NCBI GenBank assembly: GCA_036149055.1
Contig: JAYZQJ010000182.1
Span: forward strand, 32,001-96,000
Source: Myxococcota bacterium
GTDB taxonomy: Bacteria > Myxococcota_A > Polyangia > Polyangiales > Sandaracinaceae
Direction: 5' to 3'
Length of the DNA: 64,000 nucleotides
Shown here: one piece after another, positions 1 to 64,000 of the stretch
Numbering within the stretch: the stretch's first letter is position 1
How the letters are laid out: every line of letters starts with the position of its first letter
Translations under genes and position numbers: made by a program
Notes under the pieces: generated by a model
Database searches by the model: none
What the model saw: only the letters and a program-made list of their open reading frames with translations
What the model was told of the DNA's origin: nothing

Positions 1-138
1 CGGGCTGAGGCGCGGGCCGAGATCCACCAGCTCGGGGTCGCGGCTGCAGATCACGAAGACGCTCATCGAGAGCAGGAACAGCACCCCGGGCAAGGCGATC
101 CCGCCGGGGAGCCCGCGGGGCTCGGTGCGCTCGGTCAT
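1..138 (-). CDS. 5' part of a membrane/exported hypothetical protein (runs off window start)
   Basis: ATG at 138 (minus) reads MTERTEPRGLPGGIALPGVLFLLSMSVFVIC..., hydrophobic stretch; CATACT -10-like box 7 nt upstream. Confidence 0.45.
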   Translation of the reverse strand, partial: MTERTEPRGLPGGIALPGVLFLLSMSVFVICSRDPELVDLGPRLSP

Positions 139-166
139 CGCGCGGAGTATGGGATCGTTGTGCCGA

Positions 167-1485
<1,319 letters not shown>

Positions 1486-1489
<4 letters not shown>

Positions 1490-2427
1490 GCCGCCTCCAC
1501 CGCCCGCGAGGGGCCGGCCGCGGGCAAGGTCACGACGAAGCGGGCGCCGCCTTCGATCCCGCCGCGCGGCGCGACGTCGATGCCGCCGCCGTGGGCCTCG
1601 ACGATGCGGAGGGCCATCGAGAGCCCGAGCCCGGTGCCCGTCTCCTTGGTGGTGAAGAACGGCTCGAAGAGGCGCGGGAGGTCCGCGTCCTCGATGCCGG
1701 GGCCGTCGTCCGCCACCTCGACCCGCAGGACGCCCTCGCCCTCGGCGGCCGTGATCGTCACCGCCCGCGCGCCGGCCTCGGCGGCGTTCACCACCAGGCC
1801 GAGCAGCACCTGCACCAGCAGATCGGCGTCGGCCCGCACGGTGAGGGGCGCCACGTCCCGCCGCACCGAGAGGACGCCCGTCGCCTCCTCGGCCAGGGCC
1901 GCGGCGCGCTCCACCACCGGGCCCACCTCCGTCTCACCGAGGGTCATGCGGGTCGGCTTGGCGAAGGTCAGGAGCGCGGCGATGAGGCCGTCGAGCCGAT
2001 CGATCTCGTCCCGGATGAGGTCGCAGGCGCGGTGGTCGTCGGAGCCGCGGTCGAAGGCCTCCTGCACCATGCTCGCGGACGCGCGGATGACGCCCAGCGG
2101 GTTGCGGACCTCGTGGGCGATGCCGGCGGCGAGCCGCCCGAGCGCGGCGAGCTTCTCCGCCTGGGCGAGGCGCGCGCGGCTGTCCTCGAGGGCCTCGAGC
2201 TGGGCCTGGATGCGCGCCCGATCCGCCCGGGCCCGCTGCCGCGCGCTCCACAGCTTGCCGCCCACCCAGCCGAGCGCCGCGTAGCCCACCACGAACGAGC
2301 CGAGCACCATCGCGCCCGCCGCCGTCCGGGACAGGCCGCCCACGTCGAGCCCGACCCACGCGAAGAGCGCGAGGTCCACCGCCGCCAACCCGCTCGCCGC
2401 CGCGAGCCCGATCCATTCCCAGCGCAC
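1486..2427 (-). CDS. Membrane sensor histidine kinase
   Basis: Two N-terminal TM segments, H-box AHEVRNPL, N-box, DDGPG, FFTTK, GTGLGL; overlaps regulator start (GTGA). Confidence 0.93.
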
Positions 2428-2439
2428 GCCCCGATCCTA

Positions 2440-2454
2440 GCGGAGCGCGTGCCA
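2440..2454 (-). promoter_or_regulatory. Sigma54 -24/-12 promoter for kinase/regulator operon
   Basis: Minus strand TGGCACGCGCTCCGC, GG-N10-GC; C(-12) lies 13 nt before GTG start at 2427. Confidence 0.55.
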
Positions 2455-2483
2455 GCGCGGCGCGCGGGAGCTCCGAGACCGGA

Positions 2484-2536
2484 CGTTGCAGCGCTGCAAC
2501 GCGCCCGGGCCCGCGAAACGATGCGCGCGTGCAACG
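2484..2536. promoter_or_regulatory. Tandem enhancer (UAS) sites for the NtrC-type activator
   Basis: Perfect 18-bp palindrome CGTTGCAGCGCTGCAACG (2484-2501) and degenerate copy CGATGCGCGCGTGCAACG (2519-2536) between two divergent sigma54 motifs. Confidence 0.6.
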
Positions 2537-2566
2537 GCGCCCACCCGTCCGCCCGCCTCGCGGCGC

Positions 2567-2581
2567 TGGCACGGCGGCTGC
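2567..2581 (+). promoter_or_regulatory. Sigma54 -24/-12 promoter
   Basis: TGGCACGGCGGCTGC, GG-N10-GC, upstream of RBS AGGAG and ATG 2611. Confidence 0.7.
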
Positions 2582-2610
2582 GGAGGGAGAGGCTCGAAAA
2601 GGAGAACGAC

Positions 2611-2937
2611 ATGAACCTCAAGCAGATCGGAATCACCCTCGTCTTCCTCGACTTCGCGGCCCTCACCGGATACGCGCTCTACCAGGAGGGGCTCATCGGC
2701 ATCTGGGAGATGGCCACCAGCAGCTGGTGGGCGACGCAGATCACCTTCGATCTCTGCTTCGCCGCCTTCTTCGGCAGCCTCTGGGTGTGGCGCGACGCCA
2801 AGAAGCGCGGCCTCAACCCGCTCCCCTACGTGCTCGCCGTCCCCTTCACCGGCTCCCTCGCCCTGCTCGTCTACGCGATCCGGCGCCAGTCCGCGGCCGC
2901 CCCTGCGGCGCGCCGCCTCGACGCCGCGCCCGCCTGA
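2611..2937 (+). CDS. Small integral membrane protein (DUF2834-like)
   Basis: RBS AAGGAG; MNLKQIGITLVFLDF..., three TM helices, QITFDL and WVWRDAKKRG motifs. Confidence 0.75.
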   Translation: MNLKQIGITLVFLDFAALTGYALYQEGLIGIWEMATSSWWATQITFDLCFAAFFGSLWVWRDAKKRGLNPLPYVLAVPFTGSLALLVYAIRRQSAAAPAARRLDAAPA

Positions 2938-2961
2938 TCCCCCACATGGTCTTCATGCGGC

Positions 2962-3106
2962 GGGGAGAGGGGAGAGCGGAGGCGAGGAGGAAGCGTCGCT
3001 GCGCGACGCGGCCGGTGGGCGACGCGATGGCGACTCGCCGCCGACGCAGCTGGTCGCCGCCCGGCCGCCGAGCTGTCTCTCCTCGCCTCCCACCTCCCCT
3101 CTCCCC
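2962..3106. repeat. Long inverted-repeat / structured intergenic element
   Basis: 28-nt arms GGGGAGAGGGGAGAGCGGAGGCGAGGAG (2962-2989) and CTCCTCGCCTCCCACCTCCCCTCTCCCC (3079-3106) enclosing further stems. Confidence 0.7.
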
Positions 3107-3154
3107 CCCAAAAAAGCGGGAGCCCGCGTGGCCTGGGCGAGAGAGGAGACAAGG

Positions 3155-3889
3155 TCACTCGAGGCGTTTGGCGAGGAAGAGCTCCTGCGCCTCGTAGGGA
3201 GGCTCGTGGGCGTGGATGAGCAGCTCGGGCTGGAAGCCGACCTCGCGCAGGAGGCGGAGCCAGCTCTCGCGGGAGAAGCAGCCGACGACGTGTCGGTCGT
3301 GCACCACGCGGACCTCGCCCCGGCCCTCTCGGAGGACGAAGACGTAGTCGCCCACGAAGGTGTCGTCGTCCGGATCGGGATCCCAGTCCCACTCCACGCA
3401 GCGCATCGCGCGGTCCTCGTCCTCCGCCTCGAAGACCTGCGTGCTCTCGACGAAGGTCTCCTTCACGAAGTCGGGCACGAAGAGGGCCGCGCCGCCGGGA
3501 TGGAGATGCGCGTGGGCGGTCTCCATCGCGCGCCGCAGGTCGTCCTCGCTGCGCATGTACATGACCGCGTCGTGCACCAGCACGAGGTCGAAGCGCTCGG
3601 TCAGCCGCAGCGCGCGCATGTCCCCGAGGTGGTGCGCGCACTCCGGGTTCAGCGCCTCGCTCAGCGCGAGCATCGAGGGCGCGAGGTCCGTGAGCGTGCA
3701 GCGGTAGCGCGCCTTCAGGTGGTAGGCGTTGTGCCCGGCGCCGCAGCCGAGCTCGAGCATGGTCTCGGCGTCGGGCGCCGCGCGCGCGAGCGCGTCCCCG
3801 TACATCGCCGCCTCCTCCGCGTACTCCTCCTTGGGCGTCAGCAGCGTGTACCAGGGCGCGAGCTCGTCGTAGAGGCGCGGGCCGGTCAC
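3155..3889 (-). CDS. Class I SAM-dependent methyltransferase
   Basis: MLELGCGAG motif I, GDMR, FDLVLVHDAVMY, LHPGG. Confidence 0.9.
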   Translation of the reverse strand: MTGPRLYDELAPWYTLLTPKEEYAEEAAMYGDALARAAPDAETMLELGCGAGHNAYHLKARYRCTLTDLAPSMLALSEALNPECAHHLGDMRALRLTERFDLVLVHDAVMYMRSEDDLRRAMETAHAHLHPGGAALFVPDFVKETFVESTQVFEAEDEDRAMRCVEWDWDPDPDDDTFVGDYVFVLREGRGEVRVVHDRHVVGCFSRESWLRLLREVGFQPELLIHAHEPPYEAQELFLAKRLE

Positions 3890-3898
3890 GCCTCGAGC

Positions 3899-4783
3899 TT
3901 ACTCCAGGAGCGCGCGCCCCTGCTCGGCGAGCCGGGCGAGGTCCCGCTCGGACAGGCGCAACTCCGCGAGCGCCACGTCCACCGCGTGCGGGCTGACCGT
4001 GTCGTGCTGGCCGGGGAGCCCCGCGCCGCGCCCCGACTGATCGGCGATGTAGTGCGCGAGGCACTGGCAGGCGATCACCGGGTGCCGATAGCCGCCGAGG
4101 TCGGGGTGGCGGTGCGCGCCGATCATCCACTGCAGCTCGACCGGGAGGCCCCACAGCCGGGCGACGATCTCGCCGGCCTCGCAGTGGTAGGCGTCGAGCT
4201 CGACCGCGAGCGCGCCCAGGTCGGGCGGGGACGCGCCGCGCTCGGCGAGGGCGTGGATCATGGCCATGTGCCCCACGTCGTGCAGCAGCCCGAAGAGGAA
4301 GCCGTACTCCATCGCGACCGAGGTGTGCGAGGCGACGAAGCGGGTCAGGATCGCCACCGCGGCGCTGTGCCGGCGGAGCTGATCCAGCGTGCGCTCGTAG
4401 CCGGCGACCCGGAACACCCGGCCCATCGCGACCTGCCAGACGACGTCGCGGAGCCCCGAGAGCCCGAGGCGCGCGGCGGCGTCCTGGAGCGAGCGCGGCG
4501 GCATCTGGGTGGCGTAGGCGGGAGAGGCGGCGACGCGGAGGACCTCGGCGGCCAGCATCGCGTCGTGCTCGAGCACCGTGACCACCTCGGGGATGCCGAC
4601 GTCGGGGCGCTTCACCAGCTCGTGCACCTCGAGCGCCACCTTGGGCAGCATCGGGGGGTGGTAGCCGGGGGCGCCGAAGACCCGGCGGAGCTCCTCGCCG
4701 ACCTCCTCGGCCCCGAGCCAGCCGTCGTGATCGACCGCGGCGCGGCCGAACCCATAGCCCTTGCGTCCGTGAGCGAGGCTCAT
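3899..4783 (-). CDS. HDOD domain protein (stand-alone)
   Basis: PMLPKVA, DAMLAAEVLRVAASP, SLQDAAARLG, GLLHDVG, HCEAGEIVARLWGLP; start uncertain. Confidence 0.85.
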   Translation of the reverse strand: MSLAHGRKGYGFGRAAVDHDGWLGAEEVGEELRRVFGAPGYHPPMLPKVALEVHELVKRPDVGIPEVVTVLEHDAMLAAEVLRVAASPAYATQMPPRSLQDAAARLGLSGLRDVVWQVAMGRVFRVAGYERTLDQLRRHSAAVAILTRFVASHTSVAMEYGFLFGLLHDVGHMAMIHALAERGASPPDLGALAVELDAYHCEAGEIVARLWGLPVELQWMIGAHRHPDLGGYRHPVIACQCLAHYIADQSGRGAGLPGQHDTVSPHAVDVALAELRLSERDLARLAEQGRALLE

Positions 4784-4827
4784 CCAGCCCGGAGAACGAC
4801 CGCTGGCGCGGCGGCTGAACCCTCTCC

Positions 4828-7800
4828 CTACTCGGCGTGCGCCTCGCCGGGCGACGGCGCGTCGGCGACCTCCGCGTAGGCGCCGTCGGTCCGGGCGTAG
4901 ACCGCGCGGGGCTCGGCGGCCGGCCCCCGGAGCGCGCGCTTGAGGGGGCGGTAGCCGTCGGTCATCGGGATCGCGTCGACGACCCGCACCCGCCGCGGAC
5001 GCTCGTGCGGCTGGAGCTTCTCGTCGACGAGCCGCTCGAGGCGACGCAGGTCGAGCGCGCCCTCGCGGGGCACGATGGTCGCGACCACCGCCTCGCCCTC
5101 CTCGCCCGGCAGCGCGCGACCGGAGACCGTCACCATCGCCACGTCCGGGCGCCGGTAGAGCAGGTCCTCGATCTCGCGGGTGAAGACCGGCCCGCTCGGG
5201 GTGCGCACCGTGTCGCTCAGGCGGTCGACGTACCAGTAGTCGCCGTCGGCGTCCTGACGGACCAGGTCGCCGGTGAGGAACCACGCGTCGCCGCGCTCGA
5301 AGACGTCGTGGGCCACGCGCTCCCGGGTCGTGGCCTCGTCGAGGTAGCCGTCGAAGCCCGCCATCGGGTGCCCGCGGTCGACCCGCGCGATCAGCATGCC
5401 CGGCTGATCGACCCCGGCCCGCTGCACGAAGCCCTGCTCGTCGCGCACGAAGTCGTCGCTCTCGAAGCGGTAGAGGGCGACCGACATGTCCGTCGCGCCC
5501 GGCAGCGGGCGGCCGAGCGCCCCCACCTTCTCACCGCTGGCGTTCGCGAGCACCGCGTTGCCCTCGGTGGTGGCGTAGAACTCGAGCACGCCGACCTTGA
5601 AGCGCTGCTGCAGCCGCTCCCACACGTCGCGCCGCATGCCGCTGCCCGCGAAGAGGCGCACCGGGTTCTTGGCGTCGTTCACCTCGGGCGGCGCGTCGAC
5701 GAGGGCGCGGCACATCTCGCCCGCGTAGAAGACGACCGTCGCCCCGTAGCGCCGCGCCTCGTTCCAGAAGTGCTCGGGCGCGAAGCGGGCGGCCAGCGCG
5801 AGCCGCGAGCCTCCGACGAGCGCGCCCCCGACCGCGACGAGCATGCCCGCCGCGTGATGCAGCGGGAGCACGCAATACACGGTGTCGTTCGGATCGAGGC
5901 TGCAGCTGGCGGCCGCGCCGAGCGCGCTGAAGGCCCACCGGCGGTTGGTGATGCGCGCCGCCCGCGGCTCCTCGGCCCGCCCGGCGGTGAAGAGCACCAT
6001 CGCCTCGTCGCTCGCGCGGCCGGCGTTGGGCGTGTAGTCGGCGGGGAGGCGCACCCGCTCCGGGTCGATCGCCTCCATGTCGACGACGCCCTCGGGGACC
6101 TGACGCGCCGGCCCGTACGGCCCGCCGAGCGCGAACACCGGCCCCTCGTACGCCTCGCGGGCCGCGGGCGCGTTCTCCGGGTCGGCGATCAGCATCGACA
6201 CGCCGCCGATCTCGAGCGCTCGCCCGAGCGACAGCCGCTTCATCTCGGGGCTCAGCAGCACCGCGGTCGCGCGCATGCGGTTGAGCGCGGCGACGATCGA
6301 GAGGTAGGTCGGCCGGCCGCGCATCAGCACGCCGACCCGGTCACCGGGCTTCACGCCGATCTCGAACAGCCCCTTCACGATCGCGTCCACGCGCCGGTCG
6401 GCGTCGGCGTAGCTGAAGGCGCGGCCCTTCCAGAGGAAGAAGGTCGCGTCGGGCATGTGCTCGGCCTTCTCGGCGAGCTCGCGACCGAGGCTGACCAGGG
6501 TGTCGCTCCGGATCTTGCGCAGGCGGCTGAGGCGCGGGAGCTGCCAGCGGAGCGTGTCGATCGCCGCGGTCACGTCCTCGCTCACCCGGCCGACGCTCTT
6601 CAGCGCCTGCTCCACCGCGTCGGTCGCGAAGTCGTAGAAGTCCTCCACGTCGAGGTCGAGCTCGTCGAAGGCGAGGTCGTCGATGTCCTCGATCGGCTCG
6701 CGCCCGGCCTCCTCCCGGAGCAGCTCGGGCAGCTCGCCGCCCTCGTCGACCCAGCCCATCCAGCCGGTCACCGTCGGCCACGTCTGCCCGAGCGCCTTGC
6801 TCCCCACCACGAGCCCCAGGTGACCGGCGCGGATGCCCACCTCGTGCACGTCGGAGTTGAGCGCCGCGCCGTGGATCGCGCGCACCGCGGCCGGCTTGGC
6901 GATGTCGTCGGTGAGCCCGACGAAGAAGAGGATCGGGCAGGTGAGATCGGAGAGCGTCACCGTCCGGCCGTCGATCACGAAGCCGCCCGAGGCCATGCGG
7001 TTGGCGACGATGAACTCGTCGATGAAGGTGCGCAGCGCCGGGCCGGGCCAGGCGACGAAGCCCTCGCCGCCGAGGAAGCGCCGCCGGGTCTCGCGCTTCT
7101 CGAGCGCCTGTCGGTCGTGGAGCTTGGTCACGAAGTCGACGACCTGCTGCAGCTCCTTCTTCGGGCTGACCATCTTGAAGCCGATGCTGGTCAAGAAGCC
7201 CGGAAGCGCCTCGAGCTCGTTGAGGGGCCGCTCGATCACCGTGCGGAGGCCGCCGATCAGCTTCTCGGCGACCTGGTCGCTCATCGGGACCGGCGTGTTC
7301 TTGCGGATGTCGACGGGGCTGCCGAAGGTGATGATCGAGGCGAGCCCCTCGGAGCGCCGATAGGCGGCGGCCTGGTAGCAGAACATGCCGCCCTGCGAGT
7401 AGCCGGCGAGGTGCACGTCGCGCGCGCAGGCGTCGTGCACGCGCTGGATGGCGTCGTCGACCGCGCGCACGTGATCGTCGAGGGTGCGCTTCATCCCGCC
7501 CTCGACCTGCTCCGGGGCGCCGAAGTCGATGAGCCAGACGTCGACGCCCTGCCCGAGCAGGTAGCTGACGGCGCTGACGTCGGGCGACATGTCGTAGATC
7601 TCGCTCGTGACCATCAGCGGCGGCACGAGCAGGAGCGGCACGCGGGCCTCGGCCTCGTCGCGCTCGATGCCCTGGTAGCGCCGCAGGGAGTACATGCGGT
7701 CGCTGTGCACCACCTCGTAGGCGGTGCGGTGGGGGGCGGTGAGGCGGCCCACTCGCACGATCTCGGCCGCGTTCGCGTAGCTGCGGCGGAGCACCTTGAG

Positions 7801-7839
7801 GGTCCGCCCGAGCGCGGAGCGGCGCTTTCGCTTGGCCAT
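4828..7839 (-). CDS. PhaC-like alpha/beta hydrolase fused to long-chain acyl-CoA synthetase (FATP-like; Rv1683-type architecture)
   Basis: PLLLVPP, GYSQGG nucleophile elbow, AGHLGLVVG; C-terminal AMP-binding domain LPLHHAAG, EFYATTEG, FLTGDL, YVDRLSD. Confidence 0.85.
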   Translation of the reverse strand: MAKRKRRSALGRTLKVLRRSYANAAEIVRVGRLTAPHRTAYEVVHSDRMYSLRRYQGIERDEAEARVPLLLVPPLMVTSEIYDMSPDVSAVSYLLGQGVDVWLIDFGAPEQVEGGMKRTLDDHVRAVDDAIQRVHDACARDVHLAGYSQGGMFCYQAAAYRRSEGLASIITFGSPVDIRKNTPVPMSDQVAEKLIGGLRTVIERPLNELEALPGFLTSIGFKMVSPKKELQQVVDFVTKLHDRQALEKRETRRRFLGGEGFVAWPGPALRTFIDEFIVANRMASGGFVIDGRTVTLSDLTCPILFFVGLTDDIAKPAAVRAIHGAALNSDVHEVGIRAGHLGLVVGSKALGQTWPTVTGWMGWVDEGGELPELLREEAGREPIEDIDDLAFDELDLDVEDFYDFATDAVEQALKSVGRVSEDVTAAIDTLRWQLPRLSRLRKIRSDTLVSLGRELAEKAEHMPDATFFLWKGRAFSYADADRRVDAIVKGLFEIGVKPGDRVGVLMRGRPTYLSIVAALNRMRATAVLLSPEMKRLSLGRALEIGGVSMLIADPENAPAAREAYEGPVFALGGPYGPARQVPEGVVDMEAIDPERVRLPADYTPNAGRASDEAMVLFTAGRAEEPRAARITNRRWAFSALGAAASCSLDPNDTVYCVLPLHHAAGMLVAVGGALVGGSRLALAARFAPEHFWNEARRYGATVVFYAGEMCRALVDAPPEVNDAKNPVRLFAGSGMRRDVWERLQQRFKVGVLEFYATTEGNAVLANASGEKVGALGRPLPGATDMSVALYRFESDDFVRDEQGFVQRAGVDQPGMLIARVDRGHPMAGFDGYLDEATTRERVAHDVFERGDAWFLTGDLVRQDADGDYWYVDRLSDTVRTPSGPVFTREIEDLLYRRPDVAMVTVSGRALPGEEGEAVVATIVPREGALDLRRLERLVDEKLQPHERPRRVRVVDAIPMTDGYRPLKRALRGPAAEPRAVYARTDGAYAEVADAPSPGEAHAE

Positions 7840-7880
7840 GGCTGTCTGTATCGCCTCCGGGCCGGTGCTATCAAGCCGGC

Positions 7881-8414
7881 ATGGATCGCGTGGCCGTCGT
7901 CGACCGGGACAACCGCTTCCTCCGCTGGACCGACCGCGCGGAGATCCACGCTCGCCGGCTCCCCCACCGGAGCGTGCAGGTGATGATCTTCGACCCCGCC
8001 GGCCGGCTCGTGCTCCAGCGCCGCCACGCCGAGAAGCGCACCTACCCCGGCTTCTGGGACCTCTCGGCCTCGGGGCACGTCGAGGAGCCCGACTACCCAG
8101 ACCCGGCCCGCCCGGACGCGGACCTCGACGCCGTCTACGACGCGGTCGCGGCCCGGGAGCTCGAAGAGGAGCTGGGCGTGCGGTGCCCGCTGACCCGCCT
8201 CGGCGCCTTCGGGCCCGAGCCCGAGGTCCACTACGAGCACCTCGTGCTCTACCGCGGCGAGTCGGACGGCCCCTTCACGCCCCAGCCGACCGAGGTCGCG
8301 GAGGTGGAGCGCTTCTCGCCCGCCGACTTCGACGCGCTGGTGGCCTCGGGCGTCCCGGTGACGCCGTCGCTCCGATGGTTCGTGTCCTGGTCCCGGGAGC
8401 GCTCCATCTGGTGA
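7881..8414 (+). CDS. NUDIX hydrolase (IPP isomerase type 1-like)
   Basis: HRSVQV, LQRR..K..YPGFWD, GHV, Nudix box ARELEEELG. Confidence 0.85.
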   Translation: MDRVAVVDRDNRFLRWTDRAEIHARRLPHRSVQVMIFDPAGRLVLQRRHAEKRTYPGFWDLSASGHVEEPDYPDPARPDADLDAVYDAVAARELEEELGVRCPLTRLGAFGPEPEVHYEHLVLYRGESDGPFTPQPTEVAEVERFSPADFDALVASGVPVTPSLRWFVSWSRERSIW

Positions 8415-8430
8415 TACGCTCGCGCCGACG

Positions 8431-9672
8431 ATGAGCGGTCCGACCGAGGAAGAGAAGACCGACCCTCACATCGCCGTCCCCGCGGACGACGACGGTGAGG
8501 ACGCGACCATCGAGGGCACGATGGAGGTGCTGCTGCCCGAGCTGCGCAAGGCCGGCATCGAGGTCCCGGCCTCGTCGAAGCCGCCGGCCGCGCCGCCTCC
8601 GCGCTCGATGCCCGCGTCGAGGCCCCTGCCGCCGCCCTCGCGCCCGCCCTCGAGCCAGTCGCTCCCCGGCCGCCCCCCCGCGAGCCAGCCCCTGCCGTCG
8701 CGCCCTGCGTCCCGGCCGCCGACGTCCCCGCCGGCGCGCATGCCGAAGCCGAGCGATCCGCCGCCGGTCCGGCGCGATCCGAGCGCCCGGCCGCCGCAGC
8801 GGCAGCGCCTCGCCCAGATGGACACCCAGCTCGACCAGGCGCGCAGCGCCGTCGCCCGGCAGCGCCACGAGCTCGACGAGCTCCGCACGCGCCTCGAGGC
8901 GAAGGAGGAGCGGCTCGACGCGCTCCTCTCCGAGCTCGCGGCGAAGGGCGCCGCCTCGCCGGACGGAGTCGAGTCCCAGCTGCAGGAGATGGAGCGGCGC
9001 CGCGACTCGCTCGCCGAGGAGCTCCGCCGCCGCTTCGCCGAGGCCGACCTGACCCAGGCCGAGCAGACCTCCCGCTTCGCCTCGATCGAGGACCGCCTCG
9101 ACCACATCGAGGAGGGCACCGAGCTGTCCCGGGTGCGCATGCGCCTCGAGCGCGTCGGCCACCAGCTCGGCACCCTCGAGACCCGGGTCGACCAGCTCGC
9201 GATCGATCAGCGCGAGCTCCGCGGCCAGCTCGAGGAGCGCGGCGCGATGAGCGCCCGGGTCGAGCGGCTCGAGTCACTCTTCGAGGAGCTGGCCGAGGAG
9301 CTGCGCCGGGACCGCGACGGCGACGCGATCGACGAGGTCCGCGCTCAGCTCGACGACATGCGCGCGCTGGTGCTCAAGACCGGCGACGACGAGCGCGTCC
9401 TGCGCCAGCGCGTCGAAGCGCAGGACCGCGCGCTCGACGAGATCAAGGGCAGCATCGTCCCGCCGCCCGCCGGCCCTCCGCCCGACGGCGACGACCTCAC
9501 CCGCATCAAGGGCATCGGCCCCAAGTACGCCCGGGCCCTCTACGCCATCGGCGTCACCCGCGTCGCCCAGATCGCCGCGTGGGCCGACGACGACGTGCAC
9601 CGCGCCGCCACCCAGCTCGGCGTCAAGGCCGGCCGCGTCCGCGCCTGGATCCGCGCCGCCGGCGCGCTCTAG
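8431..9672 (+). CDS. Pro-rich/coiled-coil protein with C-terminal helix-hairpin-helix domain
   Basis: Pro-rich N-terminus, long heptad region, DDLTRIKGIGPKYARAL..GVT...QIAAW HhH motif. Confidence 0.75.
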   Translation: MSGPTEEEKTDPHIAVPADDDGEDATIEGTMEVLLPELRKAGIEVPASSKPPAAPPPRSMPASRPLPPPSRPPSSQSLPGRPPASQPLPSRPASRPPTSPPARMPKPSDPPPVRRDPSARPPQRQRLAQMDTQLDQARSAVARQRHELDELRTRLEAKEERLDALLSELAAKGAASPDGVESQLQEMERRRDSLAEELRRRFAEADLTQAEQTSRFASIEDRLDHIEEGTELSRVRMRLERVGHQLGTLETRVDQLAIDQRELRGQLEERGAMSARVERLESLFEELAEELRRDRDGDAIDEVRAQLDDMRALVLKTGDDERVLRQRVEAQDRALDEIKGSIVPPPAGPPPDGDDLTRIKGIGPKYARALYAIGVTRVAQIAAWADDDVHRAATQLGVKAGRVRAWIRAAGAL

Positions 9673-10676
9673 CGAAAGGCGCCGAGGGAGCGGGGCGGCT
9701 GGGCGCAGGCGTCGAGCAGCGCGGCGCCGGCGGTGAAGGCCTCGAGGGAGGGCAGGTCCTCCCAGGTGAGGAGGAGGCGGCGACCGTCCGACTCGAAGGA
9801 GCACGCGCCGACCTCCGAGAGGTGAGGCCGGGCCGCCTCCGGGACGAGCCCACGGGGCAGGCCGTCGCCGCCGGGGAGCTGGCCGTCGAACGGCTCGAGG
9901 TCCTCGCGCTCGAGCTTGCGGGCGGCGCGGAGGATGGCGCCGCCGGTCGCGAGGCGGACGCGCGCGTCCACCCGGCCCGCCTGGGTGGCGATCGCGAGGC
10001 GCGCCGGCGAGGGCTTCTCCCAGCTCCCGGCCACGCCGGTGAAGATGGCGTCGGGGTGCGCGGCGTAGCGCTCGAGCTCGCGCGGACCGTAGGCGGCGAG
10101 CGCGCCGGTGACGTCGAGCATCGCGCTCAGCTTGGTCGGGTCCTTGAGCGCGCCGAAGAGGGTGAGCGTCACGAGCCCGCCGCTCGACTCGATCTTCGCG
10201 TTCCAGAGCCGCGCGACGACGCGATCCATCACCTCGGGGGTGAACGCCTCACGGACGGCGGCCTGGTCCTCGCATTTGACGACCAGCTCCTCGTCGAAGC
10301 GCGCGTGGCCGAGCGAGACGTCGCGCAGGCCGATCATCGCGCCCACGGTGGCGAGCACGCCCTTGGGCGCGACCTTGAAGCTGGGCGCGCCCCGGAGCGA
10401 GAAGCGCGCGCGGGCGCGGGTGTAGGTCTGCGAGCTCTTGCCGGTCGAGACCACGTAGGTGTCGAGGTACACGAGGGCCTGCCCCACCGCGACCTCGATG
10501 CCCGGGTGCTGCTGCTTGAAGAGGCTGACCTTCCCCGGGTGGTAAGTGCCGCCCCGCTCCGCGGCGAGCGCCCGCCAGACCGCCTCGCGGGCCTTCTTCT
10601 CGCGGTGCGCGTACCAGGCGACCCCGCCGGCGATGGCGAGGGCGGCGGGCACCGCGACGAGGGTCACCGGATCCAT
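9669..10676 (-). CDS. Hypothetical membrane-anchored protein
   Basis: N-terminal TM, good codon frame, TACGCT -10 box 8 nt upstream. Confidence 0.65.
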
Positions 10677-10720
10677 GCAGGAGAAGCGTAACGCAGGGAC
10701 CGGCCCTACATACGAGAGGC

Positions 10721-11236
10721 ATGCGCGGACTCCACCTCACCCTCCCCGCCCTCCTTCTCCTGGCCGGCTGCAGCGGCGGCCCGAGCGCCTCGGCGCAGGA
10801 GCGCGAGCGGCCGGCCCGCTTCAGCGACCCGCCCCTCGGCGAGACGGTGTCCTACAGCGAGGCGGAGTGGCGCGAGCGGCTCACCCCCGACGAGTTCCAC
10901 ATCCTCCGCGAGGAGGGCACCGAGCGCGCGTTCACCGGCCGCTACCACGACCACCACGGCCACGGCGTCTACCGCTGCGCCGGCTGCGGCGCCCCGCTCT
11001 TCGACAGCGAGGACAAGTTCGACAGCGGCACCGGCTGGCCGAGCTACACCCGCCCGGTGCACCCGCGGCGCGTCCGCGAGGTGACCGATCGCTCGCTGGG
11101 CATGACCCGCACCGAGGTGGAGTGCGCGCGCTGCGGCGGCCACCTCGGGCACGTCTTCCGCGACGGGCCCCGGCCGACCGGGCTGCGCTACTGCATCAAC
11201 AGCGCGTCGCTCGACTTCGAGGCCACCGAGGAGTAG
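10721..11236 (+). CDS. msrB: Peptide-methionine (R)-S-oxide reductase, lipoprotein-signal form
   Basis: [51 protein letters not shown] lipobox. Confidence 0.95.
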
Positions 11237-11246
11237 TCCCCGGCCC

Positions 11247-11633
11247 GTGCACGAGCATCGGGTTCACATCTACTACGAGGACACCGACCACTCCGGGGTC
11301 GTCTACCACGCGAACTACCTGAAGTACTTCGAGCGGGCCCGCGAGCACCTCATCGGCGTGGGCGAGCTGCGCCGCCTGCTCGACGAGGACGGCGTCGGCT
11401 TCGTGGTCTACAAGGCCGAGCTCACCTACCGACAGGGCGCGGTGTTCGGCGACGAGGTGACCATCCGCACCGAGGTCGAGCAGGAGAGCGCGTTCCGCGC
11501 GATCTTCCATCAGAAGGCGCTGCGCGGCGAGGAGCTGCTGGTGGACGCGAAGATCCACCTCGTGTGCGTCGACGCCGACAAGAAGCTCGTGCGGCTCCCG
11601 GGCTCGGCCCTCGCCGCGATCGCTCAGCCCTGA
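11247..11633 (+). CDS. YbgC/4HBT-family acyl-CoA thioesterase
   Basis: YYEDTDHSGVVYHANYLKYFERAR signature. Confidence 0.9.
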   Translation: MHEHRVHIYYEDTDHSGVVYHANYLKYFERAREHLIGVGELRRLLDEDGVGFVVYKAELTYRQGAVFGDEVTIRTEVEQESAFRAIFHQKALRGEELLVDAKIHLVCVDADKKLVRLPGSALAAIAQP

Positions 11634-12127
11634 ATCGACGCGGCGCGCGAGGCCAGCCAGTCGCGGACGGCGAAGCCGGTGCCGAGCGGCCAGGGGCGGA
11701 GCTTCTCGGGGAGGATGCGCTTGAACGCCTCGAGCTCCGCGCCGAGCGTGATCTCGCCCTCCGCGCGCACGTGGTAGGCGATGAGCAGCTCGTTCCGCAT
11801 CGCGAACGGGTAGTGCCCGACGAAGGACTGCACGACCCCGTCGAGCCCGAGCTCCTCCTTCACCTCGCGCAGCACCGCCTCGTCCGGGTGCTCGTCCTTC
11901 TCGAGGAAGCCGGTGACGAGCCCGAAGAACTTCTCCGGCCAGCCGGGCTGGCGGACCAGCACGATCTCGCCGCGGTGCTCGACGATGGCGGCGACGACCG
12001 GGGTCGGGTTGTCGTAGTGGATCCAGCCGCAGGCCGGGCAGACCATCCGCTCCCGGGCCACGCCCTCGTCGTCGACGTCGCGCGCCTCGAGCTTCGTCCC
12101 GCAGCGCATGCAGTGGGGGTTCTTCAT
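11624..12127 (-). CDS. NUDIX hydrolase with N-terminal zinc ribbon (NudC-like)
   Basis: CMRCG...CPACG, YDNPTP, GFLE.DE....AVLREVKEELG. Confidence 0.88.
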   Translation of the reverse strand: MKNPHCMRCGTKLEARDVDDEGVARERMVCPACGWIHYDNPTPVVAAIVEHRGEIVLVRQPGWPEKFFGLVTGFLEKDEHPDEAVLREVKEELGLDGVVQSFVGHYPFAMRNELLIAYHVRAEGEITLGAELEAFKRILPEKLRPWPLGTGFAVRDWLASRAASIQG

Positions 12128-12212
12128 CGCCGTCCATCGTGGGGCGCCGGCTCGATCGTCGCCACCCGCAACCGCCGCCCGCTCGGCCCGAAGAGGGGCG
12201 CGGGAGGTGAGA

Positions 12213-12833
12213 ATGAACCCGGCCGAGATCGCCCAGCTGCTACGTAGTGAGCCCGTCCGTGCCGTGAGCTTCTCGGTCGGGGGACGACGCTACGGCCCGG
12301 TCCAGTACGGCCGCGTCGCCGATGCGATGGGCGACACGATCCTGGTCGAGACGGTCGACGGCGGCGGTCCGAAGAGCCCCAGCGCCTATTATTCGTTCAC
12401 CGACCCCAACCGCGTCACCCATGACACTCTCTATGTGCGGCGCGGGGCGTCGCTGAACCGGCTCATCATCCAGGCCCTCATCGTCCACGAGAGCACCCAC
12501 GTCATCCAGGACATGTGGGGGCGCAGCATGAACGTGATCGACACCGAGGTCGCCGCGTACACCGCGCAGGCCCTCTACCTCGCGCGCCGGGGCACGACCT
12601 GGGCCGAGGTCAGCGTGCGGGCGCGCATCGAGGACGAGGAGGTTCACCGCTCGCCGCGCAACCCCCGCGTCGACGCGATCATCGAGGCGGCGGATCGGGC
12701 GGCCCAGCGACTGACGGCGGGCCCCCCGTTGCTCCGCCCCACGGAGGAGCAGGCCCTCCGCGCCGCCATCATCGCCCACCCCTACTATGCGCAGCGCACG
12801 GCTCACGTCGCCGACATGGACGGCGTCGGCTGA
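12213..12833 (+). CDS. Hypothetical protein with HExxH zincin motif
   Basis: RBS GGAGG; LIVHESTHVIQD followed by TEVAAY third ligand. Confidence 0.65.
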   Translation: MNPAEIAQLLRSEPVRAVSFSVGGRRYGPVQYGRVADAMGDTILVETVDGGGPKSPSAYYSFTDPNRVTHDTLYVRRGASLNRLIIQALIVHESTHVIQDMWGRSMNVIDTEVAAYTAQALYLARRGTTWAEVSVRARIEDEEVHRSPRNPRVDAIIEAADRAAQRLTAGPPLLRPTEEQALRAAIIAHPYYAQRTAHVADMDGVG

Positions 12834-12952
12834 AGGTGCGGCAAATATTGCCGCAGCTTCCGCGCGCGTATGCGCGCGAGATGGGGTGGGAGCCCGAGCC
12901 GGCTTTGCCGGTCGGGCGGGAGGGGGCGCATGCCCCCTCCGGAGACTGAGCG

Positions 12953-15391
12953 CTACGGGCCCACGGCGCGGCCGAGGCTCCCGACCCGGATGCCAGCGGT
13001 GATGCTGACGGCCGCGCCGACGTCCTGGGCGCGCTCGTGCTGGAGGAGCAGCTCCATCCGGAAGGCGAGCGCGAGCGGGCCGGCGAGGTCGTAGGACGCG
13101 TCGAGCGATCCACGGAGCGCGCCGCGGTTGTCGTCTCCGAGGTCCGCGAGGAAGTAGTCGAACGTGAACCCGAGGCGCGCGAAGCGGCTCTCGACCTTGA
13201 TCAGGTCCCAGGGCTGGAGGGTCAGGGTGGCGCCCACACCGGCCTCGACCTCGCGCTCGGAGTCGAAGAGCTGCACCTGGAAGCCGCCGTTGAGCTGGAG
13301 CTGCAGCTTGTCCCGCAGCTGGAAGCGGAAGCCGAGCGTCGGTCGGGTGAGGAACCAGTGGTAGTCCCGGTCGTCCGGCTCGGTGATCTCGGACTCGATG
13401 AAGAGGTCGACCGTCGGATCCGGGACGTACCAGAGCTCGGCGTCGCCCCCGCGCAGGCCCCGCCAGGAGAGCGCCGAGCGCGCGCGGATCTGGTCCGCCG
13501 CCTCGGTGAAGGTCTGCGCCGTCTCGGTCCAGGCCGTCCGGTAGAGGACGCTGCCGGTGTTCTGCCAGGTCCAGTCGGGCGCCGCCGCGTTGGCCGCGAG
13601 GTCGAGGTTGAAGCCGAACGTCATCACGTCCGACTGGGTCAGCTGGGTCGTCGAGTAGGCGCTCGTCGGGTTGCCGTCCGCGTCGACCACCAGCCCGGTC
13701 ATCGGGTCGCAGGTCACCGCCGCGTCGGGCGGCGGGTCGAGCGGATCGAAGGGGCAGTTGCGGCGCGGGTTGTCGATGCTCGAGCCCGAGAAGGTCAGGT
13801 CGGCGTCGGCCCGGAAGATCCACTCGAGCGTCTGGCCCGGATCGTCGACCGCCGCGCGCGGGTCCTCCTCGGTCGGGACCTCGAGGTGCTCGAGCACCAC
13901 GTTGCGCAGGGTCGCCGTCTCCTCGGCGTCCTCGGTGCCGTCGCCGGGGATCGGCACGATCTCCCAGCTCGCGTCGCTCGGGGTCAGCGCCGGCATCAGC
14001 CCGTCGCCGCCCGCGGCGAGGAAGCGGATGGTCACCACCCGATAGCGCGCCCGCCCCTCGGCCGCGTGCCCGCCCACCTTCACCGCGGTGGTGGTCCCGG
14101 CGCCGGTCCAGGTCAGCCCCGGGGTGACGAGGCTCGGGTTCTCCTGGGCGACGCGCGCCAGCCGGGTCAGCCACGCCTGGTTCACGGAGGCCACCTCGAG
14201 CGGCTCGTCGTACTCGATGGCGATGAACACGTCGCTCGCGGTCAGCGCGTCCGGGTGCGCGGGCCGCCAGCGCCCGTCGAGCGCCTGACGGTTGAGGATG
14301 GCCACGTCGGCGCCGGTCCGCTGCCGCATGATGCGCGCGACCAGCTCCAGCATCGCCTCGACGTCGATCTCCTCGTCCGGGTCGATGCGCGCGCCGGCGA
14401 GCGGGCGCCCCCACGCCGCGCAGTAGTCGTCTCCGATCCGATCGATCCAGTCGAGCACCGGCTCGCCGACGGTGATGCCGCGGCCCTCGAGGGGCTGGGC
14501 GAGCATCTCGTAGCCGTCGCGGATCTCGTTGCTCTCCCGGATGCGCACCTCGACCGCGTCCTGGCTCGGGGTGCCCACGAGGACCGGGCGCACGGTGGAC
14601 GGCCGCGCGAAGAGGATGTCGTCGTCGCCCGAGACCAGCAGCAGGTTCGGGCTGTGGCGCTCCCCGGCGAGCTCGGTGGCGAGCGCGACCGGGCCGCCCT
14701 CGATCTGCGCGTCGACGATCGCGATCACCAGCTCGGCGCCCTGCTGGCGCGCGATCCGGGTGAGGCGCTGGAGCGTCTCCTTGGGGTCGTCGAACTGGAC
14801 GCCGCGCGCGCGATCCGGCGCGACGAGGGCGCCGGCGTTCGGGCGCAGCACCGAGAGCACCGCGGTCGGCCGGCCGTTGACGACGTGCATCGAGGGGCCG
14901 TCGCTCGCGTCGACCAGCAGCTCGCAGAGCTCCGCCGCCTCCTCGCCGCAGCGCAGGTTGCTGGCGATCATCGGGATGCCTCGCTCGCGCAGCTCGCCGA
15001 TGACGTTGAGCATGCCCCGGCGCGGGGCCGCGAGGTCGTTGAGGCCGAAGCCGAGCGCGCGGTAGCCGAGGTCCTGCACCATCACCGCGAGCGAGCTCGG
15101 CCGCTGCGCCGCCGCGTAGCGGGCCACCCCGTGCGGGGTCAGCAGCCCGCCCATGTCGACGACCATCGGCTGGTCCGGGTCGCGGGCGGCGCGGCGGAGC
15201 GCGTAGGTGAAGGCGGCGTGGTCGGACGGACGCAGGGCGTCGCCGCGATCGCAGACCGGCCGCGCGAACCGGCCGTCGACGTCGCTCGTCGCGATCACCC
15301 GCGCGATCGTCTGGATGCGCTGGGCGGACGCGGGCGCGGCGACGCAGAGCGCCGCGAGCGCGAGGACGAGCGCCGGGACGAACGCCCGCAC
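12953..15391 (-). CDS. Exported 5'-nucleotidase-like protein fused to C-terminal outer-membrane beta-barrel
   Basis: Signal peptide (…APASAQ); TSDVDG, DMGG, GLNDL, IASNL, GADVAILN, LTASDV; C-terminal alternating beta-strands. Confidence 0.6.
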   Translation of the reverse strand: MRAFVPALVLALAALCVAAPASAQRIQTIARVIATSDVDGRFARPVCDRGDALRPSDHAAFTYALRRAARDPDQPMVVDMGGLLTPHGVARYAAAQRPSSLAVMVQDLGYRALGFGLNDLAAPRRGMLNVIGELRERGIPMIASNLRCGEEAAELCELLVDASDGPSMHVVNGRPTAVLSVLRPNAGALVAPDRARGVQFDDPKETLQRLTRIARQQGAELVIAIVDAQIEGGPVALATELAGERHSPNLLLVSGDDDILFARPSTVRPVLVGTPSQDAVEVRIRESNEIRDGYEMLAQPLEGRGITVGEPVLDWIDRIGDDYCAAWGRPLAGARIDPDEEIDVEAMLELVARIMRQRTGADVAILNRQALDGRWRPAHPDALTASDVFIAIEYDEPLEVASVNQAWLTRLARVAQENPSLVTPGLTWTGAGTTTAVKVGGHAAEGRARYRVVTIRFLAAGGDGLMPALTPSDASWEIVPIPGDGTEDAEETATLRNVVLEHLEVPTEEDPRAAVDDPGQTLEWIFRADADLTFSGSSIDNPRRNCPFDPLDPPPDAAVTCDPMTGLVVDADGNPTSAYSTTQLTQSDVMTFGFNLDLAANAAAPDWTWQNTGSVLYRTAWTETAQTFTEAADQIRARSALSWRGLRGGDAELWYVPDPTVDLFIESEITEPDDRDYHWFLTRPTLGFRFQLRDKLQLQLNGGFQVQLFDSEREVEAGVGATLTLQPWDLIKVESRFARLGFTFDYFLADLGDDNRGALRGSLDASYDLAGPLALAFRMELLLQHERAQDVGAAVSITAGIRVGSLGRAVGP

Positions 15392-15392
15392 G

Positions 15393-16076
15393 TCAGTTCG
15401 AGCGCTGCACCGGCCGGTACGGGTGGATGAAGCTCGCCAGCGACGAGGGGTTGCGGGTGGAGATCCACAGCCGCCCCTGCCCCTGGAAGTTGCAGACCAG
15501 GCCCTCGCCGCTGAAGAAGAGGCTCTTGATGCCTCCGATCTTCTGCACGTTGTATTGCAAGCCGCCGGTGAAGGCGACGACGTGGCTGGTGTCACAGATG
15601 TAGCCGCCGGGTCCGACGTCGACCGCGTGAATGCCGCCATAACACGAGAAGAAGACCGGCCCCGTTCCCTCCGCCTTGAGGAGGAACATGCCGGTCCCGC
15701 TGAAGAACCCCTTCGCGCCGCCCCACTTCGTGTCGAGCTGCACGGTGGGCGCGCTGCAGAGGTAGGCGCCGCTGCTCATCATGATCGGCGTCTGGCCGTC
15801 GAGCTCCAGCACCTCGACGTCCCCCTCCGGCGCGGGCGCGACGTAGAGCGTCTCGCCGGGCGCGCTCGAGGTGAAGGTGTTCTGGAAGAGGCTCTCGCCG
15901 CCCATGAGCTTGCGCTTGGCCGCGGCGAGCATCCCGCCGCGCATGTTCGTCTCCATGCTCATGCCGCTCGAGCGCGCGACCATCGCCGCCGACTCGACCA
16001 CGACCTGCTCGCCGGGCTGATCGAAGGTGAACTTCACCATCGCGAAGTCGGGCTTGTCCTTCATCTCGTAGCGCAT
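15393..16076 (-). CDS. TIGR00266/AIM24 family protein
   Basis: VESAAMV, GGESLFQNTF, GAIH/CDTSHVVAF, SGEGLVC.F.GQGR.WI.TRN. Confidence 0.9.
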   Translation of the reverse strand: MRYEMKDKPDFAMVKFTFDQPGEQVVVESAAMVARSSGMSMETNMRGGMLAAAKRKLMGGESLFQNTFTSSAPGETLYVAPAPEGDVEVLELDGQTPIMMSSGAYLCSAPTVQLDTKWGGAKGFFSGTGMFLLKAEGTGPVFFSCYGGIHAVDVGPGGYICDTSHVVAFTGGLQYNVQKIGGIKSLFFSGEGLVCNFQGQGRLWISTRNPSSLASFIHPYRPVQRSN

Positions 16077-16077
16077 G

Positions 16078-16758
16078 TCAGCCCTTCCTCGGCGGCAGCT
16101 GCGAGCCGACCGACTGCCCGTACTCGCTCGGGTTGCGGGACTGGATCCAGATCCGACCCTGGCCGGTGAAGTGGCAGACCAGCCCCTCGCCCGAGAGCCA
16201 CGAGGCGATCCAGCCCGCGCCGCTCTTGCCGATGGAGTACTGGAGGCTGGCGTCCCACGCGACGAGGTGGCCGGTGTCGATGACCAGGTTGCCGTCGCAG
16301 GTGAGCTCCTCGAGCCCGCCGAAGGCGCCGACCACCACCTGCCCCTGCTGCTGCGAGGTCGCCTGCAGGATGAAGACGCCGGCGCCGCTGAAGAAGCCCT
16401 TGAAGCCGCCGGTCTTGGTCTCGATGGCGACGTCGGGGGTGGAGGCGACGTAGGCGGAGCTCTGGATGTAGTAGCCCTGCGGGGTCAGCGGCAGCACCGC
16501 CATGTCGCCGCAGAGCGCCTGCGCGAGCAGCACCTCGCCCGGCCCGTTCTGGGCGGTGAAGGTGTTGCGGAAGAACGACTCGCCGCCGAACATCCGCTTG
16601 AGCCCGCCCATCAGCCCGCCCTGCGACTGGGTCTGCATCTGGACGTTGGTGCTCATGCCGACCATCGCGCCGGACTCGGCCACGATCGACTCGTTCGCCT
16701 GGAGCGTGACCTTGGCCAGCGAATGCGCGGGCTGGTACCCGATCTCGATGTTGGGCAT
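16078..16758 (-). CDS. TIGR00266/AIM24 family protein
   Basis: AESGAMV, GGESFFRNTF, IDTGHLVAW, SGEGLVCHF.GQGRIWIQSRN. Confidence 0.9.
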   Translation of the reverse strand: MPNIEIGYQPAHSLAKVTLQANESIVAESGAMVGMSTNVQMQTQSQGGLMGGLKRMFGGESFFRNTFTAQNGPGEVLLAQALCGDMAVLPLTPQGYYIQSSAYVASTPDVAIETKTGGFKGFFSGAGVFILQATSQQQGQVVVGAFGGLEELTCDGNLVIDTGHLVAWDASLQYSIGKSGAGWIASWLSGEGLVCHFTGQGRIWIQSRNPSEYGQSVGSQLPPRKG

Positions 16759-16768
16759 CCGTCCCCCC

Positions 16769-17515
16769 TCAGCCCGGCATGATCCGCGTGAGCCAGTCCA
16801 CCAGGGTCGCGGGGTTGCGCGACTGGATGTAGACCCGGCCCTGCCCGTTGAACTCGCACACGAGGCCCTCGCCGGAGGCCATGAAGCCCATGACCCCGCC
16901 GCCGGCGCTCTTGATGTCGAAGCGGAGGTCGCCCTCGAAGCCGACCAGGTGGCCGTTGTCGACGATGTACGGCCCGTTCACGTCGATGGCCTCGATGCCG
17001 CCGTAGCTGTTGAACCAGAGATCGCCGTGGCCGCCGACCTGGAGGAAGAAGGCCCCCTCCTTGGCGAGCAGCGACTTGAGGCCGCCGAATTTCATCTTCA
17101 TGTCGACGTCGCCGACCGAGGCGACGTAGGCGCCGCTCGAGAGGGTGAGCGTCTCGCCGTTCAGCCGGCGATGGGACACCTGGCCGCTCATCGTCGGCGC
17201 CACCCAGACGCTGCCCGGCTGGGGCGCGGTGAAGTGGTTGACGAAGAAGGTCTCGCCGCCGACCAGCTTGCGGATGACGGCGATGAAGAAGGCCTTGATC
17301 ATCGCCCACAGGCCGGCGCCCCGGCCCGCGTTCATCTTGACCTCCATGCCGACGTGCTGGTGGCGGGCCACCATCGAGCCGGCCTCGGCCACCAGGGTCT
17401 GCCCCGGCTGGAGGTCGACCCGCAGCATCGCGAAGGACGGGCCGTGGGTGATCTGGTGCTGGACCCCGCCCGCGGCGGGCTGCCCGGGGCTGGGCTGAGC
17501 GGCTTGCGGTTGCAT
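16769..17515 (-). CDS. TIGR00266/AIM24 family protein
   Basis: AEAGSMV, GGETFFVN.F, VDNGHLVGF, SGEGLVCEF.GQGRVYIQSRN. Confidence 0.9.
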   Translation of the reverse strand: MQPQAAQPSPGQPAAGGVQHQITHGPSFAMLRVDLQPGQTLVAEAGSMVARHQHVGMEVKMNAGRGAGLWAMIKAFFIAVIRKLVGGETFFVNHFTAPQPGSVWVAPTMSGQVSHRRLNGETLTLSSGAYVASVGDVDMKMKFGGLKSLLAKEGAFFLQVGGHGDLWFNSYGGIEAIDVNGPYIVDNGHLVGFEGDLRFDIKSAGGGVMGFMASGEGLVCEFNGQGRVYIQSRNPATLVDWLTRIMPG

Positions 17516-17687
17516 GCGTCCCCCGTTCGTGGGCCCGCTTGTACCGCGCGGCGGCGCGCGTTGGCAATGACCGCAGCCCCGCCCACCGTGCGGGCCCCGG
17601 ATGTGCGGGCGTGGCGAGGTGCCACGGCACGGGCCCCCGCGGGCCCCGGCGAGGGGGCTGGAACGGATCGTGGTCACTACCTCGGTC

Positions 17688-18173
17688 ATGCAGACCGAAT
17701 TCGTCTCCAAAGTCATGCCGTGGACCTGGTCGGCCAGCCGCCGGGCGGGCTACGGCCTCCTCGCCATCGTCCCCCTCGCGCTCCTGCTGGCCCTCGTCAC
17801 CGTCGGCACGCTGGGCGCGGTGGCGAACAGCAGCTTCCTCCTGTTCGAGGCGCTGCCGGTGCTCGCCTACACCCACGTGATCGCGCAGTTCATCACCCTG
17901 CTCATCTTCGGGCACCTGCTGATGCGGCACCCGAACCTCGAGCGGCGGCACAAGCTGGGCTGGGGCGCCGCCTTCCTCTTCGCGGCCCCGTTCAGCGTGC
18001 CCACCTACTGGCTGCTCCACGTGCTGCGCGCCCCGTCGCGCCTGCCCAGCGAGAGCCGTGAGGTGGAGTCGGCCCGTCACATCCACGTCTACGAGTACGA
18101 CTACACCCCGAAGAAGCGCCGCGGCACCCGCCGCCGGGCCGACGGGGTGGTGGTCCACCGCGTCCCTGCCTGA
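17688..18173 (+). CDS. Hypothetical membrane protein
   Basis: Three hydrophobic segments, basic C-terminus; start uncertain. Confidence 0.6.
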   Translation: MQTEFVSKVMPWTWSASRRAGYGLLAIVPLALLLALVTVGTLGAVANSSFLLFEALPVLAYTHVIAQFITLLIFGHLLMRHPNLERRHKLGWGAAFLFAAPFSVPTYWLLHVLRAPSRLPSESREVESARHIHVYEYDYTPKKRRGTRRRADGVVVHRVPA

Positions 18174-18671
18174 AGACACCCGCCCGAAGACATCAGCCTC
18201 GGACGGCCGTGGGGATCGCCCCGACGCGCCCCCGAGACGCCGGAGATCGACGCCGACACCGCCGCCGCGGATCGGCGTTTTTCTCTTGTGATCTCGCCGA
18301 TGTCACCGCCCGTCCGCCGGCAGATCGCGACGGATCCGTCACGGCATGGGCGCACGTTCGATCCGTCGAGGACTGGACGCGGTGTCTCACGCGAGCCATG
18401 ACCTGAACATGTGGCACGCACCCCATATCTGCCAATAATTTGGGGGCCAACCACAACGGGTAGTAGGGTCCACGCCGTGACGGTACGTGACGGCACATGG
18501 CGCTCGGGTCGCCACTGATACGTCACGGCCCTGGCACCCGATCAGGGGGACCGAATCCCCCGAGATACGCACTCAAGTCATGGAAATCACGACTCAATTC
18601 AAAAAACGACATCGGCCCTCCAAAAGGGCCCTTGACCCGGCCGACGCAGGCCGGTACCCCAGGCCTTCTCC

Positions 18672-18719
18672 ACACCATGGGTTGTGGGGGGGACGCGCAG
18701 GCATCCCCACTGGTTGTGG
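18672..18719 (+). promoter_or_regulatory. Tandem NrdR boxes upstream of nrdJ
   Basis: ACACCATGGGTTGTGG (18672) and TCCCCACTGGTTGTGG (18704), 32-bp spacing, resemble acaCwAtATaTwGtgt. Confidence 0.65.
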
Positions 18720-18853
18720 ACCCCAGGGCACCGAAAACCGGAGGCGAGCGAGCCTCCGGACGGCCCGGGTCTACCCCGACGGGTCTCCCGCCGGGCAGGG
18801 GATTCGTGTGCCTGGGATGGGACCGAAGCAGTTGAAGATGGCCGGAGGATGAT

Positions 18854-22159
<3,306 letters not shown>

Positions 22160-22192
22160 CGCCTCACGCCTGACACAGGCCCAACCTCAGAG

Positions 22193-22229
22193 AACGCCCC
22201 GCGGCCCACGCCGCGGGGCGTTTCGCGTT
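22193..22229 (+). terminator. Intrinsic terminator of nrdJ
   Basis: Perfect 13-bp stem AACGCCCCGCGGC-CCAC-GCCGCGGGGCGTT followed by T-rich tail. Confidence 0.75.
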
Positions 22230-22456
22230 TCCCATCGCTCGCGTCGAACAGTTGGCTCTCGCCAAGCCGCAAAGCCGCAAAGAAGAGAGCAGGCGACGGG
22301 ACGGCAGCTCGCCGCCCCCTCCACCACCGCCCACGCCGCGGGGCGTTTCGCGTTTCCCATCGCTCGCGTCGAACAACGGGCTCTCGCCAAGCCGCAAAGC
22401 CGCAAAGAAAAGAGCAGGCGACGGGACGGCAGCTCGCCGCCCCGTCCACGACCGCC
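22204..22456. repeat. 125-bp tandem duplication
   Basis: Unit beginning GCCCACGCCGCGGGGCGTTTCGCG at 22204 recurs at 22329 with few mismatches. Confidence 0.9.
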
Positions 22457-22542
22457 AGGCCGCGCAAGGCGAGGGGGAACCCGCCGGCGAGCCTCCATCC
22501 CGCGGCCCCCAGCCCCTTTGCGCCTTTGCGCCTTTGCGAGAG
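22381..22542. repeat. REP/MITE-like element with 27-nt terminal inverted repeats
   Basis: CTCTCGCCAAGCCGCAAAGCCGCAAAG (22381-22407) vs CTTTGCGCCTTTGCGCCTTTGCGAGAG (22516-22542). Confidence 0.75.
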
Positions 22543-22643
22543 CACTTTTTTCAGAAGCGCCCTTCTCGAGAGGGCGTGAAGAGGTTTCACACCATCATCG
22601 ACGGGACCTGCCCAAACCAGGGCGCAGAGCCTACGTCACGCGC

Positions 22644-22658
22644 TGGCACGGTCGCTGC
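22644..22658 (+). promoter_or_regulatory. Sigma54 -24/-12 promoter
   Basis: TGGCACGGTCGCTGC, GG-N10-GC. Confidence 0.6.
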
Positions 22659-22671
22659 CGATGGCAGGGTG

Positions 22672-23238
22672 GTGACCCACCGAATCTCATCGCTGATCGT
22701 CGTCGCCCTGCTCGCCCTCTCCGCCGTCCCGGCGAGCGCTCAGGACGTGGAGGACGTGGAGGGCCCCCGCTACCGGGTCGACCTCGACGTCTTCACCCCT
22801 GGCTGGTTCGTCGCCGCCCGCGACCGGGGCGAGCCCAACGGCTGGGACACCGTCACCTTCCTCTCCGGCCAGGTCGGGGTCCGCGCCGCCTTCCGCGCCG
22901 GCCACGGCTTCTTCACCGACGTGAGCCTCTCGTCCGGCGCCCTCGGACCGGTGTACCTGCTGCACGAAGCCGGCTACCTCCACCGCTTCCGCCTCCAGGG
23001 AGACGACGCCCGCGGCCTGGCCCTCGAGCTCCAGGCGGGCCTCTCGGGCGGCTACTGGGACGGCTCGGTCGCGGGCAGCGGCCCCATCGGCGGCCCCAAC
23101 GTCGCCGTCTCGATCGACGGCCGCGTCGACGCCTTCGTCCTCGGCCTGATGATCCGCCACCGGGTGCTCTACGACGGAGCGCGGACCCAGCAGATGACCA
23201 GCGCGATCCTCCGCGTCACCTTCGGCTTCTGGGGGTAG
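22672..23238 (+). CDS. Small exported outer-membrane beta-barrel-like protein
   Basis: Signal peptide …LSAVPASAQ, amphipathic beta strands, aromatic C-terminus (VTFGFWG). Confidence 0.6.
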   Translation: MTHRISSLIVVALLALSAVPASAQDVEDVEGPRYRVDLDVFTPGWFVAARDRGEPNGWDTVTFLSGQVGVRAAFRAGHGFFTDVSLSSGALGPVYLLHEAGYLHRFRLQGDDARGLALELQAGLSGGYWDGSVAGSGPIGGPNVAVSIDGRVDAFVLGLMIRHRVLYDGARTQQMTSAILRVTFGFWG

Positions 23239-23294
23239 AGCGCCCACCACGAGAAGCTCCAGCGGCCAGCCCCATACCGCGGCCCCCCCACCCC

Positions 23295-23422
23295 CTCTGC
23301 CTCTCTGCGCCTCTGCGAGAAACCAAACTGCCCCCGAGGCGCGCAGCGCGAGGGGAACCCGCCGGCCACCCTCCATCCCGCGGCCCCCCCAGCCCCTTTG
23401 CGGCTTGGCGCCGTTGCGAGAG
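23295..23422. repeat. Copy of intergenic repeat family
   Basis: CTCTGCGCCTCTGCGAGAAA…GGGGAACCCGCCGG…CTTTGCGGCTTGGCGCCGTTGCGAGAG; similar to 22467-22542 and 27080-27199. Confidence 0.8.
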
Positions 23423-23440
23423 TAAGATCGCCCCCGAACG

Positions 23441-24676
23441 CTAAGAGCGGATCCCGCGGCGAGCGGCGTAGCGCGCGCGCGTCTCGAGCGAGGCGACGGC
23501 CGGCCGGTCCGGGCGGGAGAGCGCGGAGAGGACGGGATCGAGGGCGCGGACCGTCTCCTCGACGTGGCGCTCGGTGTGGGCCGCGGAGGGGCACTGGGCG
23601 TCGTCCTGGAAGAAGAGCACGCCCGCCTGGACCGCGGCGTCGAAGAAGCGGGCCTCGTCGGCGGGGTCGGCGAAGAGGAAGGTCGGCATCGAGGGCGGCC
23701 CGAGCACGTGGGCGTGCACCCCGTGGCGCTCGAAGGCCGCGTCCATCGCCGACGAGAGCGCCGCGCCGACGCGCGCGAGGGCGGCCTGCGGGCGCTCCGC
23801 TTCGGTCAGGTCGAGGCAGACGCGGGCCGCGGCGAGCGAGGCGGCCTCGCCGTAGTAGGTGCCGAAGACGAAGGTGCGGGCGCTCGCCGCCATCACGTCG
23901 GCGCGGCCCCCGACCGCGGCCAGCGGGTAGCCGTTGGTCAGGCCCTTGCTCAGGCACACGAGATCGGGCGTGACCCCGAAGGCGTCGTGCGCGCCGCCGA
24001 TCGCGAGGCGGAAGCCGCAGCGCACCTCGTCGACCAGCAGGAGCGCGTCGGCCGCGCGCGCGAGCCGGGCCACGTCGCGGAGCCACGCCGCGTCGAGGAA
24101 CGCCGGCTCGGGGCTGACGAGCACCGCCGCGACCCGGCCGTCGAGCGCGTGGAGCGCCCCCTCGAGCGCGGCGAGGTCGTAGCCGAAGTCGGCCACCCCG
24201 GCCTCGCGCTCCGCCTCGAGCGCGCCGCCCGAGACCCGCTCGTCCCAGCCGTGGTAGCCGCTGCTGAGGATCCAGCCGCGCCCGGTGAAGACGCGCGCGA
24301 GCCGGATCGCGATCGCGACCGCGTCCGAGCCGTTCTTGGCGAAGGCCGTCGCCTCCATCGGCGGGAGGAGGCGCGCGAGCCGGGTCGCGACCGCCTCGTA
24401 GTCGGGGCTCAGCCCGGGGAGCAGCTGCCCGCGGCGGGCCGCGTCGAAGGCCGCCCGGTCGATCTCCTCGCGCGCGTGGCCGAAGACCAGCGGGCCCTTG
24501 CCCATCACCCAGTCCAGATAGCGGCGGCCGCTCGCGTCGAACGCCTCGACCCCGGCCGCGCGCTCGAAGACCGGCGGGTAGGCGGCCGCGTGGCCGGCGC
24601 GCATGTAGGCCATCACGCCGCGCGGGACGTGCGCGAGGCCGTCGAGCGCGGCCGCGGTTCGCTGCCAGTCGTCCAT
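23441..24676 (-). CDS. Class III PLP aminotransferase (glutamate-1-semialdehyde aminomutase-like)
   Basis: YLDWVMGKGP..FGH, KNGSDA, GYHGW, DEVRCGFR, PDLVCLSKGLTNGYP. Confidence 0.88.
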   Translation of the reverse strand: MDDWQRTAAALDGLAHVPRGVMAYMRAGHAAAYPPVFERAAGVEAFDASGRRYLDWVMGKGPLVFGHAREEIDRAAFDAARRGQLLPGLSPDYEAVATRLARLLPPMEATAFAKNGSDAVAIAIRLARVFTGRGWILSSGYHGWDERVSGGALEAEREAGVADFGYDLAALEGALHALDGRVAAVLVSPEPAFLDAAWLRDVARLARAADALLLVDEVRCGFRLAIGGAHDAFGVTPDLVCLSKGLTNGYPLAAVGGRADVMAASARTFVFGTYYGEAASLAAARVCLDLTEAERPQAALARVGAALSSAMDAAFERHGVHAHVLGPPSMPTFLFADPADEARFFDAAVQAGVLFFQDDAQCPSAAHTERHVEETVRALDPVLSALSRPDRPAVASLETRARYAARRGIRS

Positions 24677-24722
24677 CGCCCCTCCCTTACACGCCCGTGA
24701 TGGGCGATGCTACGAAGCGAAG

Positions 24723-25874
24723 ATGCGCGTGCTGCACCTCGCCGGCGAGTATCCCCCGGCGCGCATCGGGGGGATCTCCACGTTCCTGGAGAACGTGGCC
24801 ACCCGGCAGGCGCGGACCCACGAGGTCGGAGTGCTGGTGGTGCGCGGCGAGCGCTACGCCGACGATCCCCCGACCGCGCGAGACGGGGTGCGGGTCGTGA
24901 CGCGGGACGTGGACTTCGGCGCGCTCGAGGGTCGCACGGTGATCGACGGCGCCGAGGCGCGGGCGGCGCTGCGCCTCGACGGCTCCGCGTTCTGGAGCGC
25001 GCCCTTCGACGTGCTGCACGTGCACGACTGGTACGGGGCGCTGCCCGCGCTGGCCTTCTCGACGCGCTCGAGCACGGTGAGCTCGAGCACGGTGCTGACG
25101 AGCGCGCACCTGCCGATGCGCTTCGGTTTCACGTACGCGAACCACGCGGTGCCGCTCCGCGCGAAGCTCCGGCTCGAGACCCTCGGCCTCCGGCTCGCCG
25201 CCCGGGTCCTCGCCCCGAGCCGCTACGTCGCCGCGCTGCTCGAGCGGGAGTACGACGTCGACCCCGACCGGCTCGGGGTGGTGCTCAACGGGGTCGACCT
25301 CGAGACCTTCTCCCCCGGCGCAGAGGCGCGCGCCGAGGCCCCCACCCTGCTCTCGGTCAGCCGGCTCGCCGAGCAGAAGGGCCTCGACCTGCTGCTCGCG
25401 ACCTTCGCCGCCGTGCGCGCGGCCCGCCCCGACGCGCGGCTCGAGATCGTGGGCGACGGCCCGGCGCGGCCCGCGCTGGAGGCCGAGCTGACCCGCCGCG
25501 GACTGACGGAGGCGACCACCCTGCACGGCTACGTGCGCCACGGCGCGCTGCCCGCCCTCTACCGGCGGGCCCACGTGTTCGTCAGCGCCTCGATCTACGA
25601 GCCGTTCGGGCTGACCACCCTGGAGGCGATGGCCTGCGGCACCCCGGTGGTGGCCTCCAGCCTCGGCGGCGCGCCCGAGTTCGTGCGCGACGGGGAGGAC
25701 GGCTTCGTCCGGCCGCCGCACGAGCGCGGGCTGGCCGAGGCGACGCTGCGGGTGCTCGGCGGCGACCTCGAGGCGATGGGGCGGTCGGCGCGGGCGCGCG
25801 CGGAGGCGCTCTCCTGGGACCGGGTCACCGAGGCGATCGAGCGCGAGTACGACCGCGCGCGGGGGGCCCGATGA
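24723..25874 (+). CDS. Glycosyltransferase family 4
   Basis: EYPP..IGG, HVHDW, NGVD, SRL.EQKG, YEPFGLTTLEAMACG. Confidence 0.92.
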   Translation: MRVLHLAGEYPPARIGGISTFLENVATRQARTHEVGVLVVRGERYADDPPTARDGVRVVTRDVDFGALEGRTVIDGAEARAALRLDGSAFWSAPFDVLHVHDWYGALPALAFSTRSSTVSSSTVLTSAHLPMRFGFTYANHAVPLRAKLRLETLGLRLAARVLAPSRYVAALLEREYDVDPDRLGVVLNGVDLETFSPGAEARAEAPTLLSVSRLAEQKGLDLLLATFAAVRAARPDARLEIVGDGPARPALEAELTRRGLTEATTLHGYVRHGALPALYRRAHVFVSASIYEPFGLTTLEAMACGTPVVASSLGGAPEFVRDGEDGFVRPPHERGLAEATLRVLGGDLEAMGRSARARAEALSWDRVTEAIEREYDRARGAR

Positions 25875-27028
25875 CCCGCGACGTCGCCCTCGTCTGGCAC
25901 GTGCACCAGCCCTTCTTCGTGCCGGACGCCGAGGTCGAGGCCCAGCACCTCGAGAGCTACGCGCCGCTGCTCGCGCTCCACCGCGAGCTCGACGTGCCCT
26001 TCACCCTCAACGTCTGCGGCGGGCTGCTCGACCGGCTGGCGACCCTGGCCCCCGATTGGGTGGAGGCGACGCGCGCCGACGCCGAGGCCGGGCGGCTCGA
26101 GCTGGTCGCCTCGGGCAAGTTCCACCCGATGCTGCCGCTCCTCCCCCACGAGCGAGCCGAGCGACAGATCGAGGCCGACCTCGAGAGCAAGCGCGCGAGC
26201 CTGGGTGCCCGGCCGCGAGGCTTCTGGCCGACCGACCTCGGCTGGGCCCACTGGCTGGTCCCGCTCCTGGCCGAGCGCGGTCTCGAGTGGGTGGCGGTCG
26301 ACAGCGCGGCCGCGGTGGAGGGCTCGGTGCGCCCGACCTGGCGCGAGGACGTCACCCGAGGCCACCGCGTGCTGGCTCCCGAGCTGTCGCCGCTGGTCGC
26401 CGCCCAGGAGCTCGGCCAGGTGCACCGGCTCCGGTTCGGCGACCACACCGTGCACGCCCTGCTCCGCCACCACGCGCTCAGCTGGGATCTGGTCGACGCC
26501 CAGACCGGCGTGCTGCACCGCCCGGACCGCCTCCCCGCCTTCCGGGCCGCGGTCGCCGCGCACTTCGACTCCGGCGCCGATCTCCTGGTGCTCGGCGACG
26601 ACGGCGAGCGGGTGCGCCCGCGGACCCTGTCGAGCTACCGGGCGTGCCTCGAGGCGCTCCGCGAGGACGGCGTCCGGTTCGTGCGCGGGAGCGACGCGGT
26701 GGACGCGCGCCGAGCCGGGGCGAGCGAGCGCTACCTCCCGGCCGGCACGAGCCTCGTCGACTTCTCCGCCTGGACGACGACCCCCGACGACCACGTCTGC
26801 CTCGCCCAGCTCCGCGCGGTGCAGGATCGCTGGGTGCGCCTCTCCCAGAGCGCGACCGCGAGCGGCCACACCCGCCGCCTCGAGGCGCTCGCCGCGATCG
26901 ACGCCGAGCTGCTCCCCTGCGAGGACGCCGCGCTCACCTTCTGGAAGTACCTGCGCCGCACCCGCGAGCCCTTCCTGGTCCGCCTCCACGCCCTCCGCGA
27001 AGCGCTGCGCCGAGCCGAAGCCCTGTGA
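25871..27028 (+). CDS. Glycoside hydrolase family 57-like protein
   Basis: WHVHQP, SY.PLL, ELVASG.FHPMLPL, GFWPTD, DDGE; ATGA overlap with GT4. Confidence 0.8.
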   Translation: MTRDVALVWHVHQPFFVPDAEVEAQHLESYAPLLALHRELDVPFTLNVCGGLLDRLATLAPDWVEATRADAEAGRLELVASGKFHPMLPLLPHERAERQIEADLESKRASLGARPRGFWPTDLGWAHWLVPLLAERGLEWVAVDSAAAVEGSVRPTWREDVTRGHRVLAPELSPLVAAQELGQVHRLRFGDHTVHALLRHHALSWDLVDAQTGVLHRPDRLPAFRAAVAAHFDSGADLLVLGDDGERVRPRTLSSYRACLEALREDGVRFVRGSDAVDARRAGASERYLPAGTSLVDFSAWTTTPDDHVCLAQLRAVQDRWVRLSQSATASGHTRRLEALAAIDAELLPCEDAALTFWKYLRRTREPFLVRLHALREALRRAEAL

Positions 27029-27079
27029 GGGTTTGGGGATGGGGAAGCTCGTCCCCGCACCTCCCATCCCGCTGCCCCC

Positions 27080-27199
27080 CTCTGCGCCTCTGCGAGAAAT
27101 AAATTGCCCCCGAATCGCCGCTGAGCGAGAGGAACCCGGCGGCGAGCCACCACCCCGCCGCCCCCCAGCCCCCTTTGCGGCTCTGCGGCTTTGCGAGAG
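27080..27199. repeat. Copy of intergenic repeat family
   Basis: CTCTGCGCCTCTGCGAGAAA…GGAACCCGGCGGCGAGCC…CTTTGCGGCTCTGCGGCTTTGCGAGAG. Confidence 0.8.
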
Positions 27200-27217
27200 C
27201 AAAAAAGCCCAAAGGGG

Positions 27218-28063
27218 CTAAGGCAACGAGATCCCCCGCTCGGCGCGGCGGGCGGCGAGCTCGCTCTCGGTGGCCTGCCAGGGAACGGCGCGCGGCGGAT
27301 CGAGCGGGGTGGGCGTGGTCTCGAAGTTCAGCACCAGCGCCGGGCGCGCCGCGGCGGCTCGGTTGACCCCGCTGCCGTGGATCACCCGGCAGTGATGCAC
27401 GGTGGCGCCGCCGACCGGGAGCGGGCAGCGCACGACGCGGGAGGGATCGATCGCGACGCCGTCGAGCTCCAGGCCGTGCACCGCCGGATCGCCGCCGACC
27501 CGGCGGTGAGGGGCGAGGGCGTCGGCGAGGTGCGAGCCGCGCACGAACTCCATGCAGCCGCCGTCCGGCAGGACGCCGTGGAGCGGCACCCAGATCGCGA
27601 TCGCCTCGTGGCGGTGCGCCGGCTCCCAGAACGCCTCGTCCTGATGCCACGGGGTCGCCGCGCCGCCGCCGCCCGGCTTCTCCATGTAGTGCGAGCCCCG
27701 GTAGAAGAGCGGCGCCCCGAGGAGATCACGGGCGAGCCGCGCGCCGCGGTGGAAGAGCGCGGTGTCGAAGAGCGCGGGCTCGTAGTCGAACGGCAGAAGC
27801 TGCTGCAGGAGGCGCGGCGGGCCCTCCGCGTCGGCCCCGGCCCTGGACGCGGCGAGGTAGTCGAAGCGCATGCCGTCCGCCTCGGGCTCGGGGCGGCGGA
27901 GCAGCGCGTCGACCAGCGCGCGCAGCCGGGCGATCTCCGCCGGCTCGAGCAGGGCCTCGAGGGCGAGGAAGCCGTCCGCGTGAAAGCCCTCGCGCTCGGC
28001 GGCCGAGAGCAGCGGCGCCTCCTCCGGCTGCACCGGCCGGCCGAGCTGGAGCGGCGGCTTCAC
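27218..28063 (-). CDS. Phytanoyl-CoA dioxygenase (PhyH) family Fe/2-oxoglutarate oxygenase
   Basis: FHADGFL, TPWHQD, IWVPL, GCMEFVRGSH, HGSG.N, RPAL; GTGA overlap with upstream gene. Confidence 0.88.
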   Translation of the reverse strand: MKPPLQLGRPVQPEEAPLLSAAEREGFHADGFLALEALLEPAEIARLRALVDALLRRPEPEADGMRFDYLAASRAGADAEGPPRLLQQLLPFDYEPALFDTALFHRGARLARDLLGAPLFYRGSHYMEKPGGGGAATPWHQDEAFWEPAHRHEAIAIWVPLHGVLPDGGCMEFVRGSHLADALAPHRRVGGDPAVHGLELDGVAIDPSRVVRCPLPVGGATVHHCRVIHGSGVNRAAAARPALVLNFETTPTPLDPPRAVPWQATESELAARRAERGISLP

Positions 28064-29361
28064 TCGACGAACCGGGGCGAGGGGCCGGCCGCGGCGACCG
28101 GCGCGCGACGGATCATGCGCCGCTTGCCGGTGGGCGCCTTCTCCAGCCGATCGACCCGGGCCACGGTGAGGGCGACGCCGGGGCAGCGCTCGGCGAAACG
28201 CGCGCGCACCGCCGGCTCGATCGCGCTCGGGTCGGGGCGGGAGGTCGCGAAGTCGAAACGCGCCTTGGCGCCGTCGAAGGTGATCGCGTACTGCTCGAGG
28301 CCGTCGATCCCGCCGTAGGGCTCGAGCAGCTCGCGCGGGGTGCGCCGGCCGCCGCCGGGCAGGTCGACCACGTCGGCCACCCTCCCCTCGATGCCCTCGA
28401 TCATCGGCAGCGTGCGGCCGCAGGCGCAGCGCCGGTCGGAGGCGACGACGAGGTCGCCGAGCTCGTAGCGCACGAGCGGCATCATGCGGTTGATCAGCCC
28501 GGTCACGACCGCGCGCCCGACCTCTCCCGGGCGGACCGGTCGGTCGTCGTCGTCGAGCACCTCGAGGATCACGCTGTCGGCGTCGACGTGGTAGCCGCGG
28601 CGCGCCGCGCACTCCCAGGCCATGCGGTTGAACTCGCTGGTGCCGTACTGGTCGTAGACCGGGGCGCCGACCCGCTCCTCGATGGCGGCGCGCATCGAGC
28701 GCGGGAGCAGCTCGGCGTGGCTGACGATGCCCCGGGGCGCGGCGCGGCGGAGGCGGTCGCCGAAGCGCTGCGCCAGCGGGTAGAGGCTCGTGGGGTGGTA
28801 GTACCACCAGATGCCGGGGTTCTGCTCGAGGATGAGGAGCTGGCTCTCCTCGTCGAGGTGCGCGGGCACGCCGACCTTGAGCATCAGCCCCGCCCGCGAC
28901 ACGCCGCGGCGAGGCAGCGGCGCGCCCCAGAAGTAGGCGAGCGAGATGCGCGGGTCGTAGCCGACGGCGTGCAGCGCCCGGAAGTAGAAGCCGTCGAGCC
29001 GCGCCCAGGAGGCGGGGTCGGCGTGCACCTCGAGCGGGGGCCCCCCCGACGAGCCGCCCGAGCGGCGGATGTGCGCGCGGCGCTGGTGGAACAGGGGCAG
29101 GTGCGGGCGCGCCACCAGCGACTCCGGCGCCTCCTCGAGGACCCGCCGGTCGGGGATCGGGAAGCGCGCGAGATCCTCGAGGCGCTCGACGTCCTCCGCG
29201 CGCACCCCGGCGTCGGCCCAGAGGCGCCGGTAGAATGGCACGTGATGCTGACAGTGCGCGAGCACCCGCTTCAGCCGCGCGAGGCGCAGCGCCCGGAGCG
29301 CGTCCGGCGGCAGCCACTGCGCGCCGAGCGCGCTGCCGACCCAGTAGAGAGAGCGCAGCAT
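28060..29361 (-). CDS. Phenylacetate-CoA ligase-like (PaaK/CapK family) adenylate-forming enzyme
   Basis: HVPFYR, SGGSSGGP, YDQYGTSE, AWEC, MPLVRYELGD, CACGR, GRVAD, PTGKRR. Confidence 0.85.
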   Translation of the reverse strand: MLRSLYWVGSALGAQWLPPDALRALRLARLKRVLAHCQHHVPFYRRLWADAGVRAEDVERLEDLARFPIPDRRVLEEAPESLVARPHLPLFHQRRAHIRRSGGSSGGPPLEVHADPASWARLDGFYFRALHAVGYDPRISLAYFWGAPLPRRGVSRAGLMLKVGVPAHLDEESQLLILEQNPGIWWYYHPTSLYPLAQRFGDRLRRAAPRGIVSHAELLPRSMRAAIEERVGAPVYDQYGTSEFNRMAWECAARRGYHVDADSVILEVLDDDDRPVRPGEVGRAVVTGLINRMMPLVRYELGDLVVASDRRCACGRTLPMIEGIEGRVADVVDLPGGGRRTPRELLEPYGGIDGLEQYAITFDGAKARFDFATSRPDPSAIEPAVRARFAERCPGVALTVARVDRLEKAPTGKRRMIRRAPVAAAGPSPRFVE

Positions 29362-29461
29362 GAGCCCACCGGGATCTTGGGCCGAGCGCGTTCCCCCGTC
29401 GAGTGACGCCTCGCCCGGATTTGGTCGTCCGGGACCCGGCCCCGGAAGGTAGTCTCCCCGC

Positions 29462-30901
29462 ATGACCGACCTGACCCTCCGCTTCCACTCCGACGCCGAC
29501 ATCGTGGCCGATCAGGTCGTGCTCACCGGCCTCGAGGGCCGCGAGGCGCTGGGCGCGCCGTACGCCTACGAGCTCTCGCTCGAGGTCCGGGCCGACAGCG
29601 GGTGGAGCGAGGCGGTCATCACCGAGCTCCTGACCAAGCCGGCGCACGTCACCATCGCCCACGGCGAGCTGGGCGAGCACGAGCTCCACGGGGTGCTGCG
29701 CCGGATCACGCTCGAGCCGATGCTCGAGCCGGACCGCGCCCTCTACCGCGCGACCCTGGTGCCCTCGCTCGCGCGCCTCGAGCTGGCCTCCGGCTCGCGC
29801 ATCTTCCAGGACCTCAGCGGGCCGGACGTGGCGATGAAGGTCCTCGCCCAGCACGGGATCACCTTCGAGGCGCGGCTGAGCGAGACCTACCCGGCGCGCG
29901 AGTACATCGTGCAGTACGAGGAGAGCGACCTCGCGTTCGTGCAGCGCCTGCTCGAGCACTGGGGCGTGACCTTCTTCTTCGAGCAGCTGCCCGACGGCGA
30001 GAAGATGGTGCTCGTCGACTCGGCCTCCGCCTACCTCGCGCTCGAGGGCTGGGAGACGGTGCCCTACGCGCTGCGGGAGGCTGGCTCGCGGGCCCAGGCG
30101 GGCACCATTCACGATCTCTCGCGGACCCGCGAGGTGCGGCCGGCCAAGGTCGACCTCAAGGACTGGAACTGGCGCCACCCGCAGGTCGTGCCGGAGGGCG
30201 AGGCCGACGCGGACGTCGAGGCGGGCGAGGGGACCGTCCATGCCTACGGCGAGCACATCAAGGACCCGGCCGAGGGGGCGTGGCTCGCGCGGGTGCGGGC
30301 CGAGGCGCTGATGGCCGACGCGGTGCGCTACCGGGGCGGCACCGACCTGCCGGCGCTCTCCCCCGGGCACAAGCTCCTGCTCAGCGGCTACCCGAGCGGT
30401 GACCTCGACATCGACTACCTGATCGTGGCGGTGGAGCAGCGCTTCCCCGACGCGGAGGGCGGCTACGAGAAGCGCTTCGAGGCGATGCCGCTCGAGGTGC
30501 CCTTCCGCCCGCGGCGCGTCACGCCCAGGCCGCGCATCTCGGGCTTCATGCACGCGGTGGTCGACGGCGAAGTGGACGGCGCGGCCGCGCCGATCGACGA
30601 GCACGGCCGCTACAAGCTCCTGTTGCCCTTCGACCGGCTGGCCGAGCCGGGCGGCCGAGCCTCGCGCTGGGTCCGCATGTCGCAGGCGTCGAGCGGCCCG
30701 GACTACGGCATGCACCTGCCGCTGCACATCGGCTGCGAGGTCGCGCTGATCCACGTGGACGGCGATCCCGACCGCCCGGTGATCCTCGGCGCGGTGCCCA
30801 ACGCCGACACGATGAGCCCGGTCACCCAGCTCGACGCGACCAAGAGCCGCATCCGGACCCGGAGCGGCATCCTCGTCGAGATGGAGGACGCCGGCGAGTG
30901 A
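29462..30901 (+). CDS. vgrG: Type VI secretion tip protein VgrG/TssI, lacking C-terminal spike
   Basis: GREALGAPY.Y, RIFQD, REYIVQYEESDLAFVQRLLE.WG, PFRP.R.TPRP.I.G, DEHGRYK, WVRMSQ, EV…DGDPDRP.ILG; ends at RTRSGILVEMEDAGE. Confidence 0.9.
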   Translation: MTDLTLRFHSDADIVADQVVLTGLEGREALGAPYAYELSLEVRADSGWSEAVITELLTKPAHVTIAHGELGEHELHGVLRRITLEPMLEPDRALYRATLVPSLARLELASGSRIFQDLSGPDVAMKVLAQHGITFEARLSETYPAREYIVQYEESDLAFVQRLLEHWGVTFFFEQLPDGEKMVLVDSASAYLALEGWETVPYALREAGSRAQAGTIHDLSRTREVRPAKVDLKDWNWRHPQVVPEGEADADVEAGEGTVHAYGEHIKDPAEGAWLARVRAEALMADAVRYRGGTDLPALSPGHKLLLSGYPSGDLDIDYLIVAVEQRFPDAEGGYEKRFEAMPLEVPFRPRRVTPRPRISGFMHAVVDGEVDGAAAPIDEHGRYKLLLPFDRLAEPGGRASRWVRMSQASSGPDYGMHLPLHIGCEVALIHVDGDPDRPVILGAVPNADTMSPVTQLDATKSRIRTRSGILVEMEDAGE

Positions 30902-32824
30902 TCAGCTGAAGGACCAGTTGCCCTTGGCGGTGATCTTCGCCGCGGCCAGCCCGAGCTCCGACGCGCCCTGCTTCATCTTGATCTGCGTGCCCGACGCCTC
31001 GAGCGTCGCCGCGGCCGCGGTCAGCTCCGCCTTGCCCGCGCTCAGCTCGAGGGACGCGGTCGGCGCGCCGACGCTGACCGTGTTGGTCGCGGTGATCGAG
31101 ATGCCGGCGGTCGGGCTGAGCACGAGCTGCTGCGGGCCCGCCTTGAGCTTGATGACGCCGAGGGCGTCGATGGAGATCTCGCTCGCGCCCAGCGTGATCG
31201 TGTAACCGGTCACCGCCTCGTGCTCGACCGAGACCGCGCCGAGCGACATGGACTGCGTGATCGGGGTCGTCAGCGCGACGCCCGCGCTGCTGCCGATCGT
31301 GATGTCGCCGCCGTGCACGGTGACCGCGCCGCCGAGCCCGTGCGCGTTGGTCGACGCCTCGATCGCGACCTTGCCGCCGCTGGAGCTCGAGGCGTGCACG
31401 TTGATCTCGGACCCGGCGTTGAGGTTCACGTTGCCGGTGGACCCGGTGATGTTGACGTCGTCGATCGCCCAGATCGTCGCGTCGATGACGGCGAACATCG
31501 TCGGGTAGAGCGAGATGAGGCCGATGCCACCGACGCCGTAGATGGCGGTGTACGCCGGGCTGAAGATCGAGACGCCGGCGGCGCCGAAGATCGTCGCGCC
31601 GGGCAGCGCGCCCGCGGCGCCGCAGATCCCGACGATGGGGGCGCCGGCGGCGACGATGCTGCCGAAGATCTCGAGGCCGCGCTTGCCGTACCCCGAGGAG
31701 TCCCAGTCGTCCTTGGTGCTCTTGATCGCGTCGACGGCGAGGCCCACGCCGACCGCGATGTCGAGCGCGGTGAAGATGGTGGCCATCGTGTCGATGACCG
31801 CCGTGTCGGGCGCCTTGGCGATCCCGCTCCCCGACCCATCCAGCGGCAGACCGGCGGTGACGACCACGCCGCCTTCACCGGAGAGGTAGCTGGTGCCCCG
31901 CGAGCTGAGGATCGACGAGCCCGAGCCGTTGTTGTGGAGCCACACGTGGCTGTCGTCGTCGCTGCCGCCGTCCGACCAGAGGACGATGTCGTCGCCGGCC
32001 TTGCCGAAGAGCCTCCCGCTCCGCGCGTGGAGGTAGACGTTGGAGTCGGTGTCGAGGCCGCAGCCGTCGATGTAGGTCTGGAGCGAGGAGTCGGAGACGC
32101 CGCGCCCGAGGTAGAGGCGCGAGGTGTCGTACGGGACCTCGACCTTGTACCGGGTCGAGCCCGCGGTGTCGCTGGTGCTGGTGTACTGGGTGGCGTCGGC
32201 CGCGGCGTCGGCGGTGGCCTGCGCGCTCGCCGCCGCCTCGAGCGCCTCGGCGTCGGAGTCCTCGATCCCGGTGCCGCTGAGCGTCACCGTCTCGCTGCCG
32301 ATCGCGAGCGACGCCGAGTAGGCGGTCGCGGCGGTGGGATCGAAGCGCACGAAGAGCTGCTGGGGGATGCCCGTCGACGGGAGCTGCGTGGGGTCCACCG
32401 TGAACGGCGCCGCCGGGCTCAGCGTCAGGCTCGCCCCGGTCGAGTTCGTGACCGAGAGCGTCGTCACGCCGGTCGCGCCGACCAGCACCGAGCCGAAGTC
32501 GAGGCTCGACGCGCCGACGCTGAGCGAGGCGGTGGTGGTGCCCGAGAGGCTCGCGCTCGCCACCACCGTGGACGTGCCCTGCTCGACGAGCTCCAGCGTG
32601 CCGCGGTGCTCGCCTTCGGAGGAGGCCGCGTATTCGACGTACACGGTGGCGCTCTCGCACGGCGCCACGGTCACTTCGGCGAGCAGCGCGAAGCCGTCCC
32701 CCGTCACGCGCGCCGAGACCGGGGGCCCGCCGGCTTCGTTCGTGGCGACGAGCTGCGCGACGGCGCTCGTCCCGAGCGGGACCGGGCCCAGGGTGGCGGA
32801 CGACGGCGAGAGGGAGGCGCTCAT
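30902..32824 (-). CDS. Ig-like (ASH/choice-of-anchor D) domains fused to VgrG/gp5-like beta-helical spike
   Basis: SLDFGSV.VG…LSVTN…FDPT…SLAIG…LSGTG Ig repeats; C-terminal short beta repeats (TITLGASEISID..G.IKLKAG, IKMKQGASEL…ITAKG). Confidence 0.6.
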   Translation of the reverse strand: MSASLSPSSATLGPVPLGTSAVAQLVATNEAGGPPVSARVTGDGFALLAEVTVAPCESATVYVEYAASSEGEHRGTLELVEQGTSTVVASASLSGTTTASLSVGASSLDFGSVLVGATGVTTLSVTNSTGASLTLSPAAPFTVDPTQLPSTGIPQQLFVRFDPTAATAYSASLAIGSETVTLSGTGIEDSDAEALEAAASAQATADAAADATQYTSTSDTAGSTRYKVEVPYDTSRLYLGRGVSDSSLQTYIDGCGLDTDSNVYLHARSGRLFGKAGDDIVLWSDGGSDDDSHVWLHNNGSGSSILSSRGTSYLSGEGGVVVTAGLPLDGSGSGIAKAPDTAVIDTMATIFTALDIAVGVGLAVDAIKSTKDDWDSSGYGKRGLEIFGSIVAAGAPIVGICGAAGALPGATIFGAAGVSIFSPAYTAIYGVGGIGLISLYPTMFAVIDATIWAIDDVNITGSTGNVNLNAGSEINVHASSSSGGKVAIEASTNAHGLGGAVTVHGGDITIGSSAGVALTTPITQSMSLGAVSVEHEAVTGYTITLGASEISIDALGVIKLKAGPQQLVLSPTAGISITATNTVSVGAPTASLELSAGKAELTAAAATLEASGTQIKMKQGASELGLAAAKITAKGNWSFS

Positions 32825-32885
32825 GGCGGAGAGAGTACCGGTCGAGCCGGCTCTCGTGGGCGGGGATCTCTGCTAGCTTCGCGCC

Positions 32886-33311
32886 ATGCCCGACATGCCC
32901 CCGCTCCCGGAGTCGCAGATCGAGAAGCTGCAGGCGATGGCCGCCGCCGCGAAGGAGGACGGCGCCTCCGAGCCGCGCGCGCTCCCGATCGACTGGTCGA
33001 CCGAGCCGGCCCCGGTCGCCGCGAACGGCGTGCAGGTGCTCGGCAGCCCCACCCAGATGGCGCTGATCTTCACCGACATGGTGCCCTTCCCCGGGCGGCT
33101 CGCGAAGGACGACGTGGTCGGCGAGGAGCGCGCGCGCATCGTCGCGTCGCTGCGGCTGAACCCCGACGCCTACTTCCAGATGCTCTGCGCGATGGCGAAC
33201 AACTGGAACAAGTTCGCGCTCGAGAACATCGACCCCCGCATGCGGCAGCCGCGCTTCAAGCTGATCGATGGCGGCGACACGCAGCTCTACGGGATGAAAA
33301 AAGAGGAGTGA
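32886..33311 (+). CDS. Hypothetical protein (DUF3467-like)
   Basis: AANGVQV..SP.QMALIF, ARIVASLRL.P..Y.QML pattern; TGcTAGCTT -10 box 6 nt upstream. Confidence 0.6.
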   Translation: MPDMPPLPESQIEKLQAMAAAAKEDGASEPRALPIDWSTEPAPVAANGVQVLGSPTQMALIFTDMVPFPGRLAKDDVVGEERARIVASLRLNPDAYFQMLCAMANNWNKFALENIDPRMRQPRFKLIDGGDTQLYGMKKEE

Positions 33312-33431
33312 CGGGGGAGATCTCGGGGCGGCCCGCGTAGCCGCCCTCCGCCGCCACGCGGGCGTGTGCGTCGTGACGCGCGCGCTCCCCGCCGCGCCCC
33401 GAGATCGTTCGGGTTCTCGGGCCGGCTCGGG

Positions 33432-33446
33432 TGGCACGCGCGCTGC
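33432..33446 (+). promoter_or_regulatory. Sigma54 -24/-12 promoter
   Basis: TGGCACGCGCGCTGC, GG-N10-GC. Confidence 0.6.
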
Positions 33447-33460
33447 GATGCAGGGGGGAC

Positions 33461-35026
33461 ATGCCCCGCCTCGCCGCCCTCCTCGCCCTCTCCCTCGCCG
33501 CCTGCGGCGCCCCGATCGAGCACGAGCCGTACGAGCCGCCGGCCGTCGAGCCGACCGCCGACGCCGGCGCTCCTCGCCCGGACGCCCGGACCGAGACCGC
33601 GGCGAGCCCGGCGCCCGAGCCGGCGCCGACCTGCGAGGCCCGGATCGAGGCGCGCGGGCTCGAGGCGCCGAGCGAGGCCCACGCGCGCTTCGTGCGCGGC
33701 CTGCCCGAGATCGTGGTGCACGGCCGGGTCACCCCGGTGCTCTTCCTCCGCTGGCCGGACGAGGCGCCGCGCGGGGACACGGCCCGGGTCGCGCGTGAGG
33801 CGATCGAGCGCTCGCGCCGCCCCCACCGGGCCGTGCGGGCGCTCCTCGAGGCCCACGCCGGCGACCGGGCGTTCCTGCGCGAGGTGCTGCTCTCGGACGG
33901 CTACCTCTTCGCGCGCCGGCCCGACGTCGCCCGCGCGCTGTCGGCCGAGGTGGATCTCGAGACGCTCTTCGACGCGCCCCGGATCGTGCGCGAGCGGGAC
34001 GGCCAGCTGGAGTCCCTGACCCGCGGCGACGACGGCTACCTCGACCCCGAGGGCGCGCCCGCCCGCCTGCGGCTCCACGACCGGGTCGGCGTGGAGCTCC
34101 CGGACGCGCCCCTCGGGATCGCGCTCGAGCCGGTCCGCGCCCAGACCGGCGCGCTCCGCACCCTGCCGCTGGCGCTCGGCGAGGACGCGGCGGCGCTGAC
34201 GCTCGTCTTCCCCGACGGGACCCGGCGCCCGGCGCTGGTCGAGCTCACCGAGGGGCGGACCGAGGTCGCCTGCGTCGGTGGAGACCTCGACACCCTGCAG
34301 GAGACGGTGGCCCACGCCGCGCGCTTCCGGACCCGGCACGCGCGGATCACCGCGGCGGCTCGCCTGATGGCCTCGCAGCGGGTGCGCTTCGACGAGCCGA
34401 TCGGCGAGCCCGAGGGGGTGCAGGAGGACGGCCGGCTCCGCCAGGCGTGGTGGCAGGCCTACCGGGCCGGGCGCACCGAGTACGTCTACCGCGACGTCAC
34501 CTACCCGGTCTTCGCCGACGACGGCGAGGCGCGCCCCCCGCAGGTCTGCATCGACTTCGTGCTCGACGCCTACGACCGCGCGCTCGACGCCTTCTACCGC
34601 CCGGCCGGCGAGGCCCCCGGCCGCGAGCCCGGCGGCTTCGCCGACGTGGAGGGGCTGCCCCGCCGCAACGTCTCGGAGCTGATCCGGCACTCGGCGACCG
34701 ACGCCCGCGTCTTCGACCGCTGGGACGTGCCGCGGCGGGACCGCGTGTCGCTCTCCGAGGGCCGCGCCTACGCGCGCGCCGCCGGCCGCTGGGCGGAGGA
34801 GGTCCGGGAAGGCGACCTGCTCGTGATCCACGGGCTGCGCCTCCAGGACGGGCGGCTGCACAACCACGCGATCCTCGTGCTCCGCACCGAGCCGATCACC
34901 GGCGTGCCGATGGTGGTGGCCGACAACCAGGGCCGGGCGCACCTCCGCTCGCTGGTCGGGGCGATGCGCGCGGCTCCGCTCCGCGCCGTGAAGCAGCGCC
35001 TCCGCCCCCGCTTCGACCTCCTCTGA
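33461..35026 (+). CDS. Lipoprotein with possible C-terminal NlpC/P60-like (Cys-His) domain
   Basis: LSLAAC lipobox; QVCIDFV, EGDLLVI, HNHAILV, VADN. Confidence 0.6.
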   Translation: MPRLAALLALSLAACGAPIEHEPYEPPAVEPTADAGAPRPDARTETAASPAPEPAPTCEARIEARGLEAPSEAHARFVRGLPEIVVHGRVTPVLFLRWPDEAPRGDTARVAREAIERSRRPHRAVRALLEAHAGDRAFLREVLLSDGYLFARRPDVARALSAEVDLETLFDAPRIVRERDGQLESLTRGDDGYLDPEGAPARLRLHDRVGVELPDAPLGIALEPVRAQTGALRTLPLALGEDAAALTLVFPDGTRRPALVELTEGRTEVACVGGDLDTLQETVAHAARFRTRHARITAAARLMASQRVRFDEPIGEPEGVQEDGRLRQAWWQAYRAGRTEYVYRDVTYPVFADDGEARPPQVCIDFVLDAYDRALDAFYRPAGEAPGREPGGFADVEGLPRRNVSELIRHSATDARVFDRWDVPRRDRVSLSEGRAYARAAGRWAEEVREGDLLVIHGLRLQDGRLHNHAILVLRTEPITGVPMVVADNQGRAHLRSLVGAMRAAPLRAVKQRLRPRFDLL

Positions 35027-35073
35027 GCGTCGATTCCCGGCAACCGGCGACGCGGCGGGTTATCCTGCGCGCC

Positions 35074-36897
<1,824 letters not shown>

Positions 36898-37016
36898 GCG
36901 AGCGTAGGCGGAACCCGTCAGAGCCTGACATCGATGTCGCAGCTCCCGGACCAGAGTCGATCCGCGCTGACTGGAATCAACGCAGATCTGCCCCGATCTC
37001 GGGGATCCGGGGTGAG

Positions 37017-37032
37017 TGGCACCGCGATTGCA
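37017..37032 (+). promoter_or_regulatory. Sigma54 -24/-12 promoter
   Basis: TGGCACCGCGATTGCA, close to consensus TGGCAC-N5-TTGCA. Confidence 0.8.
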
Positions 37033-37044
37033 CTGAGGAGGCTC

Positions 37045-37608
37045 GTGACCCGAGCCGTTCTCGCGCTCGCGATGACCCCCGTGATGAGCAGCTGCGTACT
37101 CCTCAGCCCCCCGAACTACGACGACCCGCCCGACCTGCCTTCCCAGGTGTTCGGGCGCGGCGAGAGTCAGATGAGCGACATCGGGCGCATCGACCTCGAC
37201 CTCGCGGGCGGCGGCGGCGGCGACGCGGGCGAGGGCAACGAGGTCCGGCTCGAGGCGCTGGTGGTCGACCTGAACGTGACCCAGCCGCTCGTGGGCCAGG
37301 TCTTCCTGAACTACCGGCGCGACTCCGACCAGAACCTGCCTCTCGTCGAGGACCTGCCCATCCCGGTGTCGGGCGAGCGCGAGCGCTTCGTCAGCTTCTC
37401 CATCCCGCGCACCGAGCCCCGGCTCGAGGCCGGCCAGTGCTTCTCGGTGGAGCTGCACGTCGCGGCCCGCTTCGAGGGGCGCCGCAACCCGCGCCCGCCG
37501 GAGGGCGTGCCGCTCGCGGTCGGCCGCTGGTTCATCGAGGTCGTGAACTCCGAGACCCTCAGCGCTCCCGCGGGCACCTGCGGCGAGGGGAGGTTCGGAG
37601 ACCCGTGA
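37045..37608 (+). CDS. Hypothetical lipoprotein
   Basis: GTG start then RAVLALAMTPVMSSC lipobox-like; overlaps next gene (GTGA). Confidence 0.65.
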   Translation: MTRAVLALAMTPVMSSCVLLSPPNYDDPPDLPSQVFGRGESQMSDIGRIDLDLAGGGGGDAGEGNEVRLEALVVDLNVTQPLVGQVFLNYRRDSDQNLPLVEDLPIPVSGERERFVSFSIPRTEPRLEAGQCFSVELHVAARFEGRRNPRPPEGVPLAVGRWFIEVVNSETLSAPAGTCGEGRFGDP

Positions 37609-39371
37609 GGCGCACGCTCTCCCAGGGCCTGCTCGGCCTCCTGCTGCTCGCCGGCGCCGGCGCCGGCTGCTCGGTCCTCGTGAGCGAGGGCCCGACGAAC
37701 GTCTGCGGCTCGGACGCGGACTGCCCGAGCGGCGCCTGCGACGCCGACCGCGGCATGTGCGTGGCGACCCCGAGCCGCGCCTATCGGGTCGGCCTCGAGG
37801 TCTACCCGGCGGCCGACCCGTTCGGTGGCAGCGTGGTGCCGGTGAGCTTCGAGCCGTTCGAGCTCGAGGCGACGACCGAGCGCGAGCTGGAGCTGCCGCT
37901 CGGCACCTCGACGATGGGGCACGTGCGCGACACCTCGACCGGCGCGTCGGTGACCGCGAGCCTGCGCCTCACGATGGTCAGCGCCATCCCCGGCGGGCCC
38001 AGCTTCGCCGTCGACGTGCAGTCGGAGTCGGAGACGATGGAGGACCCCCGCCGCGACGGCGAGGTGGTCAACTTCGCCACCCAGATCCTGCCGGGGCGCC
38101 GCTACCAGCTGGTCGTGCAGCCCACCGCGGCGTGGGTCGCCAAGCGGCCGCCGATCCGCCCGGGCACCGAGTACATGAGCCCCGAGGCGGGCGTCGCGCG
38201 CATCGACTTCCTCGCCTACCCCGACTTCTGCAGCACCCCCGAGCTGCTCGAGCCGCCGGAGGCCGGCTGCCTCGTCCGCGTCCGCGGCGTGGTCGTCGAC
38301 GCCGAGGGCGCCGAGCAGGACGGCCTGCTGCTCCGCGCGGTGACCGCGGGCGGGCGCGTGCTCAGCTCGACGATGACCACCGGCGAGGATCCGGAGCTCG
38401 GCGCCGGCCGGTTCGACCTGGTGATGTTCCACCGCGACTGGGCGAGCAGCGACGGCTGGTTCCTCGAGATCACCCCGAGCGGTGAGCGGATCGCGGCCGA
38501 CGGCCCGGCGCCGACCTTCACCGTCGACCCCGCCGGGCTCTTCGAGGACGCGGGCGTCGTGACCGTGCTGATGCCCACGCCGGCCGCCATCGTCACCTAC
38601 GAGGGCTGGGTCGAGAGTCGCGCGGGCGTCCCGGTCGACGGCGCGTCCCTCCGGTTCACCTCCACCGACGTCGTCGACGACGCCACCGGGGTGGTGGGCC
38701 GCTTCTCGGCCACCGCGACCACCGAGGCCGGCCGCTACTCGGTCCGCCTCCTGCCCGGCACCTACGACGTGATCGTCACCCCGCCGGCCCGCGAGTCCGG
38801 CCTCGCCGTGCTCCGCGAGTCGGGCGTCGTCATCACCGGGCCCGAGGGCTCGACCACGCTGGCCGGGCAGCTCTTCGAGATCCCGGAGCGCGTGCCCTTC
38901 GGCGGCACGGTGCGGACCACCATCGGCGAGGGCATGCTCGACGCCCAGGTCCGGGCCACCCCGCGCGGCACGACCTTCGGCGATCCGCCGGTCGAGGTGG
39001 CCCGCTTCGCCCGATCCGCAACCACGTCGACCGACCTCGACGGCCGCTTCGCCCTGCCCCTGGACGTGGGCGTCTACGACCTCGTCGTGGAGCCGCCGGC
39101 GGGCAGCAACTTCCCCTGGCTGGTCCTCCCCGACAACCCCGTCCGCTCCGACGTGCCCGTCACGAACGTGTACGATCTCCAGAACCCGGTGCTGCTCAGC
39201 GGCACGGCGCGGTTCGCGGGCGAAGGCGAGATGATCCCGGTGAACGGCGGTGAGATCCGCGCCTACGCCGTGCTCGAGGGAGACGACGGGCGCGAGCGGG
39301 CGGTGCAGATCGGTCGGGCCTCGATCGATCCCGAAGGCCGCTACACGCTGCTCCTCCCGCCGTCGATCTGA
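37605..39371 (+). CDS. Lipoprotein with Cys-rich N-terminus and carboxypeptidase-regulatory-like (CarboxypepD_reg) beta domains
   Basis: LLLLAGAGAGC lipobox; C.SDADCPSGAC; repeated T…GRY/F…L.PG.YD..V.PP motifs. Confidence 0.7.
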   Translation: MRRTLSQGLLGLLLLAGAGAGCSVLVSEGPTNVCGSDADCPSGACDADRGMCVATPSRAYRVGLEVYPAADPFGGSVVPVSFEPFELEATTERELELPLGTSTMGHVRDTSTGASVTASLRLTMVSAIPGGPSFAVDVQSESETMEDPRRDGEVVNFATQILPGRRYQLVVQPTAAWVAKRPPIRPGTEYMSPEAGVARIDFLAYPDFCSTPELLEPPEAGCLVRVRGVVVDAEGAEQDGLLLRAVTAGGRVLSSTMTTGEDPELGAGRFDLVMFHRDWASSDGWFLEITPSGERIAADGPAPTFTVDPAGLFEDAGVVTVLMPTPAAIVTYEGWVESRAGVPVDGASLRFTSTDVVDDATGVVGRFSATATTEAGRYSVRLLPGTYDVIVTPPARESGLAVLRESGVVITGPEGSTTLAGQLFEIPERVPFGGTVRTTIGEGMLDAQVRATPRGTTFGDPPVEVARFARSATTSTDLDGRFALPLDVGVYDLVVEPPAGSNFPWLVLPDNPVRSDVPVTNVYDLQNPVLLSGTARFAGEGEMIPVNGGEIRAYAVLEGDDGRERAVQIGRASIDPEGRYTLLLPPSI

Positions 39372-39483
39372 GGCTCGCCGCCCCGACGACGGAAGCGGCT
39401 GATTCCGGCCGCTTAGCCGATATCTGGGGTGCGAAGCAGCCGAATTCCCGGAAACCCGGGCGAATTTCTTCCTGCTTCCTACT

Positions 39484-39513
39484 TGTAACCGACGCGGGGA
39501 TGTGGCGTAGAAT
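39484..39513 (+). promoter_or_regulatory. Candidate ECF-type promoter of the MNIO operon
   Basis: TGTAACC-N15-CGTA (also overlapping TAGAAT); resembles GTAACC-N16-CGAA SigF/ECF16 promoters. Confidence 0.4.
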
Positions 39514-39604
39514 GCGCGTCGACCTCAAAGTCGGTCGCCGCTGACGAGATGTCCTCGGGCGCGACCCATTCGAACAGAGAACTGTTGTTCGGGGAGAATT
39601 TGGA

Positions 39605-39895
39605 ATGAACACGAAGCTCAAGACCCAGCTGGTGGCGATTGCGGCTGCTTCTCTCGGTCTCGCGGCCTACGGCTGCGGTGGCGGCGACGCCGAGGCGGGT
39701 GGCGACACCGGCGGCGAAGAGGCCACCGGTGGTGGCGAGGCGTCCTGCTCGGGTGCCGGCGAGGCGTCCTGCTCGGGCGCTGGCGAGGCCTCCTGCTCCG
39801 GCGCCACCGAGGGTGGCGAGGACATGGGCGCCGAGGGTGACGAGGCTGGCGGCGAGGCGTCCTGTGGCGCTGGCAGCTGCGGCGCGGCCGAGTGA
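39605..39895 (+). CDS. RiPP precursor for DUF692/MNIO: signal peptide + GEASCSGA x3 + EASCGAGSCG
   Basis: MNTKLK…LGLAAYGC signal/lipobox; three 24-nt tandem repeats 39734-39805; immediately upstream of DUF692. Confidence 0.85.
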   Translation: MNTKLKTQLVAIAAASLGLAAYGCGGGDAEAGGDTGGEEATGGGEASCSGAGEASCSGAGEASCSGATEGGEDMGAEGDEAGGEASCGAGSCGAAE

Positions 39896-39935
39896 TCTGA
39901 GCCCCATCTCTCGCGCGATCACCGCGTGAGGCTCG

Positions 39936-39967
39936 TCGCGGGAGTTTCCGAAAGGGGGCTCCCGCGA
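39936..39967 (+). terminator. Stem-loop between precursor and MNIO gene (stabiliser/attenuator)
   Basis: TCGCGGGAGTTTCC-GAAA-GGGGGCTCCCGCGA, GNRA loop. Confidence 0.6.
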
Positions 39968-39991
39968 TGTGTTTAAGGCCCCGAACCAGTC

Positions 39992-40867
39992 ATGCTTCCC
40001 GTGATGAACGAAGTCGAAGGCATCGGCCTCGGGCTCCGCCACGACCTGGCGGAGGAGCTGCTCGAGCGTCGCCCGGACGAGGTCCGCTGGCTCGAGATCC
40101 ACCCCGAGAACTACGTCGCCCGCGGCGGGCTCTTCGCCCAGAACCTCGAGCGCGCGATGGAGACCTGGCGCCTGGTCCCGCACGGGCTCTCGCTCTGCCT
40201 CGGCACGGTCACCCCGTTCGACCCCGCCTACAAGAAGCAGCTCGCGGCGCTCCTCGATCGCGTCGGGGCCCCCTGGTACAGCGACCACCTCTGCTTCGCC
40301 GACGTCGACGGCAGCTTCCTCCACGATCTGCTCCCCCTGCCCTTCTCGAAGGAGACGGTGCAGACGGTGAAGGAGCGGGTCGACGAGGTGCAGCAGGCGA
40401 TCGGCCGGCCGGTCGCGGTCGAGAACATCAGCTTCTACGCCGACCCGGCGCCGCGCCGCGGCTGGACCGAGCCCGAGTTCCTCTGCGAGGTGCTCGAGGC
40501 GGCCGACTGCAAGCTCCTGCTCGACGTGAACAACGTCTACGTCAACAGCGTGAACCACGGCTTCGACCCCGAGCCCTACATCGACATGCTGCCCCACGAG
40601 CGCGTGGTGCAGATGCACGTGGCCGGGCACTTCACCCGCAAGGACGCGCTGATCATCGACACCCACGGCGAGCCGGTCTGCGACGGGGTCTACGCGCTGC
40701 TCGAGCACACCCTGGAGCGCACCGGGCCCCGGCCCGTGCTGCTGGAGCGCGACCAGAACATCCCGCCCCTCGACGAGCTGCTCGGCGAGGTGCGCCAGCT
40801 GACCGAGATCTACGAGCGCGCCACCGCACGGCACGCCGAGCTGCGCCACGGGGACGCCGCCGAGTGA
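39992..40867 (+). CDS. DUF692 family multinuclear non-heme iron oxidative enzyme (MNIO)
   Basis: GIGLGLR, WLEIHPENY, HGLSL, SDHL, HDLLPLP, ENIS, LLDVNNVYV, HVAGH, IDTHG, LERD. Confidence 0.95.
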   Translation: MLPVMNEVEGIGLGLRHDLAEELLERRPDEVRWLEIHPENYVARGGLFAQNLERAMETWRLVPHGLSLCLGTVTPFDPAYKKQLAALLDRVGAPWYSDHLCFADVDGSFLHDLLPLPFSKETVQTVKERVDEVQQAIGRPVAVENISFYADPAPRRGWTEPEFLCEVLEAADCKLLLDVNNVYVNSVNHGFDPEPYIDMLPHERVVQMHVAGHFTRKDALIIDTHGEPVCDGVYALLEHTLERTGPRPVLLERDQNIPPLDELLGEVRQLTEIYERATARHAELRHGDAAE

Positions 40868-41613
40868 GCGAGCTGGGCGACATCCAGCGCGCCTTCGCGC
40901 GCATGTGCTTCGACCGCGCCCCGGCCGACGCCGACCTCGACCGCCTCCACGGAGAGCGCGAGCGGTGGCTGATCTATCGCAGCATGGTGCGGAGCCGGCT
41001 GTTCGCCATGATGCGCAGCGGGCTGCCCAAGACGGCCGCGCTCCTCGGCGACGAGCGCTTCGACGCGGCGGTCGCCGACTACCTCGAGGCCCACACGCCC
41101 CGGACCCGGTTCATCCGCGAGGTCGTGCACGAGCTGGTCACCCACGCGCTGCCGGAGTGGGAGCGCGACCCGACGCTCCCGCACCTCGGCGACCTGGCGC
41201 GGTGGGAGGACACGAAGTGGCGAGTCGGCGCGATGGAGGAGCGGGAGGCGCCGGCCGAGGAGCTCGACTTCGAGCGGCCCGCGGTCATCAACCCGGTGCT
41301 CGAGACCCTCGAGGTCACCCACCGCGTGGACAAGGACCACCTCGCGCCGCCGACGCTCGACGAGCCTCACCTGATGCTCGTCTACCGCAAGCCGGGCGGC
41401 TCGCGGCTGTTCACCTACGTGCTCAACGACGTGGGCGCCCGCCTCTTCCGCGCCTGGTGCGCGCCGGATCGCAGCTGCGCCGACGGAGTGCGCGCGGTCC
41501 TCGAGGGGCTCGGCCGCGACAAGCCGACGCCGCGCTTCCTCGAGGGCATGGCGTCGGTGCTCGCGGACCTGGTGGCGCAGCGGGTGGTGCTCGGATCACC
41601 GCCGCGCTTGTAA
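40864..41613 (+). CDS. DUF2063/HvfC/BufC-type MNIO partner (RRE-containing)
   Basis: Q.AFA, RWLIYR, LPKTAALLGDERFDAAVADYL, DLARWE; GTGA overlap with MNIO. Confidence 0.8.
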   Translation: MSELGDIQRAFARMCFDRAPADADLDRLHGERERWLIYRSMVRSRLFAMMRSGLPKTAALLGDERFDAAVADYLEAHTPRTRFIREVVHELVTHALPEWERDPTLPHLGDLARWEDTKWRVGAMEEREAPAEELDFERPAVINPVLETLEVTHRVDKDHLAPPTLDEPHLMLVYRKPGGSRLFTYVLNDVGARLFRAWCAPDRSCADGVRAVLEGLGRDKPTPRFLEGMASVLADLVAQRVVLGSPPRL

Positions 41614-41753
41614 CGGCACCACCCTCCCATCGTATCCTCTGGGCGCCCGGGGAGGGGGGACCTCCGTGGGTGAATGCGAGCCGGCCGCGCTCCGTCGCAG
41701 GTGCGGCAGCCCGAGCGCGCGCCGGCCTGAACGACACAGCCCCCGAGGAGCCC

Positions 41754-42383
41754 ATGCGTACGACGATCCGCGTTTCCCTGATCCTGGCCGCGCTCACGCT
41801 CGGCCTCACCAGCCTGGCCTCGGCGCAGTCGCGCGAGTTCACCATTCGCAACGACGGTGGCAGCCGCATCCAGTTCATCTCGGACGCGCCCCTCGAGACG
41901 ATCACCGGCGTCAGCTCGCACGTGACCGGCACCGTGAACGTGAACCCGAGCGATCTGTCGAGCGCCCGCGGCACCATCCAGGTCCGGGTCGCCTCCATCC
42001 GCACCGGCGTCGACCTGCGCGACGAGCACCTCCGCGGCGACGGCTGGCTCGACGCCGAGCGCTACGAGAACGCGACCTTCGAGATCACCCGCGTCGAGGG
42101 CGCGAGCAGCCTGAGCCCCAACCAGACGACGCGGGTTCGCATCCACGGCCGCTTCTCGCTCCACGGCGTGACCCGCGACGTCGTCGCCAACGCGCGCGTC
42201 CGGCTCATCCCCCTCAACGACGAGCTCCGCGCCGCCCGCATCACCGGCGACGTCATCCGCGCCCAGGCCAGCTTCCGTGTGCAGCTCACCGACTACAACG
42301 TCTCGGTCCCGCTCCCGGTCCGCCTGAAGGTCGCGAACGAGATCCGCGTCAACGTGACGATCCGCGCGGTGGCCAGCGAGTAG
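41754..42383 (+). CDS. YceI family periplasmic lipid/polyisoprenoid-binding protein
   Basis: Signal peptide; SIRTGVDLRDEHL, WLDAE.Y..ATF, G.FSLHGVTRDV. Confidence 0.9.
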   Translation: MRTTIRVSLILAALTLGLTSLASAQSREFTIRNDGGSRIQFISDAPLETITGVSSHVTGTVNVNPSDLSSARGTIQVRVASIRTGVDLRDEHLRGDGWLDAERYENATFEITRVEGASSLSPNQTTRVRIHGRFSLHGVTRDVVANARVRLIPLNDELRAARITGDVIRAQASFRVQLTDYNVSVPLPVRLKVANEIRVNVTIRAVASE

Positions 42384-42449
42384 GTCGCCAAGGCGACCTG
42401 CTCGCCCCGTGCCCCTGCCCGTGCCCGAGAGCTCGAGCGCACTCCTACG

Positions 42450-43628
42450 CTAGGGCTTGTAGAGCGTGATCCGGGCCGACTCGCCCCCGGTGCGCGTCGC
42501 GAACAGGATCACCCCGTGCTCGGGCAGGCTCGCCGACACGGTGCGCGAGAGCTCCGCGGGGAGCGGGCTCGTCGACTCGAGCGCCCAGCGATCGGCGCTC
42601 GGGTCGTAGCGGTGCAGCTCGCCGCTGACGAAGAGGACCAGGAAGTCCCCGTTCGTCGGGTCGACCGTGACCCAGCCGCCGGCGGCGCCGCCGCTGACCG
42701 TGCGGATCTGGGCCGGGGAGTCGGTCACCCGGGTCGAGACGCCGGCGCGGTCCATGACGTAGACCGACGTGTTGCCGTCGCCGCCGCCGTAGAGCAGCGC
42801 CCCGCGCGCCTCCGACCAGGCGCCGAAGGTGTGCAGCTGGCTGTGAAAGAGGGACTCGCCGAGCCGGGTCTGGGTGTCGGTGGCCGGATCGTAGGCGAAG
42901 AGGATCGAGTCGTTCTCGCCGCGGCCGTGCACGACGCCGAGCCCGGGGACCCACTCGGCGAAGTCGCGGGCGGTGTGGTTGCCCTCGGGCAGCTCGCCGC
43001 GCTCCCACTGGTCGCACGCGAGGTCGTAGGTCCAGAGGCCCCGGCCCCGGTAGAAGTGGAGCCGCCGCGCCTCGGGATCGAAGGCGTTCCGGTCGTAGCC
43101 GTGGTTCGTGTAGCCCCAGACGCTCCCCTCGAAGTCGAGCCAGGGCGGCAGCGTGCCGCGGATCCACGTGTTGGTGCGCAGGCAGTACACGGAGAAGCCC
43201 GGGATCGTCAGGTGGCCGCCGCCGTAGTGCAGGATGCACTGCGAGGTGGGATCCCAGATCGCGGTGTCGGCCCAGGAGAGATCGTGTCCGCCGTCGGTGT
43301 TCCGGAAGTAGCCCTCGGGCGCCGTCGTCTCGTACTGCGCCCACTCGCCGGAGCGCATCGCCGCGGCGAGCTCGTCGAAGGCACGCGCCCCGTCGACCGC
43401 CACCGCCGGCGCGTCCGGACCGGGCAGGATGCCGGTGGCGCAGCCCGGTGGCCCCGCGTCGGGCGCGGTGACGCCTCCGTCGGTCGGCGTGGTCGCGTCG
43501 GGGAGCGCGGCCGGGCCGCCGTCGTCGACGCCGGAGCCGGCGTCGGGGCTGGGCTCGCTCGCGTCGGGCGCGACAGGCGCAGGATCGCACGCGGTGACGG
43601 TCAGCACGAGGAAGAGGGCGCGGTACAT
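42450..43628 (-). CDS. Lipoprotein with Kelch-like beta-propeller
   Basis: LTVTAC lipobox, DAG-rich linker, repeated YDP…W and YGGG motifs. Confidence 0.65.
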   Translation of the reverse strand: MYRALFLVLTVTACDPAPVAPDASEPSPDAGSGVDDGGPAALPDATTPTDGGVTAPDAGPPGCATGILPGPDAPAVAVDGARAFDELAAAMRSGEWAQYETTAPEGYFRNTDGGHDLSWADTAIWDPTSQCILHYGGGHLTIPGFSVYCLRTNTWIRGTLPPWLDFEGSVWGYTNHGYDRNAFDPEARRLHFYRGRGLWTYDLACDQWERGELPEGNHTARDFAEWVPGLGVVHGRGENDSILFAYDPATDTQTRLGESLFHSQLHTFGAWSEARGALLYGGGDGNTSVYVMDRAGVSTRVTDSPAQIRTVSGGAAGGWVTVDPTNGDFLVLFVSGELHRYDPSADRWALESTSPLPAELSRTVSASLPEHGVILFATRTGGESARITLYKP

Positions 43629-43662
43629 GCACCCATCGTCGTCGTCTGGGCGCGCGCGTCGA

Positions 43663-44625
43663 TTACGGCCGCTGCGCGGGTCGCAGGCCGAGCAGCGCGA
43701 CCGCGTCGAAGCGCGCCGCGCCGTGCTGGAGGACCGGCGCCACCCGGGCGAAGGGCAGCTCGGGCGCGACGGCCAGGGTCAGCCGGCTGCGGGGCGCGCG
43801 GGCGGCGAGGCGCGCCACGCAGCGGGAGAGGGCCTCGGCCGGGGCGTCGCCGTCGAAGGTGAGCGTGAGCGCCTCGGCGGCGTCGCGCTCGCACCCCGGG
43901 GCCTGCAGGGTCTCACCGATCCAGGCGCGCACCCGCTCCTCCTCGAGCTCCAGCCGCGCGGTCGGCGGCGGCGCGGGCGGGGCCTCGGCCGGGGTCTCGG
44001 CGGGCGCGCCCGCCGCCGCGAGCAGCTCCGCGATCTCGTCCTCGCTCAGCCGCCCCTCGCTGGGCGCGGGGGGCCACGGCATCATGCGGTCGCCGTCCTC
44101 GCCCTCGAGGATGAGCCGGGGCGCGCCGTAGCCCGCCATCGAGGCCGAGAGCAGCACCCGCTGCACCTGCGCGAAGGGCACGTCGCCGTCGACGCGCAGG
44201 TTGTAGACGCCGGCCCCCGAGCCCGAGCCGCTCGCCGACGCCTCCGCCCGGCGAGCCCGGGACAGGATGGGCTCGAGCTGCGGCAGCCGGGTCGGGCCCG
44301 CGGTCGGCGCCTCCAGGGTCTCGTCGAGCCGCGGCCAGTCGACCGCGCCCTCCGGCGCCGACGCGCGCGCCGCCGCGAGGGCGGGCTCCGGCCAGGTCCC
44401 CACCAGGGCGTGGTTGCGGACCCGGATGGCCTCCGCGCGCACGTGCACCTCGGTGGCCGGGGTAGCCGGCGCGAGGTCATCGAGGGCTGCGCGGACGGGC
44501 GCGGGCGGCGCCTCGGCCGGGGGCGCGTCTCCGAGCGCTGGCGTCCGGGCGTCGGCCCCGCCGCAGCTGCCCGGCGCGCAGGACCCGAAGAGGCTCAGGG
44601 CCAGGATCAGCGGCAGGCGCTCCAC
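43663..44625 (-). CDS. Lipoprotein with two ExbD/TolR-like periplasmic domains
   Basis: LFGSC lipobox; LRVDGDVPFAQVQRVL..A..AGY and LAVAPELPFARVAPVL motifs. Confidence 0.55.
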   Translation of the reverse strand: MERLPLILALSLFGSCAPGSCGGADARTPALGDAPPAEAPPAPVRAALDDLAPATPATEVHVRAEAIRVRNHALVGTWPEPALAAARASAPEGAVDWPRLDETLEAPTAGPTRLPQLEPILSRARRAEASASGSGSGAGVYNLRVDGDVPFAQVQRVLLSASMAGYGAPRLILEGEDGDRMMPWPPAPSEGRLSEDEIAELLAAAGAPAETPAEAPPAPPPTARLELEEERVRAWIGETLQAPGCERDAAEALTLTFDGDAPAEALSRCVARLAARAPRSRLTLAVAPELPFARVAPVLQHGAARFDAVALLGLRPAQRP

Positions 44626-45239
44626 AGCCCCTCGTTCGCGGAGCGCGCCGCGGCCTCGTCGGCGCGGAAGCTGGACTGCCACGTCCGGTTGTCGCCCACG
44701 CCGAGCTCGGTGGCGAACCCGCGGCGCAGCATCTGCCGCTCCCACATGTCGCCCTCGCCGGTGCCGATGTGCACGTAGGCGAGCACCCGGTCGAAGCGGT
44801 CGAAGCACTCGCCGTCGAAGGTCAGCCAAACGAGGTGATCCTCGAGCTGCTCGGTGAAGGCGCGGGCGTCGTCGCCGTAGCACTCGGCCGGCATCCCGTC
44901 GTGCGCGATCTCCGGCGTGTCGATGCCGATCATGCGCACCGGCGCGTCGAAGACCTCGCTGATCCCGTCGACCCGGATCGTGTCCCCGTCGGTCACGCGG
45001 TAGACGCGCCCCAGCACCGGCGCGCGGCACGGCGCGCTCCCTCTCGGCAGCACCCGCGGATCGATGACCTCGAGGCGCGCGTCGTCGAAGGTGATCGCGC
45101 TCTCGTAGTCGTTGTCCGGCGCGGGCCCCACCCCGGCGTCGGACGTCGGCGGCGGCGGCCCCGCGTCGGTGGGGGTGCCGACCTGGCGAGGGCAGCCGGT
45201 GAGGGTGAGCGCACAGAGCAGCAGCGCGGAGCGAGTCAT
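44607..45239 (-). CDS. Thermonuclease (SNase) family lipoprotein
   Basis: LTGC lipobox; VTDGDTI, VRMIGIDTPE, DRFDRVLAYV, GLWSAC. Confidence 0.9.
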   Translation of the reverse strand: MTRSALLLCALTLTGCPRQVGTPTDAGPPPPTSDAGVGPAPDNDYESAITFDDARLEVIDPRVLPRGSAPCRAPVLGRVYRVTDGDTIRVDGISEVFDAPVRMIGIDTPEIAHDGMPAECYGDDARAFTEQLEDHLVWLTFDGECFDRFDRVLAYVHIGTGEGDMWERQMLRRGFATELGVGDNRTWQSSFRADEAAARSANEGLWSACR

Positions 45240-45256
45240 CGAACGAAGAGGCTACT

Positions 45257-45478
45257 TCAGGGCAGCAGCCGCCGCACCCGCTCCGTCCACCGCGTCCAGA
45301 GGCCCGGTCGCGCGCGCTCGGTCCGGCGCGCGTCGACCCAGGCCCGCTTGGCCTGCAGCGTCTCCCGGACCCGGCGCGAGGTCTCCGGGTCGAGGCCCGG
45401 CGCGCAGCCCGCCTCGAGGCCCTGGAGCCACGCGTCTTGCTCGGCTTGCAGCCGCCGCCGCTTCTCATCCAGCGACAC
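45257..45478 (-). CDS. Small MNIO-associated protein (resembles ends of SCO6045-type C-terminal partner domain)
   Basis: LQAEQDAWLQGL.AG..PGLDP…TLQAKRA…PGLW.RW; overlaps DUF692 stop. Confidence 0.55.
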   Translation of the reverse strand: MSLDEKRRRLQAEQDAWLQGLEAGCAPGLDPETSRRVRETLQAKRAWVDARRTERARPGLWTRWTERVRRLLP

Positions 45479-46292
45479 GTCGCGCCTCCTCTCCGTCGCG
45501 TCGCCAGGCCGCGTCGATCGCGTCGAGCTCCTGGTAGAGGGCCTCGCGCGAGCCGAAGCCGTCGTCGCGCTCCAGCAGGGTCGGCAGGCGGAGCCCGCGC
45601 CGGGCGAGCGAGGCGAGCAGCGCGAGGGGCCCCTCCGACACGGGGTGCGCGTGGGTGTCGCGGTAGACTTCTCCGCACCACGCCCCGCCGGCCACGTGCA
45701 CGTAGGCGACGCGCTCGAGCGGGTAGCGGTCGAGCCACGCCTCGACGTCCCAGCCGAAGTTGAGGGCGTTGGCGTGGAGGTTGGAGACGTCGAGCAGGAG
45801 CTTGCAGCCGGTCCGCAGGGTCAGCGTGCGCAGGAAGCTCGCCTCGTCCATCGTTCCAGACGCCTCGTACAGCTGGGCGATGTTCTCGATCGCGATCGGC
45901 AGCCCGAGCGCGTCCTGGGCGCGCAGCACGTTGTCGACCACCACGTCGAGCGCGTCCGCGGTCCGGCGCACCGGCAGGAGGTGCTCGGTCTCGACCCCGC
46001 CGCCGCGCACGAAGGCCAGGTGCTCGCTGACGAAGGGCGCGTCGAGCCGGGTCGCCACCTCGCGCAGCCGGGCCAGGCGCCGGGGGCACGGCGGGTCGCC
46101 GCTGCCGAGGGAGAGCGAGACCCCGTGCGGGATGATCGGGACCCCGCGGTCGAGCAGCGCGCGCAGCGGCGCCGGGATCGGCCCGCGCGTCGGCACGCTC
46201 TCGGCGATGACCTCGGTGAGCGCGAGGTCCGCGCGCCGCTCGCACGCCCAGGCGGTCTCCGGGCGCCAGCCGAGCCCGACGCCCGGCCTCAC
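45465..46292 (-). CDS. Second DUF692 family MNIO
   Basis: GVGLGWR, EVIAE, PHGVSLSLG, SEHLAF, HLLP, ENIA, LLDVSNL.AN, HVAGG, DTH.H, LERD. Confidence 0.93.
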   Translation of the reverse strand: MRPGVGLGWRPETAWACERRADLALTEVIAESVPTRGPIPAPLRALLDRGVPIIPHGVSLSLGSGDPPCPRRLARLREVATRLDAPFVSEHLAFVRGGGVETEHLLPVRRTADALDVVVDNVLRAQDALGLPIAIENIAQLYEASGTMDEASFLRTLTLRTGCKLLLDVSNLHANALNFGWDVEAWLDRYPLERVAYVHVAGGAWCGEVYRDTHAHPVSEGPLALLASLARRGLRLPTLLERDDGFGSREALYQELDAIDAAWRRDGEEARRVAG

Positions 46293-47230
46293 GAGCAGCC
46301 CCCGCAGCCGCCGCACCCGCCGCCGCAGCCCCCGCCGCACCCGCCGCCGCAGCTCGAGCAGCTCGATCCGCAGCTCGAGCCGGACGAGATGAACCCGCTC
46401 GACGCCACCACCGGCGCCGGGAAGAAGGCCGGCAGCACCGCGAGGCCGCCGCCGAGCGCCGCCGCGCCGAACACCCCGGCGGCGAGCGCGACCTCGTGGC
46501 TCCCGAGCTGCTCGGGCGCGCTCCGGGCGGTGGCCTCGAGGGCGGCGTTCTCCGCCGCCAGATCCGAGAGCAGCGCGTCGGCCCGGGCGGTCCTCGCCTT
46601 GCGGCGCCGGACGAGGAGCGCGGCGACGATGGAGACCGCGACGAGGAAGAGCAGGAAGCCGATCGGTCGCCCGCGCGAGAGGCCGACCGCCATCTTGGCC
46701 AGGCCGAGCAGCGAGAGCCCGATCAGCGGCGCGCGCACGATCAGGTTCCGCATCCGCAGCTGGCTCTTGCTGAGCAGGAGCCCGAAGCCGCGGAGGGCGC
46801 GCTCGTTCTCGTCTCGCCACGCGGCGGCGGCCAGCTGGAGGTCGAGGCGCGACGCGCCGAGCTCGTCGGTCGCCGCCTGGAGCACGACGTGATCGAGGGG
46901 GTGCTCGCCCGCCGCGGCGACGGAGCCGCGATAGGTCCCGTCGGGCCGCGCGCCGCCGTGCGGCGTCTTCGTCCGGTACACGCGATCGTCGCGCATCTCG
47001 ATCAGCCCCCGGTGCATCAAGGCGGCGACGGAGGCGCTCAGCGCCCCGGCGAGGTCGCCGCGCAGGAGCGCGATCGCGTAGGGGTGCAGCCGGTCGCGGT
47101 CGGCGGCGGAGAGGCGCGAGCGGGGCCAGCCGACCAGCTCCACCCAGAACAGGCCCCAGACGACCCCGACCCCGAGGCCCAGCGCGAAGAGGAGGAGGAA
47201 CGCCGGCCCCTTCAGGTCGAGCGGGTTCAC
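46289..47230 (-). CDS. TIGR04222-type membrane protein with Cys/Gly-rich C-terminal tail
   Basis: NPLDLKGPAFL, LHPYAIALLRG, GL.RGRPIGFL; tail SSGSSCGSSCSSCGGGCGGGCGGGCGGCGGCS. Confidence 0.85.
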   Translation of the reverse strand: MNPLDLKGPAFLLLFALGLGVGVVWGLFWVELVGWPRSRLSAADRDRLHPYAIALLRGDLAGALSASVAALMHRGLIEMRDDRVYRTKTPHGGARPDGTYRGSVAAAGEHPLDHVVLQAATDELGASRLDLQLAAAAWRDENERALRGFGLLLSKSQLRMRNLIVRAPLIGLSLLGLAKMAVGLSRGRPIGFLLFLVAVSIVAALLVRRRKARTARADALLSDLAAENAALEATARSAPEQLGSHEVALAAGVFGAAALGGGLAVLPAFFPAPVVASSGFISSGSSCGSSCSSCGGGCGGGCGGGCGGCGGCS

Positions 47231-47937
47231 GCCTCCTCCGCGCGATCGGCCAGCTCGATCGCCCGGGCCAGCAGCGCCAGCGCCTTCGCGTAGAGCCCCT
47301 CCGGGTCGGGCGGGATGCCGCCGTCGCGCTTCAGCGCCGCGAACGCGTCGAGGGTCGCGCCGTCCAGGTCGAGGCGCCCGCGCGCCGCCGCGTAGACGTC
47401 GCCTCCGCGGGGCTCGTCGAGCACGTCGAGGAGCGCCCCGAGCTCCAGCTGGAGCGAGCGAGCGGTGGCCCGGAGCGCCTCGTGGAGCCGCTCGGCCCCG
47501 CCGCGCGAGAAGACGGCGACGCGGCGCAGGCGCAGGAGGTGGTTGCGCAGCTCCTGCTCCACCCGGAGGCGGAGGTGCGCGCGCTCGACCTCGACCGCGC
47601 CGAAGGGGTCCTCGCCGAGCAGGACGTCGTGCGAGGCGGCGATGTCGGCCATCTTGATCGGGAAGACGTCCGCCACCCGCGCGACCTCGCCGCGCTCGAG
47701 CAGGAGCGCGTTGACGCGCGCCTCCCGGAACGCGGCGCGCAGCGGCTCGCCGATCGCGAAGAGCGCCTCCGCGCTCGCCTCCGGCAGGACCACCGCCACG
47801 TTGATGTCGCTGCGGCCCTCGACCCACTCGCCCTTGGCGAGGCTGCCGTAGACCACCACCGCGTCCGGCGCGTGCGGCTTCAGCCGCGAGACCAGGCGCT
47901 CGAGCGCCTCACGCGCCCGCTTCGGGTATGTCTCCAT
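47227..47937 (-). CDS. Nucleotidyltransferase-domain protein
   Basis: VVYGSLAKG…SDINV, DVFPI, LLGEDPF, LRLRVEQELR; RBS GGAGGAGG. Confidence 0.8.
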   Translation of the reverse strand: METYPKRAREALERLVSRLKPHAPDAVVVYGSLAKGEWVEGRSDINVAVVLPEASAEALFAIGEPLRAAFREARVNALLLERGEVARVADVFPIKMADIAASHDVLLGEDPFGAVEVERAHLRLRVEQELRNHLLRLRRVAVFSRGGAERLHEALRATARSLQLELGALLDVLDEPRGGDVYAAARGRLDLDGATLDAFAALKRDGGIPPDPEGLYAKALALLARAIELADRAEEA

Positions 47938-47985
47938 GCTCCCTCCTCCCGGGTACGAGAGTACACCGGGAGGAGCGCGCGGATT

Positions 47986-49740
47986 TCAGAACCGGAACTG
48001 GGCTTCGAGGCGCGCCTCGAACTCGGTCAGCGCGGCGTCGGGCTGCGCGTCGGGCGGGCGGCACTGGTCGCCGAAGACCTGCTGACACTCCATGTTCATC
48101 GCGAACAGGAGGCTCAGGATCCCGATGTTGCGGAAGTAGTACCAGTGGAGCGCGGTGCGCACCTGGAACTGCTCGATCGGCTGCCGGAACTGCGAGCTGA
48201 ACGCCGGCGTGACGCGCGGGTCGTACTCGAGGGGCACGAAGAAGCCGCCGACGTCGGCCGCGAACATCAGCGTCCGCGGCACGAGGAGCACGCTCGCCTG
48301 GAAGTTCCAGGCCGTCTGCAGGCCGTCGAAGTCGAGCACGTAGCGGCTGTAGCTCTCGGCGCGGAAGCCGAGGTGCCAGAAGCGCCAGACCGCGAACACG
48401 TTCCACGCCGCGTAGCGCTCCACCGGGCGCTGGTCGAAGCGCGCGCCGGCGATGACCGCGAGGGTCATCGGCACCTTCGTGTAGAGGAAGGGCGTGTCGA
48501 AGCGGTCGTAGCGGCCGATGAGGTTGAGCTGGATCTGGGCGCCGGTGCCGTAGCTGAAGTTGCGGTCCTCGCTCCGGAAGAAGCGGCCGCCGACGTTGCC
48601 GTTGAACTCGCCCGAGCCGCCGGCCGCGAACACGCGGAAGCGGAGCACGTTGTCGCTCGTGATCGGGCCGCCGACCTCGAGGGCCGCGCCGTTGCCCTGC
48701 TCGAAAGCGTTGAAGAGGTAGAACGGCGGGTCGAGCAGGGGCTGCTTCGACGTCGAGACGATGAGACCCGGGCTCAGGCCGCCGGAGCCGCTGTTGATGC
48801 TGAGGTAGTGACCCTCGTTCCCGATCGGGATGTTGAAGGTCGCGAACGTCATGCGCAGCGTGCGCTCGGCGCGGAGGTTGATGAGGAAGAACGAGTTCTG
48901 GATGAACGGGATCGGGCCGAGGGCGCGGAGCTGGATCCGCGTGAAGCGCACGTCGCCGGTCGGGTCGGTGTACTCGCTGAAGCCGTCGCCATCGAGGTCG
49001 GGCGTCTCGTCGATCCGGAGGCTGGCCGCGATGCCGGCGACCACGCTGAAGCGGATGCCGGGCGAGCTCGAGCAGACGGTCACGCTCGGGTCGAAGCGGC
49101 AGCCGAAGTCCTGACAGTCGGTGCGGCCGTCGTCGTCGTTGTCCACGCCGTCCGAGCACAGGTAGTCGTTGCGCTCGCCGTCGGCGTCGTCGCCGCGGCC
49201 GATGAGGTCCTCGACGCTCATGTCGCCGCTGAGCTCGGGGATCTCGTCGGCGCCGGCCTGGGTCGAGGCCCCGCCGCCGCCCGAGACCGAGCCCTGCCAC
49301 GAGCCCGAGCAGACGGTGATGCCCGGCGTGCTCGCGCAGTCGTCGTCCTCACAGTCGACCGCGCCGTCGCCGTCGTTGTCGATCCAGTCGCTGCAGCGGT
49401 CGTTGGTCCGCTCCTGCTCGCCGCCCGCCTGGCAGTGGGGATGGTCGAAGCAGTCCGCGTCGGCGCAGTCGGCGAGCCCGTCGCCGTCCTGGTCCTGCCG
49501 GTCGTCGCACACGGTCTCGGTGGTGGCGCGCGGCGTCTGCGTCTGCGGCTCGGGCTGCCCCGAGAAGACGAGGTTGGGGTCGCTCTCCGCGGGCTCCTCC
49601 GGCGGCGGCGTCGCGGGGCCCGTGCCCTCGCCCGTGCCCGGCCCGACCGGCTCGGTCGCCTCGTCCTGCGCGGCGACCACCGAGGCGCTCAGCGCCCCCA
49701 CCAGCAGCGCCCCGAGGACGCAGCTCACGATGCTCTTCAT
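47986..49740 (-). CDS. Outer-membrane beta-barrel (porin-like) protein with three N-terminal CxDGxDxDxDGxxDCxDxxC repeats
   Basis: Signal peptide; 3 Asp/Cys repeats; amphipathic strands; C-terminal RLEAQFRF Bam signal. Confidence 0.75.
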   Translation of the reverse strand: MKSIVSCVLGALLVGALSASVVAAQDEATEPVGPGTGEGTGPATPPPEEPAESDPNLVFSGQPEPQTQTPRATTETVCDDRQDQDGDGLADCADADCFDHPHCQAGGEQERTNDRCSDWIDNDGDGAVDCEDDDCASTPGITVCSGSWQGSVSGGGGASTQAGADEIPELSGDMSVEDLIGRGDDADGERNDYLCSDGVDNDDDGRTDCQDFGCRFDPSVTVCSSSPGIRFSVVAGIAASLRIDETPDLDGDGFSEYTDPTGDVRFTRIQLRALGPIPFIQNSFFLINLRAERTLRMTFATFNIPIGNEGHYLSINSGSGGLSPGLIVSTSKQPLLDPPFYLFNAFEQGNGAALEVGGPITSDNVLRFRVFAAGGSGEFNGNVGGRFFRSEDRNFSYGTGAQIQLNLIGRYDRFDTPFLYTKVPMTLAVIAGARFDQRPVERYAAWNVFAVWRFWHLGFRAESYSRYVLDFDGLQTAWNFQASVLLVPRTLMFAADVGGFFVPLEYDPRVTPAFSSQFRQPIEQFQVRTALHWYYFRNIGILSLLFAMNMECQQVFGDQCRPPDAQPDAALTEFEARLEAQFRF

Positions 49741-49772
49741 CCGACTCTCTCCACTCATCGCGGCGAACAACT

Positions 49773-51758
49773 TCAGGGGCAGACGAACTCGGAGCCCGCC
49801 GGGCCCGGTCGGCTACAGGACAGCGACGCACCGCAGTCGTCGTCGCTCGTGCAGGGCTGACCGGCGCGCTCACCGATCACGCAGGTCCGGCCGCCCGCGT
49901 AGCGGCAGAGCGGCGGGCAGACGCGCGTGCCGTCGGGGTTCCGGGCCGGGGTGCAGACGACGCTGCCGGGCTCGGTCTCCTCGAAGCAGTCGTCGTAGGT
50001 CATGCCGTCCGGCACCGCGACCGCGCGCGGGTTGTGGTTGCACTCCCAGTCTTCGCAGTCGGTGAACCCGTCGCGGTCCCCGTCGCGGCCGTCCATGCAG
50101 CTCCGCACGCTCATGGCCGCCTGCTCGGCGCAGGTCGCGGCCTGCACGGCCGAGCCCTCCTGGAAGTTCGAGTCCTCGTTGGCGAAGACGCTCTCCGCGC
50201 ACGGGCCGCGGATCGACAGGCACTGGCCGTCGAAGCAGGAGTCACCGGCCGGGCAGTCCGCGTCGGCGGTGCAGTGCTGTCGGCAGAGGTTCCGGAAGCC
50301 GCCGCCGGCGGACACCCGGTCGCAGGTCCAGCCGCTCGGGCAGTCCGGATCGGAGTTGCACGGGGCGCCGCAGACACCCTCGAGGCACTGGGTCGGCGAC
50401 GGGCAGTCGGCCGGGCCATCGCAGAAGCGCGTGCCGAGCACGAAGGTCTGGAATCGGCACGAGAAGTCCGCGCAGTCGGTGAAGCCGTTCTCGTCGTTGT
50501 CGACGCCGTCGATGCAGCGCTCGAAGGTCGTCTCGCTGGTCAGCGCGCAGAACTCGACCGCGTCCGGGTCGCCGTCGCGCGAGCAGGAGAAGTCGCCGCA
50601 GTCGGTGAAGCCGTCGCTGTCGTTGTCCTCACCGTCCATGCACTCGGCGAGGGTGCTCTCCTGGGCGTCGGCGCAGAACGCGGCCACCGCCGGGTCGGCG
50701 CCGGAGCCGACGTCGTTGCAGGAGAAGTCCTCGCAGTCCGGGAAGCCGTCGAAGTCGTCGTCGATCCCGTTGGTGCACTCGGCCATCGTCCGCTCCTGGC
50801 CGCAGCTCGGGTCGCTGCTGCAGTCGCGGTCGGCGCAGTCGGTGTTCCCGTCCGCGTCGTCGTCCTCGCCGTTGGTGCAGTTCTCGTCGGGCCGGCTGGC
50901 GCAGAACATGACCGCGGCCGGCGTCGCGCCGCGGCTCTCCATCGTGCAGGAGAAGTCGCCGCAGTCGGTGAAGCCGTTGCCGTCGTTGTCGTTGCCGTCC
51001 GAGCAGAGCTCGAGGGTGTGCTCGGGGCCCTGGCAGCGGGGGGCGTCGTAGCAGCTCGGGTCGGCGCAGTCGGTGCGGCCGTTGCCGTTGTCGTCGACCA
51101 TGTCGCCGCAGTCCGCCTCCGGCGGGCAGGACGGGGTGCCCTGGCAGCCCGGGTCGAAGCAGTCGCGGAGGCCGTCCATGTCGTCGTCGACGCCGTTGTC
51201 GCAGATCTCGAGGCTGCAGGCCGGGTCGTCGTCGCAGTCGTCGTCGCGGCAGTCGGCGAAGCGGTCGCCGTCGTCGTCGAGGCCGTTCGAGCAGTCGCGC
51301 TCGCGCTCGCACACCGTGACGAAGTCGTTGTTGCGGCAGCTGAAGTCCTGGCAGTCGGCGAAGCCGTTGCCGTCGTCGTCGATGCCGTTGCTGCAGGTCT
51401 CGTCGTCGACCTCGGTGAGGCAGCAGAGCTCCATGATCGCCTGGCAGCCGCGGTCGCCGCAGTCGAACTGGCCGTCCTCGTCGTCGTCGATGCCGTTGCT
51501 GCAGAGCTCGAAGGTGTTCTCGACGCCGAGCGGCGGCGTGAGCGGGATCTGCTCGCCGCAGTGCCCGTTCATCAGGCAGTCGGAGTCCTGGCAGTCGATG
51601 CGGCCGTCCTGGTCGTCGTCGCGACCGTTGGCGCAGCTGAGCTCGTCGGTCTCGTAGCCGGCCGGCGGCGGGCGATCGATGACTCCGTCACCGTCGAAGT
51701 CGAGCGTGAAGCAGCCGCCCGCCGTCAGGGCGAGCACGATGGGGAGCGCGCGACGCAT
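49773..51758 (-). CDS. Cys/Asp-rich repeat lipoprotein (12 putative Ca-binding repeats)
   Basis: LTAGGC lipobox; 12 copies of CxN/DGxDD/NDxD/NGxxDCxDxxC plus EGF-like Cys clusters. Confidence 0.85.
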   Translation of the reverse strand: MRRALPIVLALTAGGCFTLDFDGDGVIDRPPPAGYETDELSCANGRDDDQDGRIDCQDSDCLMNGHCGEQIPLTPPLGVENTFELCSNGIDDDEDGQFDCGDRGCQAIMELCCLTEVDDETCSNGIDDDGNGFADCQDFSCRNNDFVTVCERERDCSNGLDDDGDRFADCRDDDCDDDPACSLEICDNGVDDDMDGLRDCFDPGCQGTPSCPPEADCGDMVDDNGNGRTDCADPSCYDAPRCQGPEHTLELCSDGNDNDGNGFTDCGDFSCTMESRGATPAAVMFCASRPDENCTNGEDDDADGNTDCADRDCSSDPSCGQERTMAECTNGIDDDFDGFPDCEDFSCNDVGSGADPAVAAFCADAQESTLAECMDGEDNDSDGFTDCGDFSCSRDGDPDAVEFCALTSETTFERCIDGVDNDENGFTDCADFSCRFQTFVLGTRFCDGPADCPSPTQCLEGVCGAPCNSDPDCPSGWTCDRVSAGGGFRNLCRQHCTADADCPAGDSCFDGQCLSIRGPCAESVFANEDSNFQEGSAVQAATCAEQAAMSVRSCMDGRDGDRDGFTDCEDWECNHNPRAVAVPDGMTYDDCFEETEPGSVVCTPARNPDGTRVCPPLCRYAGGRTCVIGERAGQPCTSDDDCGASLSCSRPGPAGSEFVCP

Positions 51759-52774
51759 CAGTGTCCCTCTCCGTGGCCCCAGTCGCCGTGTCCGCGCAGG
51801 CACTCCGCGCGGTCGCGACCGTAGCGCCGCTCGAACGGCACGTGGAGCATGCACGAGCCCCGCTCGGTGCGGGTCTCGCCGAGCTCACCCGCCTGCTGCA
51901 TCGCGCGGATCCGCTGCTCGACGAGCGGCCGGGCCGGGCCCTGCAGGTACTCGGGCAGCTCTCCGATGCGGTGGAAGCGCGAGACGAACTCGACGAGGTG
52001 CAGGTTGGCGAAGTCGGCCAGGAGCGGCGCGAGCTCGGGGTCGGCGCGGAGCCGGCGGGCCGCCTCGGTCACCCGCGGCACGTCGACCCGGATCTCCTCG
52101 TTGCAGACCCAGCTGCACTCCTCGTAGGTCTCGCGGTGCTGCATCGACTCCGAGTGGCCGTCGCGCACCGAGATGAGGCGGTTGTAGTGCCACTCCCGGC
52201 TCGGATCCTCGTCGGCCGAGTGGATGGAGGTCATCACGTAGTCGGGCACGCCGTGGGCCCACATGCCGCGGCGGTTCCGGATGGCCTCCTGCTGGGCGCG
52301 CAGGTACGCGGGCGGCGACGGGGTGTCGTCGGCCTGGTAGGCGTGCGCGTAGCCGCGGCGGATCTGATCGACCGCGAGGTCCGGGCAGATCATCAGCACG
52401 CGGCCGTAGGTGTCGGTCGAGCCGTCGGTGGTGCAATGCCAGGTGCCGCGGCGACCGTTGTAGGTCGCCATCTTGGCGTTGATGTAGAGCTCGTAGGGGT
52501 GCCAATCGCCCCACTGGTGCCCGGGCCCGAAGGACTCGAGGGTGTTGAAGCCGGCGAGGCGGCACTGGCTGCCGCGGTACTCGCCGCCGAACACGCGGAA
52601 GGAGTCGCCGTCGTTGAAGCGAACGGGGACCGGCGTGCCGTTGATGAACACGCGGGTGTAGGCGTCGCCGAAGACGGGACTGGGCCCGGTCGTCATCACC
52701 GCGAGGCCGAGGGCGACGGCGGCGAGGAGGAATCCCAGGGATCGAGCGGAGAATCGAGAGGAGAAACGAGGCAT
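51758..52774 (-). CDS. Exported thermonuclease (SNase)-like protein
   Basis: N-terminal signal/TM; FNDGDSF, CRLAGFNTLE, DTYGRVL, AQQEA..NRRGMW. Confidence 0.8.
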   Translation of the reverse strand: MPRFSSRFSARSLGFLLAAVALGLAVMTTGPSPVFGDAYTRVFINGTPVPVRFNDGDSFRVFGGEYRGSQCRLAGFNTLESFGPGHQWGDWHPYELYINAKMATYNGRRGTWHCTTDGSTDTYGRVLMICPDLAVDQIRRGYAHAYQADDTPSPPAYLRAQQEAIRNRRGMWAHGVPDYVMTSIHSADEDPSREWHYNRLISVRDGHSESMQHRETYEECSWVCNEEIRVDVPRVTEAARRLRADPELAPLLADFANLHLVEFVSRFHRIGELPEYLQGPARPLVEQRIRAMQQAGELGETRTERGSCMLHVPFERRYGRDRAECLRGHGDWGHGEGH

Positions 52775-52833
52775 GTTGGCGCGATGAGGCTGCGTCCCCC
52801 GGGGGCGCATCGAAGGCGATCGAAGCCCGCCTG

Positions 52834-53676
52834 TCAAACGGAACCGTGCGACGACATCGAAACGGAAGCCGTCTCGTGCGCCGCGAACCAGCGCCGCAGC
52901 CGGGCGTTGATGGCCCGCGCGCACTGAAAGATCAAGCCGTGGCCCGCGAAGTCGTAGAGCACGTCGTCGTCCCCGGGCACGAGCGAGGCCAGGCGCGCCT
53001 GCTCCCGCGGGCTCACCAGCCCGTCGCGGCCGGCCCGGATCGTCTGCACCGGCATGCGCAGCGACGCGAGCCGGGACCGGGTGTCGTGGGTCATCACCGC
53101 GCGGAGCTGGCCGAGGCGGGTCCGGGGCGAGGGCCGCGAGCCGAGCTGCTCCTCCATGCGCCGGGCCATCGCCGCGCGATCGGCCACCCGCAGGTAGTCG
53201 GCCGGGTAGAGGAGATAGGCGAGCGCGTGATGACGCTCCTCCGGCGGCAGCAGGTTGACCTGCAGGAAGCCGCGCACCCCCCGGAGCGGCGGCACCCGGC
53301 TCGACGGCCCGCCGGCGTGGGTGGCGATCAGGGTCAGGGAGGTGACGCGAGAGGGCGCGGCGAGCGCCAGCTCCTGCGCGATCATGCCGCCCATCGAGAC
53401 GCCGACCACGTGGGCGCGATCCCAGCCCGCGGCGTCCATCACCCGGAGCGCGTCGCCGGCCATGTCCTTCATGCCCCACGCGCCGGGCGCCTCCTCGGAG
53501 TCGCCGACCCCGCGGTTGTCGAAGGTGACGAGCCGGTGGTCGCGCGACAGCTCCTCGACCTGCGGCCGCCAGACCCGGCCCCGCATGCCCATGCCCATGA
53601 TCATCAGGACGCGGGGGCCGCGGTCGCCGTGGCGGGTGAAGGCGATGCGCGGGGAGCCGTCGGTGACGCCGGTCAC
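52834..53676 (-). CDS. Alpha/beta fold hydrolase
   Basis: IMGMG, FDNRGVGDS, GVSMGG, DGLV, AGHG. Confidence 0.9.
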   Translation of the reverse strand: MTGVTDGSPRIAFTRHGDRGPRVLMIMGMGMRGRVWRPQVEELSRDHRLVTFDNRGVGDSEEAPGAWGMKDMAGDALRVMDAAGWDRAHVVGVSMGGMIAQELALAAPSRVTSLTLIATHAGGPSSRVPPLRGVRGFLQVNLLPPEERHHALAYLLYPADYLRVADRAAMARRMEEQLGSRPSPRTRLGQLRAVMTHDTRSRLASLRMPVQTIRAGRDGLVSPREQARLASLVPGDDDVLYDFAGHGLIFQCARAINARLRRWFAAHETASVSMSSHGSV

Positions 53677-55403
53677 GCGTCCGCCTCCTCGTCGTCCTCT
53701 TCGTCCTTCTTCCGGCGGATCTCCTCCTCGCGCACCTCCTCTTCGGGCGGCGGGGACTCCTCGCGCCGGTTCCGGCGGCCGACGAAGATCATGTAGAGCA
53801 TCGCGCCGAGCGCGAGCCAGCCGGGCCAGTCGCCGAGGTACTCGTAGACGGTGTGGCCCTGGAGCATCGCCACCTCGCCGTGCAGGCTCGCGCGGTCGAA
53901 GAGCGGCCCCTCGGCGATCACGCGGCCGGTGGGATCGATGATCGCGCTGACGCCGGTGTTCGTGGCCCGCACGAGGTAGCGGTGGTGCTCGACCGCGCGC
54001 ATCTTCGCGAGCGCGAGGTGCACGTAGGGCTCCTGCGTGTCGCCGAACCAGGCGTCGTTCGTGACGTTCACCAGGAGGTGCGGGTTGGCCTCGCGCACCG
54101 CCTGCCGCACGAACTTCGGGAGGATGTCCTCGTAGCAGACGAGGGTGGAGATCCGATATTCGCGGAAGGGCAGCGGCCGGACGTGATCGCCCGGGGTGAA
54201 GTGCCCGGTGTTCGGCGAGTAGTCGTAGAGGACCGGGAAGACGTCGCCGAAGGGGATGTACTCGCCGAAGGCCAGGAGATAGGTCTTGTCGACGTGGGCC
54301 TGGATGCGGCCCGCCTCGTCGGTGATGAAGGCGGTGTTGTAGGCGCGGCGGGTCCCGTCCTCGGCGCGGTCGATGCTGAGGCCGCCGAAGATGAGGGGCG
54401 TGCGCGGGAAGCCGGGGTTGTCGATCCGGAACCAGGCGGCCGCGTTGTCGAAGAAGGGCGCGACCGGGGTGCCGGTGTCGCGCGGCACGGTGAAGGTGGC
54501 GGCGGACTCGGGCCAGACGAGCAGGTCGAGCTCCGGGTGGGCCGCCTCGAGCTCGGCGGACTGGGCGAGGTGGCGATGGAGGCCCTCGCCCGGGTCCTCG
54601 CGCTTCTCGTAGATGCCCATGTTGGTCTGCACGACGCCGACCTCGATCTTCGGCGCGGCGGCGACCCGGGCCTCGACCTCGGAGATGCGCCACGCGCCGT
54701 AGCCGAGCACGAAGACCACGCACCCCGCGAACACGGCCGGGGCGCGCCAGGCGAGCGGCTCCTTGCGCACCCGGGCCCGCGCGAGCTCGTAGAGGGCGCC
54801 GTTGCCGAGCATCGCCAGCGCGGTCAGCAGCATCGGGCCGCCGAGGTCGGCGACCTGCACCACCACCGGCAGCATGTGAAAGCTGTTGCCGTAGTAGTGG
54901 TCGAAGAGCATCGGGAAGACGGTCTCGGCCGTCAGGTACGCGGCGACGAGCGACGCGGTCGCGTTGAACCCGCGCTCCCGCGCGCGGCGCCAGAGCCAGA
55001 GCACGAAGACGAACTCGATGGCCTGGTAGAGGAAGTAGATGGAGGCGAAGGCGAGCGCGAGCGGATACGGGAAGCCCCCGAAGTCCACGATCGTGTTCAC
55101 CACCCAGTAGAAGCCGCCGTAGTAGGCGATGTAGCCGAAGAAGAGCGCGCGCCAGAAGAACTTCCAGCCGATCGGCTTCGGGTCGGCGTCGAAGACGAAG
55201 AGCGCCGGGACCATGCCGCAGAACGCGAGCGGCCAGACCCCGAACCCGGCGAAGCCGAGGAACATGAGTACCGCGCTGACGAGCAGCAGCCCGTAGCTCC
55301 GGCCGATCTCGGCCCAGTCGCGGGCGGGCTTCTTCGGCGCCGCTTCGGGCGCGCTGGTGTTCTTCTTCGCGCCGGGGCGGGCGCGCCTCTTCTTCTTCGC
55401 CAT
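53673..55403 (-). CDS. lnt: Apolipoprotein N-acyltransferase
   Basis: Multiple TMs; VQTN, VWPESA, YNTA, DK.YLLAFGEYIP, VCYED, VTNDAWFG, RAVE, RATNTGVS. Confidence 0.95.
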   Translation of the reverse strand: MAKKKRRARPGAKKNTSAPEAAPKKPARDWAEIGRSYGLLLVSAVLMFLGFAGFGVWPLAFCGMVPALFVFDADPKPIGWKFFWRALFFGYIAYYGGFYWVVNTIVDFGGFPYPLALAFASIYFLYQAIEFVFVLWLWRRARERGFNATASLVAAYLTAETVFPMLFDHYYGNSFHMLPVVVQVADLGGPMLLTALAMLGNGALYELARARVRKEPLAWRAPAVFAGCVVFVLGYGAWRISEVEARVAAAPKIEVGVVQTNMGIYEKREDPGEGLHRHLAQSAELEAAHPELDLLVWPESAATFTVPRDTGTPVAPFFDNAAAWFRIDNPGFPRTPLIFGGLSIDRAEDGTRRAYNTAFITDEAGRIQAHVDKTYLLAFGEYIPFGDVFPVLYDYSPNTGHFTPGDHVRPLPFREYRISTLVCYEDILPKFVRQAVREANPHLLVNVTNDAWFGDTQEPYVHLALAKMRAVEHHRYLVRATNTGVSAIIDPTGRVIAEGPLFDRASLHGEVAMLQGHTVYEYLGDWPGWLALGAMLYMIFVGRRNRREESPPPEEEVREEEIRRKKDEEDDEEADA

Positions 55404-55413
55404 GCGGTGGGCT

Positions 55414-55800
55414 TCAGGCCTTGGCGCCGAGCGCCTTGCGGACCTTGGAGACGAGCTCCTCGGTCTTGAAGGGCTTGGTCACGTAGAACCGCGCGCCCGC
55501 GTTGATGCCCGCGATCACGTCGCGGGGCTGGGTCCGGGCGGTGAGCATCACCACCGGCACGTGGGCGAGCTTGCTGTCGTGCTTGAGCTGCTTCGAGAGC
55601 GTCAGCCCGTCCATGCGCGGCATCATCAGGTCGGTGACGATGACGTCGGGGCGCGCGGCCTTGGCCTTCTCGAGCGCCTCCTGACCGTCCCGCGCCGTCT
55701 CGACGTCCCCGAGCGCCCGGAGCACGTGGTCGAGCATCTTGAGCACGTCCGGATCGTCCTCGGCGACGAGGATGCGCGGTCGACTCCCGGTGGCTGCCAT
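55414..55800 (-). CDS. Single-domain response regulator
   Basis: ILVAEDD, PDVIVTDLMMP.MDG, MLTA, YVTKPF. Confidence 0.92.
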   Translation of the reverse strand: MAATGSRPRILVAEDDPDVLKMLDHVLRALGDVETARDGQEALEKAKAARPDVIVTDLMMPRMDGLTLSKQLKHDSKLAHVPVVMLTARTQPRDVIAGINAGARFYVTKPFKTEELVSKVRKALGAKA

Positions 55801-55902
55801 GGCGCGCTCGAAGGTAGCACGTGAGCGCGACTCCGCCGCTCCCGCCGCCGGCGACACGCACCGATTGCGCCCCCGGAGCCGCCGCCGGCACGTGTACGAA
55901 CC

Positions 55903-55917
55903 TGGCACACGCGATGC
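55903..55917 (+). promoter_or_regulatory. Sigma54 -24/-12 promoter
   Basis: TGGCACACGCGATGC, GG-N10-GC, upstream of RBS and ATG 55941. Confidence 0.55.
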
Positions 55918-55940
55918 GTCAGGTCGCTCCGGGGGGAATC

Positions 55941-56771
55941 ATGAAGACCGACTGGAAGCGATGCGCCTGGGCGGGCGCGCTCGCGGCGGCCGCGCTGTGC
56001 CCGAGCGCGGCGGCGGCGACCGAGGGCCCCGAGACACCCGACAACCCGTACGCCGAGGACGCCCGGGCGACGCCGCCCGAGCCGCCGGCCTCGCCAGAGG
56101 GCCCGATCACCGCGCTCGATCGGGTGCTCGCCGAGGGCTCGGCCGACCCGATCGCCGCGGTGCCGGACGCCGAAGATCTGCGGCGGGACGCGGCCCAGGA
56201 GCGCGACGAGGCGGAGGCCCGCGCGCGGGAGGCCGCCCGGCAGCGGCGACTCGCCGAGCGCGCTCGCGAGGAGGCCCGCGCCCGCGAGGAGGCCCCTTCG
56301 CCCGAGCCGCGCGCACAGCCTCCGCGGGCCCCGGTCCCGGTCGTGACGACGACGCCGCCCGCGAGGGAGCCCGCGGCGGAGCCGACACCTCCTTCTCCCA
56401 GGCCGGGACCCGCGCCGATCGCGATCGACGCCGACACCGAGCGCGCCCTCAGCGCCGCGCTCGCGCCCGTCGCGGCGCCGGCGCCGGAGCCGGAGGCGGA
56501 GCCCGAGCCGGACCCGCGCGGGGTCGCGGTGCAGGCGGCGATCCGGGAGATCTCTCCCGACGTCCGCGCCTGCGCTCCCGCGCGCCGAGGGGGCGTGGTG
56601 CGGATCGAGGCCACCTTCCGCGCCGACGGCGCCGTCCGGCGGACCCGGGTCGGCCGCGCGGCGACGCACCTCACCCCGGCCGAGCGGTCCTGCATCGCGC
56701 GGGCGGCGAGGCGGGCGCGGGCGAGCGAGCTCGGCGCGCCGCTCGAGGTGACCTTCGAGCTACGCCTCTAG
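55941..56771 (+). CDS. Exported Pro-rich protein with TonB-C/AgmX-like C-terminal domain
   Basis: Signal peptide, PEPE linker, VRAC…F.ADG.V…CI..A.R…VTF.L. Confidence 0.6.
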   Translation: MKTDWKRCAWAGALAAAALCPSAAAATEGPETPDNPYAEDARATPPEPPASPEGPITALDRVLAEGSADPIAAVPDAEDLRRDAAQERDEAEARAREAARQRRLAERAREEARAREEAPSPEPRAQPPRAPVPVVTTTPPAREPAAEPTPPSPRPGPAPIAIDADTERALSAALAPVAAPAPEPEAEPEPDPRGVAVQAAIREISPDVRACAPARRGGVVRIEATFRADGAVRRTRVGRAATHLTPAERSCIARAARRARASELGAPLEVTFELRL

Positions 56772-59351
56772 CTAGGCGGGCTCGTCGTCGGGCTTGCGGC
56801 GCCGGAAGCGGCCGGGCGGCACCTTGGGCGCGGCCACCCGGAGGAGCGCCGGCTGCACGATCAGGGTCGAGAGCAAGCACATGCCGACCGTGACCCCGAT
56901 CAGCTCGCCGAAGCGCTGCACCGGCACGAACGAGCTGGTCAGCATCACCCCGAAGCCGAGCATCAGGGTCACGCAGCTGACCACCACCGCGCGACCGGTG
57001 CCGCGGGCCGCGCGCACGAGCGCCGCGTTGCGGCCGATGCCGTTCGCGATCTCCTCCTTGTAGCGCGCGAGCAGGTGGATCGAGCCGTCCACCGCGAGCC
57101 CGAGGCTGATCGAGAAGACGATCACCGTGGCCGCGTTGAGCGGGATGTCGCGCATCGCCATCCAGGCCACCGTGCCCACGAGCGGGAGCACGTTGGGGGG
57201 GATGCTCAGCATGCCGAGGCGCCAGCTGCCGAAGAGCACGACGAGCATGCCGAAGATGATCAGCACCGCGGTGCTCAGGCTGCCCAGCAGATCGCGCACC
57301 ACCGCGTTGAGGCCGACCGACCCGGTGTAGCCCTCGCCCGCCATCGAGACGTCGATCCCGAGCGGGCCGAAGCGCTCGTCGAGCCGGGCGCGCAGCGCGT
57401 CGATGACCACGATGCTCCGGGCGGCGCCGATGTCGGCGAGCCGCACCTGGATCCGCGCGACCCGGCCGTCCTCGGTGATGAAGGCGTTGAGCGGATCCGG
57501 CTCGACCCCGGCGAAGAGGGTGCGCAGCGCGTCGACCTGCTCGGCCGAGGCGAAGCGCTCGGTGCGGGCTTCGTCGTCGCCCGCGATCTGGGCCCAGGTC
57601 TCGTGCAGGTAGTCGCTGATCGAGACGGTGCCGAGCACGCCGTCCTGCTCGCGCAGCCAGGCCTGGGTCTCGTCGATGGCGGCGATGACCTCGGGGTCGT
57701 CGAAGCGCGCGGGGTCCTCCGCCTCGAGCATGATCTCGAGCGGGCGCACCCCCTCGAGCTTCTCCTCGAGCAGCAGGGTGCTGACGACCGCCTCGTCCTC
57801 CTCGTCGAACTCGTCGAGCAGGGCGCTGTCGACGGTGACCTTGATCGCCATCCAGCTGAAGCCGCCCATCAGCAGCGCGGCGCCGACGATGAAGGGCCAC
57901 GGGCGCCGCAGGATCTTGGCGGTCAGCACCACGATGGCGCGCTCGAGCAGCCCGCGATCGGCCCGCGGCGCGTCCTCCTTCGCGCGCTTGATGCGCAGGG
58001 TGATGCGCTTGCGCTCCCGCGGCGGCAGCGGCGGGTCGAAGAGCGTCATCGCCGGCGGCAGGAAGCCGATGGTGACCACGTACGCGATGAGCACGCCGAT
58101 GCCCGCGGTGACGCCGAAGCGCTGCAGCATCGCGGTCTGGCTGACCACCAGCGAGGCGAGGCCGACGGCGGTGGTGATCGACGTCAGGAAGCAGGCCACC
58201 GTCATCGCCTTCACGGTGTTGCGGGCCGCCTCCATCTTGCTCGACGCGTGATCGAGCTCCTCCCGGTAGCGCCCGATCAGGTGGATCGAGTCGCTGACGC
58301 CGATGATGATCAACAGCGGCGGGATGATGTTGTTGATCACGTTCATCGTCTCGCCGGCGAGGGCCATGGCGCCGATGACCATGATCGCGCTCAGGCCGAC
58401 CGCGACGACGGGCAGGAAGGTGCCCGGCACCCAGCGGAACGAGATGAAGAGCAGGACGAGGCACACCAGCAGCGTGAGCGGCACGATGCGCACGTTGTCG
58501 TCCGCCATCTTCACGACGATGGAGTTGAAGAGGTGGGGCAGGCCCCCGCGGTGCACGGTGACGCCGCTCGGCGGCGGGTTGGCCTCGAGCCACGCGTCGA
58601 CGCTCTCGACCGTGTCCTGCATCACGCGGTGATCCTCGACCCGCTCGTCGAGGGCGAGGGCGACCACGGTGAGGGTGCGATCGCGGCTGATGAGGCGCCC
58701 CTCGAGGAGCGGCGCGGCGTCGATGGCGCGGATCAGCCGCTCGCGCTCGGCGTCGGTGACCTCGTCGCCCTCGACCGCCGCCCCGTACTGCACGTCGGCC
58801 AGGCGCCCCGCGATCGAGCCGAGGCCCATCGGGAAGCGCTCCGGCGACGACCGGACGAGCACCCCGAGCGCGTCCTCCACCTCGGGATCCACCGCCGGCT
58901 CGTCGTCGAGATCGTCGAGGCCCTCGAGATCCTCCTCCTCGAGGTCGTCGAGCGAGGGCGCGTCGTCGAGGTCGTCGAGGCCCGCCTCCTCCGCCGCCGC
59001 GGGCAGCGCGAAGGGGGTCACCGTGATCCCGTCGACCCGGTCGACGTAGTCCTCGCGCTGGAAGGCGCGGGCCAGGCGGTGCACGTAGGCGAGCGGCTCG
59101 GGCGCGAGCACGTCGTCGGCGGTGATGAGCATCACCACCACGTGATCGGGGTTGCCGAAGCGCCGGTTGAAGTTGGCGCTGATCTCGGCCTGATCCTCGA
59201 CCCCGCTCGCGGTCAGCTGCTGCGGCGTCGGATCGGCCACGAGCTGCGGGATCCAGATCCCGAGCCCCAGCGTGATCGCGCCGATGATCCCGAGCATCAG
59301 GCCGCGTCGCCGTGTGAGCAGCCCGGCGAAGGCGTCGAGGAACCGGTTCAA
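56772..59351 (-). CDS. MMPL/RND family transporter
   Basis: Two TM bundles; IIGVSDSIH, TSITTAVG, GLAVDGSIH, GRAVVVS. Confidence 0.9.
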   Translation of the reverse strand: MNRFLDAFAGLLTRRRGLMLGIIGAITLGLGIWIPQLVADPTPQQLTASGVEDQAEISANFNRRFGNPDHVVVMLITADDVLAPEPLAYVHRLARAFQREDYVDRVDGITVTPFALPAAAEEAGLDDLDDAPSLDDLEEEDLEGLDDLDDEPAVDPEVEDALGVLVRSSPERFPMGLGSIAGRLADVQYGAAVEGDEVTDAERERLIRAIDAAPLLEGRLISRDRTLTVVALALDERVEDHRVMQDTVESVDAWLEANPPPSGVTVHRGGLPHLFNSIVVKMADDNVRIVPLTLLVCLVLLFISFRWVPGTFLPVVAVGLSAIMVIGAMALAGETMNVINNIIPPLLIIIGVSDSIHLIGRYREELDHASSKMEAARNTVKAMTVACFLTSITTAVGLASLVVSQTAMLQRFGVTAGIGVLIAYVVTIGFLPPAMTLFDPPLPPRERKRITLRIKRAKEDAPRADRGLLERAIVVLTAKILRRPWPFIVGAALLMGGFSWMAIKVTVDSALLDEFDEEDEAVVSTLLLEEKLEGVRPLEIMLEAEDPARFDDPEVIAAIDETQAWLREQDGVLGTVSISDYLHETWAQIAGDDEARTERFASAEQVDALRTLFAGVEPDPLNAFITEDGRVARIQVRLADIGAARSIVVIDALRARLDERFGPLGIDVSMAGEGYTGSVGLNAVVRDLLGSLSTAVLIIFGMLVVLFGSWRLGMLSIPPNVLPLVGTVAWMAMRDIPLNAATVIVFSISLGLAVDGSIHLLARYKEEIANGIGRNAALVRAARGTGRAVVVSCVTLMLGFGVMLTSSFVPVQRFGELIGVTVGMCLLSTLIVQPALLRVAAPKVPPGRFRRRKPDDEPA

Positions 59352-59425
59352 CGCGGGCCTTCGGAGATGTGGGTGAAGCGAGACATGCGTTCAGCGCGCC
59401 GGAGCCACACGGGCCCCGCGGAGGC

Positions 59426-60733
59426 TCATCGTGCTTGTCGCACGCTCTCGGTGAGCACGTCCAACAGGTGAGTGAGATCGGCCTCCGCGATGTTGAGCGG
59501 CGGCGTGACGTAGACCGTATCCCCCAGTGGACGGAGGAACACCCCCCTCGCGCGCGCCTCCTCGAAGACCCGCCAGCCCGCCTCCCCGCGGTAGCCGCCC
59601 TCGCCGAGGTCCGCGGCGCCGACCAGCCCGAGGGTGCGGACCCGGTGCACGCCCGGCAGCGCGGCGATCTGCTCGAAGGCCGCCTCGACGATCGGGGCCT
59701 TCTGCCGCACCTGCCCGACGATGTCGTCCTCGCGGTAGATCGCCAGGACCTCCCGAGCGACCGCGGCCCCGAGCGGGTTGCCGCAGAAGGTGTGGCCGTG
59801 CATCAGCGCGCGCTCGGCGCCGCCGCGGAAGCCGTCGTAGACGCGCCCGGTCGCCAGCGTGGCCGCCATCGGGAGCACGCCCGCGGTGAAGCCCTTGGCC
59901 GTGCACAGGAAGTCGGGCGTGATCCCGGCGAGCTCGCACGCCCACATCGCGCCGGTGCGCCCGTAGCCGGTGAAGACCTCGTCGGCGATCAGGAAGGTGT
60001 CGACCTCGCGGGTGACCTCGCGGAGGCGCGCGAGCAGCGCCGGGTCGTACATGCGCATGCCGGCCGCGCCCTGGATCAGGGGCTCGACGATCACGCCGGC
60101 GATCTCGTCCGGCCGAGCGCGGAGCTCTCGCTCCACGTGGGCGAAGGCCTTCTCCCAGCCGTCCGGGTCGGCCGCGTCGGGCGCCCGGATCACCTCGAAG
60201 AGCAGCGGGTGGAAGACGTGGTGGAACTCCTCGAGGGCGGCGAGGCTGGCCGCGCCGAGGGTGTCGCCGTGATACGCGCCGGCGAGCGAGATGAAGCGGG
60301 TCCGCGAGGGCCGGTCGTTCTGCTGCCAGTACTGGAACGCGGCCTTCACCGCGACCTCGACCGCGGTCGAGCCGTCGTCCGAGAAGTGGACCCGCTCGAG
60401 CCCCTCGGGGGCCACCTCGGCCAGCTCCTTGGCCAGGAGGGCGACCGACGGATGCGTGATGCCGCCGGCGGCCACGTGCATGAGGCGCTCGGCCTGCCGG
60501 GTCAGCGCGGTGCGGAGGCGCGGGTGGCCGTGCCCGAGGGTGCAGGTCCACCACGACGCGTTCCCCTCGAGGTAGCGGCGGCCGTCCGCGTCCATGATCC
60601 ACGGGCCCTCGGCGTGGGTGATCACGAGCGGCTCGTGCCCCTCGTGGCGCTCGCTCGAGGTGTAGGGCGGCCAGACGTGCCGGCGCTCGAGGGCGACCAC
60701 GTCCGCGCGGCTCGTGTCGGGGGGCAGGCGCAT
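59426..60733 (-). CDS. bioA: Adenosylmethionine-8-amino-7-oxononanoate aminotransferase
   Basis: HVWPPYT, SWW…GH.HP, DDGSTAVEVA.K, YHGDT, EPLIQGA.GM, DEVFTGYGRTG, AKG.TAG, HGHTF.GNP, RPLG. Confidence 0.93.
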   Translation of the reverse strand: MRLPPDTSRADVVALERRHVWPPYTSSERHEGHEPLVITHAEGPWIMDADGRRYLEGNASWWTCTLGHGHPRLRTALTRQAERLMHVAAGGITHPSVALLAKELAEVAPEGLERVHFSDDGSTAVEVAVKAAFQYWQQNDRPSRTRFISLAGAYHGDTLGAASLAALEEFHHVFHPLLFEVIRAPDAADPDGWEKAFAHVERELRARPDEIAGVIVEPLIQGAAGMRMYDPALLARLREVTREVDTFLIADEVFTGYGRTGAMWACELAGITPDFLCTAKGFTAGVLPMAATLATGRVYDGFRGGAERALMHGHTFCGNPLGAAVAREVLAIYREDDIVGQVRQKAPIVEAAFEQIAALPGVHRVRTLGLVGAADLGEGGYRGEAGWRVFEEARARGVFLRPLGDTVYVTPPLNIAEADLTHLLDVLTESVRQAR

Positions 60734-60810
60734 CGGCGCGGACCCTGCGTCGGCCCGCCCCGCTCGGCAAGCTTGGAGCGCCAGGACGCGCGAGCTAGAT
60801 TGGCCGGGCT

Positions 60811-61560
60811 TTGCGCTTCCTCTTCACTCTGCTCGCCGTCACGGCGCTCTCCGGCGTGGCCGCCGCCCAGGATCTCGAGCGCGCCCGCGTCGCCTTCGAG
60901 CAAGGCCGCGTCGCCTACGAGGCCGGCGACTTCGAGACCGCGCTGATCCGCTTCCAGGAGGCGCACCAGATCACGGGCGCTCCCGAGATCCTCTACAACG
61001 TGGCCACCGCCGCCGATCGGCTGCGGCGCGACGAGGTCGCCCTCGAGGCCTACCGGGGATACCTCGCGGCGCGCCCGGGCAGCGAGGACCGCGCGAGCGT
61101 CGAGGCCCGGATCCGGGTGCTCGAGCGACAGATCGCCGACGCGCAGCGCGAAGAGGAGGAGCGCGGCGCCGCCGAGCGAGCCGCCGCCGAGCGGGAGGCC
61201 GCGGCCGCCGCGGCGCTGGAGCGCGCCCAGGCGCAGACCAGCGATCCCGGCCCGGCGCCGTGGGTGATCGCCGGCGCGGGCGCGGCGCTGGCGGTGGCCG
61301 GCGCGGTGCTCGTGATCGTCGCCGAGGTCGACGCCGGCTGCGTGACCGCGCCGAACGGCTGCGCCGACGACGGCCCGCGCTGGGAGGACTTCGCCGAGCG
61401 CTACGATCGCATCCCGGTCTTCCGGAGCATCGGCGCCGCGGCGCTCGGGGTCGGCGCGGCGGCGATGGCCGCGGGCGTGATCTGGTGGGTGGCCGCCAGC
61501 GGGAGCGGCCCCGAGGTCGCGCTCGGCCCGGGCGGCGTGCGGGTGCGAGGGAGCTTCTGA
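60811..61560 (+). CDS. Exported TPR protein with C-terminal hydrophobic segments
   Basis: Signal peptide; F.QG…Y..GDFE.A…F.EA, ILYN.A, A..AYR.YL; typical myxobacterial C-terminus. Confidence 0.8.
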   Translation: MRFLFTLLAVTALSGVAAAQDLERARVAFEQGRVAYEAGDFETALIRFQEAHQITGAPEILYNVATAADRLRRDEVALEAYRGYLAARPGSEDRASVEARIRVLERQIADAQREEEERGAAERAAAEREAAAAAALERAQAQTSDPGPAPWVIAGAGAALAVAGAVLVIVAEVDAGCVTAPNGCADDGPRWEDFAERYDRIPVFRSIGAAALGVGAAAMAAGVIWWVAASGSGPEVALGPGGVRVRGSF

Positions 61561-62849
61561 TGCGTCGCGTGTGGCTGTCCCTTCTGCTCCTGGCGTGCGC
61601 GCCCGAGGTCCCCGAGGGCGTCTACGTCTGCGACGTCACGTCGGACTGCCCGCCCGGCATGACCTGCCAGGGCGGCCTCTGCTTCCGGGGCGAGGCCGAC
61701 GCGGGCCCTTGCGTCCCCCAGACCTGCGAGGAGCTGCGCGCGAACTGCGGCGCGCTCGACGACGGCTGCGGCACCGAGATCCAGTGCGGCGAGTGCCCGG
61801 AGGGCCGCGAGTGCGGCGCCGAGGGCATCCCGAACGTGTGCGGCTGCCCCCCGCAGTCGTGCGACGCGCTCGGCGTCGAGTGCGGGGAGGCGGCCAACGG
61901 CTGCGGCGCGAGCATCGACTGCGGCGGCTGCGCGGCGGGCGTCTCCTGCGTGGAGGGGCGCTGCGAGTGTGACGGCGACACCCTCTGCCGGGAGCTCGGG
62001 TTCGACTGCGGGAGCGTGGAGACCCCCTGCGGCGACGTCGTACCGTGCGGCACCTGCGAGACGGCCGAGACCTGCGGGGCCGGAGGCCCGAACCGCTGCG
62101 GCGTCGGCACCTGCACCCCCGATCCGGACGCCTGCGAGGGCATGGAGTGCGGCATGGCGCCCGACGGCTGCGGGGACCTCGTCCCGTGCGGCACCTGCGC
62201 CGCGCCCCAGACCTGCGGCGGCGGCGGCGAGGCGGGGCGCTGCGGCTGCACGCCGACCACCTGCGCGGCGGCGGCGGCGGCCTGCGGGAGAGTCGTCGAC
62301 GGCTGCGGCGCGAGCATCGACTGCGGCGAGTGCCCTCCCGCCCGCGACTGCACCACCGCGAACCAGTGCGTCTGCGCGATGGATCGCGGCGGGGACACGG
62401 CGGCCATGGCGTTCCCGCTGGGCAACCTGATGAACGGCTCGATGGCGACGTACCTCGACGAGGCCATCTACCCCCAGACCGACGAGGACTGGGTCCGCTG
62501 GGACTTCTCGGGCACGGCCGGCGCGCTCCAGGCGCACACCCTGGACGTCCACCTCCGCCGCCTGCCGGGCAACTTCGAGCTCGCCGTGTTCATCGAGTGC
62601 AGCGTGAGCGCCGAGGTCGACTCCCCGACGTGCACGGGCGGCTCCACGCCGATCATGCACCCCACCCTGGGCCCGGGGTGCGTGAGCGACGTCGCCGGCA
62701 CCGGCGACGAGCACGTCACGATCGAGCGCGCGTGCAACGCGTCGCGCTACTTCGCGGTGGTCCGCCGCTCGCGAGCCGTCGGCGGCTCGCCGATCCTGCC
62801 CTGCGACGCCTACGAGCTCGGCGTGAGCCTGTCGGTGATGACCAAGTAG
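61560..62849 (+). CDS. Cys-rich repeat lipoprotein
   Basis: LLLLAC lipobox; repeats C.P.TC…CG…DGCG..I.CG.C; TGATG overlap with TPR gene. Confidence 0.8.
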   Translation: MRRVWLSLLLLACAPEVPEGVYVCDVTSDCPPGMTCQGGLCFRGEADAGPCVPQTCEELRANCGALDDGCGTEIQCGECPEGRECGAEGIPNVCGCPPQSCDALGVECGEAANGCGASIDCGGCAAGVSCVEGRCECDGDTLCRELGFDCGSVETPCGDVVPCGTCETAETCGAGGPNRCGVGTCTPDPDACEGMECGMAPDGCGDLVPCGTCAAPQTCGGGGEAGRCGCTPTTCAAAAAACGRVVDGCGASIDCGECPPARDCTTANQCVCAMDRGGDTAAMAFPLGNLMNGSMATYLDEAIYPQTDEDWVRWDFSGTAGALQAHTLDVHLRRLPGNFELAVFIECSVSAEVDSPTCTGGSTPIMHPTLGPGCVSDVAGTGDEHVTIERACNASRYFAVVRRSRAVGGSPILPCDAYELGVSLSVMTK

Positions 62850-62856
62850 CTGCGGA

Positions 62857-63612
62857 TCAGCGGCGCGCGCCGCGGCCGAAGCGCAGGGTGTAGCTGTAGA
62901 TCGCCTCGCCGCCGCTGGGGCCCCGGGAGACCCGGATGGCGCTGCCGGCGCTCCGGACGCAGCGCTCGAAGCGGGAGTCCTCGAAGCCGCTGCGCTCCAC
63001 CGCCACCCGCGAGGCGCGCCCGGCGCCCCGCACCGTGAACACCAGGTTCAGCTGCTGCGCCTGGAGGCTGCCGCGCTCGAGGTACTGGTCGTAGCAGCGC
63101 TCGAGACGAGCGGTGACGCCGCGGACGGCGGCGCGGATCACGGACGCGTCGAGCTGGCCCTGGCCGTCGACCTGCTCGGCGCGCAGGACCCGGATGTTCG
63201 AGGTCAGCGCGGCGTCCTCCTCCACCGTGCGCACGGTGCCGCCCTGCTGGGCCACGCTCTCGGCGGCGGGATCGGGGGGCGGCGCGCGCTCGACCACGCG
63301 GGTGCCGGGCGAGGGGATCTCGGCCGCGCGCACGCAGTCCCGGGTGGCCCGCTGCGCCGCCGCGGCGCGCGCGATCAGCGCCTCGATCGCCGCCTCCGCG
63401 TCCTGCCGCACGCGCCCGGTGGACCGATCGCGCTGCGCCTCGGACTCCCGGATCAGCCGCTCCACGCGGGCCATCTCGGTCTGCTGTCGCTCGAGACAGT
63501 CGGCGAACGAGCGCACGGAGGAGAGCGCGCGGGTGCGCTCGGAGTCGGTCAGCTCCTGCGCCGACGCGGCGGCGGGCACGAGGAGGGCGAGCAGGACGAG
63601 GGTGATGCGCAT
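62857..63612 (-). CDS. Exported protein with AgmX/PglI (TonB-C-like) C-terminal domain
   Basis: Signal peptide; LDASVIRAAVR…LERCY…FTV…G…FERCV…PSGG…Y.L.F. Confidence 0.75.
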   Translation of the reverse strand: MRITLVLLALLVPAAASAQELTDSERTRALSSVRSFADCLERQQTEMARVERLIRESEAQRDRSTGRVRQDAEAAIEALIARAAAAQRATRDCVRAAEIPSPGTRVVERAPPPDPAAESVAQQGGTVRTVEEDAALTSNIRVLRAEQVDGQGQLDASVIRAAVRGVTARLERCYDQYLERGSLQAQQLNLVFTVRGAGRASRVAVERSGFEDSRFERCVRSAGSAIRVSRGPSGGEAIYSYTLRFGRGARR

Positions 63613-63750
63613 GGGCGAAGTCTATCCGGCGAGGGGGCTCGGAGGGTGGGGGTCTGGCCCACAGCGTCGGACGCCCCGCGGCCGCGGGATGTTCACCGGC
63701 GGCGGTTTTTGGTACGGCTCGGATCTCGACGAACCCGAAGGAGCGACCCG

Positions 63751-64000
63751 ATGGCCTACGAAGTGCCCGCGCGCGTGCGCGAGAACGCCGCCACCCCGAT
63801 CACCGATCTCGACCGCTACCGCGAGCACTGGATGCGGGCCGAGCGGGATCCCGACGCCTTCTGGCTCGACGTGACCAAGGAGCGCCTCGCGTGGCGCAAG
63901 GAGCCGACGATCGGGCTGCACGGCAGCTTCCACGAGATCAAGAGCGGGCCGCTCTCGTGGTTCTCCGACGGCGAGCTCAACGTGTCGGAGAGCTGCGTCG
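63751..64000 (+). CDS. acs: Acetyl-CoA synthetase, 5' part (runs off window end)
   Basis: RBS AAGGAG; Y…W..A..DPDAFW, LAW, WF.DGELNVS.SC. Confidence 0.85.
   Translation, partial: MAYEVPARVRENAATPITDLDRYREHWMRAERDPDAFWLDVTKERLAWRKEPTIGLHGSFHEIKSGPLSWFSDGELNVSESCV

Follow-up and report, generated by a model that had tools for sequence, protein, structure and literature searches.

According to PMC13097082, all characterised MNIO-PME1 enzyme pairs install 5-thiooxazole, and their products generally bind Cu. The described Lys-Cys captophorins include the oxazolin HvfABC(X), the fontiphorin FonABC and gonophorin (PMC13097082), together with the bulbicupramide MmrABC (PMC12538549). NedA, encoded by NedABC of Neisseria dentiae, is a lipidated EGKCG oxazolin (DAG-RiPP) that was made and characterised in 2026; it is triacylated, and each of its motifs is 4 Da lighter (PMC13056109). 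Caulobacter vibrioides makes bufferins 1 and 2 (10.1101/2024.03.18.585515; PMC12452194), small folded proteins in which the pattern of 4 or 6 Cys is fixed; a lipoprotein signal is predicted for about 16% of Buf2 precursors.

A related locus lies in a 64,000-nt window of a Myxococcota bacterium (Sandaracinaceae, contig JAYZQJ010000182.1; all coordinates are positions within this window). Three adjoining plus-strand genes encode a 96-aa RiPP precursor (39605 to 39895, with GGAG upstream of the start), a 291-aa HvfB/BufB-like MNIO of the DUF692 family (39992 to 40867; PF05114, 325 bits) and a 249-aa HvfC-like DUF2063 (PME1) partner (40864 to 41613; PF09836, 51.9 bits, above the cut-off), whose GTG start overlaps the MNIO stop. 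The locus thus has the gene content of a captophorin cluster, namely an MNIO of the HvfB/BufB group, an adjacent PME1 partner (DUF2063 with an RRE-type domain) and a Cys-rich exported precursor upstream. It shares gene order and PME1 partner with the Lys-Cys captophorins and, by prediction, MNIO-DUF2063 chemistry, Sec export and an ECF-type promoter with the bufferins. Unlike the bufferins, the precursor is a low-complexity repeat peptide; it matches no Pfam or NCBIfam model and has no DUF2282 domain or six-Cys Buf2 pattern. The initial annotation had treated the Caulobacter bufferins as EGKCG-repeat precursors, which is wrong: BufA1, with four Cys, belongs to DUF2282, and BufA2 contains six (10.1101/2024.03.18.585515). 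It correctly reported that the operon has no DoxX gene, and none was found nearby; this is hardly distinctive, since buf2 and FonABC also lack DoxX.

The precursor has Cys at residues 24, 48, 56, 64, 87 and 92. A predicted type II signal peptide (residues 1 to 23; 39605 to 39676 including Cys24) ends in a lipobox-like AYGC and is followed by a Gly/Glu-rich linker and five core Cys. Three GEASCSGA repeats (residues 44 to 67; 39734 to 39805) contain the predicted modification sites Cys48, Cys56 and Cys64; the exactness first ascribed to them holds for the protein, while the DNA is a 24-nt tandem array just 87% identical, with its differences at synonymous sites. Cys87 and Cys92 lie in the terminal double motif GEASCGAGSCG (39851 to 39883). 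The mature part is acidic, as had been noted, with 16 D/E and no K/R. Compared with eight relatives, substitutions fall mainly at third codon positions of the 39605 frame, which identifies that frame as coding and rules out an overlapping Arg-rich ORF (39639 to 39929) as a gene. Assembled RNA contigs cover the precursor gene in four runs from three studies, and in one run (X1) those within it are far deeper than neighbouring ones, although such contigs can neither rank genes nor show transcription.

The precursor is a member of a large unannotated Polyangia family. A precursor lies directly upstream of the MNIO in 77 of 84 related loci with at least 600 nt of upstream sequence (72 distinct precursors), and this conserved order supports the original call of an MNIO RiPP locus. 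Of 121 genomes sampled from the order, 74 have a match to a precursor profile, among them one unpublished genome (G601), and each of the 113 homologues in databases either has no name or is listed as hypothetical or "low-complexity." Every one of the 72 distinct precursors has E-[GA]-S-C-[GS] repeats. Among 314 family core Cys, E occupies position −3 in 265, G or A position −2 in 287, S position −1 in 255 and G position +1 in 237, and Lys directly precedes 8. One precursor (L010) is pure Lys-Cys and one (L012) mixed. Viewed against the Lys-Cys captophorins, Lys stands before 130 gammaproteobacterial core Cys, while the Polyangia rows have 9 such sites and 303 with Ser. No core Cys of the window precursor (0/5) follows Lys, nor does this precursor match the HvfA model NF050137, which 7 of 45 relatives match (E up to 0.05, best 1e-10). 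The E-[GA]-x-C-G pentamers and a terminal double motif are nevertheless common to both groups, GEASCGAGSCG being the Ser-for-Lys counterpart of EGKCGEGKCG. In 45 aligned precursors C87 and G88 of that motif are invariant, and S86, G90, S91 and C92 are at least 90% conserved. At least two GEASCSG repeats occur in 9 of 88 family rows.

Several observations point to the precursor being a probable lipoprotein with a diacylglycerol anchor at Cys24. In all 72 distinct precursors the first Cys lies at residue 20 to 33, after A or G and behind ten uncharged residues; Cys24 is invariant in 45/45 aligned precursors, and both Lgt and LspA genes are found in this genome. Seventy of the 72 pass all four criteria of an anchor test that none of 13 bufferin-1 controls passes, in line with the anchor proposed initially, and 108 of 113 database homologues match a lipobox pattern, which is a permissive, PROSITE-like one; the type II assignment is by pattern test. 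The signal itself is ~90% identical among five relatives, whereas the MNIO reaches 73% and the YceI signal ~39% (pairs with locus L116, where the gene start is miscalled, left out); neighbouring lipoproteins are a poor control, because they are merely 30 to 50% identical overall. From this conservation, the precursor signal probably doubles as the enzyme recognition leader. Such a role is not a new idea, having been cited for bufferin and reported for HvfA, which is barely modified without its signal (10.64898/2026.07.17.739211); the first report on BufA1, in which the signal was dispensable (10.1101/2024.03.18.585515), speaks against it. Also in favour of the leader role, the PF..GY motif that follows the signal in 18 of 24 gammaproteobacterial precursors is absent from all 101 myxobacterial ones.

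The MNIO falls below both NCBIfam cut-offs (HvfB, 305.5 versus 360; BufB, 291 versus 310). The partner is matched by the HvfC model over residues 8 to 244 (E 1e-16), scores 61.6 bits against a cut-off of 142 with NF050145, and has a weak match to the C-terminal NGO1945_C domain (E 0.038); none of the proteins here reaches the HvfA, HvfB or HvfC cut-offs. The enzyme is intact, as annotated, with nine putative metal-site positions and the catalytic Asp254 conserved in 84 to 85 of 85 MNIOs. In trees (FastTree on 139 rows; IQ-TREE on 56 hand-picked from these; no Buf2 enzyme included), it groups with gammaproteobacterial HvfB-type enzymes, in the 56-row tree within a 41-row clade (support 100/98) separate from Buf1, and the Lys-Cys enzymes are its closest sampled clade. 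The tree sets oxazolin enzymes among the Myxococcota lipoprotein-type enzymes; monophyly of the latter is not rejected (p-AU 0.068), and this test does not establish the nesting. A complex prediction of MNIO, partner, two Fe and precursor scored 0.70, compared with 0.54 for a control, and is not counted as evidence.

The motif first described as TGTAACC-N15-CGTA is present at 39484 to 39509 (plus strand), 121 nt ahead of the precursor start, and can be read as an ECF-sigma-type promoter-like TGTAAC-N16-CGTA, with transcription predicted to begin near 39516. A second copy (41609 to 41634, plus strand) precedes a gene for a secreted YceI-like protein, placed next in line as annotated (41754 to 42383, plus strand; PF04264, 96.6 bits), and the 9.9-Mb genome has no further exact copy. 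Other spacer lengths likewise give 0 to 2 matches genome-wide and no excess at spacer 16 is evident, so that the motif draws its support from conservation in relatives, not from the genome count: of 79 upstream regions in the family, 43 contain G[TA]AAC-N16-CG[TA]A, and none of the alternative spacers between 11 and 21 is seen in more than five. Among 12 distinct loci where a YceI gene lies close by, six have a promoter-like motif in front of it. YceI is probably coregulated with the operon and outside the conserved core; its presence in only 11 of 63 Myxococcota-type loci (flanks up to 4 kb) rules it out as a core member. The Caulobacter SigF site is GTAACC-N16-CGAA (PMC3511200), from which the window's GTAACC-N15-CGTA departs in spacer length (one base) and at one base of the −10 element, and the SigF regulon combination of that site with linked sigF/nrsF is absent from this locus. 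No ECF or anti-sigma gene is among the conserved neighbours of family loci, a loose motif lies upstream of 3 of 59 sigma genes, none convincing, and a sigma-70 promoter scan found none. The hairpin noted between precursor and MNIO resolves into two stem-loops (8- and 16-bp stems; 39910 to 39969, plus strand), with a folding z of −4.25 and 0 of 200 shuffles equally stable; among 86 intergenic regions from myxobacteria, 75 give z below −2. An intrinsic-terminator scan did not score the hairpin as a terminator, and the stem-loops probably make the precursor transcript more stable or terminate part of it.

Taken together, we favour, at a probability of roughly 0.62, the reading that the operon makes a membrane-anchored copper-binding lipopeptide, a captophorin in which the MNIO and its DUF2063 partner turn the five core Cys into 5-thiooxazoles and Cys24 is lipidated. 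An ECF sigma factor would transcribe the operon, with the hairpin holding precursor mRNA in excess, and the partner would bind the precursor via the signal peptide acting as leader. O2-dependent modification in the cytoplasm would then remove 4 Da per Cys, and Sec export would be followed by diacylglycerol transfer to Cys24 and LspA cleavage. This order of cytoplasmic modification and subsequent lipidation was shown for NedA and is predicted here. Gly at +2 would direct the lipopeptide to the outer membrane, where its flexible acidic chain may bind excess Cu in the envelope; the metal chelator suggested initially thus remains the probable product. The HvfA product has itself been revised to 5-thiooxazole (PMC13097082).

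The anchor and the substrate assignment can each be questioned. The peptide might be modified without being lipidated, through signal peptidase I cleavage or as an uncleaved helix with Cys24 kept for enzyme recognition. AYGC is non-canonical at −3 and −2 (the canonical lipobox is L-[AST]-[GA]-C [PMC3222651], and position −3 is T, A or V in most of the family), a point against the favoured reading, and since the whole signal is unusually conserved, Cys24 could belong to the leader. Yet the flanks of the first Cys vary while its position and preceding A/G are kept in 72/72, a low-complexity polar linker follows, Cys24 is not set in E-x-x-C as the core sites are, and lipidated members of the class are proven (PMC13056109); we regard this alternative as very unlikely. 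It is highly improbable that the small protein is just a low-complexity lipoprotein on which the MNIO does not act. Seven of the 84 loci have no intact precursor directly upstream, and some genomes carry precursors apart from the MNIO, but the precursor-MNIO-partner order is tight throughout the order, the conserved E-x-S-C-G motifs grade into EGKCG, and loci L036 to L038 have tandem precursor copies.

The chemistry and the role are further points of doubt. Specificity might have shifted, with only the terminal Cys-Gly converted, or with Ser-flanked Cys giving another product and the EASCS thiols staying free or disulfide-bonded. The FonB residues R16 and F250 probably correspond here to H17 and Q255 (numbering derived from motifs and a 3BWW alignment); R and F are found in 4/85 and 0/85 family MNIOs, whereas each is present in 16 of the 17 gammaproteobacterial Lys-Cys enzymes, so that the RR and DF signatures of the latter are lacking. 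FonBC tolerates A, R or T before Cys, which fits the favoured reading, and is blocked by every tested change after it except Ala (PMC13097082); the Ser after Cys at 3 of 5 sites here counts against that reading. The absence of a family-model match for the window precursor and the sub-threshold HvfB and BufB scores of the enzyme weigh against it as well. EASCS has no match in the published Data set S2 and is restricted to 11 of 88 family rows, and near-invariance among the core repeats is limited to the terminal motif. On the other side, 5-thiooxazole was still formed by the FonB variants R15A, R16A, F250A and F250D; 10 of 13 Buf1 enzymes likewise have Gln in place of the Phe, the catalytic Asp is retained, and Ser is small, as is the tolerated Ala. 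A shift of this kind seems to us distinctly unlikely. Unlikely, too, is that biosynthesis and anchoring proceed as in the favoured reading while the role is in another envelope stress, from other thiophilic metals or oxidants, and not copper excess. The flanks of family loci contain no conserved copper gene, which counts against a copper role; the secreted YceI shares its promoter motif with the operon, that motif is not identical to the SigF site, and the family peptides are acidic (median net charge −9 versus +1 in gammaproteobacterial ones). Published MNIO-PME1 clusters are also linked to oxidative stress and gold (PMC13097082). Against this stand the general Cu binding of characterised thiooxazole peptides and the induction of bufferin genes by Cu, not by Fe, Zn or Mn (10.1101/2024.03.18.585515).

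Rather than a new system, the locus represents a known peptide class in a form that is widespread among myxobacteria. NedABC likewise combines a type II signal, E-x-x-C-G repeats and an MNIO with its partner; it has Lys where the window precursor has Ser before Cys, and in the latter Ser also follows Cys at three sites and the mature peptide is free of basic residues. The novelty claimed initially was overstated, as its two headline features, the lipid anchor and the non-EGKCG motif, are largely in print already, in NedA (PMC13056109) and in a published precursor data set with 68 EASCG and 922 EGSCG. With lipidated oxazolins, these motifs and DoxX-less clusters all published, prior characterisation, which had been named as counting against the proposal, applies to the concept and not to this lineage. 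Because chemistry class, anchor concept and likely function were all described before, a specialist would find the locus plausible rather than surprising. What appears new, judged from sequence, is a nearly all-lipoprotein Ser-Cys lineage with an unusually conserved signal that probably doubles as leader.

These results extend the captophorins to a lineage in which predicted lipid anchoring is the norm, while only a subset of oxazolins and bufferins is lipidated. The natural variation around Cys, with changes at two selectivity-linked enzyme positions, allows the published specificity model to be tested directly, and with the conserved type II signal one can ask whether lipoprotein signals, like Sec signals in earlier reports, can act as RiPP leaders. 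A bolder reading, which we put forward as tentative and rather doubtful, is a fourth, "Ser-Cys" captophorin specificity group. If so, a single N-terminal peptide would combine the roles of enzyme leader, Sec signal and lipobox, and the Polyangia envelope would be coated by an abundant polyanionic thiooxazole metal sponge, with Gly-at-+2 members sorted outward and Lys-at-+2 members kept at the inner membrane. The lipid-anchored form may then predate the soluble proteobacterial EGKCG oxazolins.

The locus is built as the initial annotation had described it, with all genes on the + strand. The precursor ORF (39605-39895, 96 aa) encodes a basic N-terminus, a hydrophobic stretch, Cys24 and an acidic Gly-rich linker, followed by three copies of GEASCSGA and, at the end, GEASCGAGSCG; the repeat DNA is a 24-nt array with 87% identity, in which the differences are synonymous. 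A strong double hairpin (folding z −4.25) lies directly 3′ of the precursor and is followed by an intact MNIO gene (39992-40867; PF05114, 325 bits), the overlapping gene of a DUF2063-type partner (40864-41613), and a gene for a secreted YceI protein (41754-42383). No Pfam or NCBIfam model matched the precursor, and the enzyme and partner scored under the HvfB, BufB and HvfC cut-offs. The closest named enzymes (68 to 75% identity) come from Sandaracinaceae bins, which makes the host a probable member of this family; the window genome itself comprises 9.9 Mb with 73% GC.

The genome's one other MNIO (PF05114, 243 bits) lies 4 kb away and shares only 35% identity with the first enzyme. It sits behind a TIGR04222 membrane protein with a Gly/Cys-rich C-terminal tail (region 45465-47194, − strand), a known association (PMC12452194). 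Upstream of the precursor and 3′ of a sigma-54 activator, two genes that are syntenic in close relatives (36934-37608 and about 37540-39371) encode predicted lipoproteins of no named family, one with a weak carboxypeptidase-regulatory-like match. A repeat scan also returned a 125-nt tandem repeat at 22204-22464, with 2.1 copies at 94% identity, and another of 126 nt at 50457-50697 with 1.9 copies.

Of 110 loci fetched via the MNIO, 93 were of Myxococcota type, and 84 remained after nine with <600 nt upstream were dropped. A similar precursor stands directly 5′ of the MNIO in 77 of these 84, giving 72 distinct precursors with the window's own counted. Among the seven other loci, the precursor is frame-broken in L049 and lies 3′ in L088. 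A TANGO2/NRDE-like gene takes its place before the MNIO in L080, L083 (scanned), L084 and L090; YceI is still 3′ in three of these four. The genomes of L004, L080 and L084 carry a precursor elsewhere (L204, L206 and L208 for the latter two), while searches found none in the L083 genome and only a weak match in that of L090. A separate protein search yielded 113 precursor homologues, none of them named, and of 121 genomes sampled from the order a precursor profile matched 74; since kin are not independent, such counts describe conservation and are not statistical tests. The intergenic region folds with z < −2 in 75/86 myxobacterial loci. L036, L037 and L038 have a tandem pair of precursor genes (about 3180-3870) ahead of a single MNIO, and paralogous MNIOs of related genomes (L136-L139, L181) form their own clade behind lipobox precursors with DAGC or AGCP repeats.

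The consensus drawn from 314 core cysteines is E-[GA]-S-C-[GS]; Ser stands ahead of Cys in 255 of them and Lys in 8. The motif grades into the canonical form, represented by EAKCGEGKCGEGKCG in L010, and both types are mixed in L012; the HvfA model is matched by 7 of 45 family members. Data set S2 of PMC13097082 contains EGSCG 922 times and EASCG 68 times. Together with the gradation within the family, these occurrences mark the motif as a Ser-for-Lys variant of EGKCG. Nearly all of 50 EASCG places in that list are in precursors that also have Lys-Cys repeats, and none of the 50 is in a precursor of myxobacterial type. EASCS is absent from the list, which also includes lipobox-bearing ORFs resembling the L029 group, carried with no class flag. 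Parts of the wider family thus sit, uncharacterized, in a published list already. Distant Myxococcota loci (L184, L191, L088, L194, L198-L200) vary further in the residue before Cys (EADCG, EGDCG, EKSCG and ESKCG), and most of them also have a Cys at the lipobox position. The long precursors of L056 and L063 have 13 to 18 core cysteines, including C-P and C-D sites, which would be disfavored under FonBC-type rules.

Nine putative metal-site positions and Asp254, the match to the proposed catalytic base of the fontiphorin enzyme FonB, are kept in 84 to 85 of 85 family enzymes. FonB Arg15, Arg16 and Phe250 have been linked to substrate choice (PMC13097082). With FonB numbering placed by motif, the first Arg is present in 85/85 family enzymes, Arg at the second position in 4/85 and Phe in 0/85; each of these residues occurs in 16/17 gammaproteobacterial Lys-Cys enzymes. 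Because FonB mutants at those sites still formed 5-thiooxazole (PMC13097082), we read the substitutions as shifted selectivity and not as lost activity. In an IQ-TREE analysis of 56 of 139 rows, the window enzyme falls within a 25-row Polyangia clade (100/98). This clade and the HvfB-type clade are united in a group of 41 rows (100/98) to which the Buf1 enzymes do not belong; the trees were built without any Buf2 enzyme. FastTree on all 139 rows agreed broadly, with a weakly supported joining node, and the AU test did not reject a monophyletic grouping of the Myxococcota rows (p-AU 0.068).

In 72/72 distinct precursors the first Cys is residue 20 to 33, follows A or G and has a stretch of ten uncharged residues ahead of it. 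All four lipoprotein criteria were passed by 70/72 family precursors versus 0/13 bufferin-1 precursors, and 108 of the 113 homologues fit the lipobox pattern. Among L001, L031, L032, L035 and L039 (10 pairs; L116 pairs left out), the signals are about 90% identical in the precursor and about 39% in YceI, and the MNIO is 73% identical. At matched enzyme identity (60 to 80%), the first 22 residues are 65 to 88% identical in myxobacterial pairs, 42 to 43% in gammaproteobacterial EGKCG pairs and 52 to 60% in a few Buf1 pairs. A PF..GY segment follows the signal in 18/24 gammaproteobacterial versus 0/101 myxobacterial precursors. Signal conservation and the missing segment fit a signal that may serve as leader. 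Stripped of its signal, HvfA undergoes hardly any modification (10.64898/2026.07.17.739211); an earlier preprint on bufferins described the signal as dispensable (10.1101/2024.03.18.585515). The window precursor, whose +2 and +7 residues are Gly and Glu, has neither of the sorting residues reported from Myxococcus xanthus (PMC3222651), which leaves the outer membrane as the default guess for the peptide; Lys is at +2 in 31/72 relatives. The genome has seven Lgt-family matches (contigs C7, C19, C40, C74, C206 and C210) and two adjoining LspA genes on C206.

TGTAAC-N16-CGTA lies 121 nt 5′ of the precursor, with a second copy before yceI. G[TA]AAC-N16-CG[TA]A occurs in 43/79 family upstream regions, other spacers in at most 5. 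The motif is similar, and not identical, to the Caulobacter SigF site (PMC3511200); it may be an ECF promoter, for which a cognate sigma factor was sought and not found in our searches. The absence of DoxX from the operon was confirmed, a DoxX profile matching 0/123 Myxococcota versus 13/17 non-myxobacterial loci. These loci include some duplicates and 60 with flanks of just 1.5 kb, and part of the seed for the profile came from the controls. The window genome has three DoxX matches at other places. Of the other conserved neighbors, those to which a name could be given are housekeeping or signaling genes.

Homology with FonABC, HvfABC and NedABC leads us to propose 5-thiooxazole chemistry and a lipid anchor, and we put the probability that the operon makes a lipid-anchored 5-thiooxazole copper chelator at roughly 0.6. 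Copper would be the ligand by analogy with precedent, and a role with another metal or in oxidative stress is unlikely. Partial or different chemistry at the Ser-Cys-Ser sites we consider distinctly unlikely; EASCS is limited to 11/88 family rows. The AYGC lipobox of the window precursor, non-canonical at −3 and −2 (compare PMC3222651), counts against the anchor; the predicted lipoprotein signals across the family speak for it, and a peptide without lipid seems improbable. That small protein and enzyme have no substrate relation is hardly credible given 77 adjacent pairs.

The proposed lipid-anchored chelator has published counterparts. Captophorins were defined, and the oxazolin structure revised, in PMC13097082; DAG-RiPPs, the RiPP-lipoprotein hybrids, were defined as a class in PMC13056109, where the EGKCG precursor NedA is triacylated with a −12 Da shift. 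Among Buf2 precursors 16% have lipoprotein signals, and hundreds of small precursors are unclassified (PMC12452194). The window system would work like the captophorins and probably belongs to the DAG-RiPPs, and differs from the Lys-Cys subgroup in its defining features. Full-text literature searches, mostly of openly accessible main texts, found no paper on this family from myxobacteria; neither EGSCG nor EASCG occurred in a main text among the matches listed, and a term search of PMC12766979 gave no matches. The system recognized in the initial annotation is real, conserved and correctly identified. Its concept is already published, and the new ground is the lineage with Ser-Cys motifs, the substitutions in its enzymes and a lipoprotein signal that probably acts as leader, all of which are easily tested.
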